Shown here: positions 1 through 64,000 of the stretch, in pieces
Layout of the letters: every line of letters begins with the position of its first letter
How positions within the stretch are numbered: the stretch's first letter is position 1
From: Paraphysomonas bandaiensis
Lineage: Eukaryota; Protista; Chrysophyceae
Reading direction: 5' to 3'
Assembly: GCA_965644295.1 (NCBI GenBank)
Contig: CBFFRP010000463.1
Span: 62,001 to 126,000, forward strand
DNA length: 64,000 nt
Position numbers and translations under genes: made by a program
The notes under the pieces: generated by a model
Told to the model about the DNA's origin: nothing
Databases searched by the model: none
The model's input: only the letters and a program-made list of their open reading frames with translations

Positions 1-762
1 AACTCCTCACGCTCATTGTACCAACCCTCATAAATTCCAAGGTATATATCATCAGAGGCTGCACACATCTTCCAAAGTCGCTACAAAATAGGAATAAGAA
101 ACAACTGGGCCTACTATATTAAACTAACCTGGGCACTTGCTTTGTGAGAATCTGAAGTTGTGCGTACGTAAGACGATATCGACACCGCAAGTCGTTGCTT
201 CAGGGCTTTAAACGCGTCCACAAATATATTACAATGTTCAATAGGAGATCGGCCAGCAGCAGCAGCAGACGCAGCAACCTTTTGACCATGTTCATCGGAA
301 CTGCAAATACGTCAAGAATAGGGATGTGGTCTATAACCAAATACATACCCGCTCAAAAAATATGTGTCGTAGCCTAAAACTCTATAGAATCGAACTAAAA
401 CATCTGCCGTAAGGAACTAACAAAGCGTTAAAACTATCGATCTAGACTATTCACCACTGTACCTCATAGGCGTGTCCCATATGGGGATATCCGTTCGTAT
501 AAGCAATAGCGGTACTTAGATAATACTTGTCGCTTCCGTGTCCATCCAGGTTCCTGCATGCAGCTCCATAGGAAACACTCCCATTATCAACAGGTATATA
601 TCTGGAGCTCTGATCGACTTTTTTATCGACTGATGAGGATGTAGAAGCATCTGTATGAGAGGAGAGAGGGGATTGTTCACTCTCTGGTTCAATGATCACA
701 TTATCGCATAATACAGTGCATGATAGGGCTGTGCCGCACTCGTCTGATGTCAAGTAGTCCAT
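1..762 (-). CDS. metG: Methionyl-tRNA synthetase, 5' part (at least 4 exons, continues off the window)
   Basis: Spliced translation gives YYLSTAIAYTNGYPHMGHAYE (HIGH motif), FLTADVLVRFYRVLGYDTYFLSGSDEHGQKV, YVRTT and IYLGIYEGWYNEREE, all MetRS hallmarks; GT-AG introns at ~462-417 and ~347-301. Confidence 0.95.
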
Positions 763-1359
763 GGATGAGTACACTCAATTGTTTGGCACGGAGAGTTTAT
801 CTGCTGAGTGTAAATGCGTTCTATACAACTCAATATCCTCTATGTATAAACACTCTTATATATGGTGTACGTATATATACTGTACCTCCACACATCCATT
901 TGTACACCACTAGGCCTACACACACAGCTGCTGTATACATCATACCATACTCTGTTGTACATACTCCAGCCTACAACCACAACCTTTTTTATACGACGAC
1001 GACCAGAAATACCAGAGAAAAACTCTTGTGGACAATCCGCAACTGCATGATGTATACAGTGTATTCCATTTTATCATGATATGTAGAAGCTAGACTATCC
1101 TGATCGTACGTACTGTACCAAAAATAATCTAAATATACGAGAAAATATGAACGCGAAAGTTGCTAAATCTAGAAATGTATTATTTTCTATAGATTTCATA
1201 TATTTCGAGCATATTTATTATAGAAAATTCACACATCAAACGCAGAATACCTACACTACAAGTACTTCGTAATTGGAGAAGACTGTACGTATGACGATAT
1301 TTAAATAGAGGATAGATTGCTTTCATTAAAATTCGATACGAACTGAAATCTAGTATAAA

Positions 1360-2158
1360 ATGAATACTCCCCCACCGAAGAGTGCGTCGTCATCAGCACA
1401 ATCAACACCATCACGTACCCAAACTCAATCAGGAGGATCTAAACACAGCACTCCGGGACGCTCCAGTAATGATAGAGCTGAAGGTGAACCATTGGAGAGA
1501 CTTTACTCTGAGAAATCAGATGCCGCACTGAAGAAATTGGATGAGCAGGATGGATATTTTCATTCTTTTGCAAATCGAGTCGAGAACATAGAGCGATCCC
1601 TGGATATGCGAAATCCCGCGACTCTGGTACATGCAAAACACGAGCTTGCGCAAATTATTGGTGACCTTGAAAAGCTACAGTTTAATGAGGTTCATATTTT
1701 TATGTGTGGTTATCTGCTGTAACGCCAAGGTTGTAGGTGGACAGTGTCGAAACCCATGGTCTCGACAGCGGTAAGAGCGAAGCCAGTGCACACAGAAAGG
1801 ACTTAAATGCTAAAATTAATGAAATGATGGAACAAACACAACTTCTCTACCAACAGATCGACTCTACACTTACGAAGATTAATCAAACACGTAAGGAGGA
1901 AAGTAAGGAAGAAGAGCCATTACGGAGAGATGAGATCGCGAAGCTCCTATTGCTGTCTGCGCGTGCCCACACTATCCAACAGATATCTGTGGAACAATGG
2001 CGGTAAGTACGTAGCTAGGTATAGGTTTTGAAAATTATTTCTTGATCAGGTTTATTAAAGACGAAATATGTCGCCGAAATGGTTGCTTAAGAGAAATTCT
2101 TAGGCAGAATGACATTGCTAATGTTATGAGTGCATTGTCTAGTGTCAAGCCTTCATAG
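1360..2158 (+). CDS. BAG-domain-like co-chaperone protein (3 exons)
   Basis: Joined exons read LEKLQFNEVDSVETHGLDSGKSEASAHRKDLNAKI, resembling the BAG pattern L..LD.V.....AR..RK.L; introns ~1690-1736 and ~2003-2049. Confidence 0.6.
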
Positions 2159-3114
2159 ACCGGTAGTAATTCCAGAGTTCAGAGTGCCGGAATGTAAGCA
2201 TTCAGGAGGCATATCAGCAGCATGTGTGTTCAGCTTGATTGATTGTATGCGTTGCTGTGTGGTTTCATCAATATCAAAAGTTGACTATTATTCAAGACTT
2301 CATGCAGCATGTTTGCACCATGCAATTGCGTTTAATTTTTGTAATAACATGGCTAGTAATACAAACTGAGATCGAAATCGTATCGCACTATACTGTAGTT
2401 GCTCAATGTCCATCTCCGAATTTCATATGCATGTCTAATGTCTATATTTACTGTAAATTAACGACATATCAGAAAAACGGTTGTAAACATTGTAATTGTA
2501 AACATTACACACAAAGAGCCATGTTCACTATTCACTACAGCTATTGTATATTGTAGCAAGCTATTAGATCCGCTGTATACTGTATAGCTAGTACATACAT
2601 TTTTCTTCTAGCTAATTACTTCTGGTGTTACACATGCATCGTTGAGAGTGATTACCTTTTGCTTATCTCCACTAAATATAAGTGTCCACTGCCAGACTGC
2701 CAGTAACTAATTACTAGAACCGAGAACACTTGCACAGTACACAGAGTTACTGTTGAGTAAAAATGTTTCTATAAAAATTAATGTTCTAGTGGTCATACAT
2801 TATTCAGTACGTTCAAGTGTAGTAGTTAATAAAACTTGTTCGCAAACATGAAACATTATATGTCATCAGCAAATTTAATTAAGTTCTAATATTGATGCTG
2901 AGACCAGCCATATAGTTACTCTAAAGGCCTCGCATCTAAAGGCCACATAAACTAGATGAACCCACATTGTCCAGCAGTGGAACGATAGAAGATGTTGGAC
3001 TCAACCACCTTGGGTCGCGTTCAAGTGTATCTCCAGCGTACATTCATACTCGGGAGCTATCCCTACCACCTGAATAGCGTCTAATCTATAAGGTATATTC
3101 GCGAGGACAACTTA

Positions 3115-3225
3115 TGATATTCTTAATCCCTGATAATATCTTATTATCACCTTATTAACTCATAACACAGTAGAAGTGACTCATTATAGAAATATATAAG
3201 ATAGTATCAGGGAGTAAGAATATCA
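3115..3225. mobile_element. Short foldback or MITE-like element
   Basis: gatattcttaatccctgataatatcttat is the reverse complement of ataagatagtatcagggagtaagaatatc with 2 mismatches in 29 bp. Confidence 0.55.
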
Positions 3226-4166
3226 GGTTAATTATACACAACTGATGATGTCGACCTGATACTGGAAATGAATCACCATGTTCAAATGTATATAAGCAAT
3301 AAAGCAATATATATCCTACGTATTGTTAGGAAAATATGCTTCATACTTTGCCCTATCAAATAGTTTCATGTCATCGACAACATATTTTGTAAGCAGATTT
3401 AATAAGTAGGCAATTACATCGATCGGATTTTCTACAGAATTACCACTAATACATTACAACTGAACATTGACAAATACAGGAAACTATCTAAAATAAGCTG
3501 TGGATACATTACTCTCGAAGAAGTATATGCTCCGTCGCAAAATCTTATCTTTCATCCCAACACATAACAGCACTTCATGTTGGCATTCAAGATCGAATTC
3601 ATTAATATAAATTCAACCCTGTTCGAGTTATTGATACCATTAACTGTGACTGAAACAGACATGACCCTAACCAATTCTATCCTTAAACTCTCTCGTTTGC
3701 CCATGACACTCTCATGTTGACGATAGAGTGAACCAAGATTCTTTATACTGTCTTGCCTTACTTCAACGAGTTTTTAGTGACAAAATAGAAATCAGATACA
3801 GTAGATAGTCATGTAGATAGAAATCAGCCTTTTTATACATGAATCTAAATAGTGGAGGTTTTATGACAAAAAGGGAATGGGGGGGGTGAAACTGCTGCAA
3901 GGTTATATTGTACACTGCGTATATATGGAGTGATACAGGTACGTGTATTATGCATATACATGACATGCAGATATATCACTGAACTGAGAAATCGATGTCT
4001 AACACCATCACATACACATGCCTTGTGAAGCGACATTAGCCAGGAATTTATAGACTTCTCATTGTGCTGTGTATTGGCAGAGTTGTGTTAATTGAAAGTA
4101 TCATATATCATTACGTTAAGTACTATTAAGTTTTTACATTCTCACTAAAAATACACAACTTTCATT

Positions 4167-4776
4167 ATGAGCAAGAAAAGCAAAGCAAAGAAAGAAGCAT
4201 TGATGAAGCAAAGGGAAGAAGGATTTGATTTAAATTCTATACCTCATGCTAAGTTAAAAGAGTACAGCGCTTTGCATGATCCCAATATGCGTCATTATTT
4301 CGAAAACCCTAATGTTCAACGACTGTTGTATCAGTCGGGACAGATTGATCGACATGGTCGCGTTATTAATTTGGAAAAAAATAAATCGAAACTTCAAATT
4401 CTTGATCGAGAATTTAGAGATGCCGAAAGATTGGAACAGAGGAGGCTGAAAGAAGAAATGGAAATGCGGGTAAGTTGAGCCATATTTGTGGGAAGTTGTA
4501 CAGTTTCTGACATAGAATTTAGTACCGGGTGCAGAGAAAGCGATTTCAGCAGTTAGAAGATGCCCAAAAACAAGACCTTATGACTAAATTGAAGGCAGAT
4601 CGTGAATTGAGCAAGGAAATTCTGTCAACTATCAGGTCAACAGCCACAGCATCACCAAGTAGAGCCCTGTCACGCTCGGTATGTCTATAATGTATACACT
4701 TCTTTTATTTAGATTGTGTATGCAGAGCAATAATAAATCTGGCGATCGCAGTATGTTTTTTGTGACCGAAGGGTAA
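4167..4776 (+). CDS. Small protein similar to the ERICH3 N-terminal region (3 exons), probably ciliary
   Basis: YSALHDPNMRHYFENPNVQRLLYQSGQIDRHGRVI resembles the recalled ERICH3 N-terminal motif YNSL.D.HL..YF....IRRHL..SG.I.R.GRI; introns ~4470-4522 and ~4679-4725. Confidence 0.6.
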
Positions 4777-5206
4777 GTCTGTATAACGTTTTCGATATTG
4801 TAGTTGTACAGCGGATGAAGTTATATTGTGACTTTACATCCATGTGTTACTGGATATTGGTGTAGTTGTTTAGCATCATATGTTTAAGTCGATTGAAGTC
4901 GCTATAATGTAAAGATTCATAGCTATTATGATGTCAATAGAAGGTGATGCTTGCATAAATTGTATGGCTAGGCGCCAGCTACTGAAACATGTTGCTGGAA
5001 GTGATGAGGGCTCGAGTCAGATTAACCACGAAGAATTTTATGTATGAAACATTAATCACTGCTTTTAAGTAATAATATCAGTCAGTATGTTGAGTAGTTT
5101 TGTTGCTTGAGAACAACTAAAAGCTGTAGAACAAAGGTATTTGAAATCTGACCGTTACTTGAAGAATACAGTAGTGAACAGTATTAAATATGTAAACTAC
5201 TCTGAT

Positions 5207-5372
5207 CAGGCTTGCGAAACAAACAATTAGTGAAAGATTTCCAACAGCAATAATTGCAATTAATTGGCAACATTTACCAATAATAATTGAAATTATCACT
5301 TTTAAAACGAATTAATTTAATTGGAAATTATTGCCAATAAATCGAAAACCAATTAATTGTTATTCCAGCCTG
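5207..5372. mobile_element. MITE-like element with imperfect CAGGCT...AGCCTG termini
   Basis: caggcttgcgaaacaaacaatta pairs imperfectly with taattgttattccagcctg; interior rich in AATTG/CAATT; no convincing TSD. Confidence 0.4.
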
Positions 5373-5736
5373 ATTTTGGTGATAGGAATATATTGACTGT
5401 ATAAGATCGGGTCTATATAGTTGAGATGATATGGATTTGGCGAATGACAATGAATGATAAGTGAGATTGATTGTAATTTATAATTCAAGCATTGAGTGTG
5501 AATTACATTCAGTCAATTGAATTTAAACATCCAACATGACAAACATTGATACTGCAAACAACAAACATTGCATCATATATCAATTATCATAATATTTCGG
5601 GAATTTCAAATACCTCGTGGAATATGTCCTGGGTAGAGTGAAGCTATTAGCATCACGTATTCCATAAATCTACAGTACCCATCGCATACTGAAAACGAAT
5701 TTATCTTAATGATTGTCCTGACTAATATCGCTACTC

Positions 5737-7961
5737 TTAAGAATATTTCGTATTAACTTTCTTCAACATGTGTTCGTGTGTACTAGCAATGCACTTGTCT
5801 GGGCTGAGCGTAAAAGCAACAAACAAACACTTTCACAGGTAAGATTAATTAAATATTATATACGCACATTAATAAACAGGAATACCGTATGAGTATGTGT
5901 CAAGTCCACCTCCCGACTAAGTTGAAGACATCCCTTGACAATAATGCTACGACACTTTAATAAAAATACACATTGTGTCAGCATTCTTACCTGCATTCTG
6001 CGCAGTCGTTTCATCTGCTGCTCCATTAGCCAGCTGTATGAGGTTCGTATTCGCTCTTCAAACTCATCTGCTATATTTCCCTTCACATTCTAGACAGCAG
6101 ATTACTACGACATCAACGACGTAAAGCACAATACCTCTGCGTGTTCAGAACCACTCGTAACAAGCGCACGCCATTGCTCCATGCGCCACTTGATATCTTT
6201 GACGTAATCTGGTACTTCTAAACGACGATGAAATATAGTCAGATACAGCTTCAGTCATCTATACCTTCAGTTTCATTCATCCCAACAAACTTCTTCCTGA
6301 TAGCCATCATCGATAGCTCAGATATTTTTTCCATTTTATCACACACTTCCTTCTCAAACTCCTGTAAACGCTCGGCGATGTCCTTTCTTAAGCCATCCAG
6401 TGAACCATGGATGGGAGGTACTTTGTCGAATGAGTCCTACATAAATAACGTAAGTTCAACTTGTCACCCATCCAGAACACAGCTGATACCCGAGAGAATG
6501 CCGGTGCATCGCACGATAGCACCCCGTCTTTAGTCCTAACTTTCTGCCTAAGTGCCCGGGGAGGCTTCCTAGTGGATAGGACTGGAGTGGAGAGTACTGG
6601 TCGATCGCGAGTCATCTGAACCTCTAGCGATGGGCCAGAAATGCGTTCGCTATTTATTCCCCTTGCGGTTGTGCTTTCTATTGTTGGTGTAACTGCCGCA
6701 GTCTTGGTTTCCTGTACATTGGCAAAAGGAGGTTCCTCTACTTCACTAATTTCTCCTACGTTCTTTACCGGTGTGTGTGATACTGCTTTCTCAGCCTGCT
6801 TCGCAGAGATGATTTCATCCCCTCTTTCCCAAAGCTCATCGAATGACAGAGAAGTGGGAGCATAAAAGCCAGAGTGAACTGTGGGCAGTGTCTGTGAGAG
6901 AGACAATCGCCGTTTTGTCCGTGGGCCACGAGTAGAACCTCTTCCCCCAGCAGAGTCACTGGTGATCCCTGCTCCAATGTCACATGAGGTAATCTCCCTA
7001 AGAAATGTTCTACACTTAAGCAATGACTCTTCCTGCATCGCCCGCGAGCTTTGCCTGGTAGCCTTAATTTCCTCCAGGCAACGTGTCGCATGTTCTTTGT
7101 ACATATTTTGCAGTCCCCGACACCACGCTGAGTACTGAGCTCGAGCAGAGAAAAAATCATCGTAGTTCCGTGATGTGAGCTCGCGGAGAAGGTGCAGCCG
7201 GGATGCCATGTAGTTCAGTAGTAGCAGATCTCCACTATCAGGGTTCTCAAGCATGCATCGCGTACGGTCTAATTGCTGTTGAAGATCTTCCATGCGTGAC
7301 TCCGCTTCGCGGGTTCTAGCCAATTGTGTCAGGAACTTTGACCGAGCACTCTCGAGGTCCTCCTTTTCCCTCTTGAACACGTCTTCTGCGAGCCCCGCAG
7401 CAGTCTTTGCCACCCTGTTTGATCATATTTAGAGAAATGATAATCATATATAAGCACTAACTTTCCATGAATCTGGTCTGTTGGAGCAACTTCATCTCTC
7501 TCGTACATACCGGTATCATCCTCTGTGACGGCAAACATCAGCGATTGTTTATCATTCATATCCAGGAACGACGCAATATATTTCAAGATTCTAGGCTCTT
7601 CTTTAGATAAAATCACTAATTTTGAATCCGTAACACTTGGACCCTCATGATTCGTGGGCTGTGGAGGAGGTTCAGGCACACTCGGGACAACATTCGGCTG
7701 CTGTGACTTGGCTAATGCGCTATATGTGGATGTACGATGCTGTGTATAGCATATTAATGCATTGAGGAGGATTACGTATCATATCATTGTATAACATACC
7801 GTACGAGATCGATTGACAGGTACAGGGAATACATCTGTTACAGTAGAGGGGAGAAGGTCGTGACAGTCCTGCTGTAGAGAGTCATGCGCATGAGCCGCTA
7901 CAAACAACTGAGCGGCTAGATTTTGATCAATGAATGTAGAGGAAGAAGATAATGATGACAT
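5737..7961 (-). CDS. Multi-exon hypothetical protein with coiled-coil segments
   Basis: Chain of minus-strand ORFs (7779-7961, 7329-7679, 6388-7413, 5856-6086) linked by short GT-AG introns; 3' end approximate. Confidence 0.7.
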
Positions 7962-8095
7962 GGAAGTGTGTTGTGTGGAAGATGATGGAGATTGAGTCAG
8001 GATGAGGGGTTATTACTTAATATTCCGTATCATGATGATCAATATTGTGTATACTATATCCTGAAATCCGCCTCCCTAACGTGCAGTCTTGGTGT

Positions 8096-8215
8096 GTATA
8101 CTGCAGGTAGGTAGGTACAATGTCTGTACGTATGTATGTATATATACTGCAGGTAGGTAGGTACAATGTCTGTATGTATGTATCTATATATACTGTAGGT
8201 AGGTATGTACATGTA
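8096..8215. repeat. 46-bp tandem repeat (~2.6 copies) in a divergent intergenic region
   Basis: ctg(c/t)aggtaggta... recurs at 8101, 8147 and 8193. Confidence 0.85.
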
Positions 8216-8380
8216 CTGCTGTTGGTAGGGTTGTAGGTAGGAAGTGGTATAGTATGTGTATATACCGATACGCAGTGTACTGTGGTGTAGCTAGAGGTTA
8301 GACACTCTTAGGGATATACTTCCATATAGAGGGCCGGTAGTTTTCCAATTCCCACATATCCACTACCCCTCCCTGCAAAT

Positions 8381-11290
8381 ATGGCAGATCTCACTGCCTT
8401 CTCTAATTCCTCTTTCGATCCCGTTACATGGATCGATAGTGCCATACAAGATCGTCCAGAAGAGGAGTCTCTAGACGGCTATATCGCATCACTCGCTATG
8501 AAACTACACGTCATCTCTCAAGACTATACCGATCAACTAGAGGGGGGTATGGCAGAGGCTGTGGCATTAATGCCAAGGACAATAAGTGAGATAACTCGAC
8601 TCAAAGATATATTACATAGTTTAGATATGGAGATGGAGGGATTAGCTACACAGCTCTATGAGTTTGATCAGAGGAATATAGGGGGTGTAGAGGACCTTTC
8701 TAGACTCGATACTCTAAAACTTAATATGGAGAAATGTCGAGCAACACTTGAGGAGCATGCTCGTTGGAGTCAGCTTGTTAGGGAGGCTAAAACTATTATG
8801 GAAAGTGGTGGACGCTTTTCGGATTCTGCCGATAGGTATTCATACGAAACAATCCCTTTTTATGTTAACATTGTGGCAGATTAGAAACACTGTCAAAATC
8901 TTTGGATATTTTGCAGTATATGCCTGGACACGAAGAAAGAATGGCCACATGTAACGAGTTGATTGAGTCCTTGATTGGGGCTCTGGAGCCTCGAGTTCTT
9001 CACGACATCATGCAAGACAAAGATGCCAACGTAAATTTGCGGGAGTCTCTTTATGTTTATGAAAAATTATGCAGGTGCACAAGTATATATGGTTTAATGG
9101 TATGATAAAGTATATATAGGACTGATGCGTTCATTGATATATATACCTCGTCGCGCCCTCGCCTGCTTGAATCGGCGATCAGTGAGTGTTTTGGCTCTGC
9201 TGACAATAAACCTGAGCGAATGTCCGCGCATAAAATTCCAGAATTTTATGGAAAAGTTCACGGATTCCTTGTGTCGGAGGCAAAATTTGCGGCTTCCTTG
9301 TTTGGTGAAGACGCAGTGCCTGGACTCCTCTGCTCGCTGCTGGACAAGGTGATGGGGTCGTTAGTAGACAAAATGGCGCAAGTGTATGTTGCGGCCGACT
9401 ACAATACGGTGGAGGAATTTGCCCGACGAACTCTCCCTCTATTGGCTGGTTCTAGTGAAGACAAGCTCTATGATACTCTTAGCCTCGTATATGGCTGTTT
9501 CGTGAAAAACCCCAACATCTTGACAGATTCGGAGGGTCCCGCACTACAGCTTTCGCTCTCGCGGGCTCTCACATCGGTTGTATTCGACACGGCTTCGGCT
9601 TCGCAAGCTATGTCCCTCGATGGAGAAGAGGGTCAGGATATCGACCCATCCATGGTGGACTCAGAAGACATTGCACTAATGTTTGAGCGCTACGGTTCTG
9701 AACTTGTAGCTGCTGTGGGAGATAGTTTTCAGATTTTCAGGTCTACTCTTAATAGCTCAATGCGATTTCTGTCAGGGTTACGGTCACGGCAGTTTTTAAA
9801 ATTCCTTTCCCCCCTCGTGTCACAACATATAAAGAATTTGTCCCTGAAGATAGATGAGCTCAGAGTTGGGGCATGCTTGCCTCTTGCGGAAACACGACTG
9901 GACGGTAGCAGCAGTTTGACTATTGGGTCAGGGGGAGAGAATGACGAGGCAAATATTCGGCGAGACGATCAATTTGTATCTGCGGCAGCTGTAGCGCGTC
10001 AGTTTGGTATAGGGGATCTAGGTAATGGAAAAGGAAAAGTTCTCCTTCCTTGTGCTCTGCGTGTATTACAGGCTGCGGGGGTCACGTGCAGAGATGTTTC
10101 AGATCTTGAGCTTGCTGCTTGTGGTCATTTGGATGCTATCTACCGCGCTCTCTATGGGGAGTCCATTTCTCTTAGTCAGGTGGCGTCATTACTCTCTGCA
10201 GGAAATGTAGATATCAGTGTCGGCGGAGCATTTGCATCAGCGTACCTCAAAAGGGATGATAACAGTGAGACTGAAATGAGGGCTTTTCTTACAGCAATTA
10301 CTCGACGCACCTCATCGACTGTCAGTCAGAATGTATTTTCTGGTGCAACATCACCGCTAATGAAGTTTAAATTGGCTGCCGAGAGTTTCTTTTTTGATCT
10401 CACAGCAGCTGTTCCTTCTGAATGTCTAAAGGACTTGCATCTCGATGACGTATGGGGGACAGAAAGTTCTGATAGCGATCCTGCTGTTGACGAAGGCAAT
10501 TTTCTACCCCAGCATGCTGTCACTCAAGTGGGGGAACACTTACTCTCATTGCTCCAGGAGCTAGAAACGTTTGCCACAACACATAGTATTGAAGATATGG
10601 TACACTTAAAAGGTGATGCTGAAATGTTAGCCGTCTCCTCGTGGAAACAACTCAGAGGGTTTTTCTCCCTTAAAGATGTATGTACACCAATCAAACATTA
10701 TGGCTGTTGTACTTATTTTAATTCAGGATGAAGGATGTATTGCATTGGGTAGACGATCCTCCTGTCGCTCTGCTGTTTCGCGTGCGGAGCAGGCGATGTT
10801 TGGTATGGTATACAGCACCGACCCAGCAGTGGACGGTGAGAATGACGCCGACCTCGAGGAAGATGATGCTCTTCGTTTTGTGAACGAATGGCTCGGAGCT
10901 ATCGCTGACAATGCTGTTGGCACTTTATTATTCGAACTGGGTCAAGTCCAGAGATTCTCGAATATAGGAAAGTGCCAACTAAAAGTAGATCTCGAATATC
11001 TTAGGTCAGTTCTCTGTTCGTTCATTGCGTGTCTAAAGTATTATATATAGCAATGTTGTTACAGCTCTTGGATTGACACAACATCCGATGATATTACACT
11101 TAATACTGTTGCTGAAACAAGACGATTCCAAATTGGTTGCACAAGTGGAATTTATGCCAGGTAAGACCCTTTTGCATTTTATAGTTTTCTCATCTGTACT
11201 TTTATTGCAGTGAATTCTCCTGCACTTACTCTTTTGCGTAAGTTCGACACGAAAATTGTTCAGTCTATATCTCATTCGAGCGAGCAATAA
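8381..11290 (+). CDS. COG7: Conserved oligomeric Golgi complex subunit 7 (multi-exon)
   Basis: N-terminus MADLTAFSNSSFDPVTWIDSA...LAMKLH...MPR, plus LPQHAVTQVGEHLLSL and C-terminal QLKVDLEYLSNVVTALG, match COG7. Confidence 0.88.
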
Positions 11291-11761
11291 AATGCGATTA
11301 CGTAGACATTGACTAGGTCGTCTATGATTTGTAATAATAGTATTTTTTCTGCCTAAGTAACATTGAGCGGTTGAACTTTTACTTTATGTAAGCTATGTCT
11401 GAGATCGTTAAAAGGCTGATGGATACTGCTTCAAAGAATTTACAACAAAGTAGCATTGGTAGTCAGTATGTGAATAGATATGTAGATATCTAATAATAGT
11501 TTATGGAAATGTGAATAACATTGCGTACAAACGAAATCTAGTTGCATTGAACAGAATGTGATCGGTATATTTTGTCTACTGAGTTAATAAATGGGGCTAA
11601 ATCAATTTGGTGATAAAATGAGTGTTCCTTTGAACCAACATGTCAAAATGACACATTTTCAAAAAAACGGAGTTAGCATAATACTTTTGTCATAATATTC
11701 CTATGCATATAGTATTATATATTTAGCCTACTCGAAAATGATATTTCGCTCCGAATAGTCT

Positions 11762-11848
11762 CGTGTCGATTGGCTGCGAACCCACTCCATTTTTCTTGGA
11801 TAGTCAGAGTCCGCGACTTAGCAATGGATCCTGTATTCCATAAGCATT
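11762..11848 (+). mobile_element. Copia RNase H relic
   Basis: Reads PTPFFLDSQS-/-DLAMDPVFHK with a frameshift, closely matching PTPFFIDSQSAQDLAENPVFHK in the element at 58393-59538. Confidence 0.75.
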
Positions 11849-11866
11849 GTTACCACTTTCTCTCTC

Positions 11867-12138
11867 TGTCCTTAAGGTGAACAGCCCGGGTGCTTGACTT
11901 CAGCAGGATGCCCTTAAGGTGGGCCCATTCCAGGTTCCCGAATACCTGTTTATTCATTACGGCCCAAAGATATCTGCACAAGTGACACTTATTTGTGCCC
12001 GTTGTACCACACAAGCATTTGACTATGAGTAGGCAGAACAATATGTGGCTCAGGTTAATTTCCCGGAGAAACATGTCCGGTACCCGGTACTTATCCCCCA
12101 GGACACCACGAATGGTGCGAGTCCAACTTTGTTGAGGG
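11867..12138 (-). repeat. Dispersed repeat family A, internal segment, inverted relative to the 12435 and 18674 copies
   Basis: gtccttaaggtgaacagcccgg...ttgttgaggg is the reverse complement of 12435-12787 and of 18674-18958. Confidence 0.85.
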
Positions 12139-12194
12139 TTTTTAATTGAGAGGGCGTTTTGAGTTCTGTTATTCAAGAACAAATGCAAGCTGCA

Positions 12195-12420
12195 GACTGA
12201 AAATATTTAAATAAAAACCGTTACGAGTAGTATACAGTTGTGGTTAACCGTATTATGAGAATTAGTATCATGACGATAAGTATATATATATAAACGGAGT
12301 ATAGTGACGATGCAAGTTATAGTGACAACGAAAGCTCGTACGAGAAATGAGTGGTAATAGAGATATTGATTATAATTTATAATTCTCAGCATTGAGTATA
12401 AGCTTACCTTCAGTTGTTAA
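12195..12420 (+). repeat. Dispersed repeat family B, possible degenerate solo LTR (related copies ~5390-5515 and ~40430-40630)
   Basis: Shares tatagtgacgatg and gaaatgagtggta.tag with the 40430 copy, and attgatt.taatttataattc..agcattgagt with the 5390 copy. Confidence 0.5.
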
Positions 12421-12434
12421 GTTAAGACTTCTGC

Positions 12435-12990
12435 CCCTCAACAAAGTCGGACTCGTACCTTTCGTGGTGTTATGAGGGATAATTACCAGACATATTTCTC
12501 CGGGAAACTAACCTGAGCTGCATGCCGCATATATAGGCAGCAGATGTTGTTCTGCCTACTCATATAGTCAAATGCTTGAGTAGTATACCGGGCACAAATA
12601 AGTGTCACTTTTGTAGAAGTTTTTGGGCCTTGCCGAATAAACAGATAAACAGGCGTCGGGAATGAGTCCGCTGTGAGTGTCGCTTGTGTAGAAGTCTTTA
12701 GGTATTGACGAATAAACGGATAAACAGGCATCCGGGGTATTGGGCTACCTGCTGAAGTCAAGCTTCCGGGCTGTTCACCTTAAGGACTAAAAAATTCTGA
12801 AGTTAGCAGATGTCAGCTAATAATATCACCATTCTGCTTGCTCACTGCGTTTGCTTTGAATGATAGAGCGAAAGTGGTTCCACCTTGGTGCTTGCGGTGA
12901 CGCAAGAGCAGCTTTCGTAACGTAAAGTAGTAGGATACCAGAGTTAAGCATTGACTTTTAAACGCCAATTGCTAATAATAAGACATTCAC
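12435..12990 (+). repeat. Dispersed repeat family A, rearranged copy with one terminal arm
   Basis: 12435-12760 is a direct match to 18674-18958; 12790-12990 is the reverse complement of 18296-18530. Confidence 0.85.
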
Positions 12991-13162
12991 TAACACTTCT
13001 CAATAGATGTCAAACATTGGTATCGATAGTCACGAAAACATTGTTCAAACGTACACACAATTATAGTAGTTTAAAGATCAAAACGAACTACGAGCATTTA
13101 GAAATATATAACTTTCCATGTGAAAAGATATATATACATAAAATATCACGCACTAGAGAGTA

Positions 13163-15875
13163 CTAAGTCGCAGAGTATAATATGCGAAAATGAATCGACA
13201 TAACTAAGAATGTTGCATACACTACGACTCCGGTTACCCTACAAAAATAAAACACTATATAATAAATTTAATCATCGATATATAAAAACCGCACCAAATC
13301 AACTTCACGCCAGGAGCAAAGGAATAATACGTCGAATCGAGCTCGGACATGTTATCGAAATTCATCCCCCTAAATAAAGTCACATGTAATACGTAATCAT
13401 GGAAACCACAAGACATACCAGTAGCCTGTAAGTATAGTCAACGGTGCTAAGAATACAGTAACTACAGTTAGAACAAAAGAAAAGAAATTCCGCTTCTCTT
13501 CCAGACTGAGTCGTATATCCTCTTTAACTTTTTCCACATCTTTGAGAAGGCACTTCAATTGCTCTGTCCAATACTTAATACCCTTCACTTCTAGTGATTC
13601 GTCCCCTTCAATGACAAACTCAATATTTCGACAAGGGTCATCCCCAAGAAATTCTTTTGCAATATCGTATGATATTGGCACACACTGGCATCCACTGGGT
13701 AAGGTTGAAAAGCTTAATTGTACCTTGTCAGTAAGACCGGATCGGCGTCTGGAAAGAAGGGATTTATGTTTTATAATTACCTTTCGTTTTGGAAGTATCG
13801 GCGGTACGCTATTGAAATTCGTTTTATCATTGTTGTGTTTCGGACTGTGTTCGTCTGACCCAATGGACTCAGTGTCCACACTCTCAAATGACTGGAAGCG
13901 ACGCTGGCCTTCCTCTTCTTCAAGTGCCGCTTGAGCAGCCTCTTCGGCAGCCAAAGCTTCTTGTGCACGTTGTCTAGCACCCTCAGCATACATACTTTCA
14001 AATATTTCCAATGTAGGATCAGCGTAATCTTTTAAATTATTCACAAGAGTGAACATCTCCTTTGCCTATACTTGCGTAAAAACTAAAGTGACAACATAAA
14101 TGTATATCTACATACATGTGCGGAGTGCTTCGAAACAGCTAGATCATCAACTTCACAAGCAATTACATTCAACCAGGCACTGAGCGTGCCCAGTGTGTTC
14201 ATTGAAAAGCTATGAAGAAGGGTCACTAACACTGCAGCAAGTGCAGCAGGAGAGTCCGTCAGCTCTCCAGCAGTCGAAACAATACCGTCCTTACATAGGT
14301 TCTGCAATAGCTTCATCCTCACTCCTGTGATAAGACGACCCACTACACCCAGTTTCGAATCCTCTAAAATAGTAGAATTCTTACGGTGAGGTGATGCTTC
14401 CCTCTCTTCGCTGTCTATCTCTCGGATAGTTACACAGCACGCAGGACCGTGTCCTTGATCCAGTATGTGAAGACTTAGGTTATCACACTGAATCTTCGGT
14501 GGGCGCTTCTTAATTTCACCAGCAGAGAGTAGCCACGTCGGCTCTCGCCGCCAGCTTGAGTTACTTTGGCGGTTTAATGGTGCAGGTGTGAGAACACTCG
14601 ACCCTACTAGTGAATCGGCAGTGGAAGCACCTTGGGTTACTTCATTATCAATATCATCACCATTTCTATCATCGTCCAGTCGCTACAGCGCAAAGAAATT
14701 CAGGAAAGCCACAAATTGGTGTGTACAATGTAACTTACATTTGCAATGATCTGTGCATTTTCACATGAGTTTATGAACTCCGTAACAAGCGATGTCGCAG
14801 ATGACGCTCTGAAAAAAAAAGCAAACCTAGAAAAATAGTACTCCATTATTGCAGACTTGGTAGACTGCGAGAAAAGTGAGTCCAATGAAGAATCCAACCA
14901 TGACGGGATGTGGTGCACAATAGGTGTGCCGAGTATCCAGAGAGACTGGCAAAATAGACTAAGAGAGGAGACACCTCCCATGTTGCTAGTACCGTTTCCG
15001 GCATATATGTGGCTTTTTTCTTCGCGAGGAAGACAAGTACCAAACTGACCAAAACTTGATCGAAACTTACTGTCGTTGGGCAGACCAAGGCCAGCAATGT
15101 ACTTGTCCACACGGTGCGATGCAACCTTGACCATTGCTATGTCTATCCACCAGAACACTTTCAGTGGAGACCCCATGTTGTTCATTGCATCCCGGGTAAT
15201 TTGCTCATTAATGTCGGCGAGATTCGCACTCCAGTTAGGAACAATTTCATAATCAAGCTCATCTAAGCGTTTATTAGCAGCGCCATCTGTGCTATAAACT
15301 CTCTTCTCGTGCATTAAAAACAAGGGACCGTCAGGCATTTCAGTAACTGAGCCCAAATGAAGTTGAAATATACCTCCTGAAGAGTTATTTCCATACCTAA
15401 TAGCACACACGAATTCAGTGGGCTTTCTCTTTTTAGGTGGACCTTTCTTGTCCGTGGAGCTATCGAAACATGAAGCGGGCTTGGTAAATATCATTTGGTA
15501 GGCAGATACAAATTCTTGCATGTTAAGAGTCCCATTCTTATGAACATCAACCGCCCGAAATACACTGCATTATACATTAATATATAAACCAAATCACGTA
15601 TATATGTAACACCTTGCAACGAAATCTTCACTGGCTTTAATTTTCAGTTTATTAATAATCTGAGAGAACTCTTCAAGATCTAATTCGCCGTTACCATCTC
15701 TATCTAGTCGACGAAACAAATCAGATAGTTGTCCAGATGTAAGCATACGTCGAGCTGGTTTTCTTTCCACAGCAGCTGAAACAGAAGCAGATCGACTAAA
15801 TAGACGAAGTAATGATGTCCGATTGCTATGACGATCATGAGTACACTCTGATTCTCTGATTTGTTCCGTAGACAT
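13163..15875 (-). CDS. EF-hand pair fused to a CorA/MRS2-type Mg2+ channel (multi-exon)
   Basis: N-terminal LDRDGNGELDLEEF and VDVHKNGTLNMQEF; C-terminal LTVVTVFLAPLTILTGYW-GMNFDNMSEL (GMN motif after splicing), then a second TM helix WVTGVVVYATFLVMSIHFRIL. Confidence 0.88.
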
Positions 15876-16305
15876 GATGAGAATGAGATGTTTTTCAATA
15901 GAATGTGGTTTAGTGGAACATATTCATATGGAGGTATGTGTCAGTACGATACGACTGTGACTATGTAAATCTGGTGAGAACATGTACACAGAGATGATAT
16001 ACAGGATACAACACTTCTGCTACGTCGTATACGTATGTATGTATGTACACTACTCGATGTATAAAAGTACAAAGTACAGAAGTACATTATGTACTGATAT
16101 ATATTATGTACGAAGTCTGCTGCTGTACTATGGTATGGTGTACCAGTGTACCTATACCCGTATACCAGTATACCATCATATATAATGTTTGACAGTGCTA
16201 TAGATATATATACACATACCACCATACATTACCACTCCTATTGCATAATACTTCATCCAATCTATACAGCAATCAGTTAACAATTATTTAATCCATAAAC
16301 TGACA

Positions 16306-17854
16306 ATGAGTGATGAAGAATATGAATATGATTATGGATCTGATGCAGATTATGACTATGGATCAGACGGAGATGAAGAAGGAGGAGATGATGAATTAAT
16401 AGAAATTGAAAACTCTTATTATGAAGGTGATGATTGCAAGTATCAGAATCCATTGGAAGCAGTTAGATTGTATGTATTATTTATTATATTAATTATTAGA
16501 TTATTATTTTTTGTAAATAGATTTGAGAGAGTTGTTGAAATGGAAACTAATCGTGGTGAAGATGTTGTCTGGTATATAGTCATATCTACCTATAAGTACA
16601 TTGGTTTAATGTTAATGCAGGAGATTTAAAGCTCTTCGTAATTTGGTTGTATTATACTTTTCTCTGGACGAGAATTCTAAGATGTTGGAGCGCTATCGAC
16701 TTATGTTGAGCTACATGAATAAAGTTACGAGAAACGATTGTACGGATGCGATCAATGTGGTGTTGGACACCCTGCAGACTGCAAAAGAAATTTCTAATCT
16801 TTCTGAAGTAAGAACATGCTATATCTTGTGATGTATATAATTATTCGTTTGAACTTGATACAGATGTATGAGGTTACGCTTGATGCCCTGAAGTCCGCGA
16901 ACAATGAAAGGCTCTGGTTCAACACTAATTTAAAGTTAGCTAAATTGTACATGGACACAAATAAAATCAATGATGTGGAACGCATTCTGTTGCTATTGAA
17001 AAGCTCCTGTCAACACCCGGATGGCTCTGATGATATCAGCAAGGGTACTTATCTGCTGGAGGTGTACTGCTTGGAGATACAATTGTGCACCCTCACCCAA
17101 GACCCTGCGCGCATGCGCCAGATTTATCCACGCACCCTCAATCTTAACGCTGCAGTATCTGATCCTCGCATAATGGGTGTTATTCGAGAAGAGGGGGGAA
17201 AGATGTATATGATAGAAGGCCAGTGGAAGGAGGCCTACGACGAGCTCTTCGAAGCATTTCGTGCCTACCAGCAGGCTGGTAACTCCAGGGCCAAATCCTG
17301 TCTTAAATACGTCGTCTTGGCATCAATGCTCGCTTTGAGCGATATTAACCCCTTTTCTGCGCGCGAAGCGAAGGTTTATGCTGATGATAAGGAGATACTG
17401 GCGATGAGTCAGCTGCGGCAATCCCTAGAGGCCAATGATTTGAAGCGGTTTGAGAGAATCATCCGTGACAGGAGCAATCGCATATGTGACGAGCCCTTCT
17501 TAATGACATACATCGATTCCCTCAGGAGGCGCATGCGGGAGCAGGTGAGTGCGGTATGCTAATCATAAGAACTTTGTAATAGTTCGTTGATAGGCATTGT
17601 TAAGTCTGACGAAACCATATCAGAAAGTATCACTAGCATATTTGGGGCAGGAGTTGTCTCTGGAAGTGTCTGACGTTGAAAGTCTTCTGGTGGATCTAAT
17701 AATGGATGACAAGCTTGAGGGAAACGTTGACCAAGTGAATGGCAATGTAGTTTTGAGTCGAAAAGATAAATCGCTTGATCTTAAAAAGCTCCAAGCAATA
17801 GAGAAGTATGCAGACGCTGAACGTAAAGTGTTGAAAGATTTTCCATTCCGCTGA
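16306..17854 (+). CDS. CSN2: COP9 signalosome subunit 2 (multi-exon)
   Basis: Acidic N-terminus, EIENSYY, NERLWFNTNLKLAKLY, KGTYLLEVYCLEIQ, IMGVIREEGGKM, CLKYVVLASML and a C-terminal PCI domain. Confidence 0.96.
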
Positions 17855-18292
17855 AACTGATTTTGTAGTATTATGACTGTGATAAATATTCCATTGAAAT
17901 ATTTGGTAGGATAATGAATGAACATGTGTTGTAACTGTATCATAGCGATTAATAACTACTTGAAGTACAATTAATCTTCCGCTCACCGCTCAATGTAGAA
18001 AACACTACATTACTGTAATACAGGTAATACAGTCTGGAAGTGACAATGGGACTTAGGTGTGACAATATTTCCTTTCAAAATTTTGCTTTTAATTTTGCTA
18101 CTCCTCCACACTAGCTTCTGTGCTCTTACTAATTAACGTGAAGCTTGATGAAACATGTGCTGTCATCTTTGCTGTGGATATGTGCACTAGTTATCTACTT
18201 AGCCACATCCTCCTGATTCTAATTGTACTTGCAATAATGTGTTCAACATTTGTGGTATATTCAGATATTGTAAGGTCCATTACACATTACAC

Positions 18293-19050
18293 AGTAGTGA
18301 GTGTCTTATTATTAGCAATATAATTGTAATAACCAGAATTTAATGCAGCAAAACAGTTTAACTAACTCATGCTTAACTCTCTGATATCCTACAAGTTTAC
18401 GCTACAAAAAGCTGCTTGTGCGTCACCGCAAGCACCATGATGGAACCGCGTTCGCTCTATCGCTCAAATCAAACCCACCAGTGAGCAAGCAAAATGTTGA
18501 TGTTATTACCTGACAACTGCCGACTTCAGGGTCCATTACACATGACGGAAATTCGTACATCCCCCAACACCCAACACCCTTGAGATTACACCTGCTCCTG
18601 CATTGTAAAATATTTCGACTCCATGCTCTATATATCAACAACAGCCTCCTATTTTGATAGCTAAGAATGTGATCCCCCTCAACAAATTTGGACTCGTACC
18701 ATTCGTGGTGTTCTGAGTTCTGAGGGATAAGTACCGGACATGTTTCTCCGGGAAACTAACCTGAGCTGCATGCCGCATATATAGGCAGCAGATATTGTTC
18801 TGCCCACTCATAGCCAAATGCTTGTGTGGTACAACGTACAACGCGCACAAATAAATGTCACTTGTGTAGAAGTTTTTGGGCGCTGACGAGTACACACGCA
18901 TCCGGGAATGGGCTCACCTCAAGGGCATCCGGTGTGTTGGCTGCCTACTGAAGTCAAGTATTTATCAGAGTTAAGCACTAGTTAGTAGTTAAATTGTTTT
19001 TTGCTACATTAGTTCTAACTCCTATTGCAAATAATCAGACATTCACTACT
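18293..19050. mobile_element. Non-autonomous TIR element (family A), ~760 bp with ~90-bp imperfect TIRs
   Basis: Left end agtagtgagtgtcttattattagcaat...tgcttaactct pairs with right end agagttaagca...attgcaaataatcagacattcactact; parts recur at 11.9, 12.4-13.0 and 46.5 kb; no TSD seen. Confidence 0.7.
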
Positions 19051-19266
19051 ACCTGGTCACCACCAGATATTAACTATGATAAGGTACTGACGAGGAAGGA
19101 AGTTAATTGTCGACATGATCCTTTTTTGCTTTATACTCACATTACGCATGTTCGCATTCAGCTAACATAAATTGCACCAACAAGCCTACAACCATATGCT
19201 ATATTCAAAAGTACTCACGAGACTATAAATAATGGTTACAATTTTATTCAACCAAATATTGTACTA

Positions 19267-21164
19267 CTATGGTTTCCACAATTTTAATTCGCCATTATCG
19301 GTAATTGTTGCAACTAAGTTCCGATGGGGATGGTGAGCAATTCCTATCACCTCTCTATCTGCAGCCTCCAGTACATTTTCTAACTGACCTGTCTGTGTAT
19401 CAAACATGTACATAACTCCGTCTTCCCCCATACAATATACCCACTTTCCTGGTGTAAATGTAACTAGAGAGTCACACAATCAGAAATGATAATTTACCTT
19501 GCGGGGAAGTTGTTGCGCATGTGAAGTCTCCGCCTGAAGCTTTTCCCGATGAAAAGGTTTTAACCACCTATCAAAATCCGATTACAATATAAAATACAGA
19601 CTGTCGATTATATACCTGGCCTTGTGTGGTCATTACAAATGCTTGGGGTCCTTTCACACACACCAGAATATGATCAGGGTTCGTAGGCATCAACTGTATT
19701 GTGTGCACTGCTATCTCTCTCGCAAGTGATCCAGCAGAAAGTCCTGGTCTATATACAAATAACATAAATTAAAAGTTGTGGACCACACATTAACAAATCA
19801 CCTAAAGTTCAGTAGACATTCAGTGGTACGAACGTCCCAAAGTCTGATAGAACCATCAGACGAAGCTGACAGAGCGTTGGACCCATCCTTGGTATATATG
19901 ACGGAATTCACAAATGATGTATGTCCCCTGCATACACAGTTACACAACCATGACGCGGTAAACCGGTGTTTTCCCACCTAAACTCCTTCAGTGTTTTACC
20001 AGACTTTAGTCCATGGATTCGTGCAAGACAATCGAAGGACCCCGTTAGCAGCTGAGAGCTATCCTTGGCAAAACACAGAGCAGTTACTCCCTGTGAGTGT
20101 GCCCGGTTGAACTTTCTTAGGCAAGCACCGGTGGACAGCCTCCATACTTTCACCTTACCATCTCGGCTACCTGTGGCAAGAAGTTCTCCATCTCTGTTAA
20201 ATGTCGAACAAAGTATTGGCTCCTCTTCGTGCATCATAAGCTCGTCCTTCTCCTGGTACTCCAAGTCTTTCCGCAACCTGCACGTGTCCGCATCCCAAAC
20301 TTCCACGAAACCGTCAACCGACCCAGTAACAAGGCTCGTACCATCGGGAGAAAATATAGTTGTCTCTGGATGGGAATCTGGACTGAACTTTATGTGTCCC
20401 GCCTGGCGACGCGGCATTTTTTCTTCCTGGTCTTTGCGAGTTGATCGACGCCCCCCACGGAACAAGTCCATAGTGCCGTCTTTCGGAATCAGTCCTTGCG
20501 CTTGTTGAAACCGTAGTGCTTGTCCAAGTAATGACAGCAACCGTGACGGTGGTACAACAGATACCTCACTCGAGAGTGCATCTGCGATTTCATGGCGTCT
20601 TCGTTCTTTGGTGATACCCATCTCGTATGCATCCGAATCCACGAACACCGGTCGTTGACACAGGTGCTCAAGTTTCATGTAGCGGTCGGGCTGCTCTACT
20701 TTCATGTATCGCATGGGTTCGGTGGTGCGCAATAGCTATAAAAACATTAGACGCATCGAGGGAAGTGCTGTGATTTTACCTCCCGAGCAAGATCAACTTC
20801 ACGGGCTTCCAAGAGTTCTATTACCACCTGCTCGTATAAGTTCACAAGCTTCTCCCGAGGTAGCTGTAGAGATGATACTTGCGATAATACAAGGTCCCAT
20901 CTGCCGGAATGGATATCCGATATAAAAGTCTCCATGTTAGCCACCTTTTAAACTATTAGTTGAGTTAGTTGATTGAAGGCAGTTATACTCACAGTGTTTA
21001 ATGATACGCCTGATTCCACTTGAAGAGCTTTCATGGCATCATTCATATTGTTTTCCTTTAAGAATTGTAGAATGAGTTTGACGACATCCTGTGAATCTGA
21101 TAGTATGCAGTGTCACTTCTGTGTGTTGGTATATATATATATATGCACCTATTTCCAAGTTCAT
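19267..21164 (-). CDS. SMU1: WD40-repeat spliceosomal protein SMU1 (multi-exon)
   Basis: [13 protein letters not shown] (LisH), [11 protein letters not shown] (CTLH), [42 protein letters not shown] and C-terminal [10 protein letters not shown]...LKLWKP. Confidence 0.97.
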
Positions 21165-21697
21165 CGGCTGTATTTAAAGGCAGATACTGCAGTCTATTAA
21201 AAGATTATTGGATAAAATGCAATAGAGACACACACTACACTATAGGATAGTATGAATAGTATTAAGGTTATAGACGATATGTATATATGATATATGTATG
21301 TATATATGGCAGTGTACAATAACAGGAGTAGACTGTACCTGTATATATGGTGTACAGCAGTACATATATGTACAGATGGAATGACTGAGTACAGTCTCGT
21401 CCTCCAGACATGCATACATTCTTACGAGAGATCCTTCAATATCCATATCATACATATGCATTATCTCATAAATTTAATTTCGAGTACTTCAGTATGCACT
21501 TTTGTTGAGAAAAGTCCCAATCAGATGCTTTGAATCACATCATTCTCACACTTCATCTTCACTTCATCTTCACTTCGTCTTCTTATATATATATTCCTGT
21601 ATATAATCCGATGTTTACACTTATTATTTACATAAGTATGAATCAATACACAATACACGAATATCTATCCACATATTGATAAGATTGAGATTTAAGC

Positions 21698-24600
21698 ATG
21701 GAAGTCGATACAGAGGACTCTAATAGAATTATTACTGCTGTCAGAATCAGGCCTTTGTCTTCAGAAGAGACTTCTAAAGGCTCGAATATCGTCGCATCGG
21801 CTGACTATCACAGAAATGAAATAATCCTACTAAACCCTGTGTTTTTTAAGTCTAGTCAGCAAACAGAGAGGCTGAGGAAATTAGAAGAGCGCCGGTTTGC
21901 ATGTGATCATGTGTTTTGGTCCGTAGAAGAGACTCATGCGGATTATTGCGGTCAGGAGGATGTGTATAGTAAGGTAGGAAGCCCTATAGTGCAGAATGCA
22001 TTAGCTGGACTGAACTGCTGCATGTTTGCTTATGGTAAGGATGCAACTGTTGTGCCTTCATACTATTTATTTATCATCTGCAGGGCAAACCGGTAGTGGT
22101 AAAACGTATACTATGATGGGAAATCCAGTAAACGATGATGCTGGAGTCATTCCAAGATTATGCCGCAGTGTATTCCATGCAGTTAATGAGAGAATTATGC
22201 GTACTTCAGAAGTAAATGCGAGAGGTGAAATGAATGAAAATGACTATATGGAGCCTTTTTTTACTATTGATGCGTCCATCGATGTCGCGTATTATGAAAT
22301 TTATAATGAACGTGTATATGATCTCTTATCTGAGACTCCGGAAACACCATCCAAAGTTAGGGAACGCCCCGGTGAAGGGGCATACGTAGAGGGGCTAGTC
22401 ATGCGCCCAGTTAAGTGCTACGACGATGTCCACATGGTATTAGAGGAGGGACATAGCAAGAGACAAGTGGCCGAGACTTCAATGAATGCGGAAAGTTCTC
22501 GCTCCCATGCTATATTCACAATGTTTCTTCGACAGAAAGTTTGTGTACCAACAATGGAGTGTCAAAGTCTAAAGGAAATACAGCCTATCCAGCGGAGGAG
22601 CAAAGTCTGCTTGATCGATCTTGCTGGGAGCGAACGCATTAATTCCACTGGTGCTACTGGGGACAGGCTAAAGGAGGCCACTAATATCAATAAGTCGCTC
22701 TTCGTACTTGGAGATGTTATCAAATCTCTTTCTGAAATGGTAGAGGGTGGCGGCGACAAGTTTGTACCGTACCGAAACTCCACGCTGACTTGGATACTGA
22801 AGGATAGTCTTGGAGGAAATAGCAGAACTACTATGCTTGCCACGATCAGTCCCATTGATGCTTCGTACAGTGAATCCATGAACACGCTTCGATATGTAGA
22901 GCGCGCCAAACTAATCATGAGCAATGCTGTTGTCAACGACGACAACAGCAACGATCCGTATGTGAAGCATTTACAACAACAGCTCGCCCTGTACAAAGGG
23001 AAGCTTAGTGCAGCTCTAATGAGCATTCGCGAGAAAGATGCAATTCATCAGCAACAGCTATGTGCTCTTCAAAGTGAACTGGATGCTGTGTCTTCTGGCT
23101 CCATCACTCAGTCTAAGATGCTTCGTGGTAACAGTGATGATCTTAAAGTAGACATCCTTGCCTGTTCAAGTGACTTTTCAGATGATGAGGCTATATCAGA
23201 GGGAAACACGACTTTTGTTACTGACAGACACAGAGGTGAACATCTGTGTATAAGGGATGAAGTAGGTCCAAATGAAATTGAGTCACTGAAAAAGTCATTG
23301 CGTACGTCTTTGATGGAGTATGAAATGCTGAACCAGCGAATGCTTCATGCGGACGATATGCATAAAATTGAGGTGCAGTTCCTTGAAGAGCGGGTAAGAT
23401 CACTGGAGTGTGATATGGAACTTGCAGCGGTCTCTCCCGGTAGCCCGAGCGAGAGAGAAAATGAAGAACGTGTGGGTGGGCTACATATTATAATCGAGCA
23501 GCTTCGAATTCGCTTAGAATCTGTGGAAAGTGAGTTATATGCCACACAAGAAAAGAGTTTATGCGATTCACGTAACTTTGAAGAAAAATCGGCGAGTTAC
23601 GAGGCTGTCATAAACCGGTTGAATGAAGAGTTACAGACTGAGCGAAGGCGCTATGACAATGACAGGAAGAAATACCAATTACACGTTTCTTCTTTAAACG
23701 ATAAGTTAAGAAAATTAGATGAAGATAACAATATAAATATGTTGCAGTATGAAGCGAAAATTGCTCATTTGTCTGAAACAGTATCTGATTTAATGGAGGA
23801 AACTGAAGCGACACGGCAACAGCTATCTCTTGAGAAATCTGCCCATCAAGACACTGCCGCATCGGCACAAACCGCAACTGCTCTGCACAAGGATCACATA
23901 TCTGACATGTATTGTGTGTTAAAAAAAATATGGCATATGACAACCTCAAGAAATGATGAATCCTGCGATGTTGAAGATTTTATTGCTCATAGCGACAACT
24001 TGACGGATATAGCAGACCGTTATTGTTTGATTTTACAGCATTTTAATCAAGTTTTTGAGCAGCTACGATATACTTCCTCAACACGAGATGAACAACTTCG
24101 AGAAACTGAGATTGCATTACAGGCCAAGACGGCGGAGTTGTCTTCATTCCGCAGTGAACATGAATCTGAATTGGCAGCTACGTGTTTGGAGTTGAGTGAT
24201 CTTCGGGCCGGTATATCTTCCTGTAATGAGCAGCTTCGGGAAACTGAGATTGCATTACAGGCCAAGACGGCGGAGTTGTCTTCATGCCGCAGTGAACATG
24301 AATCTGAATTGGCAGCTACGCGTTTGGAGTTGAGTGAGCTTCGGGCCGATATATCTTCCTGTAATGAGCAGCTTCGGGAAACTGAGATTGCATTACAGGC
24401 CAAGACGGCGGAGTTGTCTTCATGCCGCAGTGAACATGAATCTGAATTGGCAGCTACGCGTTTGGAGTTGAGTGAGCTTCGGGCCGATATATCTTCCTGT
24501 AATGAGCAGCTTCGGGAAGCTGAAATCGCATTACAGGCCAAGACGGCGGAGTTGTCTTCATGCCGCAGTGAACATGAATCTGAATTGGCAGCTACGCGTT

Positions 24601-25052
24601 TGGAGTTGAGTGAGCTTCGGGCCGATATATCTTCCTGTAATGAGCAGCTTCGAGAATCTGAGAGTGCCTCTCAACTCAAGGAGTCAGTTGATGACACTAA
24701 TATGGTGCAAAGAGGGGGGTTAGCGCCAAATTCTTCTGCGTTGGACTGCCAATCAGCTGAGATCTCGCGCAATAACGCGTACACTGCAGTGCCATTGCTA
24801 CCTGATCAGCAAATGACAGAAGAAGCGAATTCGAAATCTAGTGATGCCGTCTCTAGTATTAAAAAAGATGAGGTTTCAGAACATCAGGAACAATCTCTAA
24901 TCGATCAACTTCGAAAGGTAGAAAATGAGTTCGAGGAATATCGTAAAATACATGGCACTTTACTTCATGACGCAGAAGAGACGGTACAGAAGTTAAAGGC
25001 ACAATTGCGTTCCAAAAATGATGAGCGTAGTACTATATGTTGCTTTTCCTGA
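21698..25052 (+). CDS. Kinesin-3-like motor with long coiled-coil stalk (3' end uncertain, may include further small exons to ~25400)
   Basis: FAYGQTGSGKTYTM (P-loop, across the intron ~22035-22083), SSRSH, LIDLAGSER, VPYRNSTLTWILKDSLGGNSRT and neck NAVVNDD. Confidence 0.93.
24088..24660 (+). repeat. Coding tandem repeat, 138 bp (46 aa) x ~4.1
   Basis: Unit NEQLRETEIALQAKTAELSSCRSEHESELAATRLELSELRADISSC; the same phase recurs at 24102, 24240, 24378 and 24516. Confidence 0.97.
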
Positions 25053-26113
25053 TAAAATTTTGTACTCCCAAAGCAGCTTTGATATATGTATATAAAACAC
25101 GTGAGTTAAAAAGGAAATGAAAACAAGCTGGCTTCGAACCATTTGGTAATGTTACTAGCAGTATAAAGCACAGCTAGGGTATCATAAGTCACATATAAAA
25201 GTTTCAGTGAAGAGTAGATATCCTTTTGTGATAGAACAAAATTTAGACTATTCAGCAATGCAACAAAAATAGTGAAAGAAAACAGTAATTGTTTCAGACA
25301 AGACTGATACATTGATCAGGACAACGAGACAAACCATCAGAAAAATAAGGACGCAAGCACCGCAGTCTTCTTTTCACCAAATATTACCCAGTAGCATTTT
25401 ACGTTATACCGTCTAACACAAACTAATTACTATTTTCATGTAGTGTGTATTGAAGGCTATTGTCAGTCTCTCAGTGATCTTGGTAGTTAGTATTGAACTA
25501 CAACCAACTCCTACGTGCGTACTTGAAGTTTGGTAAAGCCAATCGCTAGTAGTTATCCTGTATTCTATGTAGCAATGAAATACAGAATATACATGATTAC
25601 AGTATAGGAGTAGCTATTACAAGTATACAAAGAAACTGAAAATATAGTAGCTGTTAAAGATATGATTTGTAGAACAGAATGTTGATGTTGGTGAATGACG
25701 TGGTTCCTAACTCACAGTGCTACAATATCATAAACTTACTATATCTTCTATAATATCAGTCAATACTGCACTAACTAAAAGCTTAAATTAATAGTTAGAG
25801 AGTCGTCATTGAGTATATCAAAGCTAGCATATATGTATACATCAACGACACTATGTATCACACGTCACCTGCTATTGCACTAACAATCATAGACAATCAC
25901 GCGACTCGCTTTCATAAGACCACGATGCAATACACAACGAAACTACAAACCCAGCCCATATGAAACACACACGAAAGGAGGGGATTCTTCGAGCCTGTAA
26001 TGATACAACGCTGGTTCCCGCTGTGCGTGTCTATGAATACTATAAACGCTGCTTCACACCACATAAATGCTTGTTGGTATTATATATAATATAAATTATT
26101 AGCATCATTGTAT

Positions 26114-27631
<1,518 letters not shown>

Positions 27632-28296
27632 TTAGGGTGATAGAGGATGATGAGGTTATTGAAAGGGGGAAGAGTTTGGTAAAGTGAAAGTGTTTGTATG
27701 GGTGTTTTCGTAACTATTATATGAACTTATATATATGTGTATAGATGTATGGATGGACCTACAGGCAAATCTGATTGGTGAATGAAGGGTCCATATGACT
27801 GACCATACAGCTGTATACTATTGCAGTCTGGTACAGCATACATGGCATACATGGACATATGTGCATGTTTTTGGGTGGATAGAAATTCATTGATCAATAA
27901 AATACAGGTGTAGGATGGCATCCCTACAGAGGAATACAGAAGGCCTCCACTCTCACATACCTCCTCAGAATACAGTTTTTATACACCGTATATTCATCAG
28001 TCTGCTGCTGCTACAGTCATAATTTTCCCTAATAATCTAGTGTCCGTTAAAGATACTTCAACTTCACCAGTAGCTTACATATGTCCGATGTCGGATAATG
28101 TTCTTTTGATAATACATTCGTTTCCCTTCATATACGTTTATGTCCATATCCACCATACACTGAGGTCTATAGGAGAGATCGCATGACATTGCTATGAAAT
28201 TTCTGTCATAATTAAACCAATTCATAATCTATAACATATTCACATATTTACGGTACATTACCACCAAAGTTCCCCTCATCATTACCCATCAATCCT

Positions 28297-28725
28297 ATGG
28301 CTGAAGTATTATCAATGAGTCAATCAAATCATGCTCGTTCACCTAGCATCCCTAGAGACGAGAGTGTACGTGCCTTACGATCACTCTTAGCAGTTCCTCG
28401 TGTTATCGAGAGTCCACCTACTGTAACTTCCATTGGGAAATCACAATCACCGGTCGTTTCTAAGTCACCATCTCCTCCTCTATCTAGTGGAGCTGTTAAG
28501 TCGACCACTCGAACGAAGAAGAAGAAGAAACAGGCACATCCCGATACAACTTCTTTCTATGCTGGTTCAGCATTTCAGAATTCGCCAGACCCTGTGTCTA
28601 TACCATTACCGGTATTTGATGAGAATATCGGGGAACTTCAAAGTAGTTTGAACTTTGACAATGAAGGTCACTCTCCACCAGACAAAACTGTGATGTTGCG
28701 TCGACTTCTAAATGTCAAACACTAG
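28297..28725 (+). CDS. Small disordered protein with a PNRC/Edc1-type YAG motif (putative mRNA decapping activator)
   Basis: FYAGSAFQNSPDPVSIPLPVF matches the PNRC proline-rich motif; the C-terminus is LRRLLNV. Confidence 0.7.
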   Translation: MAEVLSMSQSNHARSPSIPRDESVRALRSLLAVPRVIESPPTVTSIGKSQSPVVSKSPSPPLSSGAVKSTTRTKKKKKQAHPDTTSFYAGSAFQNSPDPVSIPLPVFDENIGELQSSLNFDNEGHSPPDKTVMLRRLLNVKH

Positions 28726-29570
28726 ACTAGGTTATAGATTCAGTCGTTAGTATTATGTTGTTTCTGTACCGGACGTGTGTTTCGTAACTTTGGTTTAGTA
28801 CAAATAGTCACCTTCCAGTGGCATCCGCTGCTGGGTCGTATATTGAGTAGCGTATTGTATATATAGTTTTTATTATAGCATGTATCTGAACATTTATGTA
28901 TCTGAAGTGCCAAGTTTTGAGTTATATCGGCCATGCTCGAGCATGGATTGATATGTTATTACTTGTTATATTGCTTGGTTCTTATTTAGGCTTTTTATAT
29001 ATTTTATTCGTGATTTGAATTATTTCTCTGAGTTGTTGTACAGCTCAAATGTCAGTGTTATCCTCACTGACCTTCCTATTCACTCATTTCTGATCCGTTG
29101 TATTTCACTCATTCCATATCACTCTTTTTCCATTGTAAATAATCACTCATCCCATCCAAATCCATTTTTTTGACGTTGTATGTTGAATTCTGCCTGCATT
29201 TGTCAACAGAGATTGTTGTGAATAGATCTCCTGTAAGCTATTATATTGGCGTACAAAGTTTATTACATCGTATCACAGAGCAGTAGGAAAGTACTCAATG
29301 TATAGGACGTTTTGACATGAATACGAAATCCTTAGTACCAATTGTATTCGTTTTAACTTATAGTGACCTATTGATACTTAGTAATAACACATTGCTATTC
29401 CAGTTAACAACGTAATGTCCTACGGAACGGGACATCAGGATCCAAAAAACATGTTATTACAAACTAGGAGCAGCCTAGAGCTCGATCATTCACATCATAC
29501 TTGCGACGACTATTATTTAGTGTTCAATGCAAGAAATTTTAAATCGACGAGAAAAAATTAGAAACTATAA

Positions 29571-31320
29571 TCAGTTAGGCCAATAAATGTATTCATCGCC
29601 ATCGACATAGCGATCATGAAAAAGCTTATCGATGAGAATTGGTGTTTCTGATAGCGAGGGCCACAGTGGGTCATGTTGGGCTAAATTCACAGCTTGAAGT
29701 GAAGTCAACATCTCTTGAAGTTTATCGCGGTGACCTTCACTGTATGCCAAGTTTGTCTGTTCGGTGCTGTCAGCTTTTAAATCATAGAGCCACATTTTTA
29801 CAGGATTTGAGGACACCTGTAACTTCCAGTGTCCTTTCCTCAAAGCCATGTAATGGCCAGATCTCCAGAACAATTCATCATGTGCGTCTGATGATAAGTT
29901 CCCTTGCATATGCTGTAGTAGACTGACCCCATCGATACCATTCGGGACCTCAGCTCCAGCTGCATGTGCAATTGTAGGAAATATATCAATGTGACTCACT
30001 ACCCCATCAGATATCACTCCTTTGGGGACTCGCTGAGGCCACTGGACTAGCATCGGCACCCTGACCCCACCCTCGAAAAATGTCGCTTTCCATCCTCTAT
30101 ACGGCCGATTTAAGTCTGGCATCAAACCCACGCCACCATTGTCGTTAGTAAATATAACAATCGTGTTTTCGGTCAGACCATTATCACGGAGGGCATCTAA
30201 CACAGTACCCACTGCCCTATCAAGAGCTAGTAGCATAGCACCATAAACTCGCTGACAGTGAGATAGGTCTCCGTTCGGGTCGAGCGTCTTCACAGCCTCG
30301 TAGTCAGACTGTAGGGCCTGGAGTGGAGTGTGCATCGAGGTGAAAGCAAGGTACATAAAGAAAGGCATATCCTTGTTTGCGGTAATTGCATTGGCTGCCT
30401 CCTCCGCAAGATAGTCGCTAAGATAACCCTGGGGGGCGAAATGAGGACCACTGTCTTTGCTAACTTCGTATCTGACATTTGCCCAGAGGTATCGGTCAAA
30501 GAAGTCGTCAAATTCGCAGTTTACGCTTCTGCTGTCACCGAATGGCAAATATCGGGCTATAATATCGAATCCGAGTGTTTCATCAAATCCTCGGCTGAGA
30601 GGCCTGGAATGTTCATCGAAACCCAGATGCCTGTAATCCAACATAACTATCAGTATCGTCACACAAAGTACAGTTGCTAACGCACCACTTGCCAAGATGT
30701 ATGGAACGGTACCCGTGTTCCCTCAGTGCGGCTGGTATCATAACTTCAGAAGAAGGTACAGTCATATTCGCAGTAGAGAGACTTGCAGCGTTTTTCCTGT
30801 GGTAGATACCATGAAGTTTACCATTTCCCATCAGCGACCCTAGTATCCAAGACCCAGTAGATGACGCTGGGGTAAATTCGAATCCCACATTAGAAGCGTA
30901 TTTTCCGGTTAATAAAGCCGCTCTCGAGGGAGCACATGTCGCGTGTCCTAAAACAAAAATCAGCTTGTTTAAATTACATGAAATCGATTTACCAGCATAG
31001 GCATTCGTGAATGATATTCCATTCAGACCAATAGAATCTATATTAGGAGTCTTGATTTTACCATTATAGAACCCCCCACCATATCGTGTGATATCGTTAT
31101 ATCCAATATCATCCGTTAGAATTAACACCACGTTCGGCTTATTAGGGTCAATCTTATTCTCTTGCTGTAAAGGCTTCTTCCATGTAACAGGCTGGTTTTT
31201 ATTTATTGGGTATTGAATATACTCAATAAGGGCTGGTATGTATACCCAATATAAGTATATGATGCGCAATGACACAGCTAATAAGCCGATATACACACAG
31301 ATCTTGATGTTTTTATTCAT
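29571..31320 (-). CDS. Formylglycine-dependent (S1) sulfatase with N-terminal membrane anchor (3 exons)
   Basis: PNVVLILTDDIGYND, TPNID, TCAPSRAALLTG, GKWHLG (after splicing), HTPLQA, FTNDNGG, GWKATFFEGGVRVP. Confidence 0.95.
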
Positions 31321-31860
31321 TTCTATGGCAATCTATGTCTATCTATTAATGAGATCACTATGATTTTCTACAGTTATCCGGAATATATATCCAATGAAGG
31401 AATATATATGATCTATCAATAGTGTATTATTATGAGGAGATAACTCCATTGTATTGTATTGGAGTTTGAAGTAGAGAACTAGAGAGAAAGACGTACAGAC
31501 CTTGTTCTTCAATATACACTTCATTTCATACGAACTGCTGTGCTGGAATTCCTAGTTGTGGATCAGTAGGCCTAAAGTGGGTAAAAAATGGAGTTGCTGA
31601 CGATATAAAAATTGTGTCATATAAAAATTAAAAATTGTGTCGTTATATATGAAGATCTTACGACAATACAGAAGCAAATTATTTTTTTGAAAAAATTACA
31701 CTATATCTTTTTCTCTACTTTTTCTTTGTATTGGTTTGTATTGGCACATACAAGTACACATCCAGCAAGTAATCACACACACATAGTAGCTATCTCACAC
31801 ACATCATTATAACCACATCATATCCTCACATATTAAAATAGTAGTCACAATTAACTACAT

Positions 31861-33351
31861 ATGTCTCGATTCCATCTCAAATTTGGAGATGTCCCAAGAT
31901 ATCCCTTTGCAAACAAGGAGTTTAAAGTAGATATTCATCTTGTTGATGACACTGATTTGGGTCGACTTGTTTGTAGGTAGTGATCTGGTTATCTATTGAT
32001 GATCTATTATGACTAATATCAATATAATTGATGTAGAGAAGAAGTTCCTCTTAAATTAGAGCTCCGTTGTGTTACAAAGGATAAGAGTTTAACCCATTGT
32101 GACTGTCTGGTAAATATAGCCTACAGTATGTGTAACTGCTGATGTTTGTGGTGTTCTAGATTGTTCATAATGGTCCTCTTAGTATTGTCAATGGGACGTG
32201 TACTGCACGCATTACGATTACTTGTCTCTCAATGAACCAAGAAAATAAAAACTTTGTCCTCCTCGTGTCTCCACTTGATGTCATGAAAAATATAGAGCCT
32301 GCCATTTCTGGAGAAATGTTTGCAGTAAACTATCGAATATTACTTACTAATAATGAAGCGATGACGTGGTACAAGGATCAGGGAGGACAAAACAACTGCA
32401 TCGAGATTCCTCTACGTGTAGAGGACTGCAATGGTTGTAAAGAAAAAAGTACAAGGATACCACTAAAGGCGACTTTGTGCTATAAGGACGGCGGTGAAGT
32501 TTCGGTCCAGGGTATTTTGAAAATCAAAAGTGGGGATACTGTAGTGGAAGGCTCTACTGTATTGCGGTTACGTATTGAGGAGGTATCTCGAAGTCATAGG
32601 GGAAGAGCATTTGTAGTTCGGATCGCCCCTATCACAAAGGATAACCCTCTGAATAATGCCATCAGTCCAGCTGTGACAGATGGCATTTTTGTTATGTCAA
32701 AAAGCCGCCCTACCATCAAAGGAGGTGACAAACCTACCGACAAAGGGGGTGACAGAAAGCGGGGGGCCGAGGTTGCAGTATCACTGACGAGAGAAGATTG
32801 TCTTCGCCATCGGACAGAGAAAATAGACAATGAGCCTTCCATGGCCATGCCCTCTCGAATTCCCTCCTGTGTACGTAGCCCTTCCGAATCCAGTGCAATT
32901 TTTAAGAATCTCATGGAGTGGGCGCAGTCCACAATGACAGAAATCGAGAAGCTGCAGTGGATAAGATGTGGAGTAGATGACGAAACAATGGAACCGATAT
33001 ATAGAAGGCGGAACCCGAATAAATCTATTAGAAATCTTGTGGAACGGTACGGTAGTTCTGTGACATATTTGTATCTGATATGGGTGCAGATTTAACAATT
33101 CGGCCGTGCCTGCCTTTGATGTGCTTTGGCGTGATTGTTTCAGTGCGAGTTATGATGAAAATAATACTGTTTCTGACAGTGCCGAGTCTTCTAAGTCGAA
33201 TGGCTCAAGTATGTTGGGTTATAGTGGTAATGCTAATGATGGCGACGCGGTGGATACACAGATTCCAGCGTTGGAACAAATTCCATCGCTGAGTGAACTA
33301 GGTACTTTTGATATTGATGATATGCTTCCTCTCCCAAACCGAAACCTTTAG
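31861..33351 (+). CDS. Multi-exon protein with two related beta-rich domains, possibly a CudA-like DNA-binding fold
   Basis: ATG at 31861 and short introns; domains contain RITITCLSMNQENKNFVLLVSP and RLRIEEVSRSHRGRAFVVRIAP...IFVMSK; acidic C-terminal tail; family call tentative. Confidence 0.5.
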
Positions 33352-36103
33352 TAGTACTTCGAAACAGTAAAACCGGGCGAAAAATGGACGCAATGTAATA
33401 TCTGGATACCACAAGCAATCCAGTAAAATTGCGGTGAACAATTTCCATCATTCATTCTAACGTGCTGCATTGATTTGCTTCACTACCACTAATCAACGAT
33501 ATATAATCTTAAAGAGCTGCGATCTTCTACAGCTACTATATTTCAGCTTACTTATTACGTTTTGTAGCACATCATTAAATAGTTTGATCTTTCAAGATAT
33601 GTTTAGTAACGAGAGGTTCACATATGTAGGAGATTATGCGTGGAGGAAAATGAGATTGTATTGTCTATCACTCTTTCGTGTAAACGATATGAATTAATCT
33701 ATCTAGTCTAACGACAAATTCTCTCTGAGATCTAGTTAAGAATGAGCAACTTCCAACAGCGTAATTGCCCAACTTTAGGAAAAATCAGGACTCCCTTTAT
33801 ATTCAGTGTAACTGACAGATACGCAACCATCCATGCTGAAAAATCTGGTGGGCGTATGACCCGAACTTCCAGCTATCCCCTCTCTCAACACAGTGTATAC
33901 GTTCTGATTCATCTTGTTGTTTCCTTCGTTATTCGATCGTCACACCGTAGAGTGTAGTTCTTGCCGTCGATTGCCTTATTGGCAACTCCCCTATACTCAG
34001 TTGAATTCTGATTTGTGACTACCACCCAGTGATATGCTGTTCCTAGTAATCAGAGAAGAAATATACATCGTAAATTTTGGATTAGTATTAGTTAAGCCAG
34101 TCAACATAGTAAATTGCAACGAGCGACGATAAATGATTATTAAAATTTTAATTAGTTGAAAGTGTGCTTTTTAGAGTTCCGATACCGACTTAAAAGGGTC
34201 ATACTCCTACTTAATTAACGTACGTGCTAACAATATTTAAAATTAGTTGAAGCAGGACTCTGATCTGAAGTACAGTTTTTTTATCAAGTGTCAGTTTTAA
34301 ACTCGGCACTTTTAAACTCATCAGTCGTTGACACAATAGCAGCAATTGGTGTACGACCTGTGAACTTATCAACTATCCTTCTGGTCTATACGCCTCTTTC
34401 TAGTTCACAATGAACTCCCGCAAAGGAATGTCATACCGGAAGGATTAAAAGCAATTGCAGGGATATATAAAAATGAAAAAATGTTGTCGGTGTTCATAGT
34501 GACGCACTCGAAATCATGTTTGGCGGTAATGAATATACATAGATGAGTCATTTCTCTTATTCTACAAAGCAACTGTGCTATCTAGATTGGAAATATTGGA
34601 ATTGGAATGACATCTTCCGCACTTGCCGATAGCACGTTCTACAACTGCGATGTAACATAACATGCCATCGAAATCATGAGCTCTCCTCTTATAATTATGA
34701 TACTATGAGACGTTTCTATCGATGCATGTAATAAGTACTCGTGTCCCTAGCACGGTGACAAATTTTCACTTAAAAAATACAACCACAACCAATCTTTTCC
34801 TACGTGGTGAGGATTCCACCTTTCTAAACTTCAATTAATTTTCTCACGGAGTCAATGAGCTCTGACCGCACGGCTGTCGCAAACACTTGAGAGGTTGTCA
34901 CTGTACCGTCCAAAGCTACAGGGAAACAACGTGTCACATAAAGTTCAAAACTATCAATGTATTTGTCAAAGGGGGCCGATAGCAGCCACAAGTATGGCAT
35001 TGTGGCCGTAGTACGTCGTACAAGGATCTAGATACCCGGATATCCAACACCCCGGAAATAATCAGCTGTGTACAGAGTCCACCATATCCACACCTCTACA
35101 AAAATATAATTTATTTAGGGCACTAATTATAGTGAGACAAAAAACAAACAACAAAAGACATTCTTTTCAGAAAAATTGTTTTTGTCTATTTTCGAGAGCT
35201 AACCGCCATTTGTGGCCTGATGCACACATCTTTCAAATAATAGTGAATCGAAGGCATAGATTGTGAATATGGTGTTAATGCAAGTATTAAAATTGTGTTA
35301 GGCAATACAGTTTGTGATATGCTCATGTACTCTTAAAAAAACAGTTCTAGAAATGAAGTCAACGTTAGTAATTAGCTACGGACTACTTATATATATATTA
35401 ATACTATTGCAATATATTGTAGTATATATATTGCAATACATTGTAATAGTATCAATAGACTCTTAAAAAACAATTGAACTAGGTATTGATGGGAAGATAT
35501 GTCACAATAGTATTGCAATATATTGTTCCCTAGCCCTGATATACACTTCATGTGTGCCGTATGCATAAAACAGAGACATGACATATCTACATATCGCACA
35601 ACATATGTAACAGAAACATATATAAGCTTGAAGTATATATATGGCATATATACATAGATGTTTGAAGTGTATATGTGTCACAGACGTGTATTTGTGTGTG
35701 AAGTACTCATATGACACACATATATATATATGCAGTACATTTATGACAGAGACGCATACATATATATATGGGCAGCATGTATGTAACAGAGACTTATATA
35801 TGTGACATATACTGACTGTTTGTACAGCTTTTGGCATGTAGTTTCTTAACCCTGCTTTTTGTTACTTCGACGTAAAGTATGAAATATACTGTACATACAG
35901 CAGAGCATCTATAAAAGTACATGTATGTATCCACAATATCCAGCATATGGATATCCACTCGCTCCTACGACAACATTCAACAACAGAGTATGCCAACATC
36001 TACTCATACACATACATGTACATATACATTATGATATATATATATATATATATAGTACCGTCTTTGTTGTTTCGTGTAGTCTTTACAAGAACATACAAAC
36101 AGA

Positions 36104-37690
36104 ATGCCTAGTAATTACTTCGAATGTAAGTACTGTGAGAGAAAATTCCAATCAAAACGAACATTAAATGAGCATACAACCAGAGTGCATTTCAATTATT
36201 TTGAGTGTACGATATGCCACATAACACTCACAACAGACGAGGAATTAAACAGACATCGAAAAGAAGATCATCCCAAGTGCTTCGAATGTACTGAATGTAA
36301 CTGCAAATTCAGATCAGAAGGAGCATTAGATGATCATACAACCAGAGTTCATTTGAATCATTTTGAGTGTGCGAAATGTCACGCAACATTTACAACAAAC
36401 GATGAATTGCACAAACATCGAAAAGAAGATCATGCTATCATACGCTTCAAATGTGCTAAATGTAAACGCAAATTTAAAACAGAAGGAGAATTAGAGAGGC
36501 ATACAAAGAGAGTTCATTTGAATCAATTTGAGTGTGCGATATGTCACATAACATTCACAACAAACGATGAATTGAAGTTGCATATAAGAGAAGAAGCTCA
36601 TCATACCAAACCCTTCAAATGTACTGAATGTAACCGCGAATTGAAATCAGAAAGAGCATTACAGGATCATACAAACAATATGCATAAAATGAAACAACTT
36701 GAGTGTACGATATGTCACATAACATTCACAACAAACGATGAATTGAACAGACATCGAAAAGAGTATTTGAATCGTTTTGAGTGTGCTGAATGTGGCCGCA
36801 AATTTAAATCAAAACTAGCATTAGAGGCACATACGAACACTTTGCATTTGAAACAATTTAAGTGTGATGAATGTAACCGCAAATTTAAATCAGAAGGAGA
36901 ATTAGAGAGGCATACAAAGACAGTTCATTTGAATCAATTTGAGTGTACAATATGCCACTTAGCACTCACAACAAACAAAGAATTGAAGATGCATATAAGA
37001 GAAGGAGATCATGTTTTCAAATGCACTATGCATATGAATCAATTTAAGTGTGAGTGTTGTGACCAAACCTTTAGCACTGAAGTCGATTTAGAAGAGCATA
37101 TCAATACTGTGCATATGAATCAATTTAAGTGTGAGTGTTGTGACCAAACCTTTAGAACTGAAGTCGAATTAGAGGAGCATATCAACACTGCGCATATAAA
37201 TTTCTTCGAGTGTCAGTATTGTGGTCGAAAGTTCAAATCTACCAGAGCATTAACGTTGCATACAGACAGAGTGCATTTGAATCATTTTGAGTGTAAGCCT
37301 TGTCACATAACATTCAGAGGAAAAGTTGCATTGAATAGGCATATAAGAGAAGAGCATACCAAACTCTTCGAGTGCAATATTTGTGACCAGAACTTCATAT
37401 CTAAAAGAGCATTAAAGCGGCATACAAAGAGAATGCATAGGGATCAATTTAAGTGTGAATGTTGTGTCCAAACCTTTAGAACTGAAGTCGAATTAGAGGA
37501 GCATATCAATGCTGTGAAAATGAATCTAATCAAGCATGAGTGTTGTGACCAAACCTTTAGAACTGAAGTCGAATTAGAAGAGCATATCAATACTTTGCAT
37601 GTGGATTACTTCAGGTGCGAGTGTTGTGACCAAACCTTTAGAACTGAAGTCGATTTAGAAGAGCATATCAATACTGTGCATATGAATTAA
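36104..37690 (+). CDS. Poly-C2H2 zinc-finger protein (~18-19 fingers), ended by a premature stop
   Basis: Repeated F.C..C...F.....L..H....H units across 528 aa; the TAA at 37688 corresponds to CAA in the duplicated segment at 37121. Confidence 0.9.
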   Translation: MPSNYFECKYCERKFQSKRTLNEHTTRVHFNYFECTICHITLTTDEELNRHRKEDHPKCFECTECNCKFRSEGALDDHTTRVHLNHFECAKCHATFTTNDELHKHRKEDHAIIRFKCAKCKRKFKTEGELERHTKRVHLNQFECAICHITFTTNDELKLHIREEAHHTKPFKCTECNRELKSERALQDHTNNMHKMKQLECTICHITFTTNDELNRHRKEYLNRFECAECGRKFKSKLALEAHTNTLHLKQFKCDECNRKFKSEGELERHTKTVHLNQFECTICHLALTTNKELKMHIREGDHVFKCTMHMNQFKCECCDQTFSTEVDLEEHINTVHMNQFKCECCDQTFRTEVELEEHINTAHINFFECQYCGRKFKSTRALTLHTDRVHLNHFECKPCHITFRGKVALNRHIREEHTKLFECNICDQNFISKRALKRHTKRMHRDQFKCECCVQTFRTEVELEEHINAVKMNLIKHECCDQTFRTEVELEEHINTLHVDYFRCECCDQTFRTEVDLEEHINTVHMN

Positions 37691-39780
37691 TTTAAGTGTG
37701 AGTGTTGTGACCAAACCTTTAGAACTGAAGTCGAATTAGAGGAGCATATCAACACTGCGCATATAAATTTCTTCGAGTGTCAGTATTGTGGTCGAAAGTT
37801 CAAATCTACCAGAGCATTAACGTTGCATACAGACAGAGTGCATTTGAATCATTTTGAGTGTAAGCCTTGTCACATAACATTCAGAGGAAAAGCTGCATTG
37901 AATAGGCATATAAGAGAAGAGCATACCAAACTCTTCGAGTGCAATATTTGTGACCAGAACTTCATATCTAAAAGAGCATATGAGCAGCATGCAAACAATT
38001 CACATATGCATTACTTCGAGTGTCAGTATTGTGGTCAGAACTTCATATATCTAAAAGAGCATTAAAGCGGCATACAAAGAGAATGCATATGAATATTTTC
38101 GAGTGTGAATGTTGTGACCAAACCTTTAGAACTGAAGTCAAATTAGAGGAGCATATCAATACTTTGCATGTGAATTACTTCGAATGTCAGTATATTGTAA
38201 AAAACAATTCAGATCTAACAGGGTATTAAAGCGGCATGCAAACACCGTGCACTCGAATCAATTTGAGTGCAAGCACTGTCACATATATCATTCAGAGCAA
38301 AAGTTGCACTGAAGAGGCATATAAGAGATAAGCATACCAAACCCATAGAGTGTGACTATTATTATAGCCGGAAATTTAGATCAAAAGGAGCATTAAAGCG
38401 ATATACAAAGGGAGTGCATTCGTATAGCTTCCAGTGCAATTATTGTGACCGTATATTCAAATCTGAAAGCGCACAATACGAGTTGCACCCTCTGGAACCA
38501 GACTTATTTTCTGGGATACCTTTGAAGGAGCTAAGGGATACTGGGGGTGTATCGTAATGAATTCATTAAAGACAAAGGATTTGGAATGTTTAAATGCTCA
38601 TCTTGCTCACGTGCTTGGATATCTGCCCATGTCCGTAGCGAACAATACAATTAAAATTGCCACAAATGCGAAGTATCCGTTGCCCCATATATTATGTGGA
38701 TATCTACAGAAGAACATGAGTCTCACCTGCACACGATACCACATGATGCTCCATGATGTGATGCATGCATTGCAGGAGACTATTGCACTACTCTGTGAAT
38801 TACTTCGAGTAGGCCTGTTTTGTCACCAAATCTTTACAACTGAAGTCGATTTAGAGGATCATATCAATCCCATGCATTCGATACATATTGAGTATAAGAA
38901 ATGTCACATATAACAATCACAACAAGCGATGCATTGAAGAAGCATCGACAAGAGAAGAGCACACCAAGCGCTTCAAATATGCTGAATGTGATCGCAAATT
39001 TAAATCAAAAGGAGGATTAGAGGATTATACAAACACTATGTATGTGGATTACTTCGAATGTCAGTATTGTGACTGCAATTTAGATCCAAAGGAGCATTGG
39101 AGCAACATATCAACACTATACATGTGAATTACTTTAAATGTCAGTGTTGTGACCAAACCTTCCGATCTAAAAGACCATTAAATATGAGCATATCAGTACA
39201 ATGCATATGGATATCTTCGATTGTAGGTGTTGCCTTTTTAGAAAAGAGATTTAGCGGATCATATCAATACTATGCATTATTCTTATTTCGATTGTCAGTA
39301 TTATGACAGAAAATTCAGATCTAACAGAGTATTGAAGCGGCATACGAACAGAGTGCATTCGAATCAATTTAAGTGCAAGCACTGTCAACTGTCACATGTC
39401 ATTCACTACAAATATCGCTCCAAGCATCATCCTACGCAGATTAAATTGGCGGTATGGCTATGTTCATAGCAAAATAGGAAAAGACGGATATTGGCGGGGA
39501 AGGTGCGGGACACCAGGGTATGTGGCACCGAATTACATCGAGTGTGAGGGTTGTGACCAAACCTTTAGAACTGAAGTCGATTGAGCATATCAGCACTATG
39601 CATTTGAATCCAGTACAGTGTGAGTATTGTGACCAAACCATTGAAACTGAAGTCGAATTATTATAGTAGAGTATTATGAAGGTTGTGACCAAACCTTTAG
39701 ATCTGAAGTCGAATTGGAGGAGAATAGCAATACTAAGCATAATCAAACCTTTAGAGCTGATGTCGATTTAGAGGAGGTAT
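37691..39780 (+). pseudogene. Decayed continuation of the zinc-finger array with frameshifts and foreign inserts
   Basis: The same finger-coding units (tgtgaccaaacctttagaactgaagtcga) continue in shifting frames; non-finger inserts at ~38475-38790 and ~39400-39530. Confidence 0.88.
39400..39530 (+). pseudogene. Protein kinase fragment (subdomains VII-VIII)
   Basis: HPTQIKLA-frameshift-YG...RGRCGTPGYVAP is a CAMK-type activation segment. Confidence 0.7.
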
Positions 39781-39947
39781 TTGAATCGAGTAGAGTTAAA
39801 CTAAACCATAGTCTGTAGTCTGTAACCATAGTCTCAATCCAATGATATAAAATTGAATTATTACAACACTGAGTAAACCAATCACGGTACCCCTCTATTC
39901 TATAGTTTCCTTAGATAAAGTATCGGCATATGTGTACAATTCGCTAC

Positions 39948-40321
39948 CTAACGAGTTACAGAACTATAATAATCGATACTATTTGTATCTATCGAACAAA
40001 TACTACAATACGCATGGAATGTATTTTGCGAACCACTGCCGAACGCGAATGAGCTACACTTTCCTCTTTCGCCTAGATGCCCTCCACTACCATGCTGATG
40101 TGGCCATATCCTATCTTTAATCTGCGAATTGAATACATCACATGCTGCAAACATCTTACCGTAGTCGGAGCACACAGGCACAGAATAGGTGGTAGACTTC
40201 GTGAAAGTGATCTATGATAAGCATTGTACAAGGCGGTATATTTCTTGCCATCCTTGGTATAAGAATGAACTATGAGTTCTTTACGCTGTTGATCCCACAC
40301 TCCAACGATACACTTGTACAA
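39948..40321 (-). mobile_element. Possible piggyBac-like transposase relic
   Basis: PVCSDYGKMFAACDVFNSQI resembles the piggyBac P....YN..M..VD..D segment; frames are broken. Confidence 0.4.
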
Positions 40322-40879
40322 AGAAACCTGTATTATGCGACTTGTACAATATACCGCTAAAATAACTTAAGTGATGTGTGTTGGGTTCTGCTGTTTAAGC
40401 AAGTAAAAGCTGTAATTATAAGGTATTGGAATTATGACAGTTACTCGAAGAATACAGTAGTGATTAACAGTAGAATGAGAAGTAATGAGTACTGAATATA
40501 TATTGACCATACAAGAATATAGTGACGATGTAAGATCGTACTAGAAATGAGTGGTAGTAGCATATTGCTTATTATAGTTAGTATGCTTTTTATAATATTA
40601 ACATGATCAATGAGTGAATATACGTTCAGTTAACTTAGTAAATCATCCAATTGTGTCATAACTTGACAATGTGGTGTATCCATGTGAGGTGAATAGTAAG
40701 CTGTCTCTTCATCTCTGATACACTTGTACGGTGCCAATATATATGAGCTGAAAGAGTGAATTAGAAGTCATTCAATAAATTTAAATCCGACAGATGATAA
40801 TAAAATTTGCCTTTATAGTGGATGCATAGCACACAACTGGACTCCTCAGATATCACCTTTGCCCAATAGATACATAACC

Positions 40880-41292
40880 AAAAATATTCTTAGATTTTCG
40901 TGGTAGGAATCGTCAGTATTGTTGACTGGCTGATACTTCTCCATGAAGAACCGTGGCAGCTTCCCATCCCCACCTGGGGTTGTAAAGAAAGGAACGAGCT
41001 GCATCGGCATTCGCAGTCTGAATAATAGTCTCGGCCTGATGAGGGTCAGTAATGAGACCCACTACCACAGTCACTAATCGTGTTTGATCCTTTATTACCT
41101 TAGCAAACGGGATCTGGTAATTAGCTTCTACTTTAATCTGTTGCTTTGGTGATATACCACCCGAAGAAACATATATATAATCACAGTCTCGGTCACGCAG
41201 CTCTCCAGCAAGTTCCACTGATTGTTACAATGTCCATCCTTCGCCTTGTTCCTCCAACCAATCTGTGGCTGAAATTCTCAACCCCAAAATAC
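40880..41292 (-). pseudogene. C-terminal fragment of an NADH:flavin oxidoreductase (Old Yellow Enzyme, YqjM/NamA type)
   Basis: ILGLRISATDWLE...GWTL*QSVELA...YVSSGGISPKQQI...YQIPFAKVIK...VGLITDPHQAE...ARSFLYNPRWGWEAA...QY*R; two in-frame stops and no N-terminal half. Confidence 0.88.
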
Positions 41293-42064
41293 CTGAATAA
41301 GATTCACGGACCGCTTTGCTGCATTCTGAGCGCGTACTTAGGTAGATCCGGGTGGTGGGCGGGTGGGTACCTAACTAATACTTGATTAAGTTCAATACGT
41401 TATTTGATAGCTACCTACTGAACCCAACTAGCTACATCATTATCACATGGTATTTAGCGGCTGAATATACAGTGAGAACCCGTGAGAACCCGAGTGGGGA
41501 ACCGCTGAACTGAGCAATGTGAACATAGGTAGAGGTGCGCGGTCGCAATACTCAGCAGCACTCACTATAGGGCCGCACGCAGTGATTAGTTACGCTGTCA
41601 ATATGGGGCAGTAAGGTACTAACAAGCCACAAGTTGATTATAAGGATTATGGCATGATGATGATAAGGCAGGGCGGATCTAGATAAGATACGGACCCGGA
41701 TATCCAACACCCCGTAAATAATCAGCTGTGTATTTTGAAATGTGGTGTACCTAGACACAGCAGTACCATGGAGTACACACGTACACATTTGTAGACTGCT
41801 GCTGTACTGCTGTATATCATGCCTCTTCACACTCATATGTACTCTACTAGAAGTTTAAAAAAGTACTGACTAGAAATCGCATACTATCCCTATGAAAGAA
41901 GTAGCATCAACTACCATCACACTGCACTTCTAAGATCATCATCATGACACGAATGATACTCATACATATCAGATTATCATTTCAGTAGATATCTGTGTAT
42001 ATATAGAGAACACACTGTCATCTGATTACTTTCAGTCTCTCAACTGCTCTTACGATCCCTAGAA

Positions 42065-45000
42065 ATGACATCCAAACAAGAAATGGAGACTGCTACACTG
42101 GCATATGCTCAGTATCTGGGAGTGGATCTTGATAGTGAACCAGAGTTAGTACATATTGCCAGAGAGGCTCTCAAAGATCTTCCCAGTGGATGGGAGGTGT
42201 GTATCAGTGAGGAAGGAGATTCTGCTTGTATTCCATTCTTTCATAATATATATACTGAAGAGAGTGTATGGAATCACCCACAAGAGGAAGTGTATCTGAG
42301 GAAAGTCAAAGAAGAACGCCGATATTTGAAGAAAAATAAGCGTGAAAATGAGTATGAGAAGGAGAATGCAACAAAAAACCATAGTGGGCATAGGAATGAT
42401 AGATCTCATTCAATTTCCAAAAGCAGTGATCATCCAGAAGATATCATTGACGTGGAGGACTTCGAGAACGATTCATTCAATGGGAACGGAGATGACAGAC
42501 ATGGTTTTGGAGGCAACTCGAGGGATTCTGGTTATGCAAAGGAAAAAAGTAATAACACTCGTGCAAGGAGAAGAAGTGGAAGCCACTCGGATATGGAACG
42601 ATCGAAAGACCATAGCAGAGATATAGAACTTGATAATGGCTCGAGGAGTCCGATTTTTGGCGATAACTGGCTAGACGAAAGTGCGGCAAACCCAAAGTAC
42701 CCTGACTCGGGAAGAATAGATGGGCGCGGACGAGTCGCGGAGAGGGAAAGGCATGATCGAGGACTTGATATGAGTAGGGAGTTGGGGAAAGATGGGAACT
42801 ATGATATTCGTGATGAAGGGGGGCGTGGATGGAACACAGACGGTAGAGAGAGAAACAGCAGGGACAGAGAGAGAGAGAATCGCAGCAGAGATGAGAGAGA
42901 GCGGAACCGGGGATGGGATCAAGGTGTGGTAGATGACTGGAGGGGCGAGCAGTGGGAGGGATCGGGAGGAGACCGGAGGGATGACAGTCGGGATTTCGAA
43001 GGGGGTAAGACTCGATTATGGGAACGTGATTCAGAATCTCCGGTTGGTAGGCAGTCTGCTGCTGATGTACGTGGACAGCGTAAATCGGCTGCGTATGAAA
43101 GTAAACCAGAGAGAGACTACCGGGATAACTTACGGGGAGGCAGTCCTGTGGAAGATTACCGAGATAAAGCGTCTTCTGGAGGTAAGGCAAACGGACCAAA
43201 CCATTCTGCCCCACTGTGGGTTAATACCGCCGAGGCCACAAGTGGAGAAGGCAGCGGTTGGCCCAGTAACTCTGGTGAGATTTTTTATTCACATCTGCTA
43301 CCTATTATAGGCGGCTCATGTTTTTCTTAGGGCTTAATACGGGTGTGAGCACGACTGGTACGGGTCTCGAGAGCACCAGTCGGTTGCACTCGGAAGTGAA
43401 GCGACTGCAAGATGAAATCGTTAATTTGCGCTCCCAACATAAAATGGAAGTGCAGGAAATGAACTTGGTTGCGGAGAGCCTTCGCTCCTCTCTGCACGTC
43501 AGCGAAGAGGCCCTGCATACAGAGCGGTCGTTGAAGAAGAAGAGTGAAGACCTCGTGCGTGAGCTTCAGAGTCAGCTGGAGAGTATGCGCCTTGATGCTC
43601 AAACTGCGTCGTCATCCGCGTCTGTTGCATCTGAGGAGGCGGTGAGTAAAGTGGAGAGAGTATGCTGATTGCAGTTTTCATACTTTTTATATTCGCAGAA
43701 ACGCCTGGAGATAGAGCGGGTGTCGACCCGTATTACAGAGGAGTGGAAAGACAAGCTACGGAATGCTACTCAGAATCACCAGAGTGAATTGGAGGCAGAG
43801 CATGAAGTCGTGCGAGTATTGAAACAAAGGTTAGCCGAAGAGGAAGATAAAGTGCGCGCAACACAGCGGCAGCTAGTGGTAGTGCGCGAGGAGATGCGTA
43901 TAGAGGCGTCACAAGAGGCGGAAAAGCTGAAGAACGATCTCGGTACTGTGTTGTCGTTCGTATTATTGCTGTCAGTAATATGGATGTTTTATGTGTAGTT
44001 GAGACAGAGAGTCGACTGAAGACTCAGGGACATGAGCTGCAGCGCGTGAAGGAGGAATATACATCCATGGCCTCTCGTGCAGCAAGTGCATTGCAACAAG
44101 CTCAAGCTGCCAAGGCTGAGATGGAGGCACTCCGCGCAGAGACCACGGCAATTGCATCCGATGGGCATACGAGTCATGCCGCACTAATGCAGGCCCTGCA
44201 GCGCATACAGCAATACGAGAGTGAGGTTAGATTGGTGGAAATGATCTCGCGCTTGCTTATCGTTCGTGCTGTTCAGATTGTTCGTGTCAAGGCAGAAAAG
44301 AATGCCATTCAGCAGGAGCTTGATACTCAGTTTGCTGAGCTTCGGAAGTATCAGGACGCTAGCATCAGCAAGGACGGAAAGGTTCAAATGACTGATTTAG
44401 AACTTAAGCGCACAAGGACGCAATTTCAGGTTGGTTGTGTATGGCTTTCTGGCTATGCATATGTGTGTGACTGTTTTTTTCTGCTTCAGTCGGAGTTGTC
44501 GCGATTAAAGTCGCGGGTGGCTGAGCTAGAGGGCACAAACGTCGTGCTTCAGGACCAATTGGATAGGACTGTGGCCTCTGAGTCTAACGAAAGTCGAGAA
44601 ATTCAACGTCAACTCGACCGGAGTGAGCACGAAGTCAGTCGGCTACAGGGACGCCTTCAGGACAGTGAAGAGCGTGTACGTGACGTACAGAATCGGTGCC
44701 AATCTTTGGAAAAAGAACTTCTGTCGCTACAGGATACCATATTTAAGAGGGACCGAACTGTCAAAGACCTGAACGCGAAGGCAGAGGTGTTAGCGAGTCA
44801 AAAAGAGGAACTTAGGTTTTCGATGGAGGCCGAGTTGGAGGCCGTGAAACAGGAGCTCAGAGCTGAGAAACAAAATGCTGATGAAGTCACACGCCGGTAC
44901 CAAAAAGAGTTTTCTGACATGCGAAAGGATGTGGAAAGTCGTATTCCGCAGCTGACAGCGGATGTTGCAGAACAAGCCGAGTCGCACTACAGGGATCAGT

Positions 45001-45902
45001 TGCAGACAGAACTTAGGGCGCTGGGTTTGAAGCACCAGCGACAAATTGAGAGCTTGAAGCAAGAGATGATTCATATGCAAACCTCTCATAGTGAGGCAAT
45101 TGCTAGATACAAGGCAAGTGCCTCTGAGGAAAAGATCGAGCTCGAGCGGCTGCGGCAGAAGTGTCAGCTGCTGGAGTCCAGAAATAGAGATATGGAGGTT
45201 CTTGTTGATAACCTACGCCAGAAGGAGCATCATAGTCTGATACAGCATAACACAATTCCAGTACTTGGCACTACTTATCGTCAGGATATCAGCACATACG
45301 ACGATCCGCATGGTCCAGTTGCTAGAGCAGGTGCTGCTGATGACGCTGCAGTTGCCTCTGTATCGAGCCAACTTGCAGAAATGCGTAAACAGCTCTCTGA
45401 GTCTCTCGCGTTGACAAGACAGTCTCAAACACGACGAGAGCGGATGCAAAGTTCTCGTCCAGCATATATAGAGGAATCATCTGACCCAGATGACAGTTTG
45501 ACCTCATCCCGGGCTGCACAAAAGACTAGATCTGCACCGGGAAGGAATATCCGCAAAGGAAATGCTGGTGTAGGTGGGACCTCTCCTCCCCCTGCTACAA
45601 TAAAGCGCACAGCCTATTCTCCTGAAGTACTCTTTAACTCCCCCCCATATAAGTCAGCAGCAGTCATCGATCACTCCTCTGTGCAACAGCCAGCCATGCC
45701 CCACAAAAGCGATTTGAATTCATTGTATGCGTCCGTGGACCAGTCTTATCGCTTGTCTTATGAGCAGGACTATTCTGCAATTAGACTGCCGAACTCACCT
45801 GACGGTCTTCCGATTAGTGACCAAGATTTTTCATCTATACAAGATGGTGGGTTTCATGAAGGATATTGGAAAGCCAAATATCTTCGAAGTCAAAATTTAT
45901 AA
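42065..45902 (+). CDS. WW-domain plus long coiled-coil protein, CEP164-like N-terminus (multi-exon)
   Basis: YAQYLGVDLDSEPELVHIAREALKDLPSGWEVC...PFFHNIYTEESVWNHPQE matches the CEP164-type helical+WW module; followed by an R/D/G low-complexity tract and coiled coil. Confidence 0.8.
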
Positions 45903-47377
45903 TTCTGAACCAGTAGTTCTAAATGCCGAAGATGGAGTGTTACTTTTGCATAAAGTATGAGGTTAAGTGTTGTGCGGAAATGACTAATATATTGCTGTAA
46001 CGATAATATTATTTATTTTATATTCAAACGAATATTGGATCGATAGGGATGAATAATTCCTTGTGAATTATTTCTTCACTATTTAGTGGTTTTAAGATAT
46101 GGTGTACTGTATTCGTAACCCAATTGTGAATTCTTGTGGGTTGCTCGTTGAGATTCGGGCACATGTATAGTGTACTTGTATGCCTTGTCCTAGCTCGGCG
46201 ATGTCATAGACCATATACTTTATCACCATCATAATCTGATTATCATGGGCTGTATCCCTTAAATAGGCAGGTTGGAGCAACATTTTATATGAAGCCGCTT
46301 TCTATACGTGATGTCCTTCATGACAGCTGCTGAGTTCTGCAGTATGATGTAGTTAGATAATGTATACAATTGAATAAGTAGTTAGATAAAGACTAGTCAA
46401 GCTAGGTCGACCGCTACCTGTAACTAACTGGCACGAATTCTCATATCCTTCTATATTATTGAATGTCTAATTATTTAGCAATAGGCGTTGAAAGCCTGCA
46501 CCAATTAGTGGCTAGAAGAATGCTAGACAAACTATTTAGACCTCTACCCGTAACTAATCAATACAAACTCTTTATCCTACTATTTAACGCTACAGAAGCT
46601 GCTTGTGCGTCGCCGCAAGCACCAGGGTGCGACCACTTCCATTCTTAGTGTGTGTTATGAGGCTCGCCATGATCGTCCTGGGACTCACCGGCGCGTGTGA
46701 TTTGGAGGTCTCCCCTTGGGATGAGACTCCACTCGCTATATGATAGATGGGTATGTAGGGGACACGTTGTGCAACGTACAGCATGACAAGTGAAAGCAGT
46801 GATCTAAGTCTACTACAACACTGGAAAGCTGAAGACTACACATACATTGTGTGCAATTTGCATCGGGGACTGCCTTATGTACCTCACGGCAACCAGGGAA
46901 AACAGTACTATTTCCTGCTGAGATTGGCAATCTGGTGGCCTTCCTTTAGGCATTATGCCAAGTGGCTCGGAGGTATGTGGATGAAGGTCTTGCAATAATT
47001 TCATATCCTTCTATGTAGCACTACAGAAGAATTATAATTTCTAACTTGTAAGTGGATTGTGTTCAACAAAACGTGGTTAACGTTTAAGTGTAGAGCAAGG
47101 TTAAATTCAGCAAATGTCCAATTCTTACTTCAGTGGTACGTATGTATCGATAATAGCCAGGATTGTACTTGCTATTAAATTGCATGGAATATACGTAATA
47201 ATAGCGATTTAATTGCTCGCTGAAAGGTTGCAATTAAACTGCAATTAAATAGCAATTATTTAGTATATAGTATAAGGACATAATATTAGAATTAGAACTT
47301 GCAAAACATTAAGGATGATGGCCATTTATTGCCCTTAATGACCATATGACCATATGACCACCACCCTTATTTACATT

Positions 47378-47515
47378 CACTACTTGCTGTTCACTACTAA
47401 TTATTGAAAGCCAATTACTTGTTACTTGCTATACGCAACCCTGTATCACGTAGTGCTTTTATGCTATTAATAACAAGTAATTGGTTTTCAATAATTATTG
47501 CAACAGCAAGTAGTG
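47378..47515. mobile_element. Miniature CACTA-type non-autonomous element (138 bp) with 3-bp TSD ATT
   Basis: Starts CACTACTTGCTGTT and ends AACAGCAAGTAGTG; subterminal inverted match ttattgaaagccaattacttgtta / taacaagtaattggttttcaataa; ATT at 47375-47377 and 47516-47518. Confidence 0.82.
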
Positions 47516-47923
47516 ATTGCAATTTAGTTGAGAACAACCTGCGCCAGTTAATTGTTACACAACCCTGCTGATATGATATCACAATGTATAATAGCTACAG
47601 CTATCCACTATCCAAAGTTGTGTATACGTGTCTCTAACATAAAAAGACACAAATGCAATCTTAACGAGAGTATACGAAAGAATTTTAACAAATTTCATTC
47701 AACTCTAAACTGTCGCACTGTCGAATTTCCTTATTACTCCTTATTCATAGTATGTGGAAAAGATTTTAGTCACTATTTTAGCACACAGGGAGAGAGTAAT
47801 CGTAACACAATTAATCACATATCACAGAGAACTTAGTAAACACGTCAGAGCCAGTACTTTAATCTGTTAAAAGCACAGCTGATACGATTTGGAGCACAAT
47901 ACTATTCGTAATCTGCCCATTGC

Positions 47924-48850
47924 TTAGGAGACGTAGTGTCTCGTGATAGCCTTTGGGAGAACAGCTGTGCCGCCCTTTGGGTTAGGAACAACACAATTTT
48001 TCTTAAAAGCTTCCCACGATATTACACCTGTGTTGTCGTCATCAAAGTAGGCAAAGAGAGCCAGTGCTTGGCAATCATCCAGATGGCAATTGCTCCGGTC
48101 CAGGAATTGGCGAAATTCAAACTCATCCAGAAACTTGCTATCATTGAAATCAAAATAATCAAATATTTTTTGTAATCGAATTATTTGCTGAGCATAGGAT
48201 GTCACACGCTCGGAAAGCTTGCTCTGGATTACTCGAAGTAGCCCTTCTTGTTTTTGGCCACGTGCATGGAGTTGTGCCACAGCTTCAGCATACCGCTCCA
48301 TTCGGCTTTCCAAGGAAGCATTGTTCCCTTTGGTAGAGTTCAAGAATTTCATGTGGCCAGCATGCAACTTTTTCCCATCAGAATCCCCATTGGTCGACTT
48401 AGAGCGGTATTTACATGTCGGCAAATTCTCATTCCCCACATATATGGACTTCTGCTTGTCTTTAATAGGTGAAAACAACTCAATACCCAAACCCACTGGG
48501 GATCCACAAACATCAATAGATCCAGGGATATGACCCGTATATCCCCTAACGATATATTTGGGTGTCGTAATACGTTTTTCTTCATATGTATCTGTTTCTT
48601 TTGGTCTGTATCCAGTATATCCTAATGTTGCACTGCCATATCTTGATGTAGGACGACTCCGTGTCTCTTCCCATGGATCATTGGCGAGAGATAATCGACT
48701 TCTAGTCTCTCTAGCACTTCGAAATGCTTGAATAGATGATTTTCTGATATCTACTTTAGGTAAATCAAATGTCTTACGGCGTGATCCAGTGTCCACTGCT
48801 GTTTGGTTACTATCATTCACACCAGACCCATTTCGATAAAGACTATTCAT
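47924..48850 (-). CDS. EF-hand protein with GYTG-type repeats
   Basis: 308-aa ORF; GYTGYRP and GYTGHIPG motifs, then EF-hands DFNDSKFLDEFEF and DDDNTGVISWEAF. Confidence 0.85.
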   Translation of the reverse strand: MNSLYRNGSGVNDSNQTAVDTGSRRKTFDLPKVDIRKSSIQAFRSARETRSRLSLANDPWEETRSRPTSRYGSATLGYTGYRPKETDTYEEKRITTPKYIVRGYTGHIPGSIDVCGSPVGLGIELFSPIKDKQKSIYVGNENLPTCKYRSKSTNGDSDGKKLHAGHMKFLNSTKGNNASLESRMERYAEAVAQLHARGQKQEGLLRVIQSKLSERVTSYAQQIIRLQKIFDYFDFNDSKFLDEFEFRQFLDRSNCHLDDCQALALFAYFDDDNTGVISWEAFKKNCVVPNPKGGTAVLPKAITRHYVS

Positions 48851-49489
48851 TGTAGATCTTTATAATGGGTTATAGATACAAGTATGTAAGTATTGTATGA
48901 TATGTTGAACGGTTAAGTAGATGTTTGGCTCTCTCTATATGCATATATAGACGCGACTGTTATGTGGTTGGATACTCCGCTAAATATTCATACATACATA
49001 CATACATACATACATATCCATACATACATATACCAGTGTAGGAGATAGAGGTATGATGGGTGTACGTGCCGTTACTGTATCTCCTGGATGAAGATGGGTA
49101 CAGTACGTACTCCATCCATTCCAATTTTTCTAATCGCCAAATCATAACTGAAATATATGCATCGCAGACAAAAATACGGTCTACTCGTTAACGGATGCTA
49201 CACATGGACAGACTACCCCCATAACATACTACCATAGGCAGTCAGCATCTTATTTTTTCGGAAATAAATTGAAGCAAAATTCTTCTATATTACTGAAATA
49301 CAACTACGGCTAGAATACAGATAATTATTGTCTCAATATATGAGGCATCTTTGAACAAAAATATACAAAGGATGCCGATATCCATACATAACAATGTGTC
49401 CTTTTCGTATCTTAACATCCTCTATCTACAATCTCATTCTCTTCGCACCCCTGTGATGTGTTTATACGTTTCCAACGATACGACCATAT

Positions 49490-51130
49490 CAAATGGCGAA
49501 ACAAATTACCCTACAGGGGTTTAGTCAAGACATCTGCCAGCATTTCCCCTGTAGGTAAGTAACTCCAGCTCGATGCAATCACTATCATGCTGTTCTTTGA
49601 TTAATGCTGCCTTACACGCAGATATTTCGATCTGTATCTGCCTCCTCCCTTTGTCACGAGGCTGAGGTTTGACATATTGTCCTGAAATACAACAGGTGGG
49701 TCAAGCGCATTACCCTGATCACAAATGAACTCATGTAACTTCAACGCATTTGACATCATATCTGACAGGCCAACCAGGTCGGATTCTGTCGAGTCTTTGG
49801 TTACTAAACGCTGCTTCGTTGATCGACAGAGTATGGTGGCCCCTCCAATTGCACGACGACACCTGTGTGTCCTTTACCGTCTTCGTGGGTGGCGAACAAC
49901 GCGTCGATGAAGCTTCTTACCCGCAGTTATTCTCCAATCCTCATTTGCAGGTCTTGATTCCTTGTTTGCACGATGTACTTCAGCACTCGATCAAGCTTCT
50001 GCTGATCTCCTTGATTATGTTTCGTTACCCTAGTTGTCAGGTACGACACTGCTAATAATACGTCCGGTCTCACTCTAATTGCCAGATACGATAGTTTACC
50101 AACAGTCGAGTGGAAAGATCCTGCTTCGCTCCTGCCTAGCAGTAGATGCTCCGCTGTGTCAAACAGTGTTGATGTGGCTGGCGACGCAGCTCTTCCCGTC
50201 ACGTGAGACTCTTCCAGTACGCTATCAAGGTAGGCCCGCATTGACACTGTCGCCATGCCATCTCTCAATTTTATGTGCATGCCTTGATACGATAAGTCTG
50301 TACCATCGTTACACTTGACCTCACCATATTGTCTTTTCAACTGTTCCACCAACTACACTGTGTCATCCTTGTCCTGCGACATTACTAACAAGTCGTCCAC
50401 ATATAGGGTTACCGTGCATTGGTTGCCATTTGCCGTCCGGTTTAAAACGCATTGGTCCACCTAGTTGGCCACGAACCCTAGACTTTCCAGGTAAGCTCTG
50501 ATGGTGTTGTACCATAATTTGGCGCACCAGAAGTCTCCCCCTCTCGTCTATATATGGTTGGATGGTGGTGTCCAGTTTCTTCAGTATCGTTGTCAGCATT
50601 GGCTCCAGTTCCATTATTACCTCCTTGCCGGTCATCTTTGCGTTGAGGTAAGCACCACCTATATCTATTGTTGATACGTTTCTCCCTTCCTTAGCCGCAA
50701 TAGCTAGACATGCAAACACTGACTGTATGTCCACAGTGGGAGACGATGTGTCCTTGTACAGTTTCCGGTCCAGCTGCGCTCCGTTCGCCACTAATCAGGC
50801 CTTTATCTTCTCGAATCTTCCCAGGCCTTAATATTTCGTCTTCAGGAACATGAGTGATCTTATTGTTCGCTTTAGCTGTGACTTTGACAATTCGCTCTTG
50901 CTCACCGGAGTGATGGCTTTCTTGTTGTGCAAAAGCTGCTTCAGCTCTTTTACTATGGCCAGGTCCGCCTCCTTGCCGTGTTCTTGTAAACCTTGTGTAA
51001 CGGTCGTGTGGTAGGCTTTGTACATAACAGGCTTTCTCATTGCGCCTGCAGCTCTCCTTCCTTCGGTTGATGGCAGTATCGCGAACGAATGTACTCCTTT
51101 TGTCCTGTTCACCACCCCTGTAATTTCTAA
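49490..51130 (-). mobile_element. Degenerate Ty1/Copia pol (reverse transcriptase and RNase H)
   Basis: KIKA*LVANG, TSSPTV, DIGGAYLNA, YVDDLL, RVRPDVLLAVSYLTTR, VDAS and MLADVLTKPL, with several stops and frameshifts. Confidence 0.93.
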
Positions 51131-51173
51131 TTATGTACAAAGCCTACCACACGACCGTTACACAAAGTTTAAA

Positions 51174-51235
51174 AGAACACCATTCTACGGGTATATGCTT
51201 AGATGTCTGAGCATATACCCGTAGAATGGCGTTCT
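51174..51235. repeat. Near-perfect 62-nt palindrome
   Basis: ccattctacgggtatatgct / agcatatacccgtagaatgg form a perfect 20-bp stem that extends imperfectly on both sides. Confidence 0.9.
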
Positions 51236-51546
51236 GTTGTTTTCCATCTCTTTTATCATTCTCGCTCTGGCCTTTGAATAAATCACAGCACTTAAATGAA
51301 GAAGCTAGTTCTTTTCATGTGTACCATACTTGGTAATACGGCTCGATTTTACGCCAAAACACAGGGACAACGGTTCGATAGGTTTCAGTGCCTACTATTT
51401 TATACATTACAATTGTCTGTAATGAACTTAACTTTTATGTTGTAAAATTAATAATATTATTATGTCTGAGTCACCTTCACAATTCCTTAGCATAACACAA
51501 CATGCCGTAAGTCACATTACTAATGATATTATTACGAGATTCTATC

Positions 51547-54172
51547 TTAACCATTTGGCATGGTACTAGAATAATGTCTACCGACTATGTAACAAAAAGA
51601 AGTATATATTACTGGAAATGCAACATACAACAATTTACCTCGAAGATTGATAGATCTGAGTTTAGCACCATCGGTTCGTTTTACGTATATACGCCATGAT
51701 ACTCTCTCGTCAAAATTAAGCAAAAATCCATACAAAATTGCTAGCAGTGCTGTCATTAACCCAACAACCCACGACGACTTCATAAACTCCATGATCACAT
51801 CCCACATGCAGAGTATGCTGCCTCCATAACCAATAAGTGCAGCGAATTTATACATCCTAAAATATAATTCTTAGAAGGGAAGGAAGTACACAAACCAAAA
51901 CTTACCTAAACCAAAATAAAAGGTATGACAAAAATATACATATTCCAGTCCTCTGTAGGGTATACAACAAGCATTGAGACCACAAAGAATGTTTTAAACT
52001 GCTGATATCGAGCCCAAATGATTGCAGAGTGTAAGAAACAACTCTCCCCAAAAGGGTTCGTACGGATATCGTTGGACTAAACACGCCAGATATAGTTTCC
52101 AATAAATATTCAGAAGAAATGTGCCGTAATTCATCCATATTCGACGTGAACTTCGCGACCAATTGTTCTCCATCCAATCGATCATTATATCTATGCACAT
52201 ATTTTACACTCTCTTCAACAAAATCGGAGCCAGCGCATTTCTTACTCAGGTGCACACAAAAAAACCTATTGTTGAGCAACAAGTTACAGCAACGTCAAAC
52301 ATCACCGAGTAAAACCATACTTGGCTTGCAATGTCACCCAGTTTTTAAAATTATCAGCATCAATCAGGCCCCCGTGTGAAGTCATTTCTGGCTTTGTATG
52401 AACGGCTACTCCTGTGCGATATCTCGGTAGTGACCCGCAGCAGTAGCAGTAAGCTGCACAAATTCCAACCGCGCAGAAGAAATAATACATTATTGAATTT
52501 TGGTAGCCCTTTTGGGTCTGTCTTTTCTCTTTAAGTCTCCTATCTTCAGTCAAATACTGGCGTCGTCTTTCGTCAATATTCTACATTTATATTAGACACG
52601 GTATTCAGTTGACATAGCAGTTTACCTTTTCGCCATTACAATCATTGTCCAAGTCATCAAAATCTAGCAATTTTCGGATATCGCTAAACTGTTTCGTGGA
52701 CTCACTAGTGGCACAGTCATCCAACCGCCGCCACCTCTCTTCAACTTCACTCACCGCCCGTCGCTTCTCCCTCGCTGACTCTGTCCTTAGCCTGCCAAAG
52801 ACATACTAAGACCATGTCGCTGCTTATTCATTGCCCACCTGTCATGCTCCATCATCCATTGTGCGCCTTCCCTGGTGATAATTTCTGCAGAGACCTGAGA
52901 AGAGCAGTACTGCTGAAGCGAAAATGTATAACTCGATGAAACCAAAACTTTAGCTTCTCTCTGTGTTTGTTGATCCTGTAGTTGTGTCTCACTTCCTTCA
53001 TCAGTCACCCTCTGCATCTCCTGTGTTACCTGCTCAATCTGGTTCACCTTACTCTGTACGACATGTCAGCTAACAGTATCGTGCGTGGTTCAACTACACG
53101 TACTTCTTCGGCTATCACTAAAGTCTGTTCGACCTGAATCACGTGATTCTGCAAGGTACATTAGCCTAGCACTTAAATGTACGCAGACGAACCGCAAAGG
53201 ACACAGCAAGTCTGTGAAGCGCATTCTGTAGTTCCTCATCAACTGACGCCTCCACACGAGCCATTTCTTCGCACCGCGCTTTGCTAACTTGTTCTGTTGC
53301 TTTCTTATAGGTCGATGACCCTGTAAAGCTAAATATTGGGTATTGGCGCTCCAATTGACGACACAGAGAAAGCTGCGACAAAATGCCTGACATCTGTTTG
53401 CCTGTTAGTACAGTTGCACCATTAAAGTGTAGGAACGTACACTTCTACCGCATTCCATAGCTCCACTTAGGTCAGACAATGTATTCTCGTGTATGGACCG
53501 CACTTTCTCTGCAACCTTTTTACATACACCAAAACGGGCCCTCTCCTCTTCCAGCCGACTGACTATATAAGAGATATATATTTCTTCATCTACATCGGCC
53601 CCTCTCAAATCAAAAAAACTACCACTACTTCCAAGTAAGGATTGAAATATCATCTCTACACGTTGAACAATGTCTCTATGGTAGTTAATATCAACTGCCC
53701 TCTCGTGCCCCAAACTGTCCTTGGTGAACTTTCGCAGAGCATCAATAACTTTAGCTAGTCTAGAGATGCCTTCATTTGGTTGAATCCAAAGTTCCGAAAT
53801 ATAACCCTCACGCTCAATATGTTCCAAATCATTATTAAATATATCATACAGAGATATTTCTGTCTGATTTGAATCATCGGAAGGTTTACGTGTTCGTTTC
53901 CACATATAACAAATAGTGATAAGGACACACAGAGTAGTAACGACACACACTATCAAGAGAGTCGGTGTAATGTCATCACTGGGTGTTGTTTCTATAAGTT
54001 TCACGACTTCAGTCTCAATATTATCGAGTTCACTGCATCTAGTAGGCTGTAATGGTTCTGGATCATCCCTAAGATTGTTATAGATATCATTAGCCTCATT
54101 GTTTTGAGTATCATCCAATAGAGATTCTAATTCAATATCATTCAGTAAGAGATAGATTTCATGTGCATCCAT
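51547..54172 (-). CDS. Multi-exon hypothetical membrane protein (N-terminal TM helix, coiled coil, several C-terminal TM helices)
   Basis: Consecutive minus-strand ORFs separated by short GT-AG introns, with hydrophobic segments; no family recognised. Confidence 0.72.
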
Positions 54173-55017
54173 AGTTCACTTGAAGGAGTTATGTGTTTAA
54201 AGTGCTTCTATACTTGAGTATGTATATGTACACATTCATATGAACCCACAACTGACTCTCTACGTCTCTATGTACAGCAGGAGTATTACCTCGATATGTA
54301 TACGTATATCTATCTATACGTATAGTAGACGTGGGAATGGACTACTGGAGGCTGTACCATACACTACATTTCCATAGTAAAATACTGCATACTCTGATGC
54401 CGTATACATATAGCATACGTAGAGCTAAATGATGATTCGGTATAGAAGTCTTCGAGTGATGGAAATGAAAGTCAATGTGCACATTCGTTTTTGTCACAGT
54501 GATTATGTTTTCAGTTATTGTACATGTGTGACTCTGTAGGATACGAGTGAGAGTGTACAGTAGAACATGATCAGCTGTAGTATTATTGTGTTGTAGGGAG
54601 ACACCATAATTTTCTATCACTAACGATTTCTGTAGTATTTGCAAAGAGACTTGTCTTTTGCCTACCTGTAGTGTAGTTTGAACGGAGGACAACGGGCGAA
54701 CTGGATCCGTGAGTGTTTGATTGATCTGTAGTATCAGTGTTGTATTTTCGATTCAAGTACGTATTTCTCTACGTGATAGGAAATTAGAGCCCGGTGCCGA
54801 TCAAGACACGGTTGGGGGGGTTTTTGGTGGTTCAGTGCCAGAATGGACACAGTGGAGGGTTTTTTGCTTTTTTGGGGGGTTTTCTGATCATTCCAACAAG
54901 CCCAAGTGTAGCTAACAAATCCATACATCAATTGCATTCGAAATAAGTCAAATATATCCACTTATTCAGTGATGAATTGTGATCCTGTATTGACTATGAT
55001 GAGATATTATTTTACTT

Positions 55018-57513
55018 ATGCACGTGATGGAACTCACAGAGGAAGGTCAAGCGTTTCCAGACTTTCAATCTATCATGAACCACATGCAACAGATAGCCAG
55101 TTGTGGAGGCACACGTACAGGAAAACAACTGCGACGCGATCCACATGTAGCTCAAGGAAGCAATAGAGTTACTATGATATGTATGAATCCAGCATGTGCT
55201 CTAAGATTATGTGCTCGGCGTAAGCGTGATAAAACATACTATATGGATAGTGCTGCAAGTATTAAGGAGCATTATGTGTTGAACGAGGATGGTATGAGAA
55301 TTCCTTGTGTCGTCTTCGGAAAAGCATCACAGGTTTATATATATATATATGAATGAACTTTTCATTATTCAGTTCTTCAAGAACGAGGTGTTGAACAATG
55401 AAAAGTTTGCAGTGATCATGAAGGATGTTGGAGTCGGTCCTCGTAATATTAGCACTACCCGCATTCAGGTGAGAACACACACACATCATTGCCATCATAT
55501 ACGAGCTATAATGTTCTTGTGATGCAAGGCATTTACTACTGTAATTTTGTATGAAAATCTTATGATATGGGAGGGTGAGAGAATGCGCCATTTATTAGTA
55601 TACCTACGCGTTTCTGTTCTCACCACTGAATACACAAATATATGAGTCGACACAAAGATATATCGCAATGTATAAAATATAAGTGCTCTTTTAACTAGCA
55701 ACTTCTGTTGGTTGATGGCATAAATGCCACGCCCGATGTGGTTAAGAAAGCTGCAGCACTCAGTCGAATTCAAGTAGAAGACCAATTGGGCAGTTTTTCA
55801 TTGCTAGAGCCATTTCTAGAGCTGTACAAAGAACAAAATCCCGGTGCTCATTACGAACTTCGCCGTAACGATATTACGGAGGAGTTTAATAGTTTAGCAT
55901 TTGTTTTTCCATACGTTAAGAATTGCATTGAACACGAGTACCTGAGGCGCATATTTGGTCTGGATGTTTCTCATATGAAGAAGATTTCCCTACAGGGCGA
56001 TATCATTATACGACCAATGTTTTTAACGGTTGTGAGTGGACGAACCCTTGATAATCACATGATAGTATGTGGGTTTGCAATAACATTTGCTGAATGTAGA
56101 GACGACATAGACTTTTTGAATGCAGCTATGATAGAAGCTGGGGTCGTTCTCAATGATCCACGGAATACTATTTTGAGTGACCGAGGTACTGCTGAGATAT
56201 CATTTCTACAGAGAAGTCTCCCGTTAGCCTTTGAATTTCATTGTGGAATTCATTTGGAAAGAAACTTGAAGAGCAAGGGATGGTCACATTGGTTGCCACT
56301 CTACTGGAAAGCACGCAATGCTCCAACTATCGTTGAACATATGAGATGTATGAGGTATGAGGTAAATGATTGCAATACAAGAGTAACATATATATACTTC
56401 TACTATAGTGTCATAGAATCTTCATGCAAACCGATGTATGAGTACCTAAGCAAACTCAACAACTGGTAGTTATACCAAGCTGTGGACACAGGTCATATGT
56501 TGTACGATTGGAAGAGTGATAATATTGTTGAAGCAATCTTCGCATGGTGCCGTGAAACAAGATTTCTGAATCCTTACATGTTTGTAAAGAAGTTTTTAGT
56601 TGATATATTAGAGAGTAATAACAGGCGGAAGGATGACATTGCTCGGTTGCAGACTGTACTCCATCCCCAAGCTGAACAACACTTTCATGTAATATCGCAC
56701 GTGTAAATTGTGCAATAGTAAGCTTAATATGTTAGGTAATGTGTATAATTGCTTACGTTCTAATATTTTATACTTGATAGGATATACAGAAAAAAGTCAG
56801 ACATTGTCCAATGGAGGTTCACATTCTCGATACTGTGAGCGAGCGAGGTATTGTGCATACCATCACGGATGCAGTGCATAGAAGCGAGTTGAGAAATGTG
56901 GACTTGTCTAAGCAGAAATGCGACTGTGGAAAGTATCAACAAACAGGACTACCGTGTAAGGATGCGTGGTTCCTGCTTAAAGAGTTGTATCCGAATGGAA
57001 TGCCACAAGACCTATTTTCGGAGAAATACTTCAATAAAGACTGCTTTACTATGAGAGTAAAAAATATGTTTGCAGACGTGCCTGAATTGTTAGGCACGAT
57101 TCCCTCTACTTCAGAAGTTGATAATCGATTGCGATCCAAATCGTTTAGGACTATCAAAGCTCCTCTTGCTAATGATTCCAAGTCTTACAGGAGTTCGAAA
57201 CGATTGACTAGTACCGGAGAAAGTTCTAGCAGGTGCTGTCAGATATATTTATTCTTATACATTTATAACGCACAACAGTTCTACTAGTCAGGCGTCATTC
57301 AAAAAGCAAAAGAAACAGTGTCCCGACTGTCACCAGTGGCTCTCGCGCAAGACGCTGCATCCCACCAGTGCATGTAGCAGGTATTGTATTCGAAATGGTA
57401 TGAGTCCGCCTGAGGTTATTCTTTCCGGCTATATTGACGAGTTGAGTTACCCTGATGATATCGCTGAGCTATCAGAATCGCCTGCTGAAGAAACTGCAAC
57501 ACACTTTAGTTAG
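55018..57513 (+). pseudogene. MULE transposase (intron-containing) with one in-frame TAG at 56467
   Basis: GLDVSHMK, ILSDRG, HCGIHLERN (MULE domain), SDNIVEA, SWIM-like CDCGKYQQTGLPCKD and C-terminal CPDC; ORFs 55708 and 56482 share a frame across a single stop; 5' exons approximate. Confidence 0.85.
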
Positions 57514-57920
57514 AAATCGGTTGTGTATTCCATATTTTTTGTGGCCGCATGTATATTATCGTTTAGTTGGGCAATTACATATCTTTAATTTTAACGAAAT
57601 GTGTCTTTACTGTTGTTGAGTTGTTGCTCAGTGATAAAATTCATGCACGGTAGTGTTTAGTGTTTTAAACTGTACTTGACTAGCTAGAACCTTTGTCATA
57701 CTACTAATAATATATGATCACATTAACCACTTCTTGTAATATTCTAGTTAGTTGAAATAACTTTTGTAATTCTGTGATAGCTAGATACTAGGGCTGATGT
57801 AAAAGAGTTTGAAAGTTGTCCTTATCTATACTCTATACAGTCATTGAAAATTTACATGTCATACACCCTGATAATACTAAACTGAAACCAAGACTATACA
57901 CACAGAACGGGGGGTAGGCG

Positions 57921-58212
57921 TGTTGAGATCTGAAGATTCTATATACTTGCAATTGAGTGCAGTATTATGTGAGATGCAAGGATCGAAAGATATATATGTA
58001 ATTAGTACATTATATTATGTAGTATGAAACTGAAGTAGAAGTGGATGACTATACAGGATACGATGACTGAGTGTGTGGTTGTACACTATAGTAGTAAATG
58101 AATGGTGTTGAACACATCGAACACAACTTAGGTTCTTTATCATGTAATGTTTATAATTTCATCTTATCAGTTGAGAATAGTAAACCTTAGCAAATAATGT
58201 CAACTTCTGTTA
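57921..58212 (+). repeat. 5' LTR
   Basis: Direct repeat of 59663-59954; starts TGTTG and ends TGTTA. Confidence 0.96.
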
Positions 58213-58392
58213 TGGTAGCGGATGGTAGTTGTAGGGATGGGGAAGATGACAAGAATCTACGGTTTGACAAGAACCAAGCAGACTATTCAGCGAGAAAAAT
58301 CAAGATGCATCTAATGAAGAAAAACCGAAACCATCTTGGCTTGGAGGACCCGCCAGCCGGAGGAAGGAATTTAGAGTCATGGAGAGAGCGTA

Positions 58393-59538
58393 ATGATACC
58401 TAAATTCATACGATCTATGCATTTTAAACCATGTGTATTAGACCCGTGTTTGTATTATCAGTATAAGGGCGATGAATTGATATTATTAACGATATATGTG
58501 GATGATATCCTAGTGTTAGGTCGTGATGTCAACATAGTGAAGGATATTAAAGCTCAACTGTGTGCCCGGTTTGATATGAAGGATATGGGCGAGATGGAAC
58601 ATTTTCTGAATGTTCGAGTCACAAGAACGCCAGAGTATATTCGTCTTGACCAATCAGTATATGCGGCTAAGATCTTAGAAAAGTTTGAAAAGTATCTTGG
58701 GCCACCGCGAAAGGTACGGAAGAGTCCTCTACCGGCGGAAGCAATGGATTTAGTGGCAAAAGGGGCGCGGCATGAGCATACCGAGGAGGAACAGCTTATA
58801 GTAGATAACTTCCCATATCGGCCGCTGATAGGTGCATTACTATATCTATCGATGAACACGAGGCCGGATATTGCCTATGCAGTGGGAGTACTGTCTCGGT
58901 TCAGTAATAAGGTGAATATTGAAGTATGCAAGCTATTAACACATGTATGGCAATATATTCGTGGTTCTATTGACAAAGGGATTCAATATGGGAGTAGACG
59001 GTTCGACTTCCATATGTTTACTGACGCGGATTGGGCGGGAGATCAGCTCTCCAGGAAGTCCACGTCGGGGTACGTTGGGTTTGCAGCGGGAGGGCCTATA
59101 GTCTGGCAGTCCAAACTGCAGACGACAGTGGCAACGTCAAGCATGCAGTCTGAGTATCAGTGTATTTACTCGGGTCTCCAAGAAGTGCTATGGGTTCGGG
59201 GGGTGACGGGTGAGATTAAGTTGAGGCTCATCAAACCCACACCATTCTTCATCGACAGTCAGAGTGCCCAGGATTTGGCCGAAAACCCAGTGTTTCACAA
59301 GAAGTCGAAGCACATTGAGATTAAGTATCACATGGTGAGAGAGCACGTGGATCCCAATCAGTTCAATACGATTAAGTTAGTGCATGTGCATACATCGCAA
59401 CAAGCAGCAGATATTTATACAAAGTCATTGGTTGGTTTATCATATATGGAGCAGAGAAAGAGAAATCTTGGAGAGAAAGTTAAGAGTTCCACTGAAGTGA
59501 TTAATGAGGGACCAAGGGATAAAAGAAGGCGCAAGTAG
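58393..59538 (+). CDS. Truncated Copia pol: C-terminal part of RT plus RNase H
   Basis: DPCLY, IYVDDIL, MKDMG, PYRPLIGALLYLSMNTRPDIAYAV, DADWAGD...RKSTSG, KHIEIKYH and ADIYTK; integrase, protease and the RT N-terminus are absent. Confidence 0.93.
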   Translation: MIPKFIRSMHFKPCVLDPCLYYQYKGDELILLTIYVDDILVLGRDVNIVKDIKAQLCARFDMKDMGEMEHFLNVRVTRTPEYIRLDQSVYAAKILEKFEKYLGPPRKVRKSPLPAEAMDLVAKGARHEHTEEEQLIVDNFPYRPLIGALLYLSMNTRPDIAYAVGVLSRFSNKVNIEVCKLLTHVWQYIRGSIDKGIQYGSRRFDFHMFTDADWAGDQLSRKSTSGYVGFAAGGPIVWQSKLQTTVATSSMQSEYQCIYSGLQEVLWVRGVTGEIKLRLIKPTPFFIDSQSAQDLAENPVFHKKSKHIEIKYHMVREHVDPNQFNTIKLVHVHTSQQAADIYTKSLVGLSYMEQRKRNLGEKVKSSTEVINEGPRDKRRRK

Positions 59539-59662
59539 GTACTGAGTTTTTTAGACAGAGGTTTAGACTTAGAGATGAGTCTATTTTACTGTCAAGAATT
59601 TTTTTATCTCAGGCATTCAATAGCTGGGAGGCGTCATAGTACAACACTCAATTGAGGGGGAG

Positions 59663-59954
59663 TGTTGAGATCTGAAGATTCTATATACTTGCAATTGAGT
59701 GCAGTATTATGTGAGATGCAAGGATCGAAAGATATATATGTAATTAGTACATTATATTATGTAGTATGAAACTGAAGTAGAAGTGGATGACTATACAGGA
59801 TACGATGACTGAGTGTGTGGTTGTACACTATAGTAGTAAATGAATGGTGTTGAACACATCGAACACAACTTAGGTTCTTTATCATGTAATGTTTATAATT
59901 TCATCTTATCAGTTGAGAATAGTAAACCTTAGCAAATAATGTCAACTTCTGTTA
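59663..59954 (+). repeat. 3' LTR
   Basis: Direct repeat of 57921-58212; no difference found by eye. Confidence 0.96.
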
Positions 59955-60637
59955 AGGCGTCCTGGGGGCACAATAACATTACTTTAAAAGGAATAAAACA
60001 GCTATATCTTTTAGTGTGTAGTCAAAAGTCAAAAGAATATCAATACACGAATTACAACATCATTAACAGAAGCACACAAATTCACTGTTATAAAAGTATA
60101 CATAATACCAACAGTATGGAACTATTCAAGCAGCCACTAATCTACCTTCTACGAGTTACTTGTGCTCTTGCATGGCGCCATAAGATTCATGTGGCAACAA
60201 AGGCAGGGGATGTCAATCAAAGAAGATTATAGATATGCCAATATTTACTCATATATTTCTGATTCCTACACCTGTTCATCTGAAAGACTCCTATATTCGA
60301 TCTCATCGGAGTATAAGAGTGGCTAGCAGGACTATGAATGCATGTTCTTCGAGATCTAGAAGCAACTGCTCCACGTTGGCCTTTTATAGCCCTAGCTGTG
60401 TCGATAGAGCATCGAGCTGGGTCCCTCGTCCAACTGGAAAGCCATTCACAGGGGAGTTGTGAACACAATGTACCTTCCTGCTTCTATATGTTGGCAGTGA
60501 GTGTGCTGTATGTTGGAAAGGAAAATGTCAGAAAACCCCCCAAAAAAGCAAAAACCCCTCCAATGTGTCCATTCTGGCACTGAACCACCAAAAAACCCCC
60601 CAACCGTGTCTTGATCGGCACCGGGCTCTAGGAAATT

Positions 60638-61174
60638 ATGAAGAAGTCGAGCAACGAGAAGCTCAAGAAGTTTAGGAACAAGGCGTTGGACCAGCGGTCC
60701 AGGGGCCAAGGGGCAGAGGCATTGACCCCAACGGTGCCGATTCTGAAGTATGGGACGAACACCAACCTGGCGGTATTTAAGCAGAAGCTCACAGTGGCCG
60801 CCATGATGCTATTTGGTGACCTAGCGAGGCTCGTGGAGACCGATGAGTATTATGAACCACCCAAGATAAAGATTGAGGACTACGATCTCGATAATGACCC
60901 CCACGGTCTGAACCTGGAAGAACTTAAGGATGCGAGAAAGACACGCCAAAGGAAGATTGACCAAATGCGTGACAACCGATCAGCTTTCTATGCGTTCATG
61001 TATGACAGACTGAGCAACGAGTCCGTGGACGCGATTAAGCAATTGGAGGAATACGAAGAGATTAACTCCTCCAAGGACCCTCTACTGTTGTGGCTTGCTA
61101 TCAAGCAGACTCACAAAACAGCGACGAACTCCAATGTAGGGACCATCATGCGTGCAGAGACGAGAAAGAAGTAC
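60638..61174 (+). mobile_element. Copia-type gag N-terminal part, interrupted at ~61175
   Basis: VPILKYGTNTNLAVFKQKL...FGDLARLVE...LSNESVDAIK...KDPLLLWLAIKQTH is gag-like; the ORF tail after RKKY is low-complexity read-through into foreign AT-rich DNA. Confidence 0.72.
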
Positions 61175-61327
61175 ACACACAGAGAGGGGGAGGGCCGAGG
61201 GGTCGCTCTAAGCCGCTTAGGCATTCTTCCTGAGCCAGAAAGGCTCTCGTATCGTAATAAAACTTCGTTTTATTACTCTTTCCTTTTCACTCTATCTTTC
61301 TTCCTTTCCACTCTATCTTTAAATATA

Positions 61328-61932
61328 ATAATTATCTTATATAATAATATTAATAATACTATACTTTAAATAAAAATTAATTATCTTATATAATAATATT
61401 AATAATACTATACTTTAAATAAAAATTAATTACTTTATATAATATTAAATAATTATCTTATAATAAAATAAAAATATAGTTTTGGCATTTTGGCTTTCTG
61501 GCATTTTGGCTTTTATGAAAATTAGAAAAAGTTATAAAATAAAATTTATTATATAGTTTATGTTATAAAAATCCAGTGCCATAATGCCAGTTGTGGTGGT
61601 GATGATGATGGTGGTGTTGTAACAGTGATGGTTATGTTATAAAAATCCAGTGCCATAATGCCAGTTTCTATTCAAAATATTTTTTCAAAATAATTTATCA
61701 AAAATATTTATTCTATTCAAAATATTTATTCTATTCAAAATAATTTATCAAAAATATTTATTCTATTCAAAATATTTTTTCAAAATAATTTATCAAAAAT
61801 ATTTATTCTATTCAAAATATTTATTCTATTCAAAATATTTTTTCAAAATAATTTATCAAAAATATTTATTCTATTCAAAATATTTTTTCAAAATAATTTA
61901 TCAAAAATATTTATTCTATTCAAAATAATTTT
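61328..61932. repeat. Tandem and direct repeat blocks in the presumed terminal arm
   Basis: ~49-bp duplication (aattatcttatataataatattaataatactatactttaaataaaaatt x2), ~35-bp duplication (ttatgttataaaaatccagtgccataatgccagtt x2) and a TTCTATTCAAAATA-based array at ~61665-61930. Confidence 0.9.
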
Positions 61933-62150
61933 TACGTTATTACCAATTAAAAAATTATTAAAAAGCAAAATGGTTTAAAGAGATAATTTTAAAAAGGCCA
62001 TGAAAGATGTCAAAAAGAAAAAACGGATGAAGGTTAATAAATAGTTGAATACACACACGCAACAAACAATAAACAAAATAGTTTTAAAAAATCGGCTCCT
62101 TTCTTTAAAGTATGATTAAAGTTTTAAAAAATATATAAAACAAATATATA

Positions 62151-62393
62151 ATGAGTTACACATATGTCGTTATTACAATTACAGATTTAGTTTGGAATAA
62201 CACAAAAATATATGAAATTTACAAAACAAAAATCACTAATCCAATAAAGTTCTCAGAAAAGGTTGATAAAAGAATAGAGATAATACGAAATAAAATATTT
62301 TCAGAAAATGATTATACCTCAGAAGATATTAAAAGATTTAATGAAGAAAATGAAATAAATTATGAGGAGATTGATAGTATTTATAATTTATAA
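62151..62393 (+). CDS. Small hypothetical protein (80 aa), putatively viral
   Basis: Intronless AT-rich ORF preceded by ATATATA immediately before the ATG. Confidence 0.6.
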   Translation: MSYTYVVITITDLVWNNTKIYEIYKTKITNPIKFSEKVDKRIEIIRNKIFSENDYTSEDIKRFNEENEINYEEIDSIYNL

Positions 62394-62413
62394 TAATTTA
62401 ATGTATTAGTGTT

Positions 62414-62563
62414 TTAATTTATAAAAATTAAAACTAAAAGAAATTTTTGAGTACAATTTGATAATTTTGTATGAATAAATTTATCGTTATCTTCATCATA
62501 ATAACCGTTTAATTCACTATCAACATGTCCACAACAATCAAAATATTTAATTCCATAACCCAT
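62414..62563 (-). CDS. Small hypothetical protein (49 aa), putatively viral
   Basis: MGYGIKYFDCCGHVDSELNGYYDEDNDKFIH...; preceded by ATATATATATA; below the size cutoff of the ORF track. Confidence 0.4.
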   Translation of the reverse strand: MGYGIKYFDCCGHVDSELNGYYDEDNDKFIHTKLSNCTQKFLLVLIFIN

Positions 62564-62590
62564 TATATATATATATGTTAGATAAAAATA

Positions 62591-63388
62591 TTACTCTGTT
62601 GTTGAATCTAAACTCCATGTATCACCTGTCAATCTAAAATTGATAGTGTTAAACATAATATAACCTGCTGAGGCAATAACAATTCTTATAATTGAATATC
62701 TTTTAGTTGTTGTAACTGCTTCAGTGAACAAAGTTGAATCTTGTGTTCCTGGAAATGCTACATCATCAATATAATTCCAAGTTGTGCCATCATCAGAACC
62801 TAATATATAGCATGCTTTCATTGTTCTCTCTTGTGATGTGCTTCTTTCTTGAGTTGATATAGATGTTAAACGAATTTTATAAGGTAATTGAACTTGAACC
62901 CATTCACCATCTATTGATTGAGATGTATCATATGTAGTTGAAAAATAATGATCTGTTCCATTACTACCGATGTAATTACCTGTTGTACCATCATAAGCTT
63001 CACCAGAAGGCATAGCATAAAAAACGCCATCTCTGTAATTGTCAATACCATTTGGTCCGCTGTTATATCTGTTATTACCCCAGAACGTCTCATCACTATC
63101 ATCAAATAATAAGTTACATGAATTTAAAGGGTCGGCTCCAGTATATCTACCATATGATGAACAAATTAAATTATATGTTCCATTTGCGTAAGATGTTGAA
63201 CCAGAACCGCCAGAATAAGATTTAGAAATGTGAGTATCAAAAACATCCTGACCATTAAAAGCAGTTGGAAGACCTGTAAATGATGTAGGAAAAGTGACAT
63301 TTGTTTGGTATTGTGTATTTGTATTACCTTGAACGACATTGTATTTGTTAATGTGATTAGCAATATTAATAATAGAACTTAGTGACAT
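62591..63388 (-). CDS. Discoidin/F5-8 type C (galactose-binding-like) domain protein, putative virion attachment protein
   Basis: LFDDSDETFW...GEWVQVQLPYKIRLTSI...R...YILGSDDGTTWNYI...RYSIIRIVI fits the discoidin-like fold pattern; intronless. Confidence 0.72.
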   Translation of the reverse strand: MSLSSIINIANHINKYNVVQGNTNTQYQTNVTFPTSFTGLPTAFNGQDVFDTHISKSYSGGSGSTSYANGTYNLICSSYGRYTGADPLNSCNLLFDDSDETFWGNNRYNSGPNGIDNYRDGVFYAMPSGEAYDGTTGNYIGSNGTDHYFSTTYDTSQSIDGEWVQVQLPYKIRLTSISTQERSTSQERTMKACYILGSDDGTTWNYIDDVAFPGTQDSTLFTEAVTTTKRYSIIRIVIASAGYIMFNTINFRLTGDTWSLDSTTE

Positions 63389-63460
63389 ATATATATTGAT
63401 GTTATAAAATAATTTGTAATTTTTACATTAAATAATTATATAGTATAAATATATATAACC

Positions 63461-64000
63461 ATGAGCATTTACCCAAAGCCGAAACCATCAAACGGAGTAT
63501 TCAACCCTTCAAATTACACATATATAAAAGATAGCATTGTTGACGTTGACTTAACAGGATATATTCAAAAGAGTGGAGATGTAATGAGTGGAACTCTAGT
63601 TTTGCCATCATTGAATTTATATGGAGATGGACAAGTATCATTCAATGACAATTCAATACAAACAACAGCAATGACAGATGCTTTAAAGACAGATATTGAA
63701 AACACGAAAACAAAAGCTACTAATATTTCATATGATGGAACAAATACATCAATTTCAGGAAGTGTTGAAGTATCAAAAATAATATTTCCAAATCTAAGTG
63801 AACAAACAGTGGCCTTTACAAATAATTTAAAAACAACATATGATAACTATGAAACAGGAAAACAAGATTTGATAACATCAGGAAATAGAATAAGTTGTAG
63901 TTTAATAGGAGATGGATTAATAACAAATGATGAACTAAACAAACTAAATAATGTTTCATCAAACATTCAAAATCAATTAGACGCCTTAGGACATGGTTTA
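63461..64000 (+). CDS. Fibre/tail-fibre-like protein, N-terminal 180 aa (open at the window end, absent from the ORF track)
   Basis: Manual translation MSIYPKPKPSNGVFNPSNY...GYIQKSGDVMSGTL...FNDNSIQTTA...FPNLSEQTVA...KQDLIT...ELNKLNNVSSNIQNQLD has no stop; the motifs are typical of viral fibre shafts. Confidence 0.75.
   Translation, partial: MSIYPKPKPSNGVFNPSNYTYIKDSIVDVDLTGYIQKSGDVMSGTLVLPSLNLYGDGQVSFNDNSIQTTAMTDALKTDIENTKTKATNISYDGTNTSISGSVEVSKIIFPNLSEQTVAFTNNLKTTYDNYETGKQDLITSGNRISCSLIGDGLITNDELNKLNNVSSNIQNQLDALGHGL

Follow-up and report, generated by a model that had tools for sequence, protein, structure and literature searches.

The AT-rich block at positions 61175-64000 of the Paraphysomonas bandaiensis DNA analysed here (the window: 64,000 nucleotides of contig CBFFRP010000463.1) probably comprises the left arm and first genes of an endogenous virus of the polinton-like/virophage supergroup, carried in a transposon-rich stramenopile genome. 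The whole virus would be a double-stranded DNA element of roughly 18-25 kb. The window itself contains no hallmark genes. The assignment to this supergroup, made in the preliminary description from the window alone, is upheld by marine relatives that are 95-97% identical to the block and carry an A32 ATPase, a capsid, a protease, an rve integrase, and a helicase. The features of the block and its flank are listed in Table 1.

Table 1. Features of the AT-rich block and its host-side flank (positions within the window)
Feature	Position	Strand	Basis or remark
Copia RVT_2 fragment	58393-59538		between the copies of a 299-bp direct repeat
Host-side flank ORF fragment, 179 codons, ending at the junction	60638-61174	+	ORF list
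AC/AG dinucleotide run at the junction	61173-61186		14 nt; unique within the window
GC-rich tip, 84 bp, 57% GC	61175-61258		composition
Perfect hairpin, 10-bp stem, at the GC-to-AT transition	61254-61276		sequence
Distal non-coding arm	61280-61665		repeats of 21 bp (x2), 49 bp (x3), and 8 bp (x4.4)
Tandem array, 266 bp, periods of 45, 95, and 108 bp	61666-61931		repeat search
Unique non-coding segment common to marine relatives	61932-62119		identity to L004-L006 and L015
80-aa ORF, function unassigned	62151-62393	+	ORF list
Remnant of the 135-aa accessory gene of the relatives, with one truncation	62414-62563	-	comparison with relatives
Discoidin (F5/8 type C) domain protein, 265 aa	62591-63388	-	Pfam
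AT-rich divergent intergenic spacer between the discoidin and fibre genes, 72 bp	63389-63460		sequence
Fibre-like gene, first 180 codons, open at the window end	63461-64000	+	ORF list, relatives

Junction and host-side flank

The abrupt junction reported at 61175, and the higher AT content of the block relative to its flank, are both confirmed. GC falls at this position from about 45-50% to 25.6%, and the dinucleotide run and GC-rich tip are present. The 1-kb windows left of 61000 have a mean GC of 0.409 (sd 0.045, minimum 0.325), against which the block (0.256) has a z value of -3.4, and the lowest GC of any 2.8-kb stretch to its left is 0.343. A G-run adjoins the AC/AG run; a 14-nt dinucleotide run with a G-run is the kind of place where assemblers misjoin. 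The tip may represent the end of the virus, filler DNA, or a further piece of host DNA, and has no match in the window, in any of the loci, in IMG/VR, or in the JGI metagenomes.

The ORF that ends at the junction sits downstream of an LTR-like repeat. The 299-bp direct repeat (57917-58215 and 59659-59957) flanking the Copia fragment is 99% identical between its copies. The interrupted ORF had been called gag, an identity that Pfam does not bear out, as no family, including gag, matches it even at E 10. It is gag-like by position only, following the LTR-like repeat and lying beside a Copia reverse transcriptase fragment. No tRNA or Rfam family occurs in 60000-64000, and the rest of the window shows no virus-like ORF.

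Non-coding repeat arm

A non-coding repeat arm of about 950 bp was described earlier and is found here, with repeats and about 900 bp devoid of coding. The non-coding DNA from the GC-rich tip to 62150 has a GC content of 17.8%. The distal arm also includes two 34-bp direct copies (61559-61592 and 61633-61666), and the core of this repeat is absent from the JGI metagenomes. The distal arm is unmatched in the relatives, whose contigs end within the next tandem array. Since 61175-61665, tip included, matches no relative, the virus boundary may be anywhere from 61175 to about 61666.

Units of the tandem array also terminate contigs L005 and L006, and recur between a 99-aa gene and the capsid gene in L009, L011, L012, and L015. 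The inner end of the array with part of the unique segment (61829-62092) is 95% identical to L006, and 61767-62119 is 89.5% identical to L005, while the inner end of the unique segment is 98% identical to L004 and 94% to L015. The arm is similar in length to the terminal repeats of endogenous mavirus-like elements, whose median is 0.9 kb (PMC8547959), and may be a terminal repeat with end-recognition or regulatory sites. The genome ends or inverted repeat of the relatives are not reached, as the far-left (L013, L014, and L016) and far-right (L020, L021, and L024) contigs share only an intergenic motif of about 80 bp. More distant relatives in IMG/VR have long inverted repeats that are internal to their contigs rather than terminal, and thus give no model of the terminus.

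Genes of the block

The 80-aa ORF has 64% amino acid identity to a partial gene in L008, which is reversed in orientation relative to the discoidin gene. The 135-aa accessory gene, of which the window has a remnant, is kept at full length in L006, L008, and L013-L019. The earlier identification of a discoidin-like protein is supported by a match to PF00754 (F5/8 type C) with E 3.6e-9, above the curated cut-off. The protein is 97% identical to P0001, the cluster of which has 30 members; exact look-up finds no identical copy, the nearest cluster members being 97% identical. It is likely a glycan-binding virion or adhesion protein.

The fibre-like product is 96% identical to that of L009, and is 351 aa long in the relatives. 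Its N-terminus is common to 141 representative proteins, many of which are long and contain internal repeats. A full-length relative gives a confident model for the C-terminal domain only, which has a weak likeness to TNF/C1q-type trimeric knobs and to phage fibre or needle knobs. The fibre relatives match no Pfam family, and the fibre protein matches no PDB sequence. The name fibre-like has weaker support than the discoidin assignment. The discoidin protein and a trimeric fibre would serve as virion-surface adhesins, and their genes would be transcribed divergently from the AT-rich spacer between them. Upstream of the relatives' genes, heptamers made up of A and T only (TATATA type) are enriched. 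The block was also said to look intact, which holds for the open discoidin ORF and the 180 fibre codons but not for the small accessory gene.

Marine relatives and their hallmark genes

Positions 62454-64000 are 95.5-97.3% identical to the marine metagenome contigs L003-L008 and L015. Members of the lineage turn up repeatedly in marine metagenomes, Tara among them, where each gene is represented by tens of contigs at an identity of at least 90%. In IMG/VR, neither protein scans nor two exact patterns from the arm find a close relative. The relatives are also present in size fractions below the size of flagellate cells, for example the Tara fractions of 0.1-0.22 and 0.45-0.8 um, which makes free particles probable.

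In the relatives, the fibre gene is immediately followed by that of a Pox_A32 packaging ATPase (PF04665, E 1e-17). In L009 and L020, the further order after the ATPase is the genes of 470, 152, 296, and 99 aa, the capsid gene, a 262-aa gene, the protease, a 181-aa gene, and the lipase-like gene. The relatives also contain an adenovirus-type cysteine protease (Peptidase_C5, PF00770, 24.1 bits against a cut-off of 21.3), an SF3 helicase (DUF5906/VapE, E 3e-13), a lipase or alpha-beta-hydrolase-like gene of 228 aa, and an rve integrase match with E 7e-6, which at 26.7 bits is under the curated Pfam cut-off of 32.6. The 562-aa protein P0295 was modelled at pLDDT 86.6, and its top Foldseek matches are the capsid proteins of mavirus, Faustovirus, Sputnik, and PBCV-1 (E 1e-11 to 1e-10), with the solved virophage capsids 6g44 and 3j26 among the best fold matches. 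By its predicted fold, P0295 is a double jelly-roll capsid protein. The Sputnik and mavirus capsid chains in PDB are found neither by a single sequence nor by a 38-sequence profile, even at E 10. The gene just before the capsid gene, of 296 aa (293 aa in L030 and L034), is a penton candidate, with no Pfam or PDB sequence match.

The termini had been described as suited to protein-primed replication. This is not supported by the relatives, as no Pfam match to a protein-primed family-B polymerase occurs in their scanned proteins, a set that omits a few small or partial genes and the genome ends, and the SF3 helicase is present instead. The 470-aa and 447-aa proteins of the relatives match no PDB sequence. 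Polymerase motifs seen by eye in the 447-aa protein are backed by no tool, and this candidate was rejected.

The gene order is conserved in the more distant kin L030 and L034. L030 lies within a 374.9-kb contig, in which GC climbs at the right edge from about 0.23 to 0.35-0.43, and the integrase of L034 is of the rve+Chromo type. Most relatives have an integrase-helicase block of about 5.5 kb beside the 135-aa gene, which the window copy lacks on its arm side.

Host and transcripts

The RIO2 gene of the window equals an MMETSP transcript with 0 mismatches and has two small introns. Its best named kin are from Ochromonas and Ectocarpus. The discoidin transcripts L031 and L032, from the same JGI sample (3300017004) as the RIO2 transcript, have about 96% identity to the window copy and a non-viral leader of 41 nt in common. 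The discoidin protein of the window agrees with the transcript product P0144 in 139 of 140 residues, and one transcript from Paraphysomonas has 83% identity. The culture holds a second, transcribed discoidin copy, about 4% diverged and with a broken ORF, and this decayed copy looks endogenous.

Integration and alternative explanations

Integration into the chromosome at 61175 is likely, and the call rests on one visible junction, which is located on a low-complexity run. The other end of the element, with its inverted repeat and target duplication, would be beyond the window. Via an integrase of the kind seen in the relatives, the copy would have entered the chromosome and landed in an ORF of an LTR retrotransposon. 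By analogy with endogenous virophages and polinton-like viruses, it may remain silent up to infection of the cell by a helper or giant virus; dependence of this element on a giant virus is suggested purely by that analogy, and no giant-virus sequence is linked to it here.

An assembly chimera is an unlikely alternative. In this case, virus DNA present in the culture in free or episomal form, as in a persistent infection, would have been fused to host sequence at the low-complexity run, and this site would have no integrated virus. The position of the junction on the AC/AG run followed by the G-run, the 84-bp GC-rich piece that matches neither side, and the probable free particles of the relatives in sub-cellular size fractions are all consistent with it. 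In contrast, the copy in the window is arranged in a way of its own and has one accessory gene truncated, and the second copy in the culture, with its divergence, broken ORF, and non-viral leader, also argues for endogenous DNA. Moreover, repeat-rich DNA is the usual insertion target of such elements (PMC8547959, PMC10120064), and similar low-GC insertions close to retrotransposons are numerous in chrysophyte genomes (PMC10120064).

The form seen in the window, with the arm beside the adhesion genes and without the integrase-helicase block, occurs both in the chromosome of this protist and in marine metagenomes, there in four or more independent contigs. That it is a circulating non-autonomous derivative is rather doubtful; if true, the element would be a hitch-hiker on complete relatives and not a simple dead copy.

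It is quite improbable that the block is a dead fragment, composed of the arm and a few adhesion genes and ending soon after 64000 without a capsid module. The truncated accessory gene, the missing integrase-helicase block, and the decay of the expressed second copy would fit this, and truncated forms are known among endogenous mavirus-like elements (PMC8547959). However, the discoidin ORF and the 180 fibre codons are intact and 96-97% identical to marine relatives, and L006 and L015, with the same arm-to-discoidin linkage, run on through the ATPase and beyond.

A host AT-rich island or an insert derived from a giant virus, with discoidin and fibre genes of cellular or nucleocytovirus origin, is hardly credible: discoidin domains are common in cellular proteins and the capsid fold is also found in giant viruses, but the near-identical contigs all have tightly packed genes without introns, and both their sizes and their gene content (one capsid gene, a protease, and an integrase) are those of small viruses, and the window has no further virus-like ORF. 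On the size and gene content of these contigs, a giant-virus origin was rejected.

Comparison with known elements

Gossevirus (GKS1) group: For the endogenous polinton-like or virophage-type virus favoured here, this group of polinton-like viruses (Bellas & Sommaruga 2021, PMC7805220; Bellas et al. 2023, PMC10120064) is the best fit from gene content and stramenopile host. The group carries virophage core genes (PMC7805220, PMC10120064), a protease, and a lipase, and its stramenopile hosts include Paraphysomonas (PMC7805220). The relatives likewise have the four virophage-type core functions, present or with a candidate and including the cysteine protease, and a lipase-like gene. Their capsid lacks sequence similarity to virophage capsids while its fold is close to those of Sputnik and mavirus, a combination also described for the group (PMC7805220, PMC10120064). 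The stramenopile host with its Paraphysomonas transcriptome link, and the location of a low-GC element beside retrotransposons, are also in line with the group. The group was, however, defined from an alpine lake, and the relatives are marine. The relatives also carry an rve integrase, whereas the group shares a tyrosine recombinase cluster with virophages and has rve in only some members (PMC7805220/PMC10120064).

Endogenous mavirus-like elements: The elements of Cafeteria burkhardae (EMALEs, PMC8547959) also form low-GC islands in the host chromosome. Further common features are a terminal arm of about 0.9 kb that is devoid of coding, the rve integrase (here in the relatives), frequent insertion close to repeats, and a close association with retrotransposons. 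There, retrotransposons insert into the virus, whereas here the virus appears inside a retrotransposon. Unlike in EMALEs, no protein-primed polymerase is seen in the scanned proteins of the relatives, and the capsid profile finds no mavirus capsid by sequence.

Virophages and Polintons: The relatives resemble virophages (Maveriviricetes: Sputnik and mavirus) in capsid fold, A32 ATPase, C5-type protease, and genome size, and differ in their capsid sequence, which shows no similarity to the solved virophage capsids. With Maverick/Polinton elements they share an rve integrase, which has a chromodomain in L034, as well as a double jelly-roll capsid, a protease, and an ATPase. The SF3 helicase, in place of a family-B protein-primed polymerase in the scanned proteins, differentiates the relatives from these elements.

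Significance

Endogenous polinton-like viruses and virophages have been documented in large numbers in chrysophyte-type protists (PMC7805220, PMC10120064). The kind of element is therefore not new, and calling it undescribed was an overstatement. The apparent landing of a virus in a retrotransposon is the reverse of the usual nesting. Through the chromosomal copy and the transcripts, a marine virus lineage is linked, with an identity of 95-97%, to a cultured MMETSP strain. A marine virus population that had been anonymous gains an assigned host and a locus for reference.

Gene content of the marine relatives

The AT-rich block at 61175–64000 is viral: it makes up one end of a small DNA virus from a capsid-forming lineage. 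Positions 62454–64000 are 95.5–97.3% identical to contigs of marine-metagenome relatives, and the hallmark genes found in these relatives bear out the core idea of the preliminary description, a virus of the polinton-like or virophage kind. Capsid, ATPase, and protease genes form the morphogenetic module of the lineage, which also has a gene for integration and one for a helicase. Gene order was read in the window orientation by walking contigs with members of the discoidin cluster; overlapping contigs were compared, not assembled. It runs helicase (648 aa), 107 aa, 447 aa, integrase (351 aa, opposite strand), 97 aa, 135 aa (opposite strand), discoidin (opposite strand), fibre (351 aa), ATPase (231 aa), 470 aa, 152 aa, 296 aa, 99 aa, a repeat-bearing spacer, 562 aa, 262 aa, 164–166 aa, 181 aa, 228 aa, 124 aa (opposite strand), and 107 aa. 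This order, which continues into further genes, spans at least ~18 kb.

The 562-aa protein belongs to a family of 63 relatives. Its AlphaFold model (pLDDT 86.6) has its best fold matches in the major capsid proteins of mavirus, Faustovirus, Sputnik, iridovirus, and PBCV-1 (E 1e-11 to 1e-10); in BFVD, it also matches capsids from virophages, adintoviruses, and giant viruses. The protein is, as modelled, a capsid protein of the double jelly-roll type. The 231-aa ATPase matches Pox_A32 (E 1e-17), the 164-aa protein matches Peptidase_C5 (24.1 bits against a cut-off of 21.3), and the 648-aa helicase is DUF5906/VapE-like (E 3e-13). For the 351-aa integrase, the rve match (E 7e-6) falls short of the curated cut-off; L034, a more distant relative, has rve and a chromodomain. 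The 228-aa protein is lipase/alpha-beta-hydrolase-like. The conserved 447-aa (contig L001, 2631–3974) and 470-aa (contig L006, 332–1744) genes have no Pfam or PDB sequence match, and the 470-aa protein is highly charged. No protein-primed polymerase family was matched among the relatives' proteins scanned in Pfam, and the proposed link to protein-primed replication is thus unsupported.

Distant relatives keep the order ATPase, two genes, ~293-aa gene, ~75-aa gene, capsid, ~230-aa gene, and protease. One of them, L030, lies inside a 374.9-kb contig, and GC rises from ~0.23 to 0.35–0.43 at the right edge of its block. The occurrence of relatives in the Tara fractions 0.1–0.22, 0.45–0.8, and 0.22–3 µm, according to record names, argues for particles outside cells.

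An ~80-bp intergenic element (80–87% identity), absent from the window, occurs in the marine relatives at 6461–6545 of contig L013, with copies preceding the 107-aa, 447-aa, and helicase genes and the 124-aa gene of contig L020; it is a candidate shared promoter region. Two distant IMG/VR relatives in the capsid family have long inverted repeats, at about 1674–2455 and 11709–12301 in L040, and about 5421–5888 and 14714–15088 in L044. These lie ~9–10 kb apart, internal to 18–20 kb contigs and not at the ends. This arrangement may reflect permuted contigs or an invertible stretch enclosed by the repeats.

Junction, repeat arm, and variable corner

The composition break and the anatomy of tip, arm, packed ORFs, and discoidin gene had been described accurately, as judged from GC, repeats, ORFs, and Pfam. 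Left of 61175, GC in 1-kb windows has a mean of 0.409 (sd 0.045, minimum 0.325). The block has a GC of 0.256, and the lowest 2.8-kb stretch to the left is at least 0.343. The element is probably integrated in a host chromosome, on the basis of one junction that falls on a low-complexity run.

Features of the block and its host-side flank
Feature	Position	Strand	Remarks
RIO2 gene	26103–27709		identical to MMETSP transcript P0412 (0 mismatches); introns 44 and 46 nt
Mutator-like DNA transposon fragments	55018–57287		weak DBD_Tnp_Mut and MULE matches; SWIM zinc finger above cut-off
299-bp direct repeat	57917–58215 and 59659–59957		99% identical; brackets Copia RT fragment
Copia RVT_2 fragment	58393–59538		between the two 299-bp copies
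Interrupted ORF	60638–61174		begins ~680 bp past second 299-bp copy
AC/AG dinucleotide run	61173–61186		spans junction; single occurrence in window
GC-rich tip	61175–61258		84 bp, 57% GC; directly after junction
Hairpin	61254–61276		perfect 10-bp stem at inner end of tip
AT-rich non-coding arm	after GC-rich tip		~890 bp, 17.8% GC; several repeat families: 21 bp x2, 49 bp x3, 8 bp x4.4, two 34-bp copies
Tandem array	61666–61931		266 bp, within arm
80-aa ORF	62151–62393	+	
49-aa ORF	62414–62563	-	truncated remnant of relatives' 135-aa gene
Discoidin ORF	62591–63388	-	265 aa; F5/8 type C domain E 3.6e-9, above curated cut-off
Fibre-like ORF	from 63461	+	open to window end; 180 codons in window

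Positions 61175–61665 have no match in the window, in any locus, in IMG/VR, or in JGI metagenomes, so the virus boundary may lie anywhere between 61175 and ~61666. Left of the discoidin corner, the relatives have more than one linkage. The integrase–helicase block lies to the left in seven contigs, directly past the discoidin gene in L001, and past the 135-aa gene in L013, L014, and L016–L019. The window and contigs L004, L005, L006, and L015 have a unique non-coding segment (window 61932–62119) and then the tandem array, inside which these four contigs end. Between the discoidin gene and this segment there are zero, one, or two small genes: none in L004 and L005, the 135-aa gene in L006 and L015, and, in contig L008, both the 135-aa gene and a gene homologous to the window 80-aa ORF. 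In the window, the 135-aa gene is reduced to a remnant by one truncation, and the 80-aa ORF is present but runs opposite to its orientation in L008. Truncation of this accessory gene tells against the intactness first ascribed to the element. In L009, L011, L012, and L015, array units also occur within the spacer that precedes the capsid gene, and the array is thus a repeated intergenic element, not solely a terminal one. The arm would act as a terminal repeat carrying recognition or regulatory repeats.

The window codes for a kinesin, a RIO kinase, a sulfatase, and a C2H2 zinc-finger protein, and is therefore eukaryotic nuclear DNA. The 8 kb preceding the junction is a transposon graveyard. 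The Mutator-like fragments lie directly upstream of the retrotransposon remains, making the landing zone a transposon nest. A 107-bp piece just before the interrupted ORF (60524–60630) has an inverted copy of 96% identity 5.7 kb upstream (54785–54892), which, with the 299-bp direct repeat, suggests recombined or tandem LTR elements. The interrupted ORF had been labelled gag; it has no Pfam family match even at E 10, and fits gag by position alone. An rve-type integrase would have inserted the copy into this repeat-rich chromatin.

Discoidin and fibre proteins

The exact window discoidin protein is absent from the records in an exact look-up. A 97% identical protein, P0001, heads a 30-member marine-metagenome cluster, and a fragment in the Paraphysomonas transcriptome MMETSP1103 is 83% identical. 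The fibre N-terminus (180 codons) matches 141 representative proteins, many of them long and matching repeatedly over residues ~132–176, a pattern that a shaft built of repeats would give; a gene sharing this N-terminus is present in the distant relative L034, too. The model of P0280, a full-length fibre relative, is poor overall (pLDDT 59.6), except for a C-terminal beta-sandwich (residues ~245–351, pLDDT about 80–90) that lies beyond the window. This domain has a weak likeness to TNF/C1q-type trimeric heads, cyanophage fibre domains, and the Sf6 needle knob (E 1e-4 to 1e-3). The discoidin and fibre proteins are putative virion-surface adhesins, and their genes would be transcribed divergently from a 72-bp spacer. 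AT-only TATATA-type words are enriched ahead of the relatives' start codons.

Host and expression

The mismatch-free RIO2 transcript shows that the window comes from an MMETSP strain. The best named kin of RIO2 are in Ochromonas (61%) and Ectocarpus (55%), and the host is thus a stramenopile, probably close to chrysophytes. The very short RIO2 introns are transcript-confirmed, and tiny introns may typify the host genome.

In JGI sample 3300017004, also the source of the RIO2 transcript, two transcripts (L031 and L032) cover the discoidin gene and its flanks. They mismatch the window copy at 41 of 1003 aligned bases (~96% identity), and their discoidin ORF is broken by two deletions in L031 and three in L032. 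Bases 1–41 of both are an identical, GC-richer, non-viral leader with no counterpart in the window. Most simply, the transcripts would stem from a second copy at another genomic site, now decayed, with transcription from a host flank; they may also be products of chimeric transcript assembly. The leader joins inside the antisense of the fibre gene, and may mark a second host–virus junction elsewhere in the genome.

Relation to known systems

The element is a candidate member of the Gossevirus (GKS1) group of PLVs, which fits it best. This group has the full virophage core gene set with its protease, as well as lipase genes; its capsid protein has a Sputnik-like modelled fold but no sequence similarity to virophage capsids, and its hosts are stramenopiles, among them Paraphysomonas and Ochromonas from transcriptomes (PMC7805220, PMC10120064). 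Similarly, the relatives' capsid profile retrieves no virophage capsid from the PDB at the sequence level, yet the folds match. A strict virophage is rejected on capsid sequence, and a Maverick/Polinton on the polymerase, for the genome portion seen. Analogy to endogenous mavirus-like elements and to PLVs (PMC8547959, PMC10945749) suggests that the element is a latent provirus-like copy. Its kind is less novel than first proposed, as chrysophytes are already known to have low-GC endogenous copies with terminal repeats and adjacent retrotransposons (PMC10120064). A recent preprint (10.1101/2025.06.17.660233) cites single-cell genomes of marine chrysophyte clade H that contain endogenous virophage-family elements. 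The main value of the finding is that an anonymous, widespread marine virus population is tied to a cultured host strain.
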